The position numbers and the translations under genes are program-made. From the NCBI GenBank assembly GCA_963668625.2, contig CAXXKA010000006.1, positions 320,001 to 384,000 of the forward strand: a stretch of 64,000 nt of DNA, given 5' to 3'. How positions within the stretch are numbered: position 1 is the stretch's first letter; each line of letters starts with the position of its first letter. The DNA comes from an uncultured candidate division Zixibacteria bacterium. Lineage in GTDB: Bacteria; Zixibacteria; MSB-5A5; UBA10806; 4484-95. Of this stretch, positions 1 through 64,000 are shown in pieces. The notes under the pieces were generated by a model. That model was not told where the DNA came from. It searched no databases and worked only from the letters and a program-made list of their open reading frames with translations.

Positions 1-246
1 TGGCGGGATTATATTCAGCCACAAGAAGATTTTGATGAAATAGTAAAAGTATTGGAATATTATGGATTTGAAATCAGGCCTGGTAAGGGAAGTCATTGGG
101 TTGTTAATCATAAAGATTTAGACCGGGAAAAATGCAAAGAATTAGGTGGGAGAAGTGAGTTTACCGTTCCCACAATAAAGGGTCGCAAAGTAATTAAAGT
201 GTATGTGAAAAGAATACAAAAATATATCGATCTATTGGAGAAATAA
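1..246 (+). CDS. hicA: HicA-family toxin (N-terminus truncated by window edge)
   Basis: Frame open from base 1 (..FDEIVKVLEYYGFEIRPGKGSHWVVNH..); GSH motif and TVP..VIKVYVK tail typical of HicA; directly upstream of hicB. Confidence 0.8.
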   Translation, partial: WRDYIQPQEDFDEIVKVLEYYGFEIRPGKGSHWVVNHKDLDREKCKELGGRSEFTVPTIKGRKVIKVYVKRIQKYIDLLEK

Positions 247-774
247 ATGAGTAGTCAATTAAAAGATTTAGCTAAATACATGGCATATAACTACCCAATA
301 GAGATACTGAAATTGGATGATAACGATGGCGGAGGTTACATTGCAGAAATCCCTTTTCTGGGCAAGGATGCTTTTACCGGACATGGTGAGACAGTCGAAG
401 AAGCATTAATAAGCTTGAATGAAATTAAAGAATTTTTATTTGAAGATTATCTTAAAAACGGCATAGAAATTCCTCCTCCGCCAAAAGATGAAAATTATAG
501 CGGGAAATTCGTTGTTCGTGTACCAAAATATTTACATCGTGCTCTTTCGGATAAAGCCAAAACTGATGGCGTTAGCTTGAATACCCTATGCGTTTCTCTA
601 TTAAGTCAAGGCTACGGTGTTGATGATATTAAAAAATATTTTGAGACAATGTGTATAGAAATGAGAGGAATAAAATCTAAAATTGAGCAATACGCTTTCT
701 CTGAAGATCTGATAGAACCGTTTCCTCGCAATGTAGCTTATTTCCCATCAAAGGATTTAAAAAATGCCTCGTAA
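247..774 (+). CDS. hicB: HicB-family antitoxin with RHH domain and C-terminal extension
   Basis: GGYIAEIPFL..GETVEEAL..IEIPPP HicB core; YSGKFVVRVPKYLHRAL..A..GVSLN RHH; extra ~55 aa tail. Confidence 0.85.
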   Translation: MSSQLKDLAKYMAYNYPIEILKLDDNDGGGYIAEIPFLGKDAFTGHGETVEEALISLNEIKEFLFEDYLKNGIEIPPPPKDENYSGKFVVRVPKYLHRALSDKAKTDGVSLNTLCVSLLSQGYGVDDIKKYFETMCIEMRGIKSKIEQYAFSEDLIEPFPRNVAYFPSKDLKNAS

Positions 775-1213
775 CTATGAATATAATATATCACCAGAAG
801 ATTATCAGGAAATCCTTAAGGATTTAGAAATTCGATCATTATCTCTTGTAGATTTGTCATATAGTTGTTTAAAGGATGAAGTTGAAAAGAATCCCGTAAA
901 GCTCGATTTAAAAACTGATGCGTCATTAAAAAAGCAAGCGGAAGGCATTGCTACTATTATATATAATTTCACTTTAACAGGTATGATTAAACAGAAATCA
1001 GCATTAAAGATAAGTGGCAAATATTTTGTTGAATTTAATACGGTAAGTGAAGTAACTAAAGAATTTCTGGAAGTATTTAAAGAGTATTCCTTAAGGCTCC
1101 TGATGACACCTTATTTGAGAGATTTATTTTATAATTTATCCATGCGTTCTGATTTACCTGGTATTGTACTCCCGTTAATGAAATTCTTCCCAACCGATAA
1201 AAAACTGGCATAA
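764..1213 (+). CDS. SecB-like chaperone
   Basis: 149 aa, overlaps the hicB stop; C-terminal PYLRDLFYNLSMRSDLPGIVLPLM resembles the SecB PY.R..i..lt...g.Pp..LP motif. Confidence 0.7.
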   Translation: MPRNYEYNISPEDYQEILKDLEIRSLSLVDLSYSCLKDEVEKNPVKLDLKTDASLKKQAEGIATIIYNFTLTGMIKQKSALKISGKYFVEFNTVSEVTKEFLEVFKEYSLRLLMTPYLRDLFYNLSMRSDLPGIVLPLMKFFPTDKKLA

Positions 1214-1242
1214 AAAAAGCGGAAGTTACCCCTCCGCCTTTT
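1212..1242. terminator. Likely bidirectional intrinsic terminator
   Basis: A-tract, GCGGA..TCCGC stem, T-tract between convergent genes. Confidence 0.55.
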
Positions 1243-1265
1243 GCGCATTGCCCTCCCTGGCGTTG

Positions 1266-1817
1266 CTAGAAATCTAATTTTACATTATCTGTCTTTTCAA
1301 ATAGGTATTGGCCAGCGCCTACGAATATCCTGAAACTGGTTGGCGATAATTGCTCGTATTCCGCGAAATAATCACGCTCGCCATTGGGTTGGAAATATAT
1401 ATCGGTTATCTGGAAATCATACTTACCTTTCTCGGTAATATCACCCTCGATATTGTCATTTATCATTATCCAGTATCGGTTATTGGTAAATTTTGCCATG
1501 GCTATTTTCGTATTGGCGCCTTTGAGTACTCCCAGGTATGTGCCATTGGGCCTTATGGGGTTCTGTGATGCTTTAGGCTCGTACTCCTCGGGCGCTACCA
1601 TTTTCATGACCTGTTTGTAGATATCTTCATCTGTCCCCAACTCTGGAGTGTCTTCCTGCATCAACTTGCTTACCTGTTCCTGTCGCTCGAATATGAATTT
1701 CTTTTGCTGTTCGATTTTAGGCTTAACCTTCTCGTAACCCTTGTCGGTAACATAAGTCCAGGCGAACATCAACAAAGCAAATGTTACCAGCGAGGATAAT
1801 ACTATTCTCATATTCAT
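1266..1817 (-). CDS. Hypothetical membrane-anchored protein
   Basis: 183 aa ORF, AGGAG RBS upstream, N-terminal hydrophobic segment. Confidence 0.6.
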   Translation of the reverse strand: MNMRIVLSSLVTFALLMFAWTYVTDKGYEKVKPKIEQQKKFIFERQEQVSKLMQEDTPELGTDEDIYKQVMKMVAPEEYEPKASQNPIRPNGTYLGVLKGANTKIAMAKFTNNRYWIMINDNIEGDITEKGKYDFQITDIYFQPNGERDYFAEYEQLSPTSFRIFVGAGQYLFEKTDNVKLDF

Positions 1818-2017
1818 ACGATCTCCTGACTGGTTTCTTTTACTTTGTATCGGTAATTGTCAAATTATTTTTAGGATTATATAGGATTATAAATGTTGGA
1901 TGTATCGAGGTTGACATGATATGAGTTTATAGCGTCCCATTGTTATATTATTCGGATACCGGGGAATATAATTCAATCGTGCGGCATCCAGGCTTCGAAA
2001 ATTAGGAGAGATGGGAA

Positions 2018-3598
2018 TTACATTCGCCTGAATACCGCTATATCGTAGTCATCTAAATCTATGCTCCATTGATCAAGATCGATACTGAACTTTATCGATT
2101 TGCTATTGTCATCGATAAAACCTGATTTAGGAGTAAATCCGTGAACATACTTTGCCAGCAAAGTATTAGTGTAATAATCGTATAATCCTATTTCGCCTTT
2201 ATCGAAACATATACCATAATGAATATCGCTCGAATAATTATTACCGGTTTGCTGTTCGTACTGCCAGCTTGAGTATTTTGGCTCGTGTGTATCATCCAAT
2301 TCTCCAATCAGGAGAATCCCTTTATCGCCTTCGGAGTTCGATTGAGTAATAAAATGGGAAGTCAGCGAATCCTCTATAATAGTGACTGTGAATTCCTCGC
2401 ACAAGTATCTATATTCGGAGTTATGTTTTCCTGATGGTTGATTGACCAAAACACCGCAACTGAGATTTGCTTCAGCGCAGTTATCATAAATGCGCGATAT
2501 ATCCTCCCAGCTTGCGTTGCAGATTTTGCATATTATCTTTTGAATATCTTCCGGCGAAAGGTTTGTAACATAACTTTCATCTCCGGATAGCCGCTGGTAT
2601 ATTTGCCGGAATGTATCGAATCCGTAATTTTCGATGATAGCCTCAACCAACAGCGCGCTTGAGGCATACGCGCCATCCACGCCGACCGAACAGGTGTAGA
2701 AACCGTTTACACTCAGGATACTGTCGATATCGATCAAATCCAGATTGTTCATCGCTGCGCCCCAATATTTTATCACAGCAGGCGATTTGCCCCATCTCCC
2801 GCCGAGACAGCAAGCTAAACCCTCTTGCACCAGGGGCAGTGTAAATAACGGAATTTCCTCTAAAGCGTAGTTTATTAATAGATGAGTTATTTCATGCGGG
2901 TGAGGCAGGTGACGGGTTATGATAGCATCGAAAGGAAAGCTGGTCATCCCGTGCGCGTCATGGCCGGTAAGTAATTTCATCTGATCTTGGTCGCACAGGT
3001 AATATTCGATCTTTCTTTCCGCCAAATATTCCATTTTTTCATCGGATATATCGAAAACCTCAGCCAGAGAATCGGTGTAATTATCAATAGCCTCGATGGC
3101 ATAGCTGTTTATCAGAGTGGAATCGGAGAAGATGATTTTGTAATACTGGGATTCTATAGTGTACCAACCTTTGGTAAAAAGATAGAGCGGCGAGCACAAC
3201 CGCCATCGTCCGTTTTCCTTCGTCAAGTAATAATTACTAACGATGGAATCACCATTAGAACAGATAGTGCTAATTGAGCCATGTGCAGTAACCGAATCTA
3301 ATATATCGGAGCTTATACGATGGTTCCATGAGTCGGTCGATAGATATTTCTTACCATATACATGCGGCGAGGCACAATCTATTTTTAAACTAACTCCCTC
3401 AAATGTTATCCCCAGGCTCTTAGATCTGGCAATATCGGTTTCTACCCATACGGATTCAGGAGGCATAATCTGGTTATCATGTAAAGCAATAAGATATCGA
3501 TGCAATAAATCATCAGGGGAGTTTTGAGCTATGGTTGGAGTGCTTGAAGATGCCAGTGTAATAAATATTGATATAATGACGTTTTTTAATATCTTCAT
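2018..3598 (-). CDS. Secreted putative zinc metallopeptidase (gluzincin-like)
   Basis: Signal peptide; HEITH motif followed ~20 aa later by QEGLA. Confidence 0.55.
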   Translation of the reverse strand: MKILKNVIISIFITLASSSTPTIAQNSPDDLLHRYLIALHDNQIMPPESVWVETDIARSKSLGITFEGVSLKIDCASPHVYGKKYLSTDSWNHRISSDILDSVTAHGSISTICSNGDSIVSNYYLTKENGRWRLCSPLYLFTKGWYTIESQYYKIIFSDSTLINSYAIEAIDNYTDSLAEVFDISDEKMEYLAERKIEYYLCDQDQMKLLTGHDAHGMTSFPFDAIITRHLPHPHEITHLLINYALEEIPLFTLPLVQEGLACCLGGRWGKSPAVIKYWGAAMNNLDLIDIDSILSVNGFYTCSVGVDGAYASSALLVEAIIENYGFDTFRQIYQRLSGDESYVTNLSPEDIQKIICKICNASWEDISRIYDNCAEANLSCGVLVNQPSGKHNSEYRYLCEEFTVTIIEDSLTSHFITQSNSEGDKGILLIGELDDTHEPKYSSWQYEQQTGNNYSSDIHYGICFDKGEIGLYDYYTNTLLAKYVHGFTPKSGFIDDNSKSIKFSIDLDQWSIDLDDYDIAVFRRM

Positions 3599-3745
3599 TT
3601 AATTAACGATTGCCATAAATATAATATCATTATATCTTTTTTACCGGCTTTGATAAATTTGGTTCCCACCGTTTCGCCACTATGTTCGGAACCGGTTATA
3701 ATAATCAAACGTTGTTTTTAAAGCCACTGACAGTGAGGAGATAAT

Positions 3746-4660
3746 ATGCGTGTCGAAAATATACTTGATGCAATCGGCAGAACGCCGCTGGTAAAACTTA
3801 ATCGACTGGTCAAACCCGGTTCAGCCTCGGTCTGGGGAAAGCTCGAAAGTATGAATCCCGGACATTCGGTAAAAGATCGTATTGCTTTTTCCATGGTCAA
3901 AACCGCCGAGGACAATGGCACATTAAAACCGGGTATGACAATAGTCGAACCGACCTCAGGCAACACTGGTATCGGCCTGGCTATGGTGGGAGCGGCTAAA
4001 GGCTATAAGGTGATTTTGACCATGCCGGAAACCGCCTCTGTCGAACGCCGCAACCTCATGAAACTGCTCGGAGCGGAACTCATATTGACTCCGGGGAATG
4101 ATGGTATGAAAGGCGCGATTGCCAGAGCCGAGCAACTGGTAAACGAGCACGGTTATTTTCAGCCGATGCAGTTTTCCAATCCGGCTAATCCCGAAATTCA
4201 CCGCCTGACGACCGCCAAGGAGATTATCCAGGATTTGGACGAGCTCAATCTCGATGCTTTCGTGGCCGGGGTCGGTACGGGAGGCACGATAAGCGGCTGC
4301 GGTGAGGTTCTAAAAGGCGTGTATAGCTGCAAGGTTTATGCTGTCGAGCCGGCGGATTCGCCGGTGCTTTCGGGCGGGCAGCCGGGTAAACATCCCATAC
4401 AGGGCATAGGCGCCGGTTTCATACCCGAAAATTATAATGAAAGCTTCGTTGATGATATTATCCCGATAGATAAAGATGATGCCATAAAAACCGCTCGTGA
4501 GCTTGCCCGTAAAGAGGGCATTCTTGCCGGTATATCAGCGGGGGCAAATGTCCGGGCCGCTCTGCAGGTGGCGGATAAACTGGGCGAGGGCAGTAACGTT
4601 GTCACCATCATTTGCGATACCGGCGAACGCTACTTATCCACAGCCTTAATCGAAAATTGA
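3746..4660 (+). CDS. cysK: Cysteine synthase A
   Basis: NPGHSVKDRIA PLP lysine, EPTSGNTGIGLA, GVGTGGT, IQGIGAGF. Confidence 0.95.
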   Translation: MRVENILDAIGRTPLVKLNRLVKPGSASVWGKLESMNPGHSVKDRIAFSMVKTAEDNGTLKPGMTIVEPTSGNTGIGLAMVGAAKGYKVILTMPETASVERRNLMKLLGAELILTPGNDGMKGAIARAEQLVNEHGYFQPMQFSNPANPEIHRLTTAKEIIQDLDELNLDAFVAGVGTGGTISGCGEVLKGVYSCKVYAVEPADSPVLSGGQPGKHPIQGIGAGFIPENYNESFVDDIIPIDKDDAIKTARELARKEGILAGISAGANVRAALQVADKLGEGSNVVTIICDTGERYLSTALIEN

Positions 4661-4699
4661 GGTTAACCAAAAACTACATTAACCGATCTATTTACAAGT

Positions 4700-5281
4700 A
4701 TGTTTAAGATTTATGATGATATCAAAGCGATCTATAAGAATGATCCCGCCGCGCAAAATATAGAATTTCTGCTGTATCCGAGTTTTCATGCGATTTTCTT
4801 TCATCGCTTCATTCACTGGATGTGGAAAACTCATGTGCCGTTTTTCCCGCGCTTGTTCTCGCAGTTAACACGATTTTTTACCGGCCTGGAAATTCATCCC
4901 GGGGCAACTATCGGCCGCGGCTTTTTCGTGGACCATGGCGCCGGTGTGGTTATCGGCGAGACAACGATTATCGGCGATAACTGTGTGCTTTTTCATAATG
5001 TGACATTGGGCGGAACCGGGAAACATCAGGGCAAAAGACACCCTACTATAGGAAATAAAGTTCTGATTGGCACCGGCGCTACATTATTGGGGCCGCTAAC
5101 GGTCGGAGATAATGTCAAAATCGGCGCCGGCAGTTTCATATTCATGCATGATGTTCCCGACAACTGCACTGTTGCCGGAGCGCCCGCGCGCATAGTCAAA
5201 CGGAATGGCAAGCGTGTCGATCAGCCGTTGCCGGAGACCAAAGTTGACCGGGCTCAGTTCGAGAATAACTCGGAACATTAA
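4700..5281 (+). CDS. cysE: Serine O-acetyltransferase
   Basis: DPAA, EIHPGATIG..FVDHGAGVVIGET, VTLGGTGK..KRHPTIG; next to cysK. Confidence 0.93.
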   Translation: MFKIYDDIKAIYKNDPAAQNIEFLLYPSFHAIFFHRFIHWMWKTHVPFFPRLFSQLTRFFTGLEIHPGATIGRGFFVDHGAGVVIGETTIIGDNCVLFHNVTLGGTGKHQGKRHPTIGNKVLIGTGATLLGPLTVGDNVKIGAGSFIFMHDVPDNCTVAGAPARIVKRNGKRVDQPLPETKVDRAQFENNSEH

Positions 5282-5429
5282 TCGAAGTCATTGTAAATAT
5301 GTATATTCATCAGTTTTGAGGGAACGATATCATCGGGATATTCTCTCGATTATTAAAGTCTCTTGACAAATCAATCGATTCAATAATACAAAACGGTTAA
5401 TTAAAAATAATTAGCGAAATGTATTTATC

Positions 5430-6515
5430 ATGACATACGACCGCTCTAAACCATATAACGATTTACCGCTCCTGCCACCGAGGGCCGAGATCGAAACGAA
5501 AGCCGTTCTCAAAAAGTGTATTGATGCCAACAAGGCCCTGGCCGAGTTGAAAGGCGCCGGCGATTTGATACCCAACCAGGCGATTTTGATTAACGCTATC
5601 CCTCTTCAAGAGGCGAAAATGAGTTCGGAGATCGAGAATATCGTGACCACCCAGGATGAACTATTCCGGGCGGCTATGGGGGATTCCTCCAGCGTTAACC
5701 CGGCCACTAAAGAGGTTGTCCGCTACAGAACCGCCTTGCGCTATGGTTTCGAGCAGGTTATGACCGGTGAACTGACCATGGAACTGTTGGTGAAACTCTG
5801 CGGGATTATCCGTAACGAGGAGGACATGACCATCCGCAATAACGAGGCGATTATCATACAGAACAGCGCTACCGGCGAGACTATATACACACCTCCACGA
5901 GGATTCGAGATCATACAATCGAAACTTCAGAACCTGGTTGAGTTTTTGGCTATGCAAGATCAACTCGATCCGTTGACCAAAATGGCAGTATCGCATTATC
6001 AATTCGAGGCAATTCACCCGTTTGAGGACGGCAATGGCCGAACCGGGAGAATCCTCAATATATTGTATCTTCTACAAGAAAAGATGTTGAACCTGCCTGT
6101 TCTGTACTTGAGTCGATTTATAATAGAGAATAAACAGGATTATTATAAGAAAATCCGGGCCGTAACCGAATCGGGGCAATGGGAGGACTGGATACTATAT
6201 ATATTGTCAGGTGTCGAACAAACCGCAAAGTGGACAACTGGCCGAATTAACGCCATTCGAGAGTTATTCGAGGCCACGGTCGAATATTGCCGTCAGTACT
6301 TGCCTTCTAATGTCTATTCCAAAGAGTTGATTGAACTTATATATGCCCAACCATATTGTAAAATCAAGTTCCTGGTAGATAAAGGCATAGCCAAACGCCA
6401 GGCGGCCTCGGAATACCTCAAGGAATTCGAGAAAATCGGCGTATTGAAAGGCGAAAAAAGGGGGCGAGAGGTTATCTATAAGTATCCCAAGCTGTTAGAG
6501 GTTTTGAACAAGTAA
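5430..6515 (+). CDS. Fic family protein adenylyltransferase (SoFic-like, C-terminal HTH)
   Basis: HPFEDGNGRTGR Fic motif; SSEIEN inhibitory helix. Confidence 0.92.
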   Translation: MTYDRSKPYNDLPLLPPRAEIETKAVLKKCIDANKALAELKGAGDLIPNQAILINAIPLQEAKMSSEIENIVTTQDELFRAAMGDSSSVNPATKEVVRYRTALRYGFEQVMTGELTMELLVKLCGIIRNEEDMTIRNNEAIIIQNSATGETIYTPPRGFEIIQSKLQNLVEFLAMQDQLDPLTKMAVSHYQFEAIHPFEDGNGRTGRILNILYLLQEKMLNLPVLYLSRFIIENKQDYYKKIRAVTESGQWEDWILYILSGVEQTAKWTTGRINAIRELFEATVEYCRQYLPSNVYSKELIELIYAQPYCKIKFLVDKGIAKRQAASEYLKEFEKIGVLKGEKRGREVIYKYPKLLEVLNK

Positions 6516-6525
6516 TAAATTTGCC

Positions 6526-6731
6526 ATCGACATATATTTGTAATATGTCGATATTTTGAGTAATTATCGACATGTTATAGCGATATACCATTTCATCGAC
6601 ATGTTTTTGAGATATGTCGATAAAACTTCCACAGATCGACATATCTTGTAGAAATATACATTTCATCGACATATTTATATGACATGTCTATATATATATT
6701 CTTAATCGACATGATTTCATAATGTGTCGAA
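6526..6731. repeat. Phased array of ATCGACAT direct and inverted octamers
   Basis: ATCGACAT at 6526, 6566, 6595, 6635, 6665, 6705; inverted copies at 6545, 6614, 6684 (variant), 6724 (variant). Confidence 0.8.
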
Positions 6732-6796
6732 AAAGAAGTGTGATATTCTTTTATCACTTTACCGAATATACATTTGAATGTATTTTCATTTTCTAT

Positions 6797-6840
6797 GCGG
6801 GAGTAGCTCAGTTGGTAGAGCACCCATCTGGGTTGTCGTG
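6797..6840 (+). pseudogene. Truncated tRNA-Gly mimic, copy 1
   Basis: First 26 nt identical to the tRNA-Gly at 7913; anticodon arm replaced by CCCATCTGGG; then TTGTCG as in the tRNA. Confidence 0.8.
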
Positions 6841-6857
6841 GACAATACTTAACTTGT

Positions 6858-7145
6858 ATGTTATATTATACTTACGTTTTATATAGTCTAAAAGATGGTA
6901 AATTATATATAGGCTCTACCTCAGATATTCTCAGGCGTATATCCGACCATAATCGAGGCAAGGTGAAATCTACCCGATACAGAGTGCCTTTTAATCTAGT
7001 GCATTATGAATCATTTGACTCTAAATCCGCATCACTAGCTAGAGAGCGAGAGTTAAAAAGTATCAAGATGCGTGATTTTAAGCGGGAACTGCGCAGTCAG
7101 GGCAAATTCGGTCAATTTTTATCACTTGACGATTTAACTAATTAA
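6858..7145 (+). CDS. Small GIY-YIG nuclease, copy 1
   Basis: YYTYVLYS..LYIGST.DI.RR..HN.G..ST..P..LV.YE.F..A..RE..LK. Confidence 0.9.
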   Translation: MLYYTYVLYSLKDGKLYIGSTSDILRRISDHNRGKVKSTRYRVPFNLVHYESFDSKSASLARERELKSIKMRDFKRELRSQGKFGQFLSLDDLTN

Positions 7146-7164
7146 GTGTATTTTTATTTTCTAT

Positions 7165-7208
7165 GCGGTAGTAGCTCAGTTGGTAGAGCACCCATCTGGG
7201 TTGTCGTG
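7165..7208 (+). pseudogene. Truncated tRNA-Gly mimic, copy 2
   Basis: As copy 1 with one change (GCGGTAG). Confidence 0.8.
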
Positions 7209-7225
7209 GACAATACTTAACTTGT

Positions 7226-7513
7226 ATGTTATATTATACTTACGTTTTATATAGTCTAAAAGATGGTAAATTATATATAGGCTCTACCTCAGATATTCTC
7301 AGGCGTATATCCGACCATAATCGAGGCAAGGTGAAATCTACCCGATACAGAGTGCCTTTAAATCTAGTGTATTATGAATCATTTGACTCTAAATCCGCAT
7401 CACTAAATAGAGAGCGAGAGTTAAAAAGTATCAAGATGCGTGATTTTAAGCGGGAACTGCGCAGTCAGGGCAAATTCGGTCAATTTTTATCACTTGACGA
7501 TTTAACTAATTAA
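7226..7513 (+). CDS. Small GIY-YIG nuclease, copy 2
   Basis: 3 aa differences from copy 1. Confidence 0.9.
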   Translation: MLYYTYVLYSLKDGKLYIGSTSDILRRISDHNRGKVKSTRYRVPLNLVYYESFDSKSASLNRERELKSIKMRDFKRELRSQGKFGQFLSLDDLTN

Positions 7514-7532
7514 GTGTATTTTCATTTTCTAT

Positions 7533-7576
7533 GCGGGAGTAGCTCAGTTGGTAGAGCACCCATCTGGGTTGTCGCG
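7533..7576 (+). pseudogene. Truncated tRNA-Gly mimic, copy 3
   Basis: As copy 1; TTGTCGCG matches the tRNA variable loop and T-stem start exactly. Confidence 0.8.
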
Positions 7577-7593
7577 GACAATACTTAACTTGT

Positions 7594-7893
7594 ATGTTAT
7601 ATTATACTTATGTTTTATATAGTCTAAAAGATGGTAAATTATATATAGGCTCTACCTCAGATATTCTCAGGCGTATATCCGATCATAATCGAGGCAAGGT
7701 AAAATCTACCCGATACAGAGTGCCTTTTAATCTAGTGCATTATGAATCATTTGACTCAAAATCCGCATCACTAGCTAGAGAGCGAGAGAGTAAGCAAGAG
7801 TTAAAAAGTATCAAGATGCGTGATTTTAAGCGGGAACTGCGCAGTCAGGGCAAATTCGGTCAATTTTTATCACTTGACGATTTAACTAATTAA
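7594..7893 (+). CDS. Small GIY-YIG nuclease, copy 3 (4-aa insertion)
   Basis: Protein identical to copy 1 except an in-frame SKQE insertion. Confidence 0.9.
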   Translation: MLYYTYVLYSLKDGKLYIGSTSDILRRISDHNRGKVKSTRYRVPFNLVHYESFDSKSASLARERESKQELKSIKMRDFKRELRSQGKFGQFLSLDDLTN

Positions 7894-7902
7894 GTGTATT
7901 TT
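7874..7902 (+). promoter_or_regulatory. Sigma70-type promoter of tRNA-Gly (repeated in each unit)
   Basis: TTGACG-17 bp-TATTTT; the -35 lies inside the 3' end of the GIY-YIG ORF. Confidence 0.65.
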
Positions 7903-7912
7903 TATTTTCTAT

Positions 7913-7985
7913 GCGGGAGTAGCTCAGTTGGTAGAGCAGTAGCCTTCCAAGCTACTTGTCGCGAGTTCGAACCTCGTCTCCCGCT
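7913..7985 (+). tRNA. tRNA-Gly(TCC)
   Basis: GCGGGAG/CTCCCGC acceptor, GTAGC-CTTCCAA-GCTAC anticodon arm, GTTCGAA T-loop; CCA not encoded. Confidence 0.95.
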
Positions 7986-7994
7986 TTGTTATCC

Positions 7995-9389
7995 TTAACT
8001 GAAATCCTTGCCTAATAGTATCACCGCTAAAATCACCGCTAATATCGCGATCGGGGCGGTAAATCTTATAAAGAATCTGAACATCTTATATACGAAAGTA
8101 GGATTTCCGTTTTTATCATACATTCCCAGTTCTTTCTCGACAATCTTTTTATCCAGTGTCCAGCCGACGAATATAGTAATTAATAATCCGCCCACCGGCA
8201 ACATCCAGTTGGCTGCGAGATGATCGAGGGTGCTTAATATACCCTCTTTGCCGGGGCCAAATATCGACCAGCTCGATAGAAAGCCAACCGCGCCAAGCGA
8301 TAACGCCGATAGTATAGAGACAAAATATGCCAGACCAGCGCCAATTAAAGTTGCCGTGTGGCGTTTTACGCCTAGCTTATCGATGAATAGTGATACTATC
8401 ACCTCCAGCAAAGAAATAGTGGAGGAGAGGGCGGCGAATGCCACCAGTATATAAAATATCGGGGCGATTATCGGTCCGAATGGAATGTGAGTGTAAAGCA
8501 AATCGGGAAGAGTGATAAACAGCATTCCAACGGTCGAACCGGATACGCTTTCAGCCACCTGTGGAACCGAGAATATGATCGTATACATGATTATACAGGC
8601 GCATATAGCGACGAAAGTATCCAGGAAAACCACCATAGTCGCGTTGCGTGCAATCGATTCTTTTTTGCTGATATATGAACCGTAGGTTATCATCACGCCC
8701 ATACCCAGCGATAGAGTAAAGAATGCATGACCAACTGCCTCAAGCACTCCCTCCCAGGGAAGCTGTCCGAAATTCGGCCTGAAAAGAAACTGGAAAGTTT
8801 GTTCGCGGCCGGGTAGAAACATGACCATAATTACCAGGTAAATAAGTATTAAAAACAAAATCGGCATCAGTATTCGTGTCGATTTTTCGATACCCTTGTT
8901 AATTCCGCGCCAGACAATGAATGCCGTGGCGGACAAGAACAGGAATGAGAGTAACAATTGAAGCCGGCCGTTGCCGATGAATTCACCGAAAGCGGTATCC
9001 GGCGGTTTGACATATCCGGAGATACTCCATCTGATGCAATCTATGAATGAGGTTATTGTCCAACCGGCTATAACCGAGTAATATCCGAGGATGACGAAAC
9101 CGGTGAGCACTCCCAGCCAGCCGACCAGGCTCCAACCTTTGGTGCTGATTTTCTCGAATGCCGGCACAGGGCTTTCCTGTGTTTTGCGGCCGATCAGTAT
9201 TTCGGCCATCATGATAGGCCAACCGATAAGCACCACGCTTATCAGGTAGACTATAACGAATGCGCCGCCATTGTTATGCCAGGTGATATAAGGGAATTTC
9301 CACAGATTGCCAAGGCCAACCGCACTGCCCGTGGCTGCCAGTATGAATCCGATTTTACTGCGCCAATGATCTCGCTCTGTTTGTTGCAT
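7995..9389 (-). CDS. Sodium-dependent transporter (NSS/SNF family)
   Basis: W.SKIGFILAATGSAVGLGNLWKFPY...GGAF; AFFTLSLGMGVMITYGSY. Confidence 0.93.
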   Translation of the reverse strand: MQQTERDHWRSKIGFILAATGSAVGLGNLWKFPYITWHNNGGAFVIVYLISVVLIGWPIMMAEILIGRKTQESPVPAFEKISTKGWSLVGWLGVLTGFVILGYYSVIAGWTITSFIDCIRWSISGYVKPPDTAFGEFIGNGRLQLLLSFLFLSATAFIVWRGINKGIEKSTRILMPILFLILIYLVIMVMFLPGREQTFQFLFRPNFGQLPWEGVLEAVGHAFFTLSLGMGVMITYGSYISKKESIARNATMVVFLDTFVAICACIIMYTIIFSVPQVAESVSGSTVGMLFITLPDLLYTHIPFGPIIAPIFYILVAFAALSSTISLLEVIVSLFIDKLGVKRHTATLIGAGLAYFVSILSALSLGAVGFLSSWSIFGPGKEGILSTLDHLAANWMLPVGGLLITIFVGWTLDKKIVEKELGMYDKNGNPTFVYKMFRFFIRFTAPIAILAVILAVILLGKDFS

Positions 9390-9780
9390 CCTCACTCCTC
9401 ATCGTACGAATACTGTATTTCTCAAAATTCGATTTAAAGGCAATAAACCGGCTAAGAAAGAGCTTATTTCAAAATTATTTAGCTGGAATATGATTAAATA
9501 ATTAATTGCATTTTTTGTCAAGACATTTCCCGAGACTGGCTGACATGAAGCATTTGCGAGGGAAACTGATAGCTTTTTGTAATTATTTATCTCATTTTGG
9601 AACAATCATTCAGGGGGAAGTGTTAATAATAGCGTTTAGTATACTATTATAGACCGCTGGAGTGATTATTGGTGGCCGGGGGTAGTTGCATATAAGTCGT
9701 TGTATTAATTGTCAGTTATGCCGGTTAAGCAATTGACTTGCCAACCGATAAAAATATTTATTGATAGGGTGAAAAAGTCC

Positions 9781-9808
9781 TTGACAGACTTTTGCTTATT
9801 TCTATATT
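9781..9808 (+). promoter_or_regulatory. Sigma70 promoter for tRNA-Thr/tuf
   Basis: TTGACA-16 bp-TATATT. Confidence 0.6.
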
Positions 9809-9856
9809 GCAGGTCTGTCTATTAGAGGGGTTTTACTCCTCTGAATGGATCAGTAC

Positions 9857-9929
9857 GCCCATGTAGCTCAGTAGGTAGAGCACATCCTTGGTAAGGATGA
9901 GGTCACCAGTTCAATCCTGGTCATGGGCT
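9857..9929 (+). tRNA. tRNA-Thr(GGT)
   Basis: GCCCATG/CATGGGC acceptor, CATCC-TTGGTAA-GGATG arm; precedes tuf. Confidence 0.95.
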
Positions 9930-10018
9930 TTTTAGAGTTTTAAAGTGTTAATCAAACCGCAAGGGACTATGGCCGAGGCGGTTAAGGCTTTGGATAAACA
10001 GGCAGGAGAAAAGTACGG

Positions 10019-11227
10019 ATGGCGAAGGAGAAATTTGAGCGTACGAAGCCGCATGTTAATGTAGGCACGATAGGTCACGTGGATCATGGCAAGACCACTT
10101 TGACGGCGGCGATCACGATGGTTTTGGCTCGCAAGGGTGGAGCCAAGGTAAGGGACTTTGATTCGATTGATAACGCTCCTGAAGAGAAAGAGCGTGGCAT
10201 AACGATTGCGACTGCTCACGTGGAGTACGAGACGGATAATCGTCACTATGCTCACGTCGACTGTCCTGGTCACGCCGATTATGTAAAGAACATGATAACC
10301 GGCGCCGCCCAGATGGACGGTTCGGTACTCGTTGTCAGCGCAGCTGATGGTCCGATGCCTCAGACTCGGGAGCACATCTTGTTGGCTCGTCAGGTTGGCG
10401 TACCTTACATCATCGTTTACATGAATAAGGTAGATCAGGTTGACGACCCTGAGCTTCTGGATTTGGTAGAGTTAGAGGTACGAGATCTTTTGAGCCAGTA
10501 CCAGTTTCCCGGCGATGACATTCCGATCATTCGTGGTTCGGCCCTTGAGGCGATGACCAAAGGTTCGGATCCTAACACCGCTCTTGATGATCCTGCTTTC
10601 CAGAGCATTTACGAGCTTATGGAGGCTGTTGACACTTATATTCCCGAGCCGAAGCGTGACACGGACAAGCCTTTCTTGATGCCTGTAGAGGATGTTTTCT
10701 CTATCACTGGTCGGGGTACAGTTGGAACCGGTCGTATCGAGCGTGGCATAGTCAAGGTTGGTGATCCTGTTGAGCGTATCGGAATCCGCGAGACCAAGAA
10801 GACGGTTTGCACTGGTGTCGAGATGTTTCGGAAGATGCTCGATTCGGGTCAGGCCGGCGATAACGTAGGTTTGCTTCTTCGCGGTATAGACAAGACCGAT
10901 CTTGAGCGTGGTATGGTAATCGCGGCTCCCGGCAGCGTAACTCCTCACACGAAATTCAAAGGCGAGGTTTACGTTCTTACGAAAGAAGAGGGAGGCCGTC
11001 ACACTCCGTTTTTCAATGGCTACCGTCCGCAGTTTTATTTCCGTACGACTGATGTAACGGGTACGGTACAGTTGCCAGAAGGCGTAGAGATGGTCATGCC
11101 CGGTGATAACGTGACCGTGGTAGGAGAGCTCATTACCCCGATCGCCATGGAAGATGGTTTACGTTTCGCGATACGTGAAGGCGGACGTACCGTAGGAGCC
11201 GGCGTTGTCGGTGAAATTATAGAGTAA
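10019..11227 (+). CDS. tuf: Elongation factor Tu (copy 1)
   Basis: [28 protein letters not shown]. Confidence 0.99.
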
Positions 11228-11237
11228 GAGGTTTACA

Positions 11238-11402
11238 GTGGCTAAAGATAGACGACGCCCGACGGTAATTCTTTCTTGCAATACCTGTAAAGAAAGAAAT
11301 TACACGACGACGAAGAATAAAAGAAAGCATCCGGAACGTGTAGAGTACAAAAAATACTGTCCTAGATGCGATAAGCATACAATGCACAAGGAATCAAGAT
11401 AA
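11238..11402 (+). CDS. rpmG: 50S ribosomal protein L33 (zinc type; not in ORF track)
   Basis: GTG start; [54 protein letters not shown]. Confidence 0.95.
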
Positions 11403-11412
11403 AAAATTAAAC

Positions 11413-11486
11413 AGGACAGTAGCTCTAATTGGTAGAGCGCCGGTCTCCAAAACCGGATGCTGGGGGTTCGAGTCCCTCCTGTCCTG
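11413..11486 (+). tRNA. tRNA-Trp(CCA)
   Basis: AGGACAG/CTGTCCT acceptor, CCGGT-CTCCAAA-ACCGG arm; lies between rpmG and secE. Confidence 0.95.
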
Positions 11487-11498
11487 CTTGGAGCTTTT

Positions 11499-11684
11499 AT
11501 GATTAAAAAGATAACGAAATACTTTAAAGAGACCAAAATCGAACTGGCAAAAGTAGCTTGGCCGACAAAACTTGAACTTCGTGATTCAACGGTAGTGGTG
11601 GTTGTCCTGACTATTCTTATGTCCGTCTTTATTGGCGTAATTGATTACGCGCTCTCGCGTGCATCAACAATAATTTTTAGGTAA
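11499..11684 (+). CDS. secE: Preprotein translocase SecE
   Basis: ELAKVAWPTK motif plus one TM; synteny. Confidence 0.93.
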   Translation: MIKKITKYFKETKIELAKVAWPTKLELRDSTVVVVVLTILMSVFIGVIDYALSRASTIIFR

Positions 11685-11690
11685 GTGATT

Positions 11691-12221
11691 ATGGCAATGC
11701 GTTGGTACGTGGCTCATACTTACTCCGGGCATGAGTACAAAGCTAAGAAGTATCTTGAGAGCGCCATCGAGTCCACCGATTTTCAGGACTTGTTCGGCCA
11801 GATCCTGGTTCCGACTGAAGAGATAGTCGAAATGAAGCAGGGGAAAAGGTCTACCTCGGTAAAGAAATTCCTTCCCAGTTATATACTGGTTGAAATGGAG
11901 TTAAGCAAGGAGACCCAGAATTTGGTGACCTCCACGCCGGGTATTACTAATTTCGTTGGAGCTTCTGGTAAGCCGGTACCTCTTCGTCAGGCCGAGGTTA
12001 ACAGAATCCTTCAGCAGGTAGACCGCTCCAAAAACAGGGATGTGTTGGATATTCCCTACAAAATCGGAGAGGCGGTTAAGGTTGTTGATGGTCCGTTCGC
12101 GGATTTCTCCGGTACCGTAAGCGAGATAAATCCCGAACGAAGGAAATTAAAAGTTATGGTCTCGATTTTCGGCCGTCCAACGCCGGTCGAGTTAGATTAT
12201 CTTCAGGTAAAAGCACTTTAA
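11691..12221 (+). CDS. nusG: Transcription factor NusG
   Basis: WYVAHTYSGHE, KOW domain GPFADFSG, SIFGRPTPVEL. Confidence 0.97.
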   Translation: MAMRWYVAHTYSGHEYKAKKYLESAIESTDFQDLFGQILVPTEEIVEMKQGKRSTSVKKFLPSYILVEMELSKETQNLVTSTPGITNFVGASGKPVPLRQAEVNRILQQVDRSKNRDVLDIPYKIGEAVKVVDGPFADFSGTVSEINPERRKLKVMVSIFGRPTPVELDYLQVKAL

Positions 12222-12243
12222 TAATAAGGTTTAAGGAGCTATC

Positions 12244-12666
12244 GTGGCTAAAAAAGTAGTTGGTATGGTAAAACTCCAGATTCCTGCTGGAAACGCCACA
12301 CCTGCGCCGCCAGTCGGACCGGCTCTCGGTCAGGCGGGCGTAAACATCATGGAATTTTGTAAAGCCTTCAACGCTCGAACCCAATCGCAGAGCGGGATGA
12401 TAATTCCGGTTGTCATCACTGTCTACGCTGATAAATCTTTCACGTTTATCACCAAGACGCCGCCGGCCGCCGTTTTATTGAAAAAGGCCGCCAAGCTGCC
12501 GAAAGGATCGGGCGAACCGAACAAAATCAAGGTGGGCAGGGTGACCAAAAAGCAGGTCGCGGAGATTGCCGAGCTTAAGATGGAAGATCTCAATGCCAAC
12601 GATATCGAGATGGCCTCAAGAATGATTGAGGGCACTGCTCGTAGCATGGGTATCGAGATTAAGTAA
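12244..12666 (+). CDS. rplK: 50S ribosomal protein L11
   Basis: [13 protein letters not shown]. Confidence 0.98.
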
Positions 12667-12736
12667 AGCAAACCATCAAGAAAAAATTTCACTCTAATTT
12701 AAAAATGGTCGTTATGGGGAGACCAGGGAGTAAGGT

Positions 12737-13438
12737 TTGAAACGAGGAAAACGCTACGAAGAGGCAGCCGCGAAAGTTAACAGGCAGGAAGTCTATACCC
12801 TTGATAATGCCTTGAAACTTGTTCGCGATGCAGCCAATGCAAAATTCGATGAGACAATAGAGGTCTCATGCCGCCTGGGAGTCGATCCCAGAAAGGCGGA
12901 TCAGATGGTACGCGGCACTGTTGTGCTGCCGCATGGTACCGGTAAGTCGGTAAGGGTTCTGGTACTAACGAAGGGTGAGAAGGCCTCCGAGGCCACCGAG
13001 GCCGGCGCCGATATGGTCGGCTCCGATGAGTATATCGAGAAAATACAGGGCGGCTGGGCCGAGGTTGACGCTATCGTGGCGACCCCGGACATGATGAGCA
13101 GTATCGGCCGTCTGGGTAAAATTCTCGGTCCGCGTGGTTTGATGCCGAATCCAAAAGCCGGTACGGTGACACAGGATGTTGCCAAAGCGGTGAAAGAATT
13201 GAAAGCTGGTAAAATCGAATACCGTGTTGACAAGACCGGTAATGTTCACTGTGGCGTAGGTAAAATGTCGTTCAGTGACGATCAGCTTACGGAAAACGTA
13301 AAATCGTTTTTAGGCGCCATTGTCCGGGCCAAGCCGGTCGCGGCCAAAGGTACATATATGAAAAACGCCTCTATCTGTTCGACGATGGGGCCTGGAGTTA
13401 AACTTGACACCGCTGAAGCTATTTCATTTGGCAGGTAG
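12737..13438 (+). CDS. rplA: 50S ribosomal protein L1
   Basis: [16 protein letters not shown]; TTG start. Confidence 0.98.
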
Positions 13439-13445
13439 GTGAGTA

Positions 13446-13967
13446 ATGCCGACACAAGAAAAAGTAAACACAATAGATGTTTTAAAAGATAGATTTGAGA
13501 AATCAAATAGCTACATCATTGCCGATCATACCGGCATTAACGTGGCCGATTTAACGGTACTGCGCCGTGATCTCAAGAAGGCCGACGCTGAATTCAGAAT
13601 CGCCAAGAACACCTTGCTCAAAATAGCGGCCAAAGAAACAGGTCATGATCAGATTAACGAGTATTTCGTTGGCCCGACCTCGATGGTGTTTGGTTTCGGT
13701 GATGCTTCGGTTCCGGCTAAAATCCTTTATGAATTCGCGAAAAAAACTGATATTCCTAAAGTAAAAGCCTACGTTCTCGAAAATCAACTATATACAATTG
13801 AAGAGTTTAAGAGAATTGCCCAGTTACCCGGCCGTGAGCAGGTACTGGCTACTCTGTTGGGCGCCGTAGAGGGCCCGATTGTTAAATTTATTAACATGCT
13901 TGAAGGAACCACCCGTGAGTTTATCGGGTTGGTTGACGCGTTAGCTGAAAAGAAAGAAAACGAATAG
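13446..13967 (+). CDS. rplJ: 50S ribosomal protein L10
   Basis: AKNTLLKIA, GPT; synteny. Confidence 0.95.
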   Translation: MPTQEKVNTIDVLKDRFEKSNSYIIADHTGINVADLTVLRRDLKKADAEFRIAKNTLLKIAAKETGHDQINEYFVGPTSMVFGFGDASVPAKILYEFAKKTDIPKVKAYVLENQLYTIEEFKRIAQLPGREQVLATLLGAVEGPIVKFINMLEGTTREFIGLVDALAEKKENE

Positions 13968-14109
13968 CGGTTTGCAGAGAAACGGCGAAGCTTCTGGCTG
14001 AAGGGCAAATGCCACCGCCCAACGGTCCGTCCGAGTATCTGTAGGCTTTAGATTATGGTGGCTTCGGTTAAATAGTAAAAGTAGAACTTAAGTAATAGTC
14101 GAGGTTAAG

Positions 14110-14481
14110 ATGTCTGGTAAAGTAGAAGAAGCATTTGAGATCATCAAGGGAATGACTGTATTGGAACTTTCCGATCTCTCAACGAAAATGCAAGATGAAT
14201 TCGGTATTACCGCTGCTGTCGCGGCCGCTCCCGTAGCTGCTGCCGGCGCCGCCGCCGTTGAGGAAGAACAGACAGAGTTTGATGTTGTTCTCGAAGCTGT
14301 TGGCGATAAGAAGATTCAGGTTATCAAAGCCGTACGTGAGCTCACCAGCCTGGGCCTGAAAGAGGCGAAAGAGGTTGTTGACAGCGCTCCGAAAGCGGTT
14401 AAAGAAGGTGTTTCCAAGGAGGACGCAGAGGCTGCTAAGACCAAATTAGAGGAAGCCGGCGCTTCTGTTCAAATAAAGTAA
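14110..14481 (+). CDS. rplL: 50S ribosomal protein L7/L12
   Basis: [18 protein letters not shown]. Confidence 0.98.
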
Positions 14482-14508
14482 TATAAAGAGCATTCCGGGA
14501 GGAACTTA

Positions 14509-17500
14509 GTGAGTTCTAATAACGGAAACGGACGTGTCTTTTTCTCAAAATTGGACAACGTCCTGGAACTTCCGCATTTGCTGGAGGTTCAAACGCAATC
14601 ATTCGAGGACTTCCTGCAATCCAAAGTCGATCCGGCCAAACGTCTGGATCAGGGACTGCAGTTAGTCTTTACGTCTATTTTCCCAATTACCGATGTCCAC
14701 GAGACTCGGTCTTTGGAATTCGTGCGCTATAATTTTGACGAGCCCAGGTACACGATCGTCGAGTGCCAGGAGCGTAATATGACTTATGGCGCGCCTTTGA
14801 GGGCGACTCTACGACTGATTTCACGCGAGCCCGAGGAGGATGGCGACCCGCAAAACGCCAAGGTGAAAGATATTATCGAGCAGGATGTTTTCCTTGGGGA
14901 ATTGCCGATAATGACCGAGCGGGGAACCTTCATTATTAACGGCGCCGAACGTGTTATTGTCAGTCAGCTTCACAGGTCGCCGGGTGTGTTTTTCGATGAG
15001 AGTATTCACCCTAACGGCAAAAAGCTGTTCTCCGCAAGGATTATCCCTTATCGCGGTTCATGGGTCGAATTCACTCTCGATGTCAACGACATCATGTACG
15101 TTCATATCGATTCCCGTCGAAAATTGACCGCTACCACGTTACTCAGGGCCATCGGCTTATCCACGGATGAGGAACTGATCGCTGAGTTCATGAGGGTGGT
15201 CGATGAGCCTTTCACGGCCAAGAAAGCTCCCAAGCATATCGACCGTTATACCGCCGCTCCTATCATCGATCCGGAAACCGGTGAGGTGATTATCGAGGCC
15301 GGCGAGAAACTGTCGGAGGCCGATGTCACCAAGATGATTGACATGGATATCGACAGCTTAAAGCTTATCGAGATCGACATTTCGAAAGAATCACCGATCA
15401 TCGCTAACACCATCACCAAGGATAAGAAGGATAAAATCCGAAGTAACGAGGACGCCTTACACAGGCTTTATTCGTTAATCCGTCCCGGTGATGCTCCTAC
15501 TACCGATCTGGCCAAGGGCTTGCTCGAGAAGATGTTCTTCAACCCCAAACGTTACGATTTGGGCGATGTCGGACGCTACATGATCAACCACAGGCTACAG
15601 CTGGATATTCCTATCGAACAAACAGTTTTAGATAAAGCTGATTTTATCACGATAGTCAGATACCTTATCGACCTGCGTAACGGTCTGGGTGATGTCGATG
15701 ACATCGATCATCTGGGCAACAGGCGCGCCCGTTCGGTCGGCGAATTGCTGGGCAACCAGTTCTCCGTCGGTCTGTCGCGTATGGCGCGTACTATTAAAGA
15801 GCGTATGAGCCTTCGCGGCGATGAGACGCCGACACCGCACGAACTGGTTAATGCCAGAACGGTGTCATCGGTGATCGATACGTTCTTCGGCTCGTCCCAG
15901 CTTTCGCAGTTCATGGACCAGACGAATCCTCTGGCAGAGTTGACGCACAAACGCCGTCTCTCCGCGCTTGGCCCCGGTGGTTTAACGAGGGAAAGAGCAG
16001 GCTTTAAGGTTCGTGACGTACATCACACGCATTACGGACGTATGTGCCCGATCGAGACTCCTGAGGGTCCGAATATCGGTCTGATAACCTCGCTGGCTTC
16101 TTACGCGAGAATCAACAAATTCGGCTTCCTGGAAACTCCGTATCGTAAGGTCATCAAGGGTAAAGCTACGAAAGAGATCGCCTATTTGACCGCCGATGTC
16201 GAGGACAGGTTCTTTATCGCCCAGGCGAACGAACCTCTCGAAGAAGACGGCAAATTCACTAACGAGATAATCAATGCTCGTAACAAAGGCGATATTATTC
16301 CGATTGACCCGGCTGAGATAGCGTATATGGACGTTGCCCCGGTACAGCTCGTATCCGTGGCCGCTTCGCTTATTCCGTTCCTGGAGCATGACGATGCTAA
16401 CCGTGCCTTGATGGGCTCGAACATGCAACGTCAGGCGGTTCCGCTTCTGATTACCGACTCGCCTGTGGTGGGCACGGGTGTTGAAGGCAAAGCCGCTATC
16501 GACTCCTACGCCGTTACGACGGCAAGGCGTGCCGGTGAGGTCGAGTATGTTGATGCCGAGCGCGTTATTATCAGGCCGATTAAAAAAGGCGTTACCAAAG
16601 AATTCGAAATCGTCGATGTTGACGAATACAGGATGATTAAATACGCCCGTTCCAACCAGGACACTTGTATAGATTACAAGCCAATGGTCAAGCCCGGCCA
16701 AAAAGTGGAGGTCGGACAGCCTATCGCCGACGGCCCCGCTACCGATAAAGGTGAGTTGGCTCTGGGTAAGAACGTGTTGGTTGGTTTCATGCCCTGGCGT
16801 GGATATAACTTCGAGGACGCTATCATTTGCTCCGAGCGGATGATTACCGATGATATCTTTACCTCGCTGCATATCGAGGAGTTCGAGATACAGGTACGCG
16901 ATACCAAGCGTGGAGCGGAAGAAATTACCCGAGAGATTCCCAATGTCTCCGAGGAGGCGCTGGTCAATCTGGATGAGACCGGTATTATCCGCCTTGGCGC
17001 GGAGGTAGAAGCCGGCGATATCCTGGTGGGTAAGGTAACCCCGAAAGGTGAAACCGAGCTTTCGCCGGAGGAACGCTTGCTTAGAGCGATATTCGGCGAG
17101 AAAGCCGGAGATGTTCGTGACGCCTCGCTGAAAGCTCCCCCGGGTATGAGAGGTATCGTTATCGACACCAAGCTTTTCTCCAGGAAGAAACGCTCCGAGG
17201 AGGCAAAAAAGCAGGAACGTAACGAAATCTCCAGGATTAAAAAAGAATTCGGTAAACAGATAGATTACATAATCGATCTGAGAAATGCTAAATTAAGTGA
17301 GTTATTGGTCGAACAAACCGCTCGCTCCATCAGGAGTGACAACGGCGAGATTATCGTTAAACCCGGTACTAAAATCAAGGATGATACTTTCACTAATATC
17401 AAAAGCCGTGACCTGATTACGGATAATGGTTTCTGTGCCGACGACCAATTAAATGATAACGCCTCACAGATTTGCTATAAAGCCAAAGAGCTGATCCTGA

Positions 17501-18300
17501 AGAAAGATCATCAGCAAGAGATAGAGATTGAAAAAGCGGTCAGAGGCACGGAATTGCCTCCGGGCGTCGTGCAACTGGTGAAAGTAAAGATTGCCACCAA
17601 ACGTCATCTCTCTGTTGGTGATAAAATGGCGGGTCGTCACGGCAACAAAGGTGTCGTGTCGAGGATTGTCCCGATAGAGGATATGCCGTATCTGCCGGAT
17701 GGTCGTCCGCTGGATATCATTTTGAATCCTCTGGGCGTTCCGTCTCGTATGAATGTCGGTCAGCTACTTGAGATCCACCTTGGTTGGGCGGCCTCGGAGG
17801 CAGGCATTAAGGTTGCCACTCCCGTATTCGACGGCGCCAGCGAGGAAGAGATAAAAGAGCTTCTGATGAGTACCGGTTTACCGTCGACCGGCAAAAGTGT
17901 CGTTTATAACGGCCTGACCGGTAAAGCTTTCGAGAAGGAAATTACTGTCGGCGCGATGTATATCATGAAATTATCTCACCTCGTTGATGATAAAATTCAT
18001 GCACGTTCGATTGGCCCGTACTCGCTCGTTACTCAGCAGCCTCTGGGCGGTAAAGCTCAGTTCGGTGGTCAGAGATTCGGTGAGATGGAAGTCTGGGCGC
18101 TCGAGGCGTACGGAGCCTCACATATCCTTCAGGAGATGCTGACAGTCAAGTCCGATGATGTAACCGGTAGGTCACGGATTTACGAGGCTATAGTCAAGGG
18201 CGAAAATCCGCCCGAGCCCGGTGTTCCGGAATCGTTCAACGTATTGGTTAAAGAGCTTCAGTCTCTGGGCCTGGATGTTGAACTCGTTGAGAAAGAATAA
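14509..18300 (+). CDS. rpoB: RNA polymerase beta subunit
   Basis: [42 protein letters not shown]. Confidence 0.99.
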
Positions 18301-18339
18301 ATTCGAGGGGATATTAATACCTAAGCAAAGGAGCCTTCA

Positions 18340-22413
<4,074 letters not shown>

Positions 22414-22420
22414 AAAGTGC

Positions 22421-22448
22421 TTGACTTGCAAGCCAGCAAGTTTATATT
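22421..22448 (+). promoter_or_regulatory. str operon promoter
   Basis: TTGACT-16 bp-TATATT upstream of rpsL. Confidence 0.55.
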
Positions 22449-22493
22449 GAGAATCTATTTTTAATTGGTGGCTTTGGAATGATGGAGGATTAG

Positions 22494-22868
22494 TTGCCGA
22501 CAATTTGCCAGTTAATAAGAAAACCGAGAAAACGAATTCTGGAAAAGCCGAAAACCCCGGCCCTCAAAGCCTGTCCTCAGAGACGCGGCGTGTGTACGAG
22601 AGTGTATACATCCACACCAAAGAAGCCGAATTCGGCTTTGCGCAAAGTGGCGCGTGTCAGGTTGACAAACGGTATTGAGGTAACAGCCTATATACCGGGT
22701 GAAGGTCACAACCTCCAGGAGCACTCAATCGTACTGATTAGAGGTGGCCGTGTAAAAGATCTACCCGGCGTTCGTTATCACATTATCCGTGGTTCGCTCG
22801 ATACAGCCGGCGTTGCCGATCGTACTCAGAGCCGCTCCAAGTACGGAGTGAAAAGGCCTAAAAAGTAA
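22494..22868 (+). CDS. rpsL: 30S ribosomal protein S12
   Basis: [21 protein letters not shown]. Confidence 0.99.
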
Positions 22869-22883
22869 TTTGTTGAGGTTCTA

Positions 22884-23354
22884 GTGCCAAGAAGAAATGC
22901 ACCGCAAAAACGGGAGAAAATGCCCGATCCCCGCTACAATTTGACTCTGGTAGCCCAGTTTGTCAATAATCTGATGGAACGGGGTAAAAAACAGGTTGCC
23001 GAAAGAATCTTCTATGATGCTATGGATATCATTGAGAAGAAGAGCAATCAGCAGCCTATTGATGTTTTTAACAAAGCTTTGAACAATGTAAAACCCTTAT
23101 TGGAGGTCAAGTCCCGCCGTGTAGGTGGCGCTAACTATCAAGTGCCGGTTGAAGTCAGACCCGATCGCCGTACCGCTTTAGCTATCAGATGGTTGATAAG
23201 CTATTCGGTTTCAAGATCGGAAAAGACCATGGCCGACAAGCTAGCCAGCGAAATCCTTGCCGCAGCCAAGAACGAAGGCGCGGCCATCAAGAAAAAAGAG
23301 GATACGCATAAAATGGCTGAAGCTAATAAAGCGTTTGCGCACTTCCGTTGGTAG
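22884..23354 (+). CDS. rpsG: 30S ribosomal protein S7
   Basis: [22 protein letters not shown]. Confidence 0.99.
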
Positions 23355-23364
23355 GTGGGAACTA

Positions 23365-23478
23365 GCTTGTATTTAGACGATTCTTTTTACATATTTGGAA
23401 ACTAAATAACCGGATGCGATCCACTGCATTGTTGACCGGAATTTAGTTTCCACGAATGGTCTAAGCAAGCAGTGGATT
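23365..23478 (+). promoter_or_regulatory. Candidate structured cis-regulatory RNA (hairpin + pseudoknot) before fusA
   Basis: 12-bp stem 23396-23407/23441-23452; loop ATCCACTGC complementary to GCAGTGGAT at the fusA RBS. Confidence 0.5.
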
Positions 23479-23482
23479 TTTT

Positions 23483-25570
23483 GTGCCTATGAGTCTGGAA
23501 AAAACTAGAAATATTGGGATTATGGCTCACATCGACGCCGGTAAAACTACAACTACCGAGCGTATTTTGTATTATGCCGGAAAAACTCATCGCCTGGGAG
23601 AAGTTCATGACGGAGCCGCGGTCATGGACTGGATGGATTTAGAGAAGGAACGCGGCATAACGATAACCTCAGCCGCAACGACCGTATACTGGAGCGATTA
23701 CCGTATCAATATCATAGATACCCCGGGTCATGTCGATTTCACGGTCGAGGTGGAAAGGTCACTGCGCGTTCTCGATGGCGCCATAGCTTTATTCTGCGCT
23801 GTCGGTGGAGTCGAGCCGCAATCGGAGACGGTCTGGCGTCAGGCCGATAAATACCACGTTCCGCGTATTGCTTTTGTCAATAAGATGGATCGTGTCGGCT
23901 CGGATTTTTATGCGGTGGTCGAAATGATGAAGCAGAAGCTCGGCGCTAACGCCGTACCGATTCAAATCCCAATGACAACCGGCGATATATTTAACGGTAT
24001 TATCAACCTGATCGATATGACCGCCCGCGTTTATAATGATGAGTCGCTGGGTCTGGAGTATCATGACGGTCCGATACCGCAAGCCCTTCAGGCTAAAGCC
24101 GATGAATACCGCGAACTGCTTTTGGAAAATCTCTCGGATTATGACGATAACTTGATGACGAAATTCTTGGATAACGAACCGATAGAAGTGGAAGAGATCA
24201 ATGCCGCGCTGCGTAAAGCGGTGCTGGAGTTGAAGGTGTTTCCGGTCCTCTGCGGAACGTCATTCAAGAACAAGGGCGTACAGAAATTGCTTGATGCTGT
24301 CGTGGACTACCTGCCCGCGCCGATCGATATGCCTCCTGTTGAGGGCGTCGATCTCAAAACCTCTGAAAAGATATTACGCAGGGCGTCGAAAGAAGAACCA
24401 TTCTCCGCGCTCGTATTCAAGATTATCACCGATCCCTATGTCGGTAAGCTGACATATTTCAGGGTATATTCGGGGAATTTAAAAGCCGGTTCCTATGTTT
24501 ATAATTCAACCAAAGATAAAAACGAAAGACTGTCGCGTTTGCTTTTGATGCATTCCAATAAGAAAAATGATGTCAGGGAGATCACTGTCGGTGATATCGT
24601 TGCCGGCATCGGTTTCAAGCATACCTCGACAGGAGATACCATATGTGATAAAAATCACCCGTTGTTGCTCGAACAAATGATTTTCCCGGAGCCGGTTATC
24701 TCGATCGCGATCGAGCCGAAAACAAAAGCCGATCAGGAGAAATTGAGCAACGCATTAGCTCGTTTGATAGATGAGGATCCGACTTTCAGGCTCAAGCAAG
24801 ATGAGGATACAGGTCAGACTATCATCTCGGGTATGGGTGAACTTCACCTGGAAATTTTGATCGATAGAATGTTCCGTGAATTCAATGTCGCGGCCAATGT
24901 AGGTAAACAGCAGGTTGCTTATAAAGAGTCTATTACTCGCGCTACCGAATGCGAAGGACGTTTCGTCCGTCAGTCCGGCGGTCACGGCCAGTACGGTCAT
25001 GTCAAGCTGAAAATCGAGCCGGGTGAGCAAGGCTCAGGGCTGGTTTTCGAAAATGCAATCGTTGGCGGTACCATACCAAAAGATTTTATCCCGGCTATCA
25101 AGCAGGGAGTTAAAGAGTCTATGGAAAATGGCGCCCTGGCCGGCTACCCTACCGTTGACTTGAAGGTGGTTCTTTATGATGGCAGTTATCACGATGTCGA
25201 CTCATCCGAGTTGGCTTATCGCGTGGCGGCCTCGATGGCTATTCAGGATGGCATGAAGAAAGCCTCGCCGGTTCTTATCGAGCCGATCATGGATGTGGAG
25301 ATTGTCGTGCCCGAGGAGTACCTCGGAGATATCATGGGTGACATTCAAAGCAGGCGTGGAAAAATCGAGGGAATAGCCCAGCGTCCTGATGCCAAGCTGG
25401 TTGCCGCCGAGGTGCCGCTTTCGGAGATGTTCGGATACGCCACCCGGTTAAGATCGTTGTCTCAGGGGCGCGCGGTTTATTCGATGCAATTTTCGCATTA
25501 CGCGAAAATGCCCGATCAAGCCAGCAAGAAGATCGTTAATCGTATGAAAGGTTATGCGTTCCAGGATTAA
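23483..25570 (+). CDS. fusA: Elongation factor G
   Basis: [37 protein letters not shown]. Confidence 0.99.
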
Positions 25571-25630
25571 TTGATAAAATCAAGTTAAACTAGAAGATAA
25601 ATAATAAGAATAAATCTAAGGAGTAAGCGG

Positions 25631-26839
25631 ATGGCGAAGGAGAAATTTGAGCGTACGAAGCCGCATGTTAATGTAGGCACGATAGGTCACGTGGATCATG
25701 GCAAGACCACTTTGACGGCGGCGATCACGATGGTTTTGGCTCGCAAGGGTGGAGCCAAGGTAAGGGACTTTGATTCGATTGATAACGCTCCTGAAGAGAA
25801 AGAGCGTGGCATAACGATTGCGACTGCTCACGTGGAGTACGAGACGGATAATCGTCACTATGCTCACGTCGACTGTCCTGGTCACGCCGATTATGTAAAG
25901 AACATGATAACCGGCGCCGCCCAGATGGACGGTTCGGTACTCGTTGTCAGCGCGGCTGATGGTCCGATGCCTCAGACTCGGGAGCACATCTTGTTGGCTC
26001 GTCAGGTTGGCGTACCTTACATCATCGTTTACATGAATAAGGTAGATCAGGTTGACGACCCTGAGCTTCTGGATTTGGTAGAGTTAGAGGTACGAGATCT
26101 TTTGAGCCAGTACCAGTTTCCCGGCGATGACATTCCGATCATTCGTGGTTCGGCCCTTGAGGCGATGACCAAAGGTTCGGATCCTAACACCGCTCTTGAT
26201 GATCCTGCTTTCCAGAGCATTTACGAGCTTATGGAGGCTGTTGACACTTATATTCCCGAGCCGAAGCGTGACACGGACAAGCCTTTCTTGATGCCTGTAG
26301 AGGATGTTTTCTCTATCACTGGTCGGGGTACAGTTGGAACCGGTCGTATCGAGCGTGGCATAGTCAAGGTTGGTGATCCTGTTGAGCGTATCGGAATCCG
26401 CGAGACCAAGAAGACGGTTTGCACTGGTGTCGAGATGTTTCGGAAGATGCTCGATTCGGGTCAGGCCGGCGATAACGTAGGTTTGCTTCTTCGCGGTATA
26501 GACAAGACCGATCTTGAGCGTGGTATGGTAATCGCGGCTCCCGGCAGCGTAACTCCTCACACGAAATTCAAAGGCGAGGTTTACGTTCTTACGAAAGAAG
26601 AGGGAGGCCGTCACACTCCGTTTTTCAATGGCTACCGTCCGCAGTTTTATTTCCGTACGACTGATGTAACGGGTACGGTACAGTTGCCAGAAGGCGTAGA
26701 GATGGTCATGCCCGGTGATAACGTGACCGTGGTAGGAGAGCTCATTACCCCGATCGCCATGGAAGATGGTTTACGTTTCGCGATACGTGAAGGCGGACGT
26801 ACCGTAGGAGCCGGCGTTGTCGGTGAAATTATAGAGTAA
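25631..26839 (+). CDS. tuf: Elongation factor Tu (copy 2)
   Basis: Protein identical to copy 1. Confidence 0.99.
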
Positions 26840-26844
26840 GGATT

Positions 26845-27153
26845 ATGGAAGGACAAAAAATAAGAATTAGGCTCAAAGCGTACGATCATGTCGCTTTAGA
26901 CCGGTCGGCCGTTGAGATTGTCAATACGGTTACCCGCACTGGCGCGAAGATCGCCGGCCCGGTTCCGTTGCCGACCAAAAGAACGATGTATACGATTCTT
27001 CGTTCACCCCACGTCGATAAAAAGTCGCGTGAGCAGTTTGAAACCAGGATTCATAAACGCTTGATCGATATTTACGATTCGAATCCGCAAACTGTAGATT
27101 CTTTGATGAGGCTTGATTTACCGGCCGGTGTCGATGTTGAGATTAAAGTTTGA
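26845..27153 (+). CDS. rpsJ: 30S ribosomal protein S10
   Basis: [23 protein letters not shown]. Confidence 0.99.
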
Positions 27154-27168
27154 GGATAAAACGTTAAA

Positions 27169-27789
27169 ATGAAAACTTTGTTTGGCAAAAAAATAGGCAT
27201 GACCAGAATCTTCGATGAAATGGGAAACATGATTCCCGTGACGGTCATCAAAGCCGATCCCCACACTATCCTTGATACACGTACCAGGGATAAACATGGC
27301 TACGACGCCATAAGGGTGGCTTTCGGTGATATCCGTAAGAAGCTTCTAATTAAGCCTGTAGAGGGACAATATAAAAACGCCGGTCTGGAACCGACCCGAT
27401 ATATACGCGAAATCAGGCTTGCCTCAGGCGAGGAATTTAATGTTGGCGATAAGCTCAACGTCGATATCTTCGCTGCCGGTGAGAAGGTGAAAGTCACTGG
27501 AATCTCCAAAGGTTTGGGATTCCAGGGTACGGTTCGTCGCCATGGTTTTGGCGGCGGCCCCAAGACTCACGGTCAATCCGACCGCCTGCGCGCACCGGGC
27601 TCGATCGGCCAGTCTTCATATCCGTCAAGAGTGCTTAAAGGCATGCGCATGGCGGGCCATATGGGCAATGAAAAAGTCACAGTGAAAAACTTACGGATCA
27701 CAGCGGTAGAGCCCGAGCACAATTTATTGTTGATTCGCGGCGCCGTTCCCGGAAAACCGGGCGGTCTGTTAAGGATAGAGAAGGCGTAG
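27169..27789 (+). CDS. rplC: 50S ribosomal protein L3
   Basis: GKKIGMT, GFQGTVRRHGF, PGSIG. Confidence 0.98.
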   Translation: MKTLFGKKIGMTRIFDEMGNMIPVTVIKADPHTILDTRTRDKHGYDAIRVAFGDIRKKLLIKPVEGQYKNAGLEPTRYIREIRLASGEEFNVGDKLNVDIFAAGEKVKVTGISKGLGFQGTVRRHGFGGGPKTHGQSDRLRAPGSIGQSSYPSRVLKGMRMAGHMGNEKVTVKNLRITAVEPEHNLLLIRGAVPGKPGGLLRIEKA

Positions 27790-27798
27790 GTGATGGCA

Positions 27799-28428
27799 AT
27801 GTCTGAAGCTAAAATATTTGATATTCAGGGAAAATCAACCGAGAGCAAGCAGTTGGAAGGCCCGCTGTTTAACTCCGAGGTTAAGCCGCACCTGCTGCAC
27901 GAGTACGTGATCGGTTACCAGCGTAACCTTCGCCAGGGAACCTCCGCGACCAAAACCAGAACGATGGTCAGAGGCGGCGGACGTAAACCGTGGCGTCAAA
28001 AAGGAACCGGCAGAGCTAGGTCCGGCACGAAAAACTCGCCGGTATGGGTCGGCGGCGGTATCGCCTGGGGACCACATCCCCGTATCTATTACCGTCCCAT
28101 GCCCAAGAAATTCAAAAGGGCGGCCATTCGTTCGGCTTTCTCGAACCAGGCTGCGTCCGGTAATATCCGGGTCGTCGTGGTTCCTGAGATCACCGAGCCG
28201 AAAACCAGGGCAATTGCCGATTGGCTGAAGTCCCACGATATTTACCATCAGCGAGTGCTGATTTTAACCGAGAGCAAGAATGTCGATTTCGAGAGATCTT
28301 GCAGTAACATCAAATACGTCGTAACCAAACGTTCGATACTGGTCAACCCGTTTGACCTGGTGTGGGCCGAGCATGTACTGGTTACCCCTGATGCCCTGCA
28401 GAAGATCGAGGAGGTATTTGGCAAATGA
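27799..28428 (+). CDS. rplD: 50S ribosomal protein L4
   Basis: KPWRQKGTGRAR; start codon uncertain (27790-27799). Confidence 0.97.
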   Translation: MSEAKIFDIQGKSTESKQLEGPLFNSEVKPHLLHEYVIGYQRNLRQGTSATKTRTMVRGGGRKPWRQKGTGRARSGTKNSPVWVGGGIAWGPHPRIYYRPMPKKFKRAAIRSAFSNQAASGNIRVVVVPEITEPKTRAIADWLKSHDIYHQRVLILTESKNVDFERSCSNIKYVVTKRSILVNPFDLVWAEHVLVTPDALQKIEEVFGK

Positions 28429-28715
28429 GATCAGCTCATCAGTTAATTTACCAGGCCATTATCTCGGAGAAAGGCACCATTCTCAGGGACAACGAGAACC
28501 GATACGTATTCAAGGTTCATCTGTCGGCCAATAAAATCGAAATAAAAAAAGCGATTGAAACCGCTTTCTCGGTTAAGGTGCTTGATGTTAAGACTATTGT
28601 TATGAAAGGCAAGACAAAAAGGCTCGGCCGTTTTCAGGGCAAACGCTCTGATTGGAAAAAAGCCATTGTCAGGCTTAAAGAAGGCGATTCAATTGATATC
28701 TTTGAAAGCGTTTGA
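28425..28715 (+). CDS. rplW: 50S ribosomal protein L23
   Basis: ANKIEIKKAIE, WKKAIV. Confidence 0.97.
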   Translation: MRSAHQLIYQAIISEKGTILRDNENRYVFKVHLSANKIEIKKAIETAFSVKVLDVKTIVMKGKTKRLGRFQGKRSDWKKAIVRLKEGDSIDIFESV

Positions 28716-28724
28716 GGCAGATAA

Positions 28725-29546
28725 ATGGGTATGAAGAAATTTAAACCGATTACTCCCAGCCGCCGTTATATGACCGTTTCGGATTTTGCCGAGGTGACTC
28801 ATGCGTATCCGGAGAAGAGCCTGTTGAGGCCTTTAAAGAAAAGCGGTGGTCGCGGTAATACGGGAAGGATAACCTGTCGCCACAAGGGCGGAGGTCATAG
28901 AAGACATTATCGAGTTATAGATTTCAAGCGAGATAAGATGGGCATTCCCGCACGCGTTGCCTCGATCGAGTACGATCCTAACCGTTCGGCCAGAATCGCG
29001 TTATTGCATTATGCCGATGGCGAGAAACGCTATATCATAGCTCCAGCTAATCTTAAAGTCGATGATGTTATCAAAGCTACCGAGGAACTCGATATCGCTA
29101 TCGGCAATACATTGCCGTTATCGATAATTCCGATGGGCACTGGTATTCACAATATCGAGCTAAAGCCCGGCAAGGGGGCTCAGATGGTTCGTTCCGCCGG
29201 CGCTATTGCCACACTGATGGCTAAAGAAGGCGATTACGCTCAGATCAAGTTGCCCTCGGGAGAGGTAAGATTAGTGGCTCTCAGGTGCAAAGCGACAATC
29301 GGCCAGGTCGGTAATATCGACCATGAAAATATCAGTATCGGTAAGGCCGGCAGAAAACGCTGGATGGGTGTTCGTCCCACCGTTCGCGGTGTGGCAATGA
29401 ACCCGGTAGACCACCCGATGGGTGGTGGTGAGGGCCGATCATCCGGTGGCCGTCACCCTTGCAGTCCCTGGGGGCAGCCCTCGAAAGGGTATAAAACCAG
29501 GAAGAAAAAAGCATCCGATAAAATGATAGTTAAACGTCGTAAATAA
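28725..29546 (+). CDS. rplB: 50S ribosomal protein L2
   Basis: [23 protein letters not shown]. Confidence 0.99.
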
Positions 29547-29573
29547 TACTTTGATGATAATGGGAGGTTGTTA

Positions 29574-29861
29574 ATGTCCAGGTCTTTGAAGAAAGGCCCA
29601 TATATTGAGGATAGCTTGATGAAGAAGATTCAGGCGCTCAATGATAGCGGCGAAAAGCGCGTGATCAAAACCTGGTCGCGTCGTTCGACAATTCCGCCGG
29701 AATTCGTGGGTCACACTCTGGCAATACACAATGGTAATAAATTTATTCCTGTGTATATCACCGAGAATATGGTGGGGCACAAGCTAGGCGAATTCTCGCC
29801 CACCCGCATATTCAGAGGTCATGCAGGGAAATTAACCGAGCGCTTGACCGCTATTAAATAG
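29574..29861 (+). CDS. rpsS: 30S ribosomal protein S19
   Basis: [16 protein letters not shown]. Confidence 0.98.
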
Positions 29862-29873
29862 GTTGATGGTGAT

Positions 29874-30245
29874 ATGGAAGCTAAAGCTACTTTAAGATAT
29901 GTCAGGATGTCGCCGCGAAAAATTCGCCAGGTTGCGGAACTGATAAAAGGGCGCAATTATATTGACGCCAAAGGTGTGTTGACTTTCACGCCTAAAGCCG
30001 CCAGCAAAGTCCTGATGGATACCATGAAATCGGCGGCGGCCAACGCTATAGCCCAGGAGGGCTCGACAAAGGTCAGGGTTGAAAATCTGTATGTCAAAAA
30101 TGTTCAGATTAACAGCGGACCGGTCATGAAAAGAATTATGCCAAGGTCTATGGGGCGAGCATATAGAATTCGTAAAAGAACCTCCCATGTTAATATTGTG
30201 CTGGCCGAAAAACCCACAGCTAAAAGCTCAGAGAAGGAGGCTTAG
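29874..30245 (+). CDS. rplV: 50S ribosomal protein L22
   Basis: [17 protein letters not shown]. Confidence 0.97.
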
Positions 30246-30925
30246 TGGGACAGAAGACTCATCCATATGGAATACGGCTCGGTATCATAAAAGGCTGGAG
30301 ATCTCGCTGGTTTGCCAGTAAAAATTTCGCGGATCTTTTACATGAAGATCTGCTGATCAGACGTTACACTTTCAAACGTCTGGAGCACGCCGGTGTAGCT
30401 GAGATTCAGATACTAAGAGCGTTAAAAAAAGTTACTATCGATATTCACACGGCCAAGCCGGGTATCGTTATAGGCAGAAAAGGCGCCGAGGTTGATAAGC
30501 TTAAAGAAGAGTTGCAGATGCTTTCGGGTAAAGATATTCTCCTCAATATTATCGAGGTAAAGAAACCCGAGCTCTCTTCATCGCTGGTCGCTCAGTCGAT
30601 CGCTCAGCAGCTTGTCGGTCGTGTCTCGTTCCGTCGCGCCATGAAAAAGGCTGTCGCCGCCGCTATGAAAAGTGGCGCTGATGGTATCAAGATTGTCTGT
30701 AGTGGTCGTCTTGGTGGAGCAGAGATTGCCCGTGCGGAGAAATACCACAAAGGCAGAGTTCCGCTTCATACCCTGAGAGCCGACATCGACTACGCCACTG
30801 CGACCGCTCATACCACTTATGGCTGTATTGGCGTAAAGGTCTGGGTCTGCCGCGGCGAGATCGTCGAAAAAGAAAAAGCTCATGCTAAATTGCTGGGTGA
30901 AAACCCTTCCCGATGCCGACGATAG
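30245..30925 (+). CDS. rpsC: 30S ribosomal protein S3 (tail probably continues in +1 frame to 31184)
   Basis: [27 protein letters not shown]. Confidence 0.97.
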
Positions 30926-31186
30926 ATCCTCGTCCAGGCAGCAGAAACCTCGCCGTAAACGCGGCGATTTCAAAGGCAAACCCAGAAGACAGTCGGGTAA
31001 GAAACCGTCCGCCAGAATGGCCGATAAATCGAGACGTTATGACGGCAGACCTGATAATCGGGGACCGGCTAAACCGCATGATGACAAAAAGCCCAGGACT
31101 CAGGGGAAACCCGACAGCAGGGGCGCGAAACCTCAAGCATCGGCTGACAAGAAAACCGATAGCTCGTCTAATAAGGAGAATTAAAG

Positions 31187-31609
31187 ATGCTATCTCCGAA
31201 GAGAGTTAAATTCAGAAAGCAGCAGCGTGGCCGTCGCAGAGGAAAAGCGTACCGCGGTAGTAATATCGATTTCGGTGAATTCGGTCTCAAGGCTCTAGAG
31301 CCGGCATGGATCACCAACCGCCAGATCGAGGCCGCTCGTGTGGCCCTGACCAGGTATGTGAAGAGGGGCGGTAAGGTTTGGATAAGGATATTCCCCGATA
31401 AGCCGGTTACCATGAAACCCGCCGAAACAAGGATGGGTAAAGGTAAGGGCTCGCCGGAATACTGGGTAGCCGTTGTCAAACCGGGCCGCATTATGTTCGA
31501 ACTCGAAGGTGTTGCCGAGGATGTCGCCCGTGAGGGGATGAGACTGGCGGCGGCGAAATTGCCGATTAGAACCAAGTTTGTCACTCGTAAAGATATTTTG
31601 AAGGATTAA
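31187..31609 (+). CDS. rplP: 50S ribosomal protein L16
   Basis: RMGKGKG, IEAARVA. Confidence 0.98.
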
Positions 31610-31869
31610 TGATGAAAGCCCGTGAGTTGAGAGACCTCACAATCGAAGAGGTCATCCAGAAAAAAGAAGAGCTATCCAAGGAAAAATTCAATTTGACCTT
31701 GAGACTGGCTACTCGTCAGGTGGAAAATCCCCTGAGAGTCAGAGTGCTCAGGCGCGATTTGGCGAAGATCAATACTATCTTGAAAGAGCATGAGCTTGGT
31801 TTAAGAAAGTTGGCCGAATCTGAGGGCATAACCTCTGATAAGAACAGGCAGGCAGATGATGAGAAATAA
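31609..31869 (+). CDS. rpmC: 50S ribosomal protein L29 (C-terminal extension)
   Basis: [16 protein letters not shown]. Confidence 0.93.
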
Positions 31870-32110
31870 ACGTAAAACCAGAATCGGCACGGTTACCTCC
31901 AGCAAGATGGATAAAACCATCGTGGTGGCGGTAAAGCGTATCATGAAGCACCCCCAGTTTGGCAAGATCGTTAACAGGACTGCCAAGGTATATGCTCATG
32001 ATGAGGAGAATCAGGCTGGTATCGGCGATGTTGTAATGGTTATGGAGACTCGCCCGTTTTCTAAACTAAAAAGATGGCGTTTAACCAAAGTGCTGGAAAA
32101 AGCCAAGTAG
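31856..32110 (+). CDS. rpsQ: 30S ribosomal protein S17
   Basis: [19 protein letters not shown]. Confidence 0.97.
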
Positions 32111-32126
32111 CAGGTAGGGTGCGGTT

Positions 32127-32495
32127 ATGATTCAGGAATATTCAAAATTGACGATTTGCGATAACTCCGGGGCTAAAATAGCTCAGTGTTTTCGTATTTT
32201 GGGCGGTACCCGCCATCGCTATGCGCGCATCGGTGATATTATCGTCGTGACGGTAAAAGATGCTATACCCGGCGGCGCAGTTAAGAAAAGTGATGTCGTG
32301 AAAGCCGTGGTTGTCAGGACAAAAAAAGAAACCCGGCGCAAGGATGGTTCCTATATCAGGTTCTCCGATAACGCCGCTGTTATAATCAACGAACAGGGTG
32401 AGCCCAGGGGAACTCGTATTTTCGGACCTGTGGCCAGAGAGCTTCGCGAGAAGAAATTCATGAAAATCGTCTCGCTGGCGCCTGAGGTTTGGTAA
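32127..32495 (+). CDS. rplN: 50S ribosomal protein L14
   Basis: [18 protein letters not shown]. Confidence 0.99.
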
Positions 32496-32516
32496 ATCAC
32501 CCCGGGAGGATTATAG

Positions 32517-32828
32517 ATGAAAATTCGTAAAGGTGACACAGTAAAAGTAGTATCGGGCAACGATCGGGGTAAGATCGGGAAAGTGCTAAAAACGTTCCCC
32601 GAATCCAATCGTGTCATTATCGAGAGCGTTAACCTGATCAAACGTCATACAAGGCCCAGCCAGAGTAACAGGAAGGGCGGTATTGTCGAAAAGGAAGGTT
32701 CAGTGCATGTCTCCAATGTCATGCTGTTCGATAACCGGACAAGCGCTCCTGCCCGAATCGGTTATAAATTACTAAATGATGGTACTAAAGTTCGGATTAA
32801 TAAAAAATCCGGGGAGATTATTGAATAG
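32517..32828 (+). CDS. rplX: 50S ribosomal protein L24
   Basis: [17 protein letters not shown] motif, HVSNV. Confidence 0.97.
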
Positions 32829-32830
32829 CT

Positions 32831-33373
32831 ATGGCCAGGTTAAAAGATCAGTACTTTAAAGAAGTCCGGCCCGAGTTGATGAAAAGGCTTGGTTATAAAA
32901 ATATTAACCAGGTGCCCAGGCTTAAAGCCATCGTCGTTAATTCGGGAGTCGGAGAGGCTATCGGCGATCATAAAAAACTTGAGGCCGCCGCCGGCGATCT
33001 GAGTATTATCACCGGCCAGAAACCCTCTATCAGACGAGCCAGAAAATCGATCTCGAATTTCAAACTGCGCGAGGGTAACCCCATCGGCGTGACAGTCACG
33101 CTGCGCAGTTACATGATGTACGAGTTCCTGGATCGACTGGTGAATATCGCGATACCCAGAATCAGGGATTTCCGTGGTATCCCATCGAAGTCATTCGATG
33201 GTCGCGGAAACTACACGCTCGGTGTTACCGAGCAAATCATTTTTCCCGAAATCGATTACGATAAAGTGGATAAAATTCGTGGAATGAATATAACCTTCGT
33301 GACGACTGCCAATACGGATTCCGAAGCTTTCGAGCTTTTAAAATCGTTTGGTATGCCGTTTAAGAAAAATTAA
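32831..33373 (+). CDS. rplE: 50S ribosomal protein L5
   Basis: [22 protein letters not shown]. Confidence 0.99.
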
Positions 33374-33384
33374 TAGGAGTTGGT

Positions 33385-33570
33385 GTGGCCAAGAAATGTA
33401 AAATAGCTGCCAGCTTGAAAAAACCTAAATTCAAGGTTCGCCAGTCTAATCGTTGTAAGAGATGCGGCCGCCCGCGCGCTTATATGAGGCGCTTTGGACT
33501 CTGCAGAATTTGCTTCCGAGAGCTGGCGCTTAACGGCGAAATACCCGGCGTGGTAAAAGCAAGCTGGTAG
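33385..33570 (+). CDS. rpsN: 30S ribosomal protein S14 type Z
   Basis: [22 protein letters not shown]. Confidence 0.98.
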
Positions 33571-33583
33571 GAGGAATGATAAG

Positions 33584-33982
33584 ATGACTATGACTGATCC
33601 GATTGCTGATTTTATCACCCGAATCAGAAATGCCAGCAGGGCTTCGATCCGGCGGCTCGATGTCCCGGCGTCTAACGCTAAAAAAAGAATCGCCGAGATA
33701 CTCCTGGAGAATAATTTCCTCAGGTCGGTTGATTATATCGAAGATGATAAACAGGGGATACTTCGCATCCGTTTACGTTATACCCGCGAGGGCAAAAGTA
33801 CCATTAAGGGTATACTCAGGATGTCGAAACCCGGCTTAAGAGTTTATATGGGTAAAAAAGAACTCCACAGGGGTTCCAGAAGACCCGGTGTTGTGGTACT
33901 AACCACCTCCTCAGGCGTGATGACCAGTACGGACGCGGTGGTTAAAGGTGTTGGCGGCGAAGCTTTGTTCAGGATATGGTAG
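33584..33982 (+). CDS. rpsH: 30S ribosomal protein S8
   Basis: DPIADFITRIRNA, SKPGLRVY. Confidence 0.97.
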   Translation: MTMTDPIADFITRIRNASRASIRRLDVPASNAKKRIAEILLENNFLRSVDYIEDDKQGILRIRLRYTREGKSTIKGILRMSKPGLRVYMGKKELHRGSRRPGVVVLTTSSGVMTSTDAVVKGVGGEALFRIW

Positions 33983-33994
33983 GAGGTATCTAAG

Positions 33995-34534
33995 ATGTCA
34001 CGAATAGGTAAACTACCGATAAAGATTCCTGCCGGAGTGAAAGTCTCCATGGACGGTACTCGTTGTCACGTGGAGGGACCGAAAGGCAAGCTTTTCGAAA
34101 ACATCCACGGCGATATTATCGTAGATATCGGCCAGGAGGAAATCAACGTCAAGCGCCCGACCGATGCCAAGTATCACAGAGCGCTTCACGGTCTTTCACG
34201 CGCGTTGATTAATAATATGGTGGTTGGCGTAACTGACGGATTCAAGATCAATCTCGAAATTATCGGTGTCGGTTATCGTGCCGAGAAAACCGGTAAGTCC
34301 GTTACCTTCCATCTCGGCTATTCGCACCCGATTACGCTGGTGCCCCCGCCGGAAGTTACAGTTGAAGTTGAGGGAAATAACAAAGTCAGTGTTATTGGCA
34401 TTAACAAGCAAATTGTCGGCCAGATCGCCTCTGAGATCAGGGGATTCAGGCCGCCCGAGCCGTACAAAGGCAAAGGTGTCAAGTACGCTGATGAACAAAT
34501 CAGAAGAAAAGCTGGTAAGACGGCAGGTGCGTAA
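33995..34534 (+). CDS. rplF: 50S ribosomal protein L6
   Basis: MSRIGKLP, PEPYKGKGV. Confidence 0.98.
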   Translation: MSRIGKLPIKIPAGVKVSMDGTRCHVEGPKGKLFENIHGDIIVDIGQEEINVKRPTDAKYHRALHGLSRALINNMVVGVTDGFKINLEIIGVGYRAEKTGKSVTFHLGYSHPITLVPPPEVTVEVEGNNKVSVIGINKQIVGQIASEIRGFRPPEPYKGKGVKYADEQIRRKAGKTAGA

Positions 34535-34536
34535 TT

Positions 34537-34902
34537 ATGTCTAATCAACAGATAACAAAGAGAAAATCTCATTTAAAGCGTAAACTCCGCACCAAGAAAA
34601 AATTAGTGGGTAGCGCGGAGCGTCCCCGGATGACCGTTTATAAATCACTGAATCATATCTATGTTCAGTTGGTTGATGATCTCGGTCAGAAATGCCTGTG
34701 TGGAGTTTCCTCACTGACTAAAGAGCTTTCCGGGGAGAAAGTGAATAAAACCGAGAAAGCCACTAAGGTCGGGGAAATGATGGGTAAAATAGCTACCGAA
34801 AAAGGTATCCAGTCCATCATCTTCGACAGGTCAGGGTATCAATATCACGGCCGCGTTAAAGCCGTAGCCGAGGGTGCCCGTAAAGGCGGATTAAAATTTT
34901 AA
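34537..34902 (+). CDS. rplR: 50S ribosomal protein L18
   Basis: [14 protein letters not shown]. Confidence 0.97.
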
Positions 34903-34926
34903 TTATCAATAAACGGAGAGGTTTCT

Positions 34927-35418
34927 TTGGCATATTTTGATAACTCGGAATCAGAATTCGAAGAGAAGGTAGTGAATGTAAACCGTGTCGCCAAAGTCGT
35001 AAAAGGCGGACGCCGTTTTAAATTCACCGCGCTTGTAGCCGCCGGCGATAAAAAAGGAAAAGTCGGTATTGGGCATGGTAAAGCCTCCGAGGTGGTCGAT
35101 GCTATCCGTAAAGCCAGCGAGGCCGCTCGTAAGGATATGATCGACGTCAACCTTATCGAGGGTACCATCTCTCACGAAGTGACTGGTCGATTCGGCGCTG
35201 CCAGCGTTCTCTTGAAACCGGCCTCCGCCGGTACCGGTGTAATAGCCGGTGGTCCGGTCAGGGCGGTATTAGAGTCCTGCGGTGTGCAGGATGTACTGAC
35301 CAAGTCGTTGGGTTCACCGAACCCTTACAACGTCATCAAAGCCACCATGAACGGCTTGCAACAGTTGATCGAGATCGAAGGTTTGATCGAAGCTCGCAAA
35401 AACGTGGAGAAGAGCTGA
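34927..35418 (+). CDS. rpsE: 30S ribosomal protein S5
   Basis: [20 protein letters not shown]. Confidence 0.98.
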
Positions 35419-35600
35419 TGGCAAATCAAATCAAAATTCAACAAGTTAAAGGTGTCGCGGGCACCTCGCAGCATCAAAGAAGGGTGCTGGAATCCCTGGG
35501 ACTTCGTCATAGAGAGCATATCGTCACTCATGATGATACCCCACAGATTCGCGGAATGGTCAACAAAGTTTTTCATCTGGTAAAAGTACTGGATAACTAA
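35418..35600 (+). CDS. rpmD: 50S ribosomal protein L30
   Basis: SLGLR..TPQIRGMVNKV.HLV. Confidence 0.95.
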   Translation: MANQIKIQQVKGVAGTSQHQRRVLESLGLRHREHIVTHDDTPQIRGMVNKVFHLVKVLDN

Positions 35601-35611
35601 GAAGGGTTATT

Positions 35612-36055
35612 ATGGATCTGAATAGTTTAAAACCGGCACCCGGCGCAAAACGAGAGCGTAAGCGAGTCGGGCGTGGTCCAGGTTCCGGGACAGGTTCGCA
35701 AAGCGGTAAGGGTCATAAAGGACAAAAAGCGAGATCCGGCTACAAGAGCAAAGCCTGGAACGAGGGCGGCCAGATGCCGATTGCGCGTCGCTTACCTAAA
35801 CGCGGTTTCACCAATATCTTCAAAAAAGAATGGCAGATTGTCAATCTCGGCGCTCTCGGTAAACTCGGTTTGGACTTAATCGATAAAGATATTTTACTCA
35901 AAAATAGAACTCTCAAAAGCCGTCGCTTGCCTTTCAAAGTGCTCGGTAACGGCGAAATCGAAAAACCGATTACTATCAAGGCGGATGCGTTTTCCAAAAC
36001 GGCAATCGAGAAAATAGAGAAGGCGGGCGGAAAGGCTGAGGTGATAAAGTGCTAG
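35612..36055 (+). CDS. rplO: 50S ribosomal protein L15
   Basis: RVGRGPGSG, GHKGQKAR, EGGQMP. Confidence 0.98.
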   Translation: MDLNSLKPAPGAKRERKRVGRGPGSGTGSQSGKGHKGQKARSGYKSKAWNEGGQMPIARRLPKRGFTNIFKKEWQIVNLGALGKLGLDLIDKDILLKNRTLKSRRLPFKVLGNGEIEKPITIKADAFSKTAIEKIEKAGGKAEVIKC

Positions 36056-37362
36056 ATAGTTTTAAAAATATCTTCAAAATTCACGAACTTCGTCAGCGCG
36101 TGCTTTTCACCCTTGGTATTTTTATTGTCTATCGTATCGGTGGCCATATTCCTACTCCCGGCGTTGACGCTCAGGCGTTAGGCGAATTTTTCCAGCAGGC
36201 CTCCGGTTCACTTTTCGGGATGTACGATCTTTTCGTCGGCGGAGCGTTCTCCAAAGCAACGATATTCTCGCTGGGTATCATGCCATATATCTCCGCTTCG
36301 ATTATTTTCCAGCTCTTAGGCGCGGTGATCCCGTTCCTTCAACGCCTCCAGAAAGAGGGCGAAGAAGGCCGCCGGAAGATCACCCAGTATACCAGGTATG
36401 GAACCGTTGTCATCGCCATGCTACAGTCATTCGGTACGGCGGTATTTCTGGAGTCCATTACCACGAGTACCGGTAAAGCGGTCGTTCCGATTCCCGGTAT
36501 CGGCTTCAAGTTCTTGACGATTATTACGTTCACATGCGGTACCATCTTTATCATGTGGCTGGGTGAAAAAATCACCGAGCGCGGTATCGGTAATGGTATC
36601 TCATTGATCATTTTCATAGGTATTATAGCGAGATTCCCTACATCGGTAATAGACGAGGTAAGGTTGATCTTTGCCGGCCAGCGTTCGATAATAACCGAGT
36701 TGATTATCATAGCCATGATGCTCCTGGTAATTGCCTCGATTATCCTGGTCACGCGAGCTCAACGGAAGGTGCCGGTACAATATGCCAAGCGGGTTGTCGG
36801 ACGAAAAATGTACGGCGGTATGAGTACTCATATTCCACTGTCTGTCAACACTGCTGGTGTTATCCCGATCATCTTTGCTCAGTCGATCATGTTCGCGCCT
36901 TCGACATTAACATCGTTTTTCCCGAATTCGGAGGCAATGCAGACAGTTGCCTCGTGGTTTAATCCCGGCGCGTTCCTATATTCGATCGTCTACGGCTTGC
37001 TTATCGTATTCTTCGCTTATTTCTATACAGCTATTGTTTTCAATCCGATTGATCTTGCGGACAACATGAAAAAGCAGGGTGGTTTTATCCCTGGTATTCG
37101 CCCCGGACAGAAAACCGCTGAATACATAGACTACATCCTTACCCGTATCACCTTGCCGGGCGCTATCTTCTTCGCTTTAATAGCGATACTGCCATACATC
37201 CTGATTGCCCAGGCAAACGTGACATTCTATTTCGGCGGTACGGGCTTGCTGATCATCGTTGGCGTGGCGCTCGATACGTTGCAACAAATCGAGTCACATC
37301 TGCTTATGCGCCACTATGATGGTTTCATGAAAAAAGGTAAAATGAAAGGCAGGTATTCCTGA
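36049..37362 (+). CDS. secY: Preprotein translocase SecY
   Basis: LGIMPYISASII, GIGNGISLIIF, FIPGIRPG. Confidence 0.99.
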   Translation: MLDSFKNIFKIHELRQRVLFTLGIFIVYRIGGHIPTPGVDAQALGEFFQQASGSLFGMYDLFVGGAFSKATIFSLGIMPYISASIIFQLLGAVIPFLQRLQKEGEEGRRKITQYTRYGTVVIAMLQSFGTAVFLESITTSTGKAVVPIPGIGFKFLTIITFTCGTIFIMWLGEKITERGIGNGISLIIFIGIIARFPTSVIDEVRLIFAGQRSIITELIIIAMMLLVIASIILVTRAQRKVPVQYAKRVVGRKMYGGMSTHIPLSVNTAGVIPIIFAQSIMFAPSTLTSFFPNSEAMQTVASWFNPGAFLYSIVYGLLIVFFAYFYTAIVFNPIDLADNMKKQGGFIPGIRPGQKTAEYIDYILTRITLPGAIFFALIAILPYILIAQANVTFYFGGTGLLIIVGVALDTLQQIESHLLMRHYDGFMKKGKMKGRYS

Positions 37363-37997
37363 TGCGTTTGGTGTTTTTAGGCCCTCCCGGATCTGGAAAA
37401 GGCACGCAGGCCAAGATCCTGGCTGAAAAAAGAGGAATGAAACATATATCAACCGGTGATGTTTTGAGGGATGCTGTGAAAAACGGCACCGATCTGGGCA
37501 CCAAAGCTAAACAATTCATGGATGCCGGCGATCTCGTTCCTGATGATGTAATTCTCGGAATGATAAAAGAAATATTGCAAATTACGAAAGATAACTTTAT
37601 ATTTGATGGTTTTCCGCGAACAGCGGCTCAGGCCGATGGTCTGGATAAGTTAATGGATGAGTTAAACATCCAGATTGATGCCGCGATTAATCTGGCGGTC
37701 TCCGATGATGAAGTGCTTAAACGTTTGACTGGCAGATTCTTCTGCTCTAATTGCGGTTCGGACTTCAATGTAAACACCAGGCCTCCCCAGAAGGAAGGCG
37801 TTTGTGATAAATGCGGCGGCCAGCTAAAACAGCGGGATGACGATAAAACCGAGGTGATTTCCAACAGGCTTCAGGTTTACCGCGATAAAACGAAACCGGT
37901 AGAGGACTATTATCGTTCTCGTAGCGTGTTAAAGGAAGTTGACGGAGCCCAGGATTTCGGCCAGGTAACCGCCTCGATTGTTGAGGTCGTAGGTTAA
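37362..37997 (+). CDS. adk: Adenylate kinase (zinc lid)
   Basis: GPPGSGKGTQ, DGFPRT, CxxC..CxxC lid. Confidence 0.97.
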   Translation: MRLVFLGPPGSGKGTQAKILAEKRGMKHISTGDVLRDAVKNGTDLGTKAKQFMDAGDLVPDDVILGMIKEILQITKDNFIFDGFPRTAAQADGLDKLMDELNIQIDAAINLAVSDDEVLKRLTGRFFCSNCGSDFNVNTRPPQKEGVCDKCGGQLKQRDDDKTEVISNRLQVYRDKTKPVEDYYRSRSVLKEVDGAQDFGQVTASIVEVVG

Positions 37998-37998
37998 T

Positions 37999-38742
37999 AT
38001 GATTATTTACAAGTCGCCAAAAGAAATCGAGAAAATTCGGGCGGCTGGAGCTATTGTCAGAAAAACTCTGAACTTGCTCTCTGAAAATATAAAACCTGGA
38101 ATTACCACCGGGGAGCTCGACGAGATGGCGGAGGAGCTTATTCGCTCGCATGACGCCGTGCCGTCGTTTAAAGGCTACAATGGCTTTCCCGGCAGTATCT
38201 GTGCCTCTATTGATGATGAGGTCGTGCATGGTATTCCCGGCTCGCGGAAACTTATCGAGGGCCAGATAATCGGTGTGGATGTGGGCGCCTACAAGGATGG
38301 TTACCACGGTGACGCCGCCTGGACTTTCGCGGTCGGGGAAATCGATGATGAGACGAAGAAAATAATGGAGGTCGGCGAGGAGTGCTTAAGGCGAGGAATC
38401 GATCAAGCCAGAGCGGGCAACCATCTGGGGGATATCGGTCACGCCATTCAGGAATACGCAGAATCGCATGATTACTCGGTGGTAAGGGATCTGGTCGGTC
38501 ATGGAATCGGCAGGAAACTACACGAGGAACCGCAGGTTCCGCATTATGGCAAGGCCGGCACCGGTGTTCTGCTGAAACCGGGATTGGTAATCGCTATCGA
38601 GCCGATGATAAACGTTGGCGTGTTTCAGGTAAACGTGAAGAAAGATAACTGGACAATCGTCACTGCCGACGGCAAGCGATCAGTCCACTTCGAGAACACG
38701 ATAGCCGTCACCGAAAACGGTCCGGTTATTTTAACGAAGTAG
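37999..38742 (+). CDS. map: Methionine aminopeptidase type I
   Basis: VVHGIP, GHGIG..HEEP, IEPM, HFENT. Confidence 0.97.
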   Translation: MIIYKSPKEIEKIRAAGAIVRKTLNLLSENIKPGITTGELDEMAEELIRSHDAVPSFKGYNGFPGSICASIDDEVVHGIPGSRKLIEGQIIGVDVGAYKDGYHGDAAWTFAVGEIDDETKKIMEVGEECLRRGIDQARAGNHLGDIGHAIQEYAESHDYSVVRDLVGHGIGRKLHEEPQVPHYGKAGTGVLLKPGLVIAIEPMINVGVFQVNVKKDNWTIVTADGKRSVHFENTIAVTENGPVILTK

Positions 38743-38756
38743 TATTACGAGGGTAG

Positions 38757-38975
38757 ATGGCTAAGGAAGATGTAATAGAGGTTGAAGGCAGAGTGATAGA
38801 ACCGTTGCCGAACGCCATGTTTCGCGTGGAATTGGATAATGGTCATCAGGTGCTGGCCCATATCTCGGGTAAGATGAGAATGCATTTTATAAAGATTCTT
38901 CCCGGGGATAAGGTGACATTAGAGCTTTCACCTTATGATTTAAACCGTGGCCGGATAACCTACAGACATAAATAA
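38757..38975 (+). CDS. infA: Translation initiation factor IF-1
   Basis: [19 protein letters not shown]. Confidence 0.98.
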
Positions 38976-38997
38976 CTCTGTAAAGAGGAGCGTAGTC

Positions 38998-39111
38998 GTG
39001 AAAGTACGGTCGTCTGTAAAAGTGCGTTGTGAAAAATGTAAAATAATAAGACGTAAAGGCGTTGTAAGGGTTATTTGCACTAATCCCAAACATAAGCAGC
39101 GTCAGGGCTAA
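38998..39111 (+). CDS. rpmJ: 50S ribosomal protein L36 (not in ORF track)
   Basis: GTG start; [37 protein letters not shown]. Confidence 0.97.
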
Positions 39112-39124
39112 AAGGAGGTCTCGA

Positions 39125-39496
39125 TTGGCTCGTATAGCGGGTGTAGATTTGCCGCGTAACAAAAGGATTGAGGTCGCTTTAACTTATATTTTCGGTATCG
39201 GGCATACCACTGCGAGAAAAATTATCGAGACCAGTGGAATCAACGCTGATATCAGGGTAAACAAGTTATCAGATGATGACGTCAATAAACTGAGAAATGT
39301 AATCGAACAGGATTACAAAGTAGAGGGTTCGCTTCGTACCGAAATCAACATGAATATCAAACGCTTGATTGATATCGGTTCGTATCGCGGGCTTCGCCAC
39401 CGTCGAGGCTTGCCTTTAAACGGCCAGCGTACCAAGACGAATGCCCGTACCCGAAAAGGTCCGAAAAAGACCATAGGTAGGAAAAAGAAATCTTAA
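39125..39496 (+). CDS. rpsM: 30S ribosomal protein S13
   Basis: [18 protein letters not shown]. Confidence 0.98.
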
Positions 39497-39513
39497 TATA
39501 AACGGAGGAAAGA

Positions 39514-39909
39514 TTGGCTGAGTCTTCTAAAAGAAGAAGAACCAAGAAAAAAGCGAAAAAAGTAGATGCTCGTGGAGTGGTGTATATTAAAGCATCATTT
39601 AACAACACGATTATTACTATTACCGATATGAAAGGTAACGTGATAAGCTGGGGTACCGCGGGTAAAGCCGGTTTTAAAGGCTCGAAAAAGTCTACGCCGT
39701 TCGCTGCCCAGGTCGCCGCTCAAGCTTGCGCTAAAGAGGCGATGGATATGGGCCTGAGAAAGGTTGAAGTTAAGGTGAAAGGTCCCGGCTCGGGACGTGA
39801 GGCGACGATCAGGTCGATACAGGCCGCCGGACTGGAAATCACCGCTATCAGGGATGTCACGCCGATTCCTCATAATGGCTGCCGTCCGCCTAAGAAGAGA
39901 AGGGTTTAA
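39514..39909 (+). CDS. rpsK: 30S ribosomal protein S11
   Basis: FNNTI, STPFAAQ, PHNGCRP. Confidence 0.98.
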
Positions 39910-39912
39910 TGT

Positions 39913-40542
39913 ATGGCCAGGTATCGTGATGCCAACTGTAAGCTCTGCCGCCGCGAGGGCATGAAGCTGTTTTTAAAGGGCACTCGCTGCTTATCTGAAA
40001 AATGCGCTTTCGATCGCCGTGGATATGCTCCCGGTCAGCATGGTCAGCGCGGAAGACGCAAAGGCTCAGAATACGGATTACAGCTCCGCGAAAAGCAGAA
40101 AGTCCGTCGTATTTACGGCGTTCTGGAAAAACAATTCCGTAACTATTTCAAAAAAGCCGCCCGGAAAAAAGGCGTAACCGGTGAAATCCTCCTGCAGCTT
40201 CTAGAAAGCAGGCTGGATAACCTGGTTTACCGCCTCGGATTCGCACCGTCAAGAAAAACTGCCAGACAATTGGTCAGGCACAGTCATTTCATGGTTGATG
40301 GCAAGAAGGTTAACATTCCGTCCTTCGAGGTCAAACCGGGTAACGTTATAAGCGTTAACGAAAAAAGCCGCAATCTTGATATAATTCACGCCGCTTTGAA
40401 AGAATCGGCTAAAGCTGTCGATATCGACTGGCTGAAAATCGATAAAGTCAAGATGGAAGGCGAGCTATTAGAGGTGCCGGAACGCACTCAGATTCCTGTA
40501 CTGGTACAGGAGCAGATGATAGTGGAGTTGTATTCTAAGTAG
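39913..40542 (+). CDS. rpsD: 30S ribosomal protein S4
   Basis: [22 protein letters not shown]. Confidence 0.98.
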
Positions 40543-40585
40543 TCGATAAATTTACGAATTTTGGATTTGTGGAGGCTAACTGCCT

Positions 40586-41581
40586 ATGAAATGGAAAAGC
40601 ATACAAATGCCCAAGGAGTTAGTGGTTGAAGAGGAGTCCTCTGATCATACATATGGCAGGTTTGTTATTGAGCCACTTGAACGTGGTTTCGGCCAAACCA
40701 TAGGCAATGCTATGAGACGAGTTTTACTCTCCTCTATTCAGGGCGCCGCCTTTACCTCGATGCGTATCGATGGTGTCTTGCATGAATTTACCACTATTCC
40801 GGGCGTATATGAGAACATTACCGATATTGTTTTGAATATTAAACAGATAAATTTGAAACTTGTCGGAGATGCCCCTAAAATAGTTACTCTGAATATTAAA
40901 GAGAAAGGCGATTACAAGGCGGCCAATCTCGAGCATGATGCCGATCTGGAGATATTGAATCCCGATCAGCATATCCTGACACTCACCGATGATACGGTGT
41001 TTAAGATGGAACTCGAAGTCGGTAGCGGTCGCGGTTTCGTTACCTCGGATGGTAACAAAAAACCCGATCAGCCGCTCGGTATTGTTCCGCTCGATTCGCA
41101 ATTCTCACCGATCACGAAAGTCAATTTCGAGGTCGAGAACACACGTGTCGGCCAGCGCACCGATTTCGACAAGCTGATTATTCATATCTGGACTACCGGC
41201 GCTGTCACTCCGGATGAATCGCTCTCGTTTGCCGCGAAACTGCTGAAAGACCATCTCAACGTATTCGGCCACGCCGAACAGGAGATGGAAATCGCCGAGG
41301 AAGAGAAAGTCGACGAGGAAATCTTGCGCATCCGTAACCTTCTGAAAATGCGGGTTGATGAGCTGGAGTTGTCCGTTCGCTCATCCAATTGCCTCCACGC
41401 CGCAAACATCGTTACATTGGAAGACCTGGTGCACAAGACCGAAAGCGAGATGCTTCGCTATCGTAATTTCGGCAGAAAGTCGCTGAATGAGCTTAATAAT
41501 ATCTTAAGCGAACTCGGCCTTTCGTTTGGTATGGATGTTGATAAATTTAAAGAAGATAGTGCAAAAGTTAAGGCTAGTTAA
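40586..41581 (+). CDS. rpoA: RNA polymerase alpha subunit
   Basis: EPLERGFGQTIGNAMRR, LSVRSSNCL. Confidence 0.99.
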   Translation: MKWKSIQMPKELVVEEESSDHTYGRFVIEPLERGFGQTIGNAMRRVLLSSIQGAAFTSMRIDGVLHEFTTIPGVYENITDIVLNIKQINLKLVGDAPKIVTLNIKEKGDYKAANLEHDADLEILNPDQHILTLTDDTVFKMELEVGSGRGFVTSDGNKKPDQPLGIVPLDSQFSPITKVNFEVENTRVGQRTDFDKLIIHIWTTGAVTPDESLSFAAKLLKDHLNVFGHAEQEMEIAEEEKVDEEILRIRNLLKMRVDELELSVRSSNCLHAANIVTLEDLVHKTESEMLRYRNFGRKSLNELNNILSELGLSFGMDVDKFKEDSAKVKAS

Positions 41582-41583
41582 AA

Positions 41584-42051
41584 ATGCGTCATAGAAGATC
41601 AATACCCAAACTTGGAGTTAAGACAGCTCATCGCAAAGCTATCCTCTCCAACATGGCGATGTCGCTTATAGATCATGGCCAGATTCAGACTACCGTTTCA
41701 AGAGCTAAGGCTTTAGTCCCGGTTGTCTCAAAACTGATAACTATGGCTAAAAGGGATGATGTTCACTCTCGTCGCCTGGCCGCCACGACTATAAAGAAGA
41801 AAGAACTCCTCAAGAAACTCTTTGAGGAGGTCGCCCCGGAATTTAAAGATCGCCCCGGTGGTTACACAAGGGTTATTCGCTCCGGTTTCAGGAAAGGCGA
41901 TGGCGCATCATTGGCCGTCGTTCAGCTTCTTGTAGAAAAGAAAGTCGAGGAGGAAGAGTCGGAGAAAAAAGGTAAAGGCGAAAAGAAAAAAGCCAAAGCC
42001 AAAGCTACCTCCAAGAAAGTTAGCAAGAAGAAAGAAGCAAAAGCTCAATAG
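41584..42051 (+). CDS. rplQ: 50S ribosomal protein L17 (Lys/Glu-rich tail)
   Basis: MRHR, RPGGYTR, RKGD.A. Confidence 0.97.
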   Translation: MRHRRSIPKLGVKTAHRKAILSNMAMSLIDHGQIQTTVSRAKALVPVVSKLITMAKRDDVHSRRLAATTIKKKELLKKLFEEVAPEFKDRPGGYTRVIRSGFRKGDGASLAVVQLLVEKKVEEEESEKKGKGEKKKAKAKATSKKVSKKKEAKAQ

Positions 42052-42088
42052 AGATAAAACTTTTGCTTGTGATATTTGCGATAAGATT

Positions 42089-42119
42089 AAGGCGGACACC
42101 AGTTCCGCCTTTATTTTTT
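42089..42119 (+). terminator. Intrinsic terminator of alpha operon
   Basis: AAGGCGGA-loop-TCCGCCTT plus T-tract. Confidence 0.8.
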
Positions 42120-42159
42120 AAGCTTTACTTTTAACCTTAAAACAGTTAGTTTTTTTATT

Positions 42160-43341
42160 ATGCGTAAATTTAGAAGAGTTTGTTTACTTATCCTGGATGC
42201 CTGTGGGGCGGGCGAGCTGCCAGATGCCTCCGAGTATGGTGATACCGGTTCGAACACTTTCGGCAATATTGCAAAGCATATGGGTGGACTCGATATGCCT
42301 AATATGGGTGAATTCGGTCTGGGAAATATCATCGATATAAAAGGTGTTCCACCTGTTGAGAAACCGAAAGCTTATCATGGTAAAATGGCCGAGATTTCCA
42401 AAGGCAAAGACTCGACGATAGGGCACTGGGAAATAGCCGGGCTGGTCAGCCGGGAATCGTTTCCCGTATACCCCGACGGTTTCCCGGATGAAGTGATCGA
42501 TAGATTCAAGCGGTTGACCGGTCGCGGAGTGCTGGGCAATAAACCGGCTTCGGGAACCGAGATAATCGCCGAACTTGGCGAGCAGCACATGAAAACCAGT
42601 GATCTGATAGTTTACACCTCGGCCGATTCCGTATTTCAAATCGCGGCTCATACCGATATCATCCCGTTGCAGGAGTTGTATCGATACTGTGAACTGGCGC
42701 GCGAGATGCTTCAAGGACGGCATGGTGTGTCGAGGGTTATCGCCCGACCTTTTATCGGTAAACCCGGTAATTTCACCCGAACTCCCGATCGCAAGGACTT
42801 CTCGCTGGTGCCACCACAAAATACCATTCTGGATATTCTTAAAGACAGAGGCATGGAGGTAATCACCGTCGGTAAAGTGGACTATCTGTTCGCCGAACGC
42901 GGTGTGACAAAAACGAATCACACCAAATCGAATCAACATGGCATAGATACTACTATTGAGCTTTTATCCAAGGAAAAATTCGAGGGTTTGCTGTTTGTCA
43001 ACCTGGTCGATTTCGATATGCTCTGGGGACATCGCAATAATGTCGAGGAGTTCGCTGAAGGGCTGGAGTATTTCGACAGCCGTCTACCTGAGATAGTAAA
43101 TTCGCTCAATGATGATGATCTGTTGATTATAACCGCCGACCACGGCTGCGACCCGACGACGATCTCAACTGATCACTCCCGTGAATATGTTCCTTTGATA
43201 GTCTTTTCCAGCAAGTTTGACGGTCACGGCGGCGATCTCGGGATAAGATCGACTTTTGCCGATGTCGCGGCGACTATCGCCGATATATTCGAAGTTGATG
43301 GTATTGAAGTTGGAACGAGTTTTAACGGGGAGTTGAAATGA
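42160..43341 (+). CDS. deoB: Phosphopentomutase
   Basis: [40 protein letters not shown]. Confidence 0.96.
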
Positions 43342-43727
43342 GTGATGTCGAGTTAATAGAGGCGGCCCGTCAGGCACAGAAAAAAGCCTACGCGCCATAC
43401 TCCGAGTTTAAAGTCGGCGCTGCGCTGCTTGGTAGTGATGGTATTATTTATACCGGGGTGAATGTCGAAAACGGTTCGTACGGCTTGACCGTATGTGCCG
43501 AGCGAAACGCGATCGGCAGCGCTGTGGTAAACGGTTGTACGAACTTTGCGAAAATAGTCGTATTCTCGAATGCAGCGCCACCGGCCACGCCCTGCGGAGC
43601 CTGCCGCCAGGTGCTAAGCGAGTTCTCGCCGGATATGCAGGTGATCTGTGTGAACAACCAGAATGAGATCAATCGCTATGGTTTAGATGAACTCCTGCCG
43701 CAGTCATTCGATTTTAAAAAAGAATAG
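43338..43727 (+). CDS. cdd: Cytidine deaminase
   Basis: YAPYS.F.VGAA, CAER, PCGACRQ. Confidence 0.96.
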
Positions 43728-43790
43728 TATGAACCTGAAGCTGAAAAGCTTCGGATGTTATAATCGCTAATTATAATGGACGAGGAATAG

Positions 43791-45092
43791 ATGAACGCTG
43801 TCGAGATAATCGCAAAAAAACGTGATGGCAAAGAACTTAGCTCTGATGAGATTGATTACTTTATAGATAATTTCACGAGTGGGAATATCCCCGATTACCA
43901 GATGTCGGCCTTTTTGATGTCCGTTTATTTTAAATCGATGACCTCGACGGAAACAGCCGCTTTGACCCGTGCGATGCTCGATTCCGGCGATAAAGTCATA
44001 TTCGATCCACTGAACAGGGCCTATGTCGATAAGCACTCATCCGGGGGCATTGGCGATAAGGTATCTATAATACTGGCCCCGCTGATGGCGGCATGCGGGC
44101 TGAAAGTGCCCATGCTATCCGGGCGTGGCCTGGGGCATACAGGCGGTACGCTTGATAAGCTCGAATCGATACCCGGATTTCGCACCGATCTGTCCATCGA
44201 GGAGTACAAACGCGGGGTAGAGCAGGTTGGCTGTATCATTACCGGCCAGACGCCCAGGATCGCTCCGGCTGATAGGTTGATGTATGCGTTGCGTGATGTC
44301 ACCGGCACGGTAGAGTCGATTCCTCTTATTTGTGGCTCGATTCTTTCCAAGAAATTCGCCGCCGGGCCTAATTCCATAGTATTCGATATAAAATGTGGCA
44401 ATGGCGCTTTCATGAAAACGATCGAGGATGCCGAGAATTTGGGGCGTAATCTTTGTGAAATATGCCATGTAATGGGTAAAGGCTCGTCCTATCTTATCAC
44501 CGATATGAACCAGCCGCTGGGTAACGCCGCCGGCAACGCCCTGGAAATCGATGAGTGCGTGCTTGCCTTAAAAGGAGATGGCCCCGAGGATTTGATGCAG
44601 ATAACCTACAGCCTGGGTGAAGCTATGCTCGATTTGGGCGGTATCGCCTCAGGTAATGAGGCGGTTCTTTTGCAGATGGAGAATATCAATAACGGCCGGG
44701 CTTTTGAGATATTCCTCGATATGGTAAAATATCAGGGTGGCGATATTTCCGGGCTTCAAAGTGCTAGTCGGCTATTGCCTGCGAAAATCGTATTCGAGGT
44801 GCAGGCTAAAGGTGAGGGATATATATCGGCTATCGATACTTACAAGATCGGGCGTTTGATAATCGAGCTGGGCGGAGGCAGAACAAAAGTAGGGCAGCCT
44901 ATCGATCACGCTGTTGGTATTGTCATGAAAAAGAAAATCGGCGATAAGGTTTCTAAAAACGATGTGCTGTTAGAGGTTCATTCATCAGGCAAACACGGCG
45001 AGGATTATTTGCGTGAGTCGTTCTTGAACACTCTGACATTAACAGATCAGATCATTTCCAAGCCACAGATAATCATTAAGAAAGCAAACTAA
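43791..45092 (+). CDS. pdp: Thymidine/pyrimidine-nucleoside phosphorylase
   Basis: DKHSSGGIGDK, SGRGLGHTGGTLDKLESIPG. Confidence 0.93.
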   Translation: MNAVEIIAKKRDGKELSSDEIDYFIDNFTSGNIPDYQMSAFLMSVYFKSMTSTETAALTRAMLDSGDKVIFDPLNRAYVDKHSSGGIGDKVSIILAPLMAACGLKVPMLSGRGLGHTGGTLDKLESIPGFRTDLSIEEYKRGVEQVGCIITGQTPRIAPADRLMYALRDVTGTVESIPLICGSILSKKFAAGPNSIVFDIKCGNGAFMKTIEDAENLGRNLCEICHVMGKGSSYLITDMNQPLGNAAGNALEIDECVLALKGDGPEDLMQITYSLGEAMLDLGGIASGNEAVLLQMENINNGRAFEIFLDMVKYQGGDISGLQSASRLLPAKIVFEVQAKGEGYISAIDTYKIGRLIIELGGGRTKVGQPIDHAVGIVMKKKIGDKVSKNDVLLEVHSSGKHGEDYLRESFLNTLTLTDQIISKPQIIIKKAN

Positions 45093-45220
45093 CCGACCGC
45101 GTTAAACTCAAGCGACATAATAATATATATGATGCTTCTTAAGTGATATATAAGGAGCGATCGCATCTTCATAGAGCCAACTCTCTGTTGCTATATATAT
45201 ATATTGATGATATTAAAGCG

Positions 45221-47374
45221 TTAGAATCTTTTACTATTATTATTTTCCTGAACCTTGAATCGTTCCTCGTTATCACGTTTGGAGCTGTCTCCCAGATGTT
45301 TCAAGGTACATTCTGTTTTCGGAAGCGTAACATCGGTGAAAATATCCGTAATTACCCGGCTGCATTTCGGAGTGGCGAGTTTTCCCGAATCGAGGCAGAT
45401 AGTGGCGGTATGGATTCCCGGCGGAACCGAGAACTCTTTCATTGGTAGTTCCTGATGAGCCGCTTTCATGTACTCTGTCCATATCGGTAAGGCGGTTGTT
45501 GCGCCTACCTCGCCCCGGTTGACACCAATCTGCGTGTAGTCGGAGAAACCGACCCAGACACAGGTAGTCATATGAACGGTATAACCATCAAACCAGTTGT
45601 TGGTAAAATCGTTGGTAGTGCCTGTTTTGCCGCCGGCTGGATGTTTGAACCCCATACGTCTGGCTCCGAACCCGGTGCCATTGTTCACCACCGATTCCAT
45701 CATGTTGACCATGATGTAGGCAGTTTGCTGAGACAGCACCTCCTCCTGGTCGGCTTTCTCGCGTTTCTCCAGTACATTGCCATTGCGATCGCGAATCTCT
45801 TTGATAAACCAGGGTTCTTTCTTGATACCGCCGTTGGGGAAAACCGAGTAAGCAGTGACCATCTCCCACAGGGTAACATCCCCGGCGCCGCCGATTGCCA
45901 GAGTGGGGTACGGTTTTAATGATGAATGTATCCCCATCCTTTTAGCGTATGATATCACCTGCTGCGGTGTTACCAGCGGATTCATGATCAGCTTGATCGA
46001 TATCAGGTTGCGTGATCTGCGCAGACCTTCACGTAATGTCATTTCGCCGTCGAAGGTCTCATCGAAATTCTTGGGACGCCACTCCTCGCCGCCCGATTGT
46101 AACACGATGGGTGAATCGATAAGCTTATCCGAGGGGCTAAAGCCGTTATCTATGGCGGTAGTGTAGACTATGGGCTTGATAGAGCTGCCCGGCTGACGTT
46201 TGGCCTGTACCGCGTGATTGAACTTATTCTTGGTGTAATCCTTGCCTCCGACGAATGCCAGTATCGCACCTGTGGCGTTATCTACACTGATCAAGGCGCT
46301 CTGCAACTGTTTGGTTACCTTGATAGTCGTATCCGAACCCTCTATGGTATCCGGTATCTCAATCGTATAATTATCGTATTTCTCGTTTTCCGGTGTGAGA
46401 ATCGAATCCATCTCGGCCTGTAATTGTTCGAGTTTCATTTTCACGGCGTTCTCGGCAAAATGCTGATAGTTGAGATCGATCGTAGTGGTCACATGCAATC
46501 CCGAATTGTACAGTGCGGTCTCACCGTATTTATCCCGAAGATATTGTCTTACCATCTCGGTGAAATATGGCGCCTCACCGACTTTCTCCTGTAGCGGATC
46601 GATAACCAGCGGTATTTTCTTCAGGCTGTCCGCCGTTTGCTGGCTGATACTACCGAATTCCGCCAGGGCATTATACACTACGTTACGACGTCTTTCCGCA
46701 CGTGCGGGATGATCGATTGGATTATACGGGTTAGGCGATTTCAACAAACCTATAAGCGTCGCCGATTCCGGCAATGTCAGCTCCCAGGCATTCTTGGAAT
46801 AATATAATTGTGCCGCTGCCTGAATGCCGTAAGCGCCTTTGCCCAGATAATGCTGATTGAGATACATCTCCAGTATCTGATCTTTGGAGTATGTCTGTTC
46901 GATTCGTATGGAGGTTAAAGCCTCGCGGATTTTTCGGGTATATGTCTGGCGTGCTGTCAAAAACAGGTTGCGGGCTAACTGCTGAGTCAGGGTGGATGCG
47001 CCCTGGGCTTTCAAATCGAAACTCTTGATATTATGGGCGAACGCTCCCGCGATACGTCGAATATCCACACCCCAGTGATCGTAAAAACGACGATCCTCGA
47101 CTGCCAGAAGGCAATCGATCAAGTAGGGAGGGATTTTATTATAAGGTACCAGCATACGCCGCTGATTATAGAACTCTTTTAGTAGATTCCCATCTTTGTC
47201 GTACACGCGGGTGATAAGACTTGGCTCGATATTATGCAATTGTGCCAGCGAGGGTAAGTCGGCTCGGAAATACATGTACATGCTCAGGCCGATAATCATC
47301 GCCAGTAGAGCCAGCCCGAATCCAGCCAGTATGAATGGTTTGTTGCTGTTTTTTTCTTTGTACACTATTGCCAT
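45221..47374 (-). CDS. Class A penicillin-binding protein (PBP1A family)
   Basis: EDRRFY.H.G, GASTLTQQ, QPGSSIK, SRN, GKTGTT. Confidence 0.95.
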   Translation of the reverse strand: MAIVYKEKNSNKPFILAGFGLALLAMIIGLSMYMYFRADLPSLAQLHNIEPSLITRVYDKDGNLLKEFYNQRRMLVPYNKIPPYLIDCLLAVEDRRFYDHWGVDIRRIAGAFAHNIKSFDLKAQGASTLTQQLARNLFLTARQTYTRKIREALTSIRIEQTYSKDQILEMYLNQHYLGKGAYGIQAAAQLYYSKNAWELTLPESATLIGLLKSPNPYNPIDHPARAERRRNVVYNALAEFGSISQQTADSLKKIPLVIDPLQEKVGEAPYFTEMVRQYLRDKYGETALYNSGLHVTTTIDLNYQHFAENAVKMKLEQLQAEMDSILTPENEKYDNYTIEIPDTIEGSDTTIKVTKQLQSALISVDNATGAILAFVGGKDYTKNKFNHAVQAKRQPGSSIKPIVYTTAIDNGFSPSDKLIDSPIVLQSGGEEWRPKNFDETFDGEMTLREGLRRSRNLISIKLIMNPLVTPQQVISYAKRMGIHSSLKPYPTLAIGGAGDVTLWEMVTAYSVFPNGGIKKEPWFIKEIRDRNGNVLEKREKADQEEVLSQQTAYIMVNMMESVVNNGTGFGARRMGFKHPAGGKTGTTNDFTNNWFDGYTVHMTTCVWVGFSDYTQIGVNRGEVGATTALPIWTEYMKAAHQELPMKEFSVPPGIHTATICLDSGKLATPKCSRVITDIFTDVTLPKTECTLKHLGDSSKRDNEERFKVQENNNSKRF

Positions 47375-47485
47375 ACCCGTGTTATCTATACTCTTTCTTA
47401 TTAATAGTCAAGAGAAATTAGACTTAACCCTTGCCCTGTTTGTTCGATTATATATATTACATCCATCATTGAGAAAGGTTTCGAC

Positions 47486-48706
47486 ATGAAAGAAGAAATC
47501 CAGCGACAATATTCTGAAATCTCTCGCGGTTGCGAGGAGATAATTCAGGAAGAGGAACTTAAAAAGCAAATAGAATGGTCTTTAACCAATAAAAAGCCGC
47601 TTATTATAAAACAGGGATTCGATCCGACTGCTCCCGATATTCATATCGGCCACATGGTTACGATCAGGAAGCTACGGATATTCCAGCAATTGGGACATCA
47701 GGTTGTCTTCCTCATTGGCGATTATACCGGGCTTGTAGGCGATCCCTCCGGCAGGAACTCCGCTCGCAAGAAAATGACCGAGGAAGAGGTTCTCGCCAAT
47801 GCCGAAACATATAAGACTCAAATATTCAAAGTGCTCGATCCGGGAAAAACCGATATCAGGTTTAACTCCGAATGGTTCAAGCAGATGAGTTTCGCCGGCG
47901 TACTCGAGTTGACCTCGCATTACACGGTCGCCAGAATACTCGAGCGTGATGATTTCGAGAAACGCTACAAAGCCGGTAATCCTATTTCGATAATGGAATT
48001 TTTATATCCCCTGATGCAAGGTTACGATTCTGTCGCGCTCCAATCGGATGTCGAAATCGGCGGAACCGATCAAAAATTCAACCTTCTGGTTGGCCGGGCT
48101 CTTCAGGAGCGATATGGCCAGAAACCGCAGATCGTCTTGACCCACCCGCTTTTAGTTGGCACTGATGGCGTGGAGAAGATGTCCAAATCGCTGGGCAACT
48201 ATATCGGCATTAACGAGCCGCCCACGGAGATATTCGGCAAGGCAATGTCTATCCCCGATAGCCAGATAGTTAACTATTTCACCCTGGCTACCGAGGTGGG
48301 CTCCGATCATATCGCCGATATTGATAAGCAGTTGAAAAGCGACAATATCAATCCGATGGTGTTCAAAAAAGAGCTGGCGCGAGAATTGGTTAAGATGTAT
48401 CACGATGAGGCCTCCGCGGTAAAAGCCCAGGAGGATTTCGAAATGAAGTTCTCCAAAAAGGAAATCCCCGATGATATCCCGGAACTGGCGATATCGAGCG
48501 AGGAGCCACTGATATGGATCGTAAATTTGATCGTCCAATCGGGAGTGGCCCAATCGAATAGCCAGGCGATGAGATTGGTAAAAGGCGGGGGAGTGCAGGT
48601 TAATGGAACAAAAGTAACCGATAAAGATTTCAAGGTAATGTTAGCTGAGGAAAATACCGTTAAAATCGGGAAGAAAAACTTTTTCAAGATTGTGTGGAAT
48701 AAGTAA
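47486..48706 (+). CDS. tyrS: Tyrosine--tRNA ligase
   Basis: [27 protein letters not shown]4 domain. Confidence 0.97.
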
Positions 48707-49808
48707 ATGGCTAATCAAATAGATATAAATTTCGACGAGTTACAAGAGCGCCTTCTCAAGCTGCGGGGGTATCTTTGACATCGATATCCTTACAGAAGAT
48801 ATAGCGAAACTGGAAAAGCTCAGTCAGGCCGATGGTTTCTGGAACGATAACCTCAAAGCCCGCGATATCTTAAAAGAGCTTGATCGTAAAAAGAACACGG
48901 TTAATACCTGGACAAAACTTCATAATGATTTAAGCGATCTGCAGGAACTCTCCGAGTTGGCCCGGATCGATAATGATCAGGAGACGCTGCAGGCGGTAAT
49001 CGGTCAGGCGGATGGCTTGATCGCTACTCTCGATAAGTTCGAGTTCAAATCGCTGCTTTCGGGGGAGGATGACGATAAAAACGCCATCCTCGAAATTCAC
49101 CCCGGTGCGGGTGGTACCGAATCACAGGACTGGGCGGAAATGCTTTTACGTATGTACCTTCGTTACGCCGAACAGAGCGGTTTCCAGGCAGAGACGCTCG
49201 ATTATCTTGGCGGTGATGAGGCCGGTATCAAATCGGCTACGATCGAGGTGAAAGGCGATTACGCCTATGGCTATTTGAAAGCCGAATCGGGCGTGCATCG
49301 CCTGGTGCGAATCTCGCCGTTCGATTTCAACAGCCGCCGTCATACTTCGTTTGCCTCGGTGTTCGTAATACCGGAGGTGGATGACAGTATCACTGTCGAA
49401 ATTAACGATGATGATTTGCGTATCGACACCTACCGAGCCTCCGGAGCGGGTGGCCAGCATGTCAATAAAACCTCCTCTGCGGTGCGGATAACTCATATCC
49501 CGACGAATATCGTAGTCCAGTGTCAGACTGAACGTTCGCAGCATAAAAACAAAGACTCAGCTATGAAAATTCTTCGTTCCCGGCTATACCATCACTACCT
49601 GGAGATCGAAAAAGCCAAGCAGGCCAATCGCGAGCCGGATAAAAAGAAAATCGAATGGGGAAGTCAAATACGCTCGTATGTTTTTCATCCTTACAACATG
49701 GTGAAAGACCATCGTACCGATATCGAGACCTCGAATACACAGGCTGTAATGGATGGCGCGATTGATATGTTCATTAACGGCTACCTTTCACATAAAGACA
49801 GCAAGTAA
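48707..49808 (+). CDS. prfB: Peptide chain release factor 2 (programmed +1 frameshift at 48773-48779)
   Basis: ATG 48707; GGGGG-TAT-CTT-TGA-C slippery site; SPF and GGQ motifs in the +1 frame. Confidence 0.96.
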
Positions 49809-49975
49809 GAGTATAACGCACCCGGTAGAAGATGATTATTCAAAAGGATTCGTGGATAATTAATAATATCCGGTAACAAATCGAATTATTCACCGTTAAT
49901 TTAATTGGAAAATCGCTTTAAATTCACGGAGAATTATCCTACAATACCCTGGTATAATCTTTCCGGGAGGACTAG

Positions 49976-50818
49976 ATGAAAAGATATTGTAAGAATTGTC
50001 AAAAGATATCGGAAGCCGAACAGGAGTTGAAATTCTGTTCTCATTGCGGAACGCCTTTCGAGCCAATTGGCGAACCTGAGGATAAGCCGGTTTCGAATAT
50101 GCCGCCGGTGATACCTATGGCACAGGCTCAGAGTGCGGGTGGAACCGCTCGGGAGGAAAAGTATTGCGCCTGGGAGGATAAAGCTCATCTCGGATTTTTC
50201 GGCGCCCTGTATGAGACATGGAGGGAGTCGTTGTTCAATACGACCAGGTTCTTCCGCAGGATGCCAACAACGGCAGGAATCGGAAACCCTCTTTTTTACG
50301 CGATTATCCTGGGTATGGTTGGCGTCGTGTTTTCAATAATGTACCAACAATTCTGGGGCAATTTACTCAATATGGCCGACTGGTATGAGGAATTCGGTTA
50401 CGCCATGGACCCGGATTTGTACGATCTCTCGCAGTTTTCCTCACAGATGCAGTCTGCCAGCATGTTGTTTAAACTGGTGCTCTCACCGGTTTTTATCATT
50501 ATTACACTCTTTATCACCGCCGGAATTGCTCATTTGGTTTTGTTAATATTCGGCTGGTCTAAAACAGGTTTTGAGGGCACTTTCAGGGTGTTCGGCTATA
50601 GCTATAGCGCCGTCTTTTTTGAAATCATACCGTTGTTTGGCGGTCTGGTTACATTAGTATGGTCTATCATAATGTATGTAATCGGGCTTAGAGAAATTCA
50701 CCGGATATCCACGGGGAAAGCGATACTGGTAGTTATTGTCCCGATTACCCTGGTTTGTTTATGCTGTTGCGGGCTAGTGATTTCGATTATGAGTATGGCA
50801 GGATTTTCTAATTTCTGA
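49976..50818 (+). CDS. YIP1-family membrane protein with N-terminal zinc ribbon
   Basis: CxxC..CxxCG N-terminus, WE motif, ~5 TMs. Confidence 0.7.
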   Translation: MKRYCKNCQKISEAEQELKFCSHCGTPFEPIGEPEDKPVSNMPPVIPMAQAQSAGGTAREEKYCAWEDKAHLGFFGALYETWRESLFNTTRFFRRMPTTAGIGNPLFYAIILGMVGVVFSIMYQQFWGNLLNMADWYEEFGYAMDPDLYDLSQFSSQMQSASMLFKLVLSPVFIIITLFITAGIAHLVLLIFGWSKTGFEGTFRVFGYSYSAVFFEIIPLFGGLVTLVWSIIMYVIGLREIHRISTGKAILVVIVPITLVCLCCCGLVISIMSMAGFSNF

Positions 50819-51210
50819 TGAAATTCAAACTGGTTAGAGGAAAACATCCTCTTTCGATACACTTTGTCTGGATGTTTATCCTGATCGGTCTTTTAGGAAT
50901 TACTCGTTTTATACCTCTTAATAAATGTCCTTTTCATGCGATAACCGGTTATCCTTGTTTAAGTTGCGGGGCCACAAGGGCGGCAGAGGCGTTTTTAGCA
51001 GGTGATTTTATTGGCATGATTGCATTTAATCCTCTCATCGTGCTGTTTTGTATAGGTTTGTTTTTTTTCTCGCTTTTTAAACTCGTGGAGTTTATATTTC
51101 AGTTTCGCATTATTATGCGAATGAGTAGTAATTACGCGTTGGCGGTAAGATTACTGGCTGTGATTGCCGTGATCGCCAACTGGGCTTTTCTTATTGTGAT
51201 GGAACGATGA
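50818..51210 (+). CDS. DUF2752-like membrane protein
   Basis: CPFHAITGYPCLSCGATRA..NPL. Confidence 0.8.
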   Translation: MKFKLVRGKHPLSIHFVWMFILIGLLGITRFIPLNKCPFHAITGYPCLSCGATRAAEAFLAGDFIGMIAFNPLIVLFCIGLFFFSLFKLVEFIFQFRIIMRMSSNYALAVRLLAVIAVIANWAFLIVMER

Positions 51211-51659
51211 AAGTATTTCTTGCCGGGATTATTCAGGGATCGAAAAAAAGCGAGACCGTTCATTCCCAAAATTACAGACCGAGATTAAAATCCCTTCTTA
51301 AATCAAAATACGATGGTATCGAGTTGGTCGATCCTGTCGATGGTCATGAACAATCGATCGATTATGATGATGCTATGGCCGCCAAAGTGTTCTGGGGCCA
51401 TATCGATTTGATTGCCTCCTGTGATTTGCTGATCGCGTTTTTGCCGGAGGCTTCGATGGGGACTGCGGTCGAAATGACCGAGGCGTACCAGAGAAAAATT
51501 CCCATAATTACCGTTTCCCCGATGTCGATAAACTGGGTGATTCGCCTCCTCTCCTGGAAAAATTTTGAAACTGTCGAGGAATTCGAGAAGTTTTTGGAAA
51601 ATAACGACATTGAAGAAATAGTCTCTGAATATAGAGTCAGTGTAGAGGAGAAGGTTTAA
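51207..51659 (+). CDS. Nucleoside 2-deoxyribosyltransferase-like protein
   Basis: KVFLAG, CDLLIAFL, SMGTAVEM. Confidence 0.6.
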   Translation: MKVFLAGIIQGSKKSETVHSQNYRPRLKSLLKSKYDGIELVDPVDGHEQSIDYDDAMAAKVFWGHIDLIASCDLLIAFLPEASMGTAVEMTEAYQRKIPIITVSPMSINWVIRLLSWKNFETVEEFEKFLENNDIEEIVSEYRVSVEEKV

Positions 51660-51958
51660 TGCCTACTTATCAATATAGATGCGAAAAATGCGGCTACGAA
51701 TTCGAGGAGTTCCAGTCGATGAGCGATGAACCTATCGATAAGTGCCCCGAATGCAGCGGACATGTTAAAAGACTGATATCAGGGGGGGCAGGATTCCTGT
51801 TTAAAGGTTCGGGTTTCTATGCCACCGACTATCGCTCTGACAGCTACAAGAAAGCTGCCGAGATGGATAAACCCTCACCGGTTTCATCGAGTAAATCATC
51901 GAGCGATAAAAAGAGCGACTCGAAACCTAAAAAGGATAACGTCAAAAAATCCGCCTGA
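51659..51958 (+). CDS. FmdB-family zinc-ribbon protein
   Basis: MPTYQYRCEKCG..CPEC..FKGSGFYATDY. Confidence 0.9.
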   Translation: MPTYQYRCEKCGYEFEEFQSMSDEPIDKCPECSGHVKRLISGGAGFLFKGSGFYATDYRSDSYKKAAEMDKPSPVSSSKSSSDKKSDSKPKKDNVKKSA

Positions 51959-51984
51959 TTACAATCGAGAATTTCGGAAATAAA

Positions 51985-52015
51985 AAAGCCAGGTATCGCA
52001 AAGATATCTGGCTTT
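51985..52015. terminator. Bidirectional terminator
   Basis: AAAGCCAGGTATC-GCAAA-GATATCTGGCTTT between convergent genes. Confidence 0.7.
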
Positions 52016-52036
52016 AAGCTTTTTATGGCAATCGTT

Positions 52037-52588
52037 TTATTTCTTGATCGTGATTTTCGATCCTATGAATTCCGAGTCGACCTCCTGGCCGTTCTGATCC
52101 CACATCGAGAATACGAAACTGATATGCGGATGGGGTATCATGCCGCGAGTCAATTCAACAACGCCTTCGGGACAATCCTTGGGAGCGGTGAAGAACAATG
52201 TAGCTAACAGGCCATCACCCGGCAACAACGGATCGACATACACATCCGGGTCGATCGTGGCTATAAAAGCGAAATACGCTACCTTGTCGTCTTTCTCGGT
52301 TTGGGGAAGTTTGATATCGTCGAAACCGAAATATTCCATGCGGCTGTCGGCAAACGAGATCGAATCACACCAGAGATCGATGTTCTCATGACGGAAAAAG
52401 ATCGGTACCTGACAACCCGCCAGCGAATCGACCGAGAATACTTTTACTTTTACGGCAAAATGATCGCCGGGCTTGGCGGTAACTTCATCGACATAAACCG
52501 TATTGGTTTCGAATTTGGGATCGTCAGCCAGTGCAGATGCTGAAAAAAATAAGCAAGTAAACAGGCAGAAAAGTACTATGTTTCTCAC
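52037..52588 (-). CDS. Secreted protein, cohesin-like beta-sandwich
   Basis: AAGGAGG RBS before GTG at 52588; signal peptide; V.A.PGD.F.V.V and LL.G.GLLATLFF patterns. Confidence 0.5.
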   Translation of the reverse strand: MRNIVLFCLFTCLFFSASALADDPKFETNTVYVDEVTAKPGDHFAVKVKVFSVDSLAGCQVPIFFRHENIDLWCDSISFADSRMEYFGFDDIKLPQTEKDDKVAYFAFIATIDPDVYVDPLLPGDGLLATLFFTAPKDCPEGVVELTRGMIPHPHISFVFSMWDQNGQEVDSEFIGSKITIKK

Positions 52589-52716
52589 AAAACCTCCTTT
52601 GGTAGATGCCATCATGAGATTTAACATCCACAGCTAGTCTTTGTTCCAGTATTTATAAGATATTATCGGATATCGAGAATGCAAGTATAATTTTGTAAAT
52701 ATAATATTGAAATAGC

Positions 52717-53769
52717 TCACCGCACTTGTTTTATTCTGCTGCCTGCAAGCTGACCGCAGGCGGCGGCTATATCAACACCTTTGGATTTACGCACGGTTAC
52801 CGCCGGAGTTCTGGGGTAGAGATAGTCGCGAAATGATTCCACCACCCTGTCTCCGGGACGGCGGTAGGGTATACCCTTAACGGGATTATAAACGATCAGG
52901 TTTATCTTGCAGGGAATACCGCGAACGTAGTCGGCGAGCGCTTTAGCATCACCGATACCATCATTAATGCCATCAATGAGCAGGTATTCGAAAGTTACCC
53001 TGTTATCGGAGGCTTTCGCGAAATGTATTGCCGCTTGTTTAAGCTTATCGAGAGGATATTTTGCGGCTATCGGTATGAGCTTCCGCCGTTTGCCATCGAT
53101 TGCCGAATGTAGCGAGATCGCCAGGTTCACTCGCGGGTTGTCCTCGGCCAGACGATAAATACCGTTTACCAGGCCGACTGTCGAGATCGTTATCTTGCGT
53201 GCCGCCACTCCTGCGCCCAGTTGATTGGTCAGAATATCGGTGGCGTCTAGCAGGTTATCATAATTCAAAAACGGCTCTCCCATGCCCATGAATACGATAT
53301 TCGTGATTCGTTTGTTTTCAGGCAAACTCAATGCGCTCAGAAGGTACTGGTCGTAAATCTCACCGGGATTCAGGTGACGATTAAACCCCATCTTGCCGGT
53401 AGCGCAAAAACTACAGCCTAATGGACAACCTGCCTGCGAGGACATGCATAATGTCAACCGGCCGTCATCGGGGATTAGCACTGACTCGATGAATAAACCA
53501 TCATGGGTTTGCCAGAGCGATTTCACGGTGCCGTCCCGTGATGACACTCGCTCAGCCTCGATGAGTTTACCTATCACACATCTGGATTCGAGCAGGGCGC
53601 GAAAATCCTTGGCTAAATCAGTCATATTGGCAAAGTTATCGCAGCCGTGACGGAACACCCATTTATACAATTGACGACCGCTAAATGGTTTTTTGCCCAG
53701 ATTCACCGCGAGTTCTTCCATCCCGGCAAGTGGCAGGTTTTTCAGATTGATTTTATTATCAGCTTTCAT
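52717..53769 (-). CDS. rlmN: Dual-specificity RNA methyltransferase RlmN
   Basis: C.SSQAGCPLGCSFCATG, MGMGEP, AACGQL. Confidence 0.96.
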   Translation of the reverse strand: MKADNKINLKNLPLAGMEELAVNLGKKPFSGRQLYKWVFRHGCDNFANMTDLAKDFRALLESRCVIGKLIEAERVSSRDGTVKSLWQTHDGLFIESVLIPDDGRLTLCMSSQAGCPLGCSFCATGKMGFNRHLNPGEIYDQYLLSALSLPENKRITNIVFMGMGEPFLNYDNLLDATDILTNQLGAGVAARKITISTVGLVNGIYRLAEDNPRVNLAISLHSAIDGKRRKLIPIAAKYPLDKLKQAAIHFAKASDNRVTFEYLLIDGINDGIGDAKALADYVRGIPCKINLIVYNPVKGIPYRRPGDRVVESFRDYLYPRTPAVTVRKSKGVDIAAACGQLAGSRIKQVR

Positions 53770-53934
53770 GATATGACAATATACCCGGCGAGTTAAAACA
53801 ATCAACATGAAAAAGTAAAACGGTTAAGGTGAAAAAATAATCTGCGGTCTGCCGCATTCCTCAGGATAGAAGGAACCTCATCCTGAAGCTAAAATATCAC
53901 TTGCAATAAAAAATAAAACTTGCTAACCTGAAAT

Positions 53935-54732
53935 ATGCTAGTTAGTTTCGTACAGTTACGCCCGGAGTTTGGCAACAAACCCGCTAATATCGATAAAGCC
54001 ATCTCGCTGATGGAGTCCAAACCGGCCGAGTTATACGTATTGCCGGAATTGTTCAATTCAGGCTATGTTTTCACCTCCGCCGAGGAACTCGATAATCTGG
54101 CCGAAACCGCCGGGGACGGCGTTACATTCAAGATTATAAGGGATTTCGCCCAAAAGCATAAATGTGCGGTTATTTACGGTTTCCCGGAAAAGGCGGCCGA
54201 GGGCAATTACAACTCCTCGATATTCATCGATTACCATGGAAAGTTTCGAGTCTATCGGAAATTGCATCTTTTTTACGAGGAAAACCTGTATTTCAAACCG
54301 GGTAATTTTCAACTTGAAACAGTCGATTACAACGGCGCAAAATTGGGTATGATGATCTGCTATGATTGGATTTACCCGGAGGTCGCCAGGATTTTGGCAT
54401 TAAAAGGCGCGCAAATCATATGTCACTGTGTTAATTTAGTCATGCCCTACTGTCAGGAGGCAATGAAAACCAGATCAATAGAGAACCGGGTTTTCACCAT
54501 AACCGCCAACCGGATAGGCGAGGAAAAGCGCGGTGAAAAGGGTTTTACGTTCACCGGGCAAAGCCAGATCACCGATTGTGCGGGAAATGTTCTATATCGT
54601 GCAGATGTGAATAAAGAAGAAATATTCGTTGCCGATATAAACATTGAGGATGCAAAAGACAAAAAGGTGAATAACTTTAACAGCTTATGGGATGACCGAC
54701 GTACCGAGTATTACAAGCGTCTGGGGGAATAG
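53935..54732 (+). CDS. Carbon-nitrogen hydrolase (nitrilase superfamily)
   Basis: LPELF, YRKLHLF, ICYDW catalytic triad motifs. Confidence 0.9.
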   Translation: MLVSFVQLRPEFGNKPANIDKAISLMESKPAELYVLPELFNSGYVFTSAEELDNLAETAGDGVTFKIIRDFAQKHKCAVIYGFPEKAAEGNYNSSIFIDYHGKFRVYRKLHLFYEENLYFKPGNFQLETVDYNGAKLGMMICYDWIYPEVARILALKGAQIICHCVNLVMPYCQEAMKTRSIENRVFTITANRIGEEKRGEKGFTFTGQSQITDCAGNVLYRADVNKEEIFVADINIEDAKDKKVNNFNSLWDDRRTEYYKRLGE

Positions 54733-55116
54733 ATGCCAATATCGAATAAAGTTTTAGTAATTGATGATGAACCTGAGATAACCGAAATCATCCAGGCTTT
54801 TCTCTCCAATGCCGGCTATCAGGTTGAGATCGAAAACTCATCCGTTGAGGGCCTGGCCAAAGCGAAGGTATTTGGGCCGGATGTTATTCTTCTGGATATT
54901 ATGATGCCGGTTATGGACGGTTACGAAGTTTGCGCGCAATTGAAAAAAGATCCGCAGACGGCGCAGATACCGGTACTATTTCTAACCGGTAAGGATGCCA
55001 AAGATGATGCCGGGATGTCATTCCAATCCGGCGGCGATTTGTTCATCAAGAAGCCGTTTTCCTGCGAACGTTTGCTCAACATGGTGAAGATGGTTTTAAT
55101 CTCGATCAACAAATAG
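54733..55116 (+). CDS. Single-domain response regulator
   Basis: VIDDE, LLDIMMPVMDG, KPF. Confidence 0.92.
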   Translation: MPISNKVLVIDDEPEITEIIQAFLSNAGYQVEIENSSVEGLAKAKVFGPDVILLDIMMPVMDGYEVCAQLKKDPQTAQIPVLFLTGKDAKDDAGMSFQSGGDLFIKKPFSCERLLNMVKMVLISINK

Positions 55117-55141
55117 TACTGTATATCGATAAGAAAATTTT

Positions 55142-55167
55142 AAGCTCGCCAATGGCGGGCTTTTTTT
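55142..55167 (+). terminator. Intrinsic terminator
   Basis: AAGCTCGCC-AAT-GGCGGGCTT plus T-tract. Confidence 0.8.
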
Positions 55168-55186
55168 ATGCCTGAAATGGGGGGCC

Positions 55187-55671
55187 GTAGGTCAGGAGCC
55201 GTGGATCCTGACAAAGGGGAAAGGACCATAAATACAATATGATAGATTACCCATCGTTACGAAGAGCCGCTTCGTGACGATGTTCAATCGCGGTAGTATT
55301 GTTTAATCGGATTACTATATGCCGGCAAGGTTACTAAATATTTGTTGCTAATGACTTACAGATTGCTTTGTCCGCTTCACTACCTCGCAATGACATCAAT
55401 AATGACTTTTTCAACAATCCCAGCGCTTAATAACCAGGGTAATATATCGATACCCCACCCAACAGGGTTGTTGAAAAAGTCCAAATTAAGTAGTTGCGGT
55501 GTCAGGAATCTTTTCCTGACACCTGTTACATGCGGGATGTCGCCGGGAAGGGATTCCCAGCGACACATGAAATTAACTCCACAATGCTATATGATGATCT
55601 TAATATTCGGTAGCATTGGGTGGTGAATCTCTCCCGCTCCACTCCCCGGGCGTATGTCGATACGCCCCTAC
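55187..55671. repeat. Cluster of REP-like palindromes and MITE fragments
   Basis: GTAG-led hairpins at 55187 (+) and 55648-55671 (-); 13-bp hairpin 55252-55282; TIR ends at 55404-55421 and 55465-55481. Confidence 0.6.
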
Positions 55672-55702
55672 GGCCAGTATTCTAACAGTCTCTCACCTGT
55701 TA

Positions 55703-55850
55703 GGGGTTGTTGAAAAAGTCATCGTTTTATACCTGAGGTGTTAGGAGTTTTTTCCTGACACCTGATTTCATGTGGGATGTCGCCGGGAGAGGATGAACAA
55801 AGGACTTCGTATGCCCAGCGACGCGTGGAATAGATTTTTTAAACAATCCC
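55703..55850. mobile_element. MITE with terminal inverted repeats
   Basis: GGGGTTGTTGAAAAAGTC ... GATTTTTTAAACAATCCC; internal sequence shared with copies at 55465 and 57387. Confidence 0.65.
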
Positions 55851-55905
55851 TAACATGCGGGTAAATTAACAACCAGGGGGCTCCCGGACTTTTTTTTATT
55901 ACCGC

Positions 55906-55934
55906 TTGACCTTATCACGACCTGTCATTATAAT
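55906..55934 (+). promoter_or_regulatory. Sigma70 promoter, probably giving a leaderless mRNA
   Basis: TTGACC-17 bp-TATAAT, ATG 7 nt downstream. Confidence 0.7.
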
Positions 55935-55941
55935 CGTTGCG

Positions 55942-56685
55942 ATGAAAAAGACATTTGTACTCGCCTTCATTCTTATAAGTCTTTGCACATTCGCACTTGC
56001 CGATGATTTGCCCCGACCTGTCGGCTATGTCAACGATTTCGCCGGTATCATAAAATCCAACTACAAACAACAGATCGAATCGGCCTGTGCCTCGATCGAG
56101 CGCAGTACCGGTGTCGAGATATCGGTAATCACCATAAAAAATCTGGATGGATCCACAGTCGAGGATAAAGCTATGCAATTTCTCACCGGCTGGGGAGTCG
56201 GTAAAAGCGGCAAGGATAACGGCGTAGTTGTACTCGTAGCCTACGAGGAGCGGAGAATGAGAATAGAGACCGGTTACGGCATGGAGGGCGATTTGCCCGA
56301 TGGTTTAGCCGGTGAGATTATTCGTTACGATATAGTGCCCCGGTTCAAACAGGATGACTACGGTGGCGGTTTGCTTGCGGCCGTTTATAAAATCGGCAAA
56401 ATAGCCGGTGGCGATATTGTCGCCTATCCCAAATCGAGGCGTAGAAAACCTACCGGCAGTAACGGTATATTCATCGTTTTCATGATTATATTTTTTGTTT
56501 TATCGATGTTTGGCCGTCGCAGAGGTGGTGGCGGCGCTTTAGGCCTTCTGTGGCTTATAACCGGCATGAGTATAGGGCGATCCTCGCGCGGCGGATTTTC
56601 CGGTGGAAGTTCCGGTGGTTTCGGCGGTTTCGGTGGATTTGGCGGCGGCATGGGCGGTGGCGGTGGCGCCTCCGGTGGCTGGTAG
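55942..56685 (+). CDS. TPM domain (YgcG-like) membrane protein
   Basis: YVNDFAG, WGVGK..DNGV, RIETGYGMEG.LPD, Gly-rich tail. Confidence 0.92.
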   Translation: MKKTFVLAFILISLCTFALADDLPRPVGYVNDFAGIIKSNYKQQIESACASIERSTGVEISVITIKNLDGSTVEDKAMQFLTGWGVGKSGKDNGVVVLVAYEERRMRIETGYGMEGDLPDGLAGEIIRYDIVPRFKQDDYGGGLLAAVYKIGKIAGGDIVAYPKSRRRKPTGSNGIFIVFMIIFFVLSMFGRRRGGGGALGLLWLITGMSIGRSSRGGFSGGSSGGFGGFGGFGGGMGGGGGASGGW

Positions 56686-56755
56686 AAAATAAATCAAAAT
56701 TTTTTGCAACTTTTATGGTGCATTGCACGATAATATACTTAAGGAGAGCAATGCG

Positions 56756-57343
56756 GTGAAATTAATCAAGCGATATAAAAACAGGCGATTGTACGATACC
56801 GACCTGAAAAAGACTATCAAACTGGAGGATGTGAGAAGGTATGTCGATGACGGCGTTGAGGTGAAAGTTATAGATAACACTACAGGCAGGGATATCACCG
56901 TGCAAACGCTGGTAACAGTGCTTTCCACCACGACCTCAGATAAACAATCACTGGATAGAAATAAAAGTATATTACAACAATTAATAGATGAGAGAGGAGC
57001 CGGGGTTATGGATGCTATGAAAAAACTTATGCTGGCCGGTATAGGCGCGATTAATCTTTCGCGCGAGAAAGCCGAGGAGATTTTCGATGAGCTGGTTAAA
57101 AAAGGCGAGATGACCAGCGACGAGAAATCGGCGGCTATGAAGAAGATGGCCGATAAGATAGACGAGAAAACGGACAGGTTTAAAGAGAAAACCGACAAGT
57201 TCAAAAACAAAGTCGAAACTAAAGTCTCCGAGACTATCGAGAAAGTCAATGTCAGCGGCCGGGTGGATGAGCTAAATCGCAAAGTCGATGAGCTATCGGC
57301 TAAGCTGGAAGAGCTAACGCGAAAGCTGGCCGAGAAAGAATAG
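56756..57343 (+). CDS. PhaR-like DNA-binding domain fused to a phasin-like (PhaI/PhaF-type) domain
   Basis: IKRYKNRRLYDT..V.VIDNTTGRDIT N-domain; KKLMLAGIGA..EKAEEIFDELVKKGE C-domain; AAGGAG RBS before GTG. Confidence 0.8.
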   Translation: MKLIKRYKNRRLYDTDLKKTIKLEDVRRYVDDGVEVKVIDNTTGRDITVQTLVTVLSTTTSDKQSLDRNKSILQQLIDERGAGVMDAMKKLMLAGIGAINLSREKAEEIFDELVKKGEMTSDEKSAAMKKMADKIDEKTDRFKEKTDKFKNKVETKVSETIEKVNVSGRVDELNRKVDELSAKLEELTRKLAEKE

Positions 57344-57386
57344 ACACATCCCGAAAGCTATAAAACATTCTGTTATTCCTACGAAA

Positions 57387-57525
57387 GGAATTGTTGAAAA
57401 AGCCTGCTGTTGTGGCAGAAATCCATTCTTGCCATCTGAATTCATGCAGTATGTCGCCGGGAAAGGATGAACAAAGGACTCCGTCCGCCCAGTGATTCGT
57501 GATGCGGTTTTTTTCAGCAAAACCC
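57387..57525. mobile_element. MITE copy with GAAA target-site duplication
   Basis: GGAATTGTTGAAAAAGCC...GGTTTTTTTCAGCAAAACCC flanked by GAAA/GAAA. Confidence 0.6.
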
Positions 57526-57701
57526 GAAAGTAGGAATCTCGAATAATTACTAGACAGGCTACCAGGTCCTCGTTTTTACGGGTATGATAATGCCTTTACC
57601 GCCGTTTCGTAAAGCGCCCGGTAATCGAAGAAAGACCGACAAGGAGGAACCCTCAATATCCATTCAAGATAATATTTCACTACTGTCCGGTCTTTTCATC
57701 T

Positions 57702-57795
57702 CGTTGCGAAGCGCTGCTTCGCAACGTGGCTTGTTTGCCGGCAGAATGCGCATTCTACATGATTCAAGAAGGTTTCCAAGCAGCGCTTGGAAACC
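57702..57795. repeat. REP-like doublet of perfect hairpins
   Basis: CGTTGCGAAGC-GCT-GCTTCGCAACG and GGTTTCCAAGC-AGC-GCTTGGAAACC. Confidence 0.6.
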
Positions 57796-58013
57796 AGAAA
57801 ACCAAGCCTAACATCGGCAGGATATGTCAGGATGAATGATACGCTGAATAAAATAATTATATCGGAAAATATTTTTCATTAACAATTCCAAGGAGAAATT
57901 TAAAATTTAACGAAAAACACCGGACACTAGTGATAATATTGTATTGATAATTCCTCGAACTTTTCGATAATATTAGTATATCAATTATTAAATTAACCTT
58001 TTGCTTTGGATGA

Positions 58014-59696
58014 GTGTCCATGATAATTCCGAGACCGGATAAAAGCTTTCAAAATCTCAAACGCTACCATCAAATTGCCACAGTATTAATGAAATACGGT
58101 TTCGGAGAGCTGGTTCACCGGATGAACCTGGGCACGCAGTTTTTGCCCACAAGAAGCAAAAAGCCATCGCAATCCGTATCGAGTTACAGTACCGCTCAAC
58201 GTGTCCGTATGGCGCTGGAAGAGCTGGGCCCGACATATGTGAAATTAGGCCAGGTGCTCTCGACTCGTCCCTTTTTATTACCGGCCGAATATATCATAGA
58301 GCTGTCCAAACTTCAGGATCAGGTAGAACCGATGCCCTGGTCGGTAGCCTCGCTGTTATTGATTCGTGAATTAAAGAAGCCTATCAATGAGTGTTTCGAT
58401 TCATTCAACACCGAGCCGCTGGCCTCCGCCTCGCTCTCGCAGGTACATGAGGCCATACTTAAGGATGGCACACCGGTAGTAGTGAAAATACAGCGTCAGG
58501 GCATTAAGAAAATCATCGATTCGGATATGCAGATATTGAACGATATCGCCAGGCTACTCGAAAGTAACGTACCTGAAAGCCGCCAGTTCGACCCGACCGG
58601 AATTATCGAGGAGTTAGCCAAGTCGACCCAGAAAGAGATCAATTTCTTGAACGAGGCGAGGAACGTTGAGATTTTCGCCAATAATTTCAAGGATGAGCCG
58701 GGCATAAAAATACCGAAAATATATCGAGAATTCACGACCTCGAAAATACTTACGCTGGAGAAAATCGAGGGCATAAAGATATCCAATCTCGACGAGCTGA
58801 ACAGCAAAGGCTATGATACCAGGGAGATTTGTGAAAATGGAACCCGTCTCGTATTGAAAATGATATTCGAGGATGGTTTTTTCCATGCCGACCCGCATCC
58901 CGGTAACTTGTTTGTATGCGAAAACAATATCATAGCCCCGGTTGATTTCGGCATGATGGGAACGCTATCGCAATGGCAGATGGATTTTCTCGGCGATATG
59001 GTTATCGCTGTGATGTCCAAAGATACCGGCGATATGCTTCGCGTATTACAAAACACTGACATTATCCCTCCCGATACGAACTTGCGGGAACTCGAGCAGG
59101 ACTTGAGCGAACTGATCGTGAAATACTATAAGATGTCCTTGAAACAAATCGATATGACCACTGCTATCGATGATTTCTTCACGTTCGCTCAGGCGCATAA
59201 TATCAGATTCCAGTCGGAGTTTATGCTATTGGGAAAAGCCTTGATGACTTACGAGGAGGTTGCACGAATACTCTATCCCGAATACGATTTCGTTGGTGCA
59301 ATCGGGCCTTACCTGAAAAAAATCGCCGGCAGGAAGTATAACAAATCGAAGCTTTTCAAAGATTTAATCAGGGCTGTCGATGAGTTGCGCTGGTTTTTCA
59401 TCGAATCCCCGCGTGAGTGGCGGCGTATTGCCGATAAATTGAGTCATGGAGAGTTAACTGTCCAGATGCAACATAAGGGGCTGAACAACCTGATCAGAGA
59501 GTTGGATCGTTCCTCCAACAGGATTTCGATCTCCTTGCTTATAGCGGCTCTTATAGTAGGTTCCTCCATGATTATGACGATCAAGGAGGGTATGATGATT
59601 TTCGATTTACCCCTGTTAGGTTTGATCGGCTATTTATTCGCGGCCGTGCTGGGCATATTCCTCGTCATATCCATTTTGCGTTCAGGTAAACTCTGA
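58014..59696 (+). CDS. ABC1/UbiB/AarF family atypical kinase
   Basis: LGPTYVKLGQ.LSTR, ASASLSQVH.A, VVKIQR, FFHADPHPGN, DFGM. Confidence 0.93.
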   Translation: MSMIIPRPDKSFQNLKRYHQIATVLMKYGFGELVHRMNLGTQFLPTRSKKPSQSVSSYSTAQRVRMALEELGPTYVKLGQVLSTRPFLLPAEYIIELSKLQDQVEPMPWSVASLLLIRELKKPINECFDSFNTEPLASASLSQVHEAILKDGTPVVVKIQRQGIKKIIDSDMQILNDIARLLESNVPESRQFDPTGIIEELAKSTQKEINFLNEARNVEIFANNFKDEPGIKIPKIYREFTTSKILTLEKIEGIKISNLDELNSKGYDTREICENGTRLVLKMIFEDGFFHADPHPGNLFVCENNIIAPVDFGMMGTLSQWQMDFLGDMVIAVMSKDTGDMLRVLQNTDIIPPDTNLRELEQDLSELIVKYYKMSLKQIDMTTAIDDFFTFAQAHNIRFQSEFMLLGKALMTYEEVARILYPEYDFVGAIGPYLKKIAGRKYNKSKLFKDLIRAVDELRWFFIESPREWRRIADKLSHGELTVQMQHKGLNNLIRELDRSSNRISISLLIAALIVGSSMIMTIKEGMMIFDLPLLGLIGYLFAAVLGIFLVISILRSGKL

Positions 59697-59803
59697 TAAG
59701 TTTTCGTTTAAAGCGAACATTACTCGATAAGAATCAGTAACTATAGATAAAGATATTGCCTTATGGGCGATAATCGATTAATTTTATCTCTTGGGTGAAT
59801 ATT

Positions 59804-60847
59804 ATGGCATTTGATGATTTAAGTGATCGCGAACGACGGATTCTAAAGGCGCTGATTGATCATTATATCAATACCGCCGAGCCGGTGGGATCGCGCACGC
59901 TTTCGAAAAAACACGATATAGGCTTATCCTCAGCCAGCATACGCAACACTATGAAAGACCTGGAGGAGATGGGCTTTATCAGCCAGCCGCATACCTCTGC
60001 CGGTCGTATACCCACCAATCAGGGCTATCGCTCGTATGTCGATTTCCTGCTTACTCCGGAAAATCTTGATGAAAACGAAAAGAATATCCTTCGGCGGAAC
60101 ATGAAAACCGAATATACCGAGATAGATGTGATTCTGGAGCAGACCTCACGGGTTATTAGTAACCTCTCCCAACAACTCGGCGTTACCCTGACACCGAAAT
60201 TCGAGTCGGCGATATTAACCAAGCTGGAGATGATCCCGGTTGCCGAGAACAGACTGATGGTAGTGCTTGTGGTTCGTTCCGGACTGGTAAAATCGATTTT
60301 AATCGAGGTCGAGGCCAATTTGCCTAACCTGGCGATAAACGAAACCGTCAGTGTCTTGAACGAGCGGTTATGCGGGCTGTCGTTAAGCGATATCAAACGT
60401 ACTATTAAAGAGCGCGTGAAAAATGTCAATACCGGAGATCCCAAGCTAATCAAATTGTTCGTCGAAAGCCATGAGGATATCTGGGATTTTACGGGCACCC
60501 CCAGGGTTCACATCGATGGCGCATCGAAACTTCTCAAGCAACCAGAGTTTCAAACCCCCGAGAATGTCGCCAAAGTAATCGAGCTGATAGAGGACCGAAC
60601 CTCTATACAGCAGATTATTTCAGAAACCGGTATCGAGGAGGGTATAACGATCACAATTGGTCACAAGAACAAAGCAGGTGAGGATGAACCCCTGTCATTG
60701 TTAACATCCACTTACGATATGGATGGTGTAAAAGGTGTTGTCGGTATTATCGGCCCGACCCGCATGAATTATTCGAGGCTGGTCAGCCTGGTCGATTACA
60801 CCTCGAAGATGTTATCCAATATTTTATCCGATAAATCAAAAGGTTAA
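59804..60847 (+). CDS. hrcA: Heat-inducible transcription repressor HrcA
   Basis: YINTAEPVGSR, QPHTSAGRIPT, GIIGPTRMNY. Confidence 0.96.
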   Translation: MAFDDLSDRERRILKALIDHYINTAEPVGSRTLSKKHDIGLSSASIRNTMKDLEEMGFISQPHTSAGRIPTNQGYRSYVDFLLTPENLDENEKNILRRNMKTEYTEIDVILEQTSRVISNLSQQLGVTLTPKFESAILTKLEMIPVAENRLMVVLVVRSGLVKSILIEVEANLPNLAINETVSVLNERLCGLSLSDIKRTIKERVKNVNTGDPKLIKLFVESHEDIWDFTGTPRVHIDGASKLLKQPEFQTPENVAKVIELIEDRTSIQQIISETGIEEGITITIGHKNKAGEDEPLSLLTSTYDMDGVKGVVGIIGPTRMNYSRLVSLVDYTSKMLSNILSDKSKG

Positions 60848-60883
60848 ACTCTAAACACTTATTTCCAGAGGGCAGTTAACGCG

Positions 60884-61477
60884 ATGAGCAAAGAAAAAGA
60901 GTTATCCCCCGACGAGAATACTCAAGGCAAAATTGATATTGAGATTTCGGACGATATTGATCAAGGAGAGAAAAAGGATTCCGGGGAGAAGCAGGACACT
61001 GAAAATACGATAGATATTAAACAAACAACGGAATACAAAGATTTGAATGATAAATATGTCAGACTGGTAGCCGAATTCGATAATTTCAAGAAACGTTCGG
61101 CCAGGGAATATAACCGCCTGGTGGAAACCGCCGAGAGCAATCTTATTTTAGACCTTCTGCATGTCGTCGATGATTTCTCGCGTGCTATTAATCACGATAC
61201 CGAGGATTTCGAAACGTATAAGCAGGGTATCGAGATGATCAATAGTAAGCTGAACGAAACCCTAAAACGTCGAGGGTTGCAGCATATGAGAGTAGTCGAT
61301 GAGGAGTTCGATCCGAATTTTCATGAGGCGGTAATGCAACTGGAGGTTGATGACAAAGAAGATGGTATCATAATAGAGGAAGTACAGGCAGGATATTATT
61401 TGAATGATAAAGTGATCAGACCGGCTAAAGTCGTTGTAGCCAAACGTAAAGAGGACGAATCTGAGAAGGATGATTAG
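60884..61477 (+). CDS. grpE: Nucleotide exchange factor GrpE
   Basis: AEFDNFKKR, FDPNFHEA, GY.LNDKVIRPAKVVV. Confidence 0.96.
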   Translation: MSKEKELSPDENTQGKIDIEISDDIDQGEKKDSGEKQDTENTIDIKQTTEYKDLNDKYVRLVAEFDNFKKRSAREYNRLVETAESNLILDLLHVVDDFSRAINHDTEDFETYKQGIEMINSKLNETLKRRGLQHMRVVDEEFDPNFHEAVMQLEVDDKEDGIIIEEVQAGYYLNDKVIRPAKVVVAKRKEDESEKDD

Positions 61478-61832
61478 CATTTTACTAATGATTTTGTTAA
61501 TCTCCAATTGATATCCATGTAATTAGTTACGATTTTTTTGTTTTTCACGATAGAAATAGCTTGCAATAGTCTGAAATGCTCATTATAAATCAAGCCGTGT
61601 TTCTTCTAAGCCTTTTAATATGGTCTGGGCAACCATCTGATTGGTAGAAATGTGATAATCGAATTTTTAGGGCGACCTTACCGGTTATTCTATATGATGA
61701 TGATAAGGTATCCGGCTCTTTGACATATCTTTCGGAATGCAATCGATTTCAAAGCTTACGGGCGTTGGTTAGTTGTATGTAATGTGACTATTCCTAATGT
61801 TTGCTTAGGGGCAGCCGTTGAAGGAGAGGCTT

Positions 61833-62738
61833 ATGACGAGGATTATTGGAGTTGTAAATCTTAAAGGTGGGGTTGGTAAAACAACCACTTGTGTTAATCT
61901 GGGCGCGGCCCTTGCTCTATACGGCTTTAAGGTATTACTGGTTGATCTTGATCCGCAGAAAAGCCTGACAAGCTGGGCGGCTATCGAACAATGGCCAACT
62001 ATCTGCAATGTTTTAACCGGCGAGGTCGATCCCTACAAAGCCATAACCCGCTGGGACAAAGCCAAATGCTGGGTTATGCCTGCCGGGCGAGAGCTGCGGC
62101 GAGTAGAGACCCAATTACTTACCATGACCGACAGGGAATATGTTCTGCGACACAAACTCAATCGTTTTTTCGATTTTGATTTCATCCTGATAGATACCGC
62201 GCCATCCTCGGGTCTGTTGACAATAAACTCGATTTGCGCCGCCCAGGAACTGGTGATTCCACTTCAAACCGAAATTCTTGCTTTAGAAAGTACCATTCCG
62301 TTTTTCGAAACGCTCGGCGATATCAAGAAACATTTTCACCCCGATTTGAAAATCGCCGGCATACTACCCAATATGTATGATTCCCGTACCAACCTGTCCA
62401 AATCGATTCTGGATCAGATGCGCGCCTCGGAACATCTAGGGCCGTTGATGTTTAAAACAACTATTCGCAAAAACGTAAAACTTGCCGAAACCCCCTCACT
62501 GGGCTGCGCCGTGACCCGATATTCGGCCTCATATGGCTCCGAGGATTTTAAACTTCTTGCCGAGGAAATCCTCAATGAAACCGACCGGGTGAAAATTGAG
62601 ACTTTACAACAGTCCAGGAAGACACCGGGCATGCAATCGCTGGGATTGGATGAAACCCAGGAGGTTGATAATGAGTTCATCGGTGATGAGGAGGGGGAGG
62701 TTGCGTTAACATCAGGGGAAACCGATAACGAGGATTGA
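61833..62738 (+). CDS. ParA/Soj family ATPase with acidic tail
   Basis: KGGVGKTTT deviant Walker A, VDLDPQ, IDTAP; GGAGAGG RBS. Confidence 0.92.
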   Translation: MTRIIGVVNLKGGVGKTTTCVNLGAALALYGFKVLLVDLDPQKSLTSWAAIEQWPTICNVLTGEVDPYKAITRWDKAKCWVMPAGRELRRVETQLLTMTDREYVLRHKLNRFFDFDFILIDTAPSSGLLTINSICAAQELVIPLQTEILALESTIPFFETLGDIKKHFHPDLKIAGILPNMYDSRTNLSKSILDQMRASEHLGPLMFKTTIRKNVKLAETPSLGCAVTRYSASYGSEDFKLLAEEILNETDRVKIETLQQSRKTPGMQSLGLDETQEVDNEFIGDEEGEVALTSGETDNED

Positions 62739-62743
62739 TGATT

Positions 62744-62974
62744 ATGGCTGATAAATTTAAAGTATCGATTGAATACTGCATCGCTTGAAATTACGACCCC
62801 CAGGCGGCCAGTTTGGCTAAAGCTTTAAAAGAGCGTTACGGGATAAAAGCGAAACTCATCAAATCAAGTGGCGGAGTATTCGAAGTTGTCAAGGATGGAC
62901 AACTGCTTTTCTCCAAGATGGCTAAAGGGCGATTTCCTAATCATCAGGAAATATTCGATAAAATAGATAGCTAG
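62744..62974 (+). CDS. Rdx/SelW-family selenoprotein (CxxU, UGA at 62786-62788)
   Basis: MADKFKVSIEYCIAUNYDPQAASLA..SSGGVFEV..LLFSK..GRFP; SECIS-like hairpin after TGA. Confidence 0.9.
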
Positions 62975-63221
62975 ACTATTAGGTGTCAGTATACCATTTT
63001 TCAGTTAGGTTCGTTCCAATAAGAAATAACCTGTACCGATACGAAACAGAAGTCGCATATTATTTAGCGGAGTAAGGAAATAATTCCTTGCATCAACTAT
63101 ACCCACTCTTTATATTCATCCCGCAAATGGGTAAATGCAAATCATCAACATTGAACTACCGGTATATCCAAGCTAAGTCAATGATACTAATAAATAATAG
63201 AGTTCAGGGATGGGGGTGGAA

Positions 63222-64000
63222 ATGTTTACTTTACTAAAACATGCACTTTCAATTGTTATCTGGGCGGTAGTAGCGGCTGCCTTTTTAATAGCCGGAAGCC
63301 CTGAATTATTCGCTTTCTGGGTTTTACTGGGAGTAGTTTTACTGTTTGCCTGGGTGGTCAAATTTATCTGGAAATGGATAGTGGGGATATTTTTACCGAC
63401 TGTCTCGGCCCGGGCGTATTTTTTGTTTATCGTAATAGTATTAGCATTAGGTTTAGGTTTTTATCAGGTCGCAATCGTGCCTGTTTTTAATTATTGGGGC
63501 ACTACTAAATCGGAGATTACCGATCAGTATCCTATCGATGAGTTTTTATCGGATGGCAAAACGGTAGCCTACAGGGCTATCACCATAAACGCGCCCATTG
63601 GCGAGGTCTATCCGCTTATTAAACGGCTGTCAACGAGTGGAGTGCTTAATTTTAAAGTGAATGTTATAGATATGATAAAAAACGAGCCGGCGAAATTCGT
63701 CCTGAAGGATATCCCCACCAATGTGAAGATCGGCGACCGTTTCTTGATCGGTGAGGTAGTGCAGAGCGTACCTAACAGAAGTCTTACGCTCGAGCTTGAC
63801 AGGAACAGGTTTCCCTGGAGCAAGTTCGAAAAGATTTACGCCGGGTATTATCTAACTCCGGTAGATGGCAACAAGACTCGTATAGTCATGAAAATTAAAG
63901 CCAACTACAGCGGGTTTTTAGCCTGGATCTCGGCCAAGTACTTGATCGAGCTGGGTGATTATTGGGTCTCCAGCTATCAATTGAGCTCGATAAAAAGTTT
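63222..64000 (+). CDS. Membrane-anchored SRPBCC-like protein (runs off window)
   Basis: Three N-terminal hydrophobic segments, then WGTT..E...YP.D..AITINAP..EVYP; not in ORF track because no stop is reached. Confidence 0.6.
   Translation, partial: MFTLLKHALSIVIWAVVAAAFLIAGSPELFAFWVLLGVVLLFAWVVKFIWKWIVGIFLPTVSARAYFLFIVIVLALGLGFYQVAIVPVFNYWGTTKSEITDQYPIDEFLSDGKTVAYRAITINAPIGEVYPLIKRLSTSGVLNFKVNVIDMIKNEPAKFVLKDIPTNVKIGDRFLIGEVVQSVPNRSLTLELDRNRFPWSKFEKIYAGYYLTPVDGNKTRIVMKIKANYSGFLAWISAKYLIELGDYWVSSYQLSSIKS

What the first reader, a model, noticed from the sequence alone, without database searches (positions are those of the whole stretch)
6797..6857. Nuclease mRNA leader is a tRNA mimic with the anticodon arm swapped out
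Seen: after the 5' acceptor strand and full D-arm, the 17-nt anticodon arm GTAGCCTTCCAAGCTAC is replaced by the 10-nt palindrome CCCA-TC-TGGG. The tRNA sequence TTGTCG(C/T)G then resumes and is folded into a second hairpin, TTGTC-GYG-GACAA. The ORF has no SD. So this is not a simple truncation. Inference: the swap may protect the element from its own nuclease, mark a REP-like substrate or guide, or control translation.
Basis: partly seen in the sequence, partly recalled or inferred. Interest (0 to 1): 0.7.

Follow-up and report, generated by a model that had tools for sequence, protein, structure and literature searches.

The report
Nuclease cassette with disabled tRNA copy
A small nuclease gene sits three times in a row in front of the genome's only tRNA-Gly(TCC) gene, each copy led by a partial tRNA copy whose anticodon arm is swapped for a short hairpin, and the same layout recurs beside tRNA genes in many bacterial phyla.

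Summary
Window 6779-7938 holds 3.1 tandem copies of a 368-nt unit. Each unit carries a copy of the tRNA promoter region, tRNA-Gly(TCC) positions 1-26, the hairpin CCCATCTGGG in place of the 17-nt anticodon arm, tRNA positions 44-51, and an intact 95-99-aa GIY-YIG nuclease ORF. The genome's single functional tRNA-Gly(TCC) follows at 7913-7985.

The layout is general. In 142 loci from relatives and other phyla, 88 of 167 homologous ORFs have a tRNA within 200 nt, all on the same strand. Of 85 such ORFs, 72 have a partial copy of that tRNA on their far side (control 7 of 83). One arm of that copy is usually replaced by a GC-rich perfect hairpin. In tRNA-Gly loci the hairpin keeps pairing through compensatory changes.

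Five same-family genomes have clean empty tRNA-Gly sites.

Best reading, confidence 0.5: a selfish, homing-like cassette that targets tRNA genes, akin to phage SegB, with the pseudo-tRNA as a disabled target copy and recombination arm. The hairpin's role is unresolved: nuclease immunity, nuclease binding site, or RNA element. A 5' leader cannot be its general role, because in many relatives it lies downstream of the ORF. My ten literature searches found no description of it.

The parts
6758..6796 (+). Promoter-like region before copy 1: TTTACC (6758-6763), 17 nt, TATTTT (6781-6786), then 10 nt to the pseudo-tRNA. It is a diverged version of the region that precedes units 2 and 3 and the real tRNA.
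   Evidence: Read. The repeat starts at 6779. The scan lists the internal copies but not this weaker one.
6797..6822 (+). Pseudo-tRNA 1, 5' part: tRNA-Gly(TCC) positions 1-26 (acceptor 5' strand and full D arm).
   Evidence: 26/26 identical to 7913-7938.
6823..6832 (+). Hairpin H (CCCA-TC-TGGG; with its flanks ACCCA-TC-TGGGT) in place of the 17-nt anticodon arm.
   Evidence: Conserved with compensatory changes in relatives. Identical in all three units.
6833..6845 (+). Resumed tRNA positions 44-51 (TTGTCGTG) running into GACAA, which gives a possible second hairpin specific to this window. The tRNA homology ends 3 nt before the T loop.
6858..7145 (+). GIY-YIG ORF 1 (95 aa, catalytic domain only).
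   Evidence: PF01541 E 3.6e-15. PDB UPF0213 protein 1zg2 E 9.7e-10. Y17, G19, R27, H31, E63 and K67 are invariant in 24 homologues.
7126..7154 (+). Promoter-like TTGACG-17-TATTTT of unit 2. The -35 hexamer lies in the last codons of ORF 1.
7165..7208 (+). Pseudo-tRNA 2 (positions 1-26 with one G>T change, H at 7191-7200, positions 44-51).
7226..7513 (+). GIY-YIG ORF 2 (95 aa; F45L, H49Y and A61N relative to ORF 1).
7494..7522 (+). Promoter-like TTGACG-17-TATTTT of unit 3.
7533..7576 (+). Pseudo-tRNA 3 (positions 1-26, H at 7559-7568, positions 44-51 with C as in the real tRNA).
7594..7893 (+). GIY-YIG ORF 3 (99 aa). It has a 12-nt in-frame insertion, and its 4 substitutions relative to ORF 1 are all synonymous.
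7874..7902 (+). Promoter-like TTGACG-17-TATTTT of the functional tRNA.
7913..7985 (+). Functional tRNA-Gly(TCC), the only one among the 46 tRNA genes found in this genome.

Best explanation
The 61-nt 'leader' is the disabled partial tRNA copy (pseudo-tRNA) that belongs to each unit of a tandemly triplicated 368-bp cassette. A unit consists of a copy of the tRNA-Gly promoter region, the pseudo-tRNA (positions 1-26, a hairpin instead of the anticodon arm, positions 44-51, no T loop and no 3' acceptor strand), and a catalytic-domain-only GIY-YIG nuclease gene. The array ends in the genome's single functional tRNA-Gly(TCC).

The cassette is one member of a large class of small GIY-YIG genes lodged at tRNA genes in many bacterial phyla. 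I found no description of that class.

Shown here:
- the anatomy of the array;
- intact active-site residues;
- the strong, same-strand linkage to tRNA genes;
- the flanking cognate pseudo-tRNAs;
- the conserved arm-for-arm hairpin swap;
- empty sites in close relatives.

Inferred:
- The nuclease breaks tRNA-gene DNA, probably at or near the T-loop box TTCGAA, where pseudo-tRNA junctions cluster. Phage SegB prefers a similar motif.
- Recombinational repair through the short tRNA homologies then copies or amplifies the cassette and leaves one working tRNA.
- The pseudo-tRNA serves as the homology arm. The arm swap and the T-loop loss stop it from being a target, from being a functional tRNA, and from being a long direct repeat that would delete the ORF.
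- In this window the copied tRNA promoter drives the ORF, so the pseudo-tRNA is also its 5' untranslated region.
For: Anatomy.

Family: Pfam GIY-YIG E 1e-15 to 3.6e-15. Related to UPF0213 structures. Catalytic residues are invariant in 24 sequences.

Linkage to tRNA genes:
- 53 of 80 loci from the genome collection have a tRNA within 200 nt of the ORF.
- Over 142 non-redundant loci, 88 of 167 ORFs do, and all 88 are on the same strand.
- Of 85 ORFs with an adjacent tRNA, 72 (>=10 nt) and 52 (>=20 nt) carry a cognate partial tRNA copy on the far side. The control stretch gives 7 and 3 of 83.

Hairpin: 48 of 87 pseudo-tRNA regions have a GC-rich perfect hairpin at the break in homology, against 11 of 87 ORF-interior controls. 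Covariation in tRNA-Gly loci.

Turnover:
- Five same-family genomes have clean empty tRNA-Gly(TCC) sites.
- G001 has the cassette upstream of the tRNA and G005 has it downstream.
- Clades follow tRNA identity. The tRNA-Pro(CGG) clade spans Bacteroidota and Calditrichota (FastTree local support 97).
- Tandem copies and contig-end positions are common.

Junctions: 15 of 34 3' pseudo-tRNAs start 0 to +4 from T54. 12 of 31 5' pseudo-tRNAs end -1 to +6 from T54.

Precedent: phage T6 SegB, a GIY-YIG enzyme, cuts inside tRNA genes with the motif RAWTSGAAC and drives recombination-dependent tandem amplification of a tRNA+segB unit (PMC13096335, sections 7, 9, 10 and 12 read).

ORF integrity: all three ORFs are open. 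Copy 3 differs from copy 1 by 4 synonymous changes and one in-frame insertion.
Against: - No cleavage, binding or expression data exist.
- The protein is only about 95 aa, with no DNA-binding domain of the kind that gives known homing endonucleases their specificity.
- A fully intact tRNA, with its T loop and anticodon arm, stays next to every array. It would remain a target.
- Junctions form a cluster, not a single point.
- Immunity or a recombination barrier alone would not require a hairpin kept by compensatory changes, nor an arm-for-arm swap.
- Vectors are rare. Matches were found in 6 of 50,697 phage records and 4 viral-contig loci.
- The same-genus homologue is only 60% identical in protein, yet has the same hairpin and layout. 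That fits long residence as well as it fits mobility.
- Empty sites could be losses rather than gains.
- The loci are kin, so the counts overstate independence.
- The tree rests on 87 columns.
Confidence: 0.5

Rival explanations
1. The hairpin is the nuclease's own recognition site, either a DNA palindrome or an extruded hairpin. Pseudo-tRNA, hairpin and nuclease then form a self-contained, hairpin-marked mobile module, working like REP/RAYT or IS200-type ends, or like an I-TevI-style autorepression operator. The tRNA homology only provides the landing place.
For: The hairpins share C-run 5' arms and G-run 3' arms (CCCGCC/GGCGGG, CCCGAY/RTCGGG, YCCR/YGGR) across phyla and across tRNA types: 34 of the 48 detected. 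The nuclease is the only protein in the unit. Many hairpins are perfect palindromes with 2-nt centres or none, up to 32 bp (L099, L115, L133, L146), which suits duplex DNA better than RNA. 72 of 73 cells are Watson-Crick and only 1 is G-U. Some hairpins keep the anticodon-loop letters and the 17-nt length but carry a new stem (L019, L091, L095, L150).
Against: Very stable hairpins such as terminator stems look like this anyway. The own genome has 24 both-strand matches to CCCGAY..RTCGGG although it has no cassette of that type. The window's hairpin is not dispersed through the genome (13 copies, 3 in the array). A site in the donor does not by itself explain spread. The shared motif may simply reflect common descent of the whole cassette.
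Confidence: 0.17
2. The pseudo-tRNA with its hairpin acts as RNA. It would be an end structure of the nuclease mRNA, a 5' or 3' UTR, that stabilises the message, blocks or directs RNase P/Z processing, or tunes translation of a toxic nuclease.
For: A copied tRNA promoter precedes each unit. Arms are replaced exactly at helix boundaries, so a cloverleaf-like outline is kept. The hairpin lies in one UTR or the other in both layouts. In L089 the stop codon lies inside the pseudo-tRNA's acceptor strand. D-arm-swapped copies still score as tRNA (45.6 and 35.7 bits). The stem shows compensatory changes.
Against: Position relative to the ORF is not fixed, upstream or downstream. The window's copy lacks the T arm and 3' acceptor strand, so it cannot be an RNase P or RNase Z substrate. 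Centres of two nucleotides, or none, cannot form RNA loops. The proposed fold is 4.9 kcal/mol above the MFE, and the 6797-6870 stretch (leader plus ORF start) has z = -0.97. G-U pairs are almost absent. No Rfam family matches.
Confidence: 0.13
3. It is a decaying by-product. Unequal crossing-over or slippage duplicated the tRNA region around a resident gene, and the pseudo-tRNA with its hairpin is neutral debris.
For: Tandem repeats with short homologies arise easily. The second hairpin is not conserved. The units differ by only 11 point changes and one insertion.
Against: The same architecture recurs at many tRNA identities and in many phyla. The hairpin is kept by compensatory changes. Swaps fall at helix boundaries. 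The ORFs stay open.
Confidence: 0.07
4. It is a domesticated host function. The nuclease is kept because break-induced amplification or repair at tRNA genes benefits the cell, for example tRNA dosage or protection of tRNA genes from integrating elements.
For: SegB-driven amplification is adaptive for phage T6. The cassettes have resided long enough for proteins to diverge within a genus. A related 19-member clade has no tRNA link and looks like a housekeeping paralogue.
Against: The amplified units carry disabled tRNA copies, not working ones, so tRNA dosage does not rise. Distribution is patchy even within a family.
Confidence: 0.1
5. It is a miniature island inserted by a tyrosine integrase acting in trans, and the partial tRNA is an att duplication.
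For: Partial tRNA copies beside tRNA genes are the classic footprint of integrases (PMC9897764, passages found). Some Ser- and Gln-linked relatives carry only a 17-20-nt 3' fragment.
Against: The 368-bp unit holds no integrase. Here the duplicated piece is the 5' part plus the promoter. An internal arm is replaced by a hairpin, which integration does not do.
Confidence: 0.03

Closest known systems
Phage T4/T6 SegB, a free-standing GIY-YIG homing endonuclease in the tRNA gene cluster (PMC13096335; sections 7, 9, 10 and 12 read)
   Same: It is a GIY-YIG nuclease gene lodged among tRNA genes. It cuts inside tRNA genes with a preferred motif, RAWTSGAAC, that resembles the T-loop box. It causes recombination-dependent tandem amplification of a unit made of a tRNA piece and the nuclease gene, through microhomology. 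It is associated with many tRNA isotypes.
   Different: SegB is phage-borne and larger, with a C-terminal part beyond the catalytic domain. The protein here is about 95 aa, chromosomal, and of the UPF0213 type. tblastn of the window protein found only 6 of 50,697 phage records. SegB units carry a full tRNA, not a disabled copy. In the sections I read, no arm-swapped pseudo-tRNA or conserved hairpin is described for SegB.
UPF0213 / YhbQ-like stand-alone small GIY-YIG proteins (PDB 1zg2 BH0048, 1ywl EF2693)
   Same: Same size and domain. Sequence match E 9.7e-10 and 4.1e-6.
   Different: Those entries are 'hypothetical proteins' with no assigned function or genomic context in what I saw. A tRNA-free clade of such paralogues exists in the relatives, so family membership does not imply the cassette behaviour.
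Genomic islands integrated into tRNA genes by tyrosine integrases
   Same: [quoted passage not shown]
   Different: There is no integrase, and the unit is only 368 bp. A 5' fragment with the promoter is duplicated rather than the 3' end. An internal arm is replaced by a hairpin. The units are arrayed in tandem.
I-TevI autorepression through an operator that mimics its homing site (recalled, from no call)
   Same: A non-cleavable look-alike of the target sits at the nuclease gene's own promoter region.
   Different: No binding data exist here. In many relatives the look-alike lies downstream of the ORF.
REP elements with RAYT transposases, and IS200/IS605 subterminal hairpins (recalled, from no call)
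   Same: A small nuclease gene is associated with GC-rich palindromic hairpins.
   Different: The hairpin here is embedded in a tRNA copy and is not dispersed through the genome. The enzyme is GIY-YIG, not HUH.

Membership tests
GIY-YIG nuclease superfamily (PF01541) | Profile match above the curated cut-off | tested here: met
   56.5 and 58.2 bits against a cut-off of 22.6.
GIY-YIG nuclease superfamily (PF01541) | Conserved Tyr (GIY), Tyr-x-Gly (YIG), Arg, and metal-binding Glu | tested here: met
   Y6 is nearly invariant. Y17, G19, R27, H31, E63 and K67 are invariant in 24 homologues. Assigning catalytic roles to these residues is recalled knowledge.
GIY-YIG nuclease superfamily (PF01541) | Nuclease activity | not testable with these tools
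   Needs purified protein.
UPF0213 / YhbQ-like small GIY-YIG proteins | Single-domain protein of about 90-110 aa, similar to solved UPF0213 members | tested here: met
   95-99 aa. 1zg2 E 9.7e-10 and 1ywl E 4.1e-6.
Free-standing homing endonuclease (SegB-like) | Separate DNA-binding domain that gives site specificity | tested here: not met
   Only the catalytic domain and a tail of about 15-25 aa.
Free-standing homing endonuclease (SegB-like) | Presence/absence polymorphism at the same locus among relatives | tested here: met
   Occupied in G000, G001 and G005. Empty in G003, G004, G006, G007 and G008.
Free-standing homing endonuclease (SegB-like) | Cuts the allele that lacks the gene, while its own allele is resistant | not testable with these tools
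   Only indirect evidence. Pseudo-tRNAs lack the T loop or have it altered, and their junctions cluster there.
Free-standing homing endonuclease (SegB-like) | Sequence kinship with SegB beyond the shared fold | tested here: inconclusive
   6 weak phage matches, none annotated as SegB. NCBIfam group I intron endonuclease scored 18.7 bits, below its cut-off of 56. SegB itself was not compared.
tRNA (RF00005), for the leader | Match to the covariance model | tested here: not met
   No match at E <= 10 for 6797-6857 or its repeats. Only 7913-7985 matches.
Integrase-borne tRNA island | Integrase gene, with a direct repeat of the tRNA 3' part | tested here: not met
   The unit holds one 95-aa ORF. 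The repeat is the 5' part plus the promoter.
REP-like dispersed palindromes | Many dispersed copies of the palindrome in the genome | tested here: not met
   CCCATCTGGG occurs 13 times in 4.3 Mb, 3 of them in the array. The 12-mer occurs 4 times, 3 in the array.
Group I intron with a homing endonuclease gene in a tRNA | Ribozyme core interrupting the anticodon loop | tested here: not met
   No intron family in Rfam at E <= 10 overlaps the units. The real tRNA is uninterrupted.

The most novel reading that the evidence does not exclude
The small GIY-YIG protein and the hairpin embedded in a partial tRNA copy form a two-part mobile module of a new kind. The hairpin is the nuclease's cognate mark, and the flanking tRNA segments, kept identical to the host tRNA, aim recombination at that tRNA gene. 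Such an element would retarget simply by exchanging its tRNA flanks. It would have spread in this way to at least 15 tRNA isoacceptor types across Zixibacteria, Bacteroidota, Ignavibacteria, Chloroflexota, Patescibacteria and others, always leaving one working tRNA.
Probability: 0.2. Interest if true: 0.85.

Novelty: new variant of a known kind. Interest (0 to 1): 0.66.

Why it matters
Small 'GIY-YIG nuclease family' and UPF0213 genes are annotated by the thousand with no function. This analysis gives many of them a context: they ride beside tRNA genes together with a disabled, arm-swapped copy of that tRNA.

If they are tRNA-targeting selfish nucleases, several things follow:
- They would be the bacterial-chromosome counterpart of phage SegB.
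- They would be a source of breaks, tandem arrays and assembly gaps at tRNA genes.
- They would be a cause of spurious tRNA calls. D-arm-swapped copies still score as tRNA.

A catalytic-domain-only nuclease that finds tRNA genes poses a clear, testable question about how specificity is achieved. The conserved hairpin is the obvious candidate.

Tried and rejected

Rfam: no family other than tRNA in the window region at E <= 10, nor in 20 related loci at gathering scores.

RNA evidence: no RNA holder listed. The two DNA runs are Logan contigs from one sample. When laid they showed no joints and no piece spanning the array, so they say nothing on copy-number variation or empty alleles.

Homodimer prediction for the nuclease: no verdict (score 0.01). 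It is not used as evidence either way.

I repeated it with the 7-sequence alignment A3.

NCBIfam: only a sub-threshold group I intron endonuclease hit.

REP-like dispersal of the hairpin in the own genome: rejected.

Alternative promoter TGGACA-17-TATATT at 6839-6867: it would start transcription inside the ORF. The region has no more promoter-like sites than shuffles (10 against 7.1 +/- 3.2). Not used.

Hairpin arms derived from the cognate acceptor stem or from neighbouring sequence by fold-back: checked by eye, and no consistent match was found.

Hairpin class against protein clade: the classes agree within clades, but common descent explains that equally well, so it was not used as a test.

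Literature: ten searches found no paper describing small bacterial GIY-YIG genes with arm-swapped pseudo-tRNAs. The library lacks most subscription journals, and supplements were closed. The supplementary homologue tables of PMC13096335 might list related bacterial genes.
Full report
WHAT IS THERE

The stretch 6797-6857 begins with 26 bases identical to positions 1-26 of the tRNA-Gly(TCC) gene at 7913-7985. These are the 5' acceptor strand and the whole D arm. Where the tRNA has its 17-nt anticodon arm, the stretch has CCCATCTGGG. The tRNA sequence then resumes for 8 bases (TTGTCG(T/C)G, positions 44-51) and departs 3 nt before the T loop.

Tandem Repeats Finder reports 3.1 copies of a 368-nt unit over 6779-7938 at 96% matches. 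Each unit holds the pseudo-tRNA and an open 95-99-aa ORF (6858-7145, 7226-7513, 7594-7893). The array ends in the intact tRNA, which is the only tRNA-Gly(TCC) among the 46 tRNA genes found in this genome.

The ORFs match Pfam GIY-YIG (E 3.6e-15 and 1e-15) and the solved UPF0213 proteins 1zg2 and 1ywl. They consist of the catalytic domain only. The genome has no further copy (3 of 3 matches lie in the array).

PROMOTER AND THE 'LEADER' READING

Units 2 and 3 and the real tRNA are each preceded by the same promoter-like TTGACG-17-TATTTT (7126, 7494, 7874). Its -35 hexamer lies in the last codons of the preceding ORF. Copy 1 has a diverged version (TTTACC 6758-6763, TATTTT 6781-6786, read). So the duplicated unit includes the tRNA's promoter region.

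It is therefore reasonable, though not shown, that each ORF is transcribed from a tRNA promoter copy with the pseudo-tRNA as its 5' untranslated region. The promoter scan as a whole found no more sites than shuffles (10 against 7.1 +/- 3.2), so this rests on position and repetition, not on statistics.

The ORFs have no SD-like 4-mer. By the same crude measure only 46% of 2075 long ORFs in this genome have one, against 11% at random places.

The three units differ at 11 positions and by one 12-nt in-frame insertion. Copy 3 differs from copy 1 in the ORF by 4 changes, all synonymous. Copy 2 carries three amino-acid changes. The hairpin is identical in all three.

THE HAIRPIN IS CONSERVED; THE REST OF THE PROPOSED FOLD IS NOT

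I aligned the corresponding stretch from 18 pseudo-tRNAs (15 distinct) of 10 tRNA-Gly(TCC) loci. For the 5-pair helix, 73 of 73 cells form standard pairs, and 3 of 5 pairs have changes on both sides (A-T/G-C, T-A/C-G/G-C). No shuffle of 500 reached the covariation score, and slid controls pair at 3-48%. These loci are relatives, so the events are few.

The second hairpin (TTGTC-GYG-GACAA) is specific to this window. The same-genus locus L004, and L010 and L033, carry other sequence after the resumed tRNA segment.

As RNA the three-hairpin fold has -11.3 kcal/mol. The minimum, -16.2, pairs the D-arm strand with the hairpin's 3' arm. That alternative pairing is not kept in L009 (by eye). The 74-nt stretch 6797-6870, which is the leader plus the first 13 nt of the ORF, is no more stable than shuffles (z = -0.97). 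Rfam has no match for the leader even at E <= 10.

THE LAYOUT IS GENERAL

Distribution of homologues:
- A protein search found homologues in 51 of 61 genomes, own genome included. They are often in tandem or at contig ends.
- The closest relatives in the named genome collection are titled Candidatus Zixiibacteriota, so the window is probably from that phylum. Further homologues lie in Ignavibacteriota, Bacteroidota, Calditrichota, Chloroflexota, many Patescibacteria and others.
- In those 80 loci, 53 have a tRNA within 200 nt of the ORF.

Pooled counts:
- I pooled the first 72 fetched loci with those 80. I dropped the three own-genome loci L001-L003, which overlap one another, and the seven loci that duplicate earlier ones. 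That leaves 142 loci with 167 ORF matches.
- Of the 167, 88 have a tRNA within 200 nt, and all 88 are on the ORF's strand.
- For scale, 46 tRNA genes in 4.3 Mb would put a tRNA that close to a random gene in under 1% of cases (my estimate).
- The tRNAs are of many kinds: Gly-TCC, Asp, Ala, Ser (four anticodons), Met, Asn, Gln, Glu, Pro, Cys, Trp, Phe, Arg, Leu and Val.

Partial tRNA copies:
- Of 85 ORFs with an adjacent tRNA and enough sequence, 72 have at least 10 nt and 52 at least 20 nt of the cognate tRNA on the far side of the ORF. A control stretch 400-610 nt further out gives 7 and 3 of 83.
- Two layouts occur: pseudo-tRNA, ORF, tRNA (as here, and in L004, L010, L018, L019, L033, L037, L095, L098), and tRNA, ORF, pseudo-tRNA (L005, L006, L008, L009, L036, L050, L089).
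- The tRNA-homologous segments are 96-100% identical to the neighbouring tRNA even where host tRNAs differ. This indicates recent copying or ongoing gene conversion.

THE ARM SWAP IS THE RECURRING ODDITY

In 48 of 87 distinct pseudo-tRNA regions, a GC-rich perfect hairpin (stem of at least 5 pairs) sits in the non-tRNA part at a break in homology. The control inside ORFs gives 11 of 87.

The hairpin replaces different parts in different tRNA types:
- the anticodon arm in Gly, Asp, Ala, Glu, Gln and Arg-CCT;
- the D arm in Pro and Met;
- the T arm in one Asp locus (L023).

In Met, Cys and Trp it instead abuts the T loop.

The swaps fall at helix boundaries. Some hairpins keep the 17-nt length and the anticodon-loop letters but carry a new stem (L019, L091, L095, L150).

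The arms are alike. CCCGCC/GGCGGG-type arms occur in 18 of the 48, CCCGAY/RTCGGG-type in 12, and the shorter YCCR/YGGR type of tRNA-Gly loci in 4. Several hairpins are perfect palindromes with two central bases or none, up to 32 bp (L099, L115, L133, L146).

I do not lean on the shared motif alone, because very stable hairpins look similar. This genome has 24 both-strand matches to the CCCGAY..RTCGGG pattern without having such a cassette.

TURNOVER

Five genomes of the same family (G003, G004, G006, G007, G008; three genera) have a plain tRNA-Gly(TCC) with its promoter and no pseudo-tRNA, hairpin or ORF. The same-genus G001 has at least two units upstream of the tRNA, with the identical hairpin but a protein only 60% identical. 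G005 has two units downstream of the tRNA.

In a FastTree of 160 proteins (87 columns, weakly resolved), clades follow tRNA identity. The tRNA-Pro(CGG) clade, which shares a D-arm swap, joins Bacteroidota and Calditrichota (local support 97). A 19-member clade (support 100) has no tRNA nearby and may be an ordinary cellular paralogue.

Homologues are rare in phage records (6 of 50,697) and viral contigs (4 loci, one next to tRNA-Lys).

WHERE THE COPIES BREAK

Pseudo-tRNA junctions cluster at the T loop:
- Of 34 distinct downstream pseudo-tRNAs whose homology runs to the tRNA's 3' end, 15 begin 0 to +4 from T54 (TTCGAATCC... or CGAATCC...). Another 11 begin at +8 to +10.
- Of 31 upstream ones, 12 end between -1 and +6 (...GGTTCG, ...GGTTC).

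In the Ser- and Gln-linked copies the T loop is altered (TT replaced by ATAAA) rather than cut off. The window's copies stop 3 nt before the T loop.

This is a cluster, not a point. It matches what was reported for phage T6 SegB, a GIY-YIG enzyme that cuts inside tRNA genes. Its enriched motif is RAWTSGAAC, and it drives UvsX/UvsY-dependent tandem amplification of a 718-bp tRNA-Tyr+segB unit through microhomology. In phages segB is significantly close to tRNA genes of many isotypes (PMC13096335, sections 7, 9, 10 and 12 read).

INTERPRETATION

I read the array as a selfish, homing-like GIY-YIG cassette that lives at tRNA genes.

The anatomy, the linkage, the hairpin conservation and the occupancy polymorphism are shown.

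Four steps are inferred. The first is that the nuclease breaks tRNA-gene DNA near the T loop. The second is that repair through the short tRNA homologies copies and amplifies the unit. The third is that the pseudo-tRNA is kept uncuttable, non-functional and too short a repeat to delete the ORF. The fourth is that the copied promoter expresses the ORF.

The main weaknesses are these:
- The protein lacks any DNA-binding domain.
- An intact target remains next to every array.
- A mere immunity or barrier role does not explain why pairing in the swapped arm is maintained.

That last point keeps two rivals alive. One is that the hairpin is the nuclease's own mark on DNA. Loop-less perfect palindromes and near-absence of G-U pairs favour this. 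The other is that it acts in the mRNA. The helix-boundary swaps and its position in one UTR or the other favour this, while the variable position and impossible RNA loops speak against it.

A 5' leader controlling translation cannot be the general function, since the element is often downstream of the ORF.

NOVELTY

Ten full-text searches found no description of this class. The nearest are the SegB work and the general literature on integrase-made partial tRNAs. In PMC9897764, a search of its text found 'integrat' 24 times and 'GIY', 'endonuclease', 'nuclease' and 'hairpin' not at all.

The library omits most subscription journals and I could not see supplements, so prior mention cannot be excluded. 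I class it as a new variant of a known kind: a free-standing GIY-YIG endonuclease at tRNA genes, with an undescribed companion structure.

Noticed in passing
window 6520-6732: A dense cluster of ATCGACAT(R)T motifs in both orientations lies between the fic gene and the array. There are 7 exact copies in 6526-6674 plus degenerate ones, and none elsewhere in the 64-kb window (expected 0.39). They are spaced about 29-40 nt apart and form several inverted repeats. The cluster looks like iterons or operators, and no binding protein is identified.
   Followed up: partly
window 5430-6515 (+): A Fic/DOC-family protein (Fic_N, Fic and SoFic-like C-terminal domains) lies directly upstream of the motif cluster. 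cysE-like (4700-5281) and SNF-family transporter (7995-9395, minus strand) genes flank the region.
   Followed up: partly
window about 7785-7797: ORF 3 carries a 12-nt in-frame insertion (four extra residues, SKQE) in the helix after the catalytic Glu region. The frame is kept.
   Followed up: partly
own genome outside the window: G000:C5:203416-204108 and G000:C6:767545-768671: Two other mini-islands have a tRNA, one small unrelated ORF, and a partial copy of the same tRNA including its upstream flank. At tRNA-Arg(CCT) the ORF is 140 aa and the copy covers positions 1-27. At tRNA-Pro(TGG) the ORF is 152 aa on the other strand and the copy has lost the stretch around the T loop. Neither holds a GIY-YIG gene. 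Five partial tRNA-Met 3' copies are also scattered in the genome.
   Followed up: partly
L007 (about 1957-2088), L008 (54-127), L036 (550-900), L006 (1848-1894): Units made of a pseudo-tRNA with its hairpin but no ORF, some with a promoter-like TTGACT, are repeated upstream of the real tRNA in relatives. L036 has three 126-nt units. They are either cassette remnants or a simpler stage of the element.
   Followed up: partly
L089 1730-1745 and 2089-2104; also L006, L009, L010, L033: The nuclease ORF often ends inside the next tRNA or pseudo-tRNA. In L089 the stop codon TAG lies in the acceptor strand. Cleavage by RNase P there would remove the stop codon from the message.
   Followed up: no
L099, L133, L146 (tRNA-Trp loci of Patescibacteria); L115: The hairpins are perfect palindromes of 24-32 bp. 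In L099, L133 and L146 the centre is TCGCGA. L115 is centred on GGATCC instead. TCGCGA resembles two T-loop half-sites joined head to head (TTCG|CGAA in L099). This may be a footprint of how the breaks are processed.
   Followed up: no
relatives: L025, L028, L029, L031, L040, L045-L047, L052, L054, L057, L059, L062-L064, L066, L068, L070: A well-supported clade of 19 GIY-YIG paralogues, most of them about 95 aa (range 65-122), has no tRNA nearby. It is possibly a cellular, non-mobile branch of the family. The window's genome lacks it.
   Followed up: partly
L089 1737-1812 and 2096-2171; L084 1741-1823: Pseudo-tRNAs whose D arm is replaced by the hairpin still pass Rfam's tRNA threshold (45.6 and 35.7 bits) and are called tRNA-Pro by ARAGORN. 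Such copies will inflate tRNA counts in annotations.
   Followed up: partly
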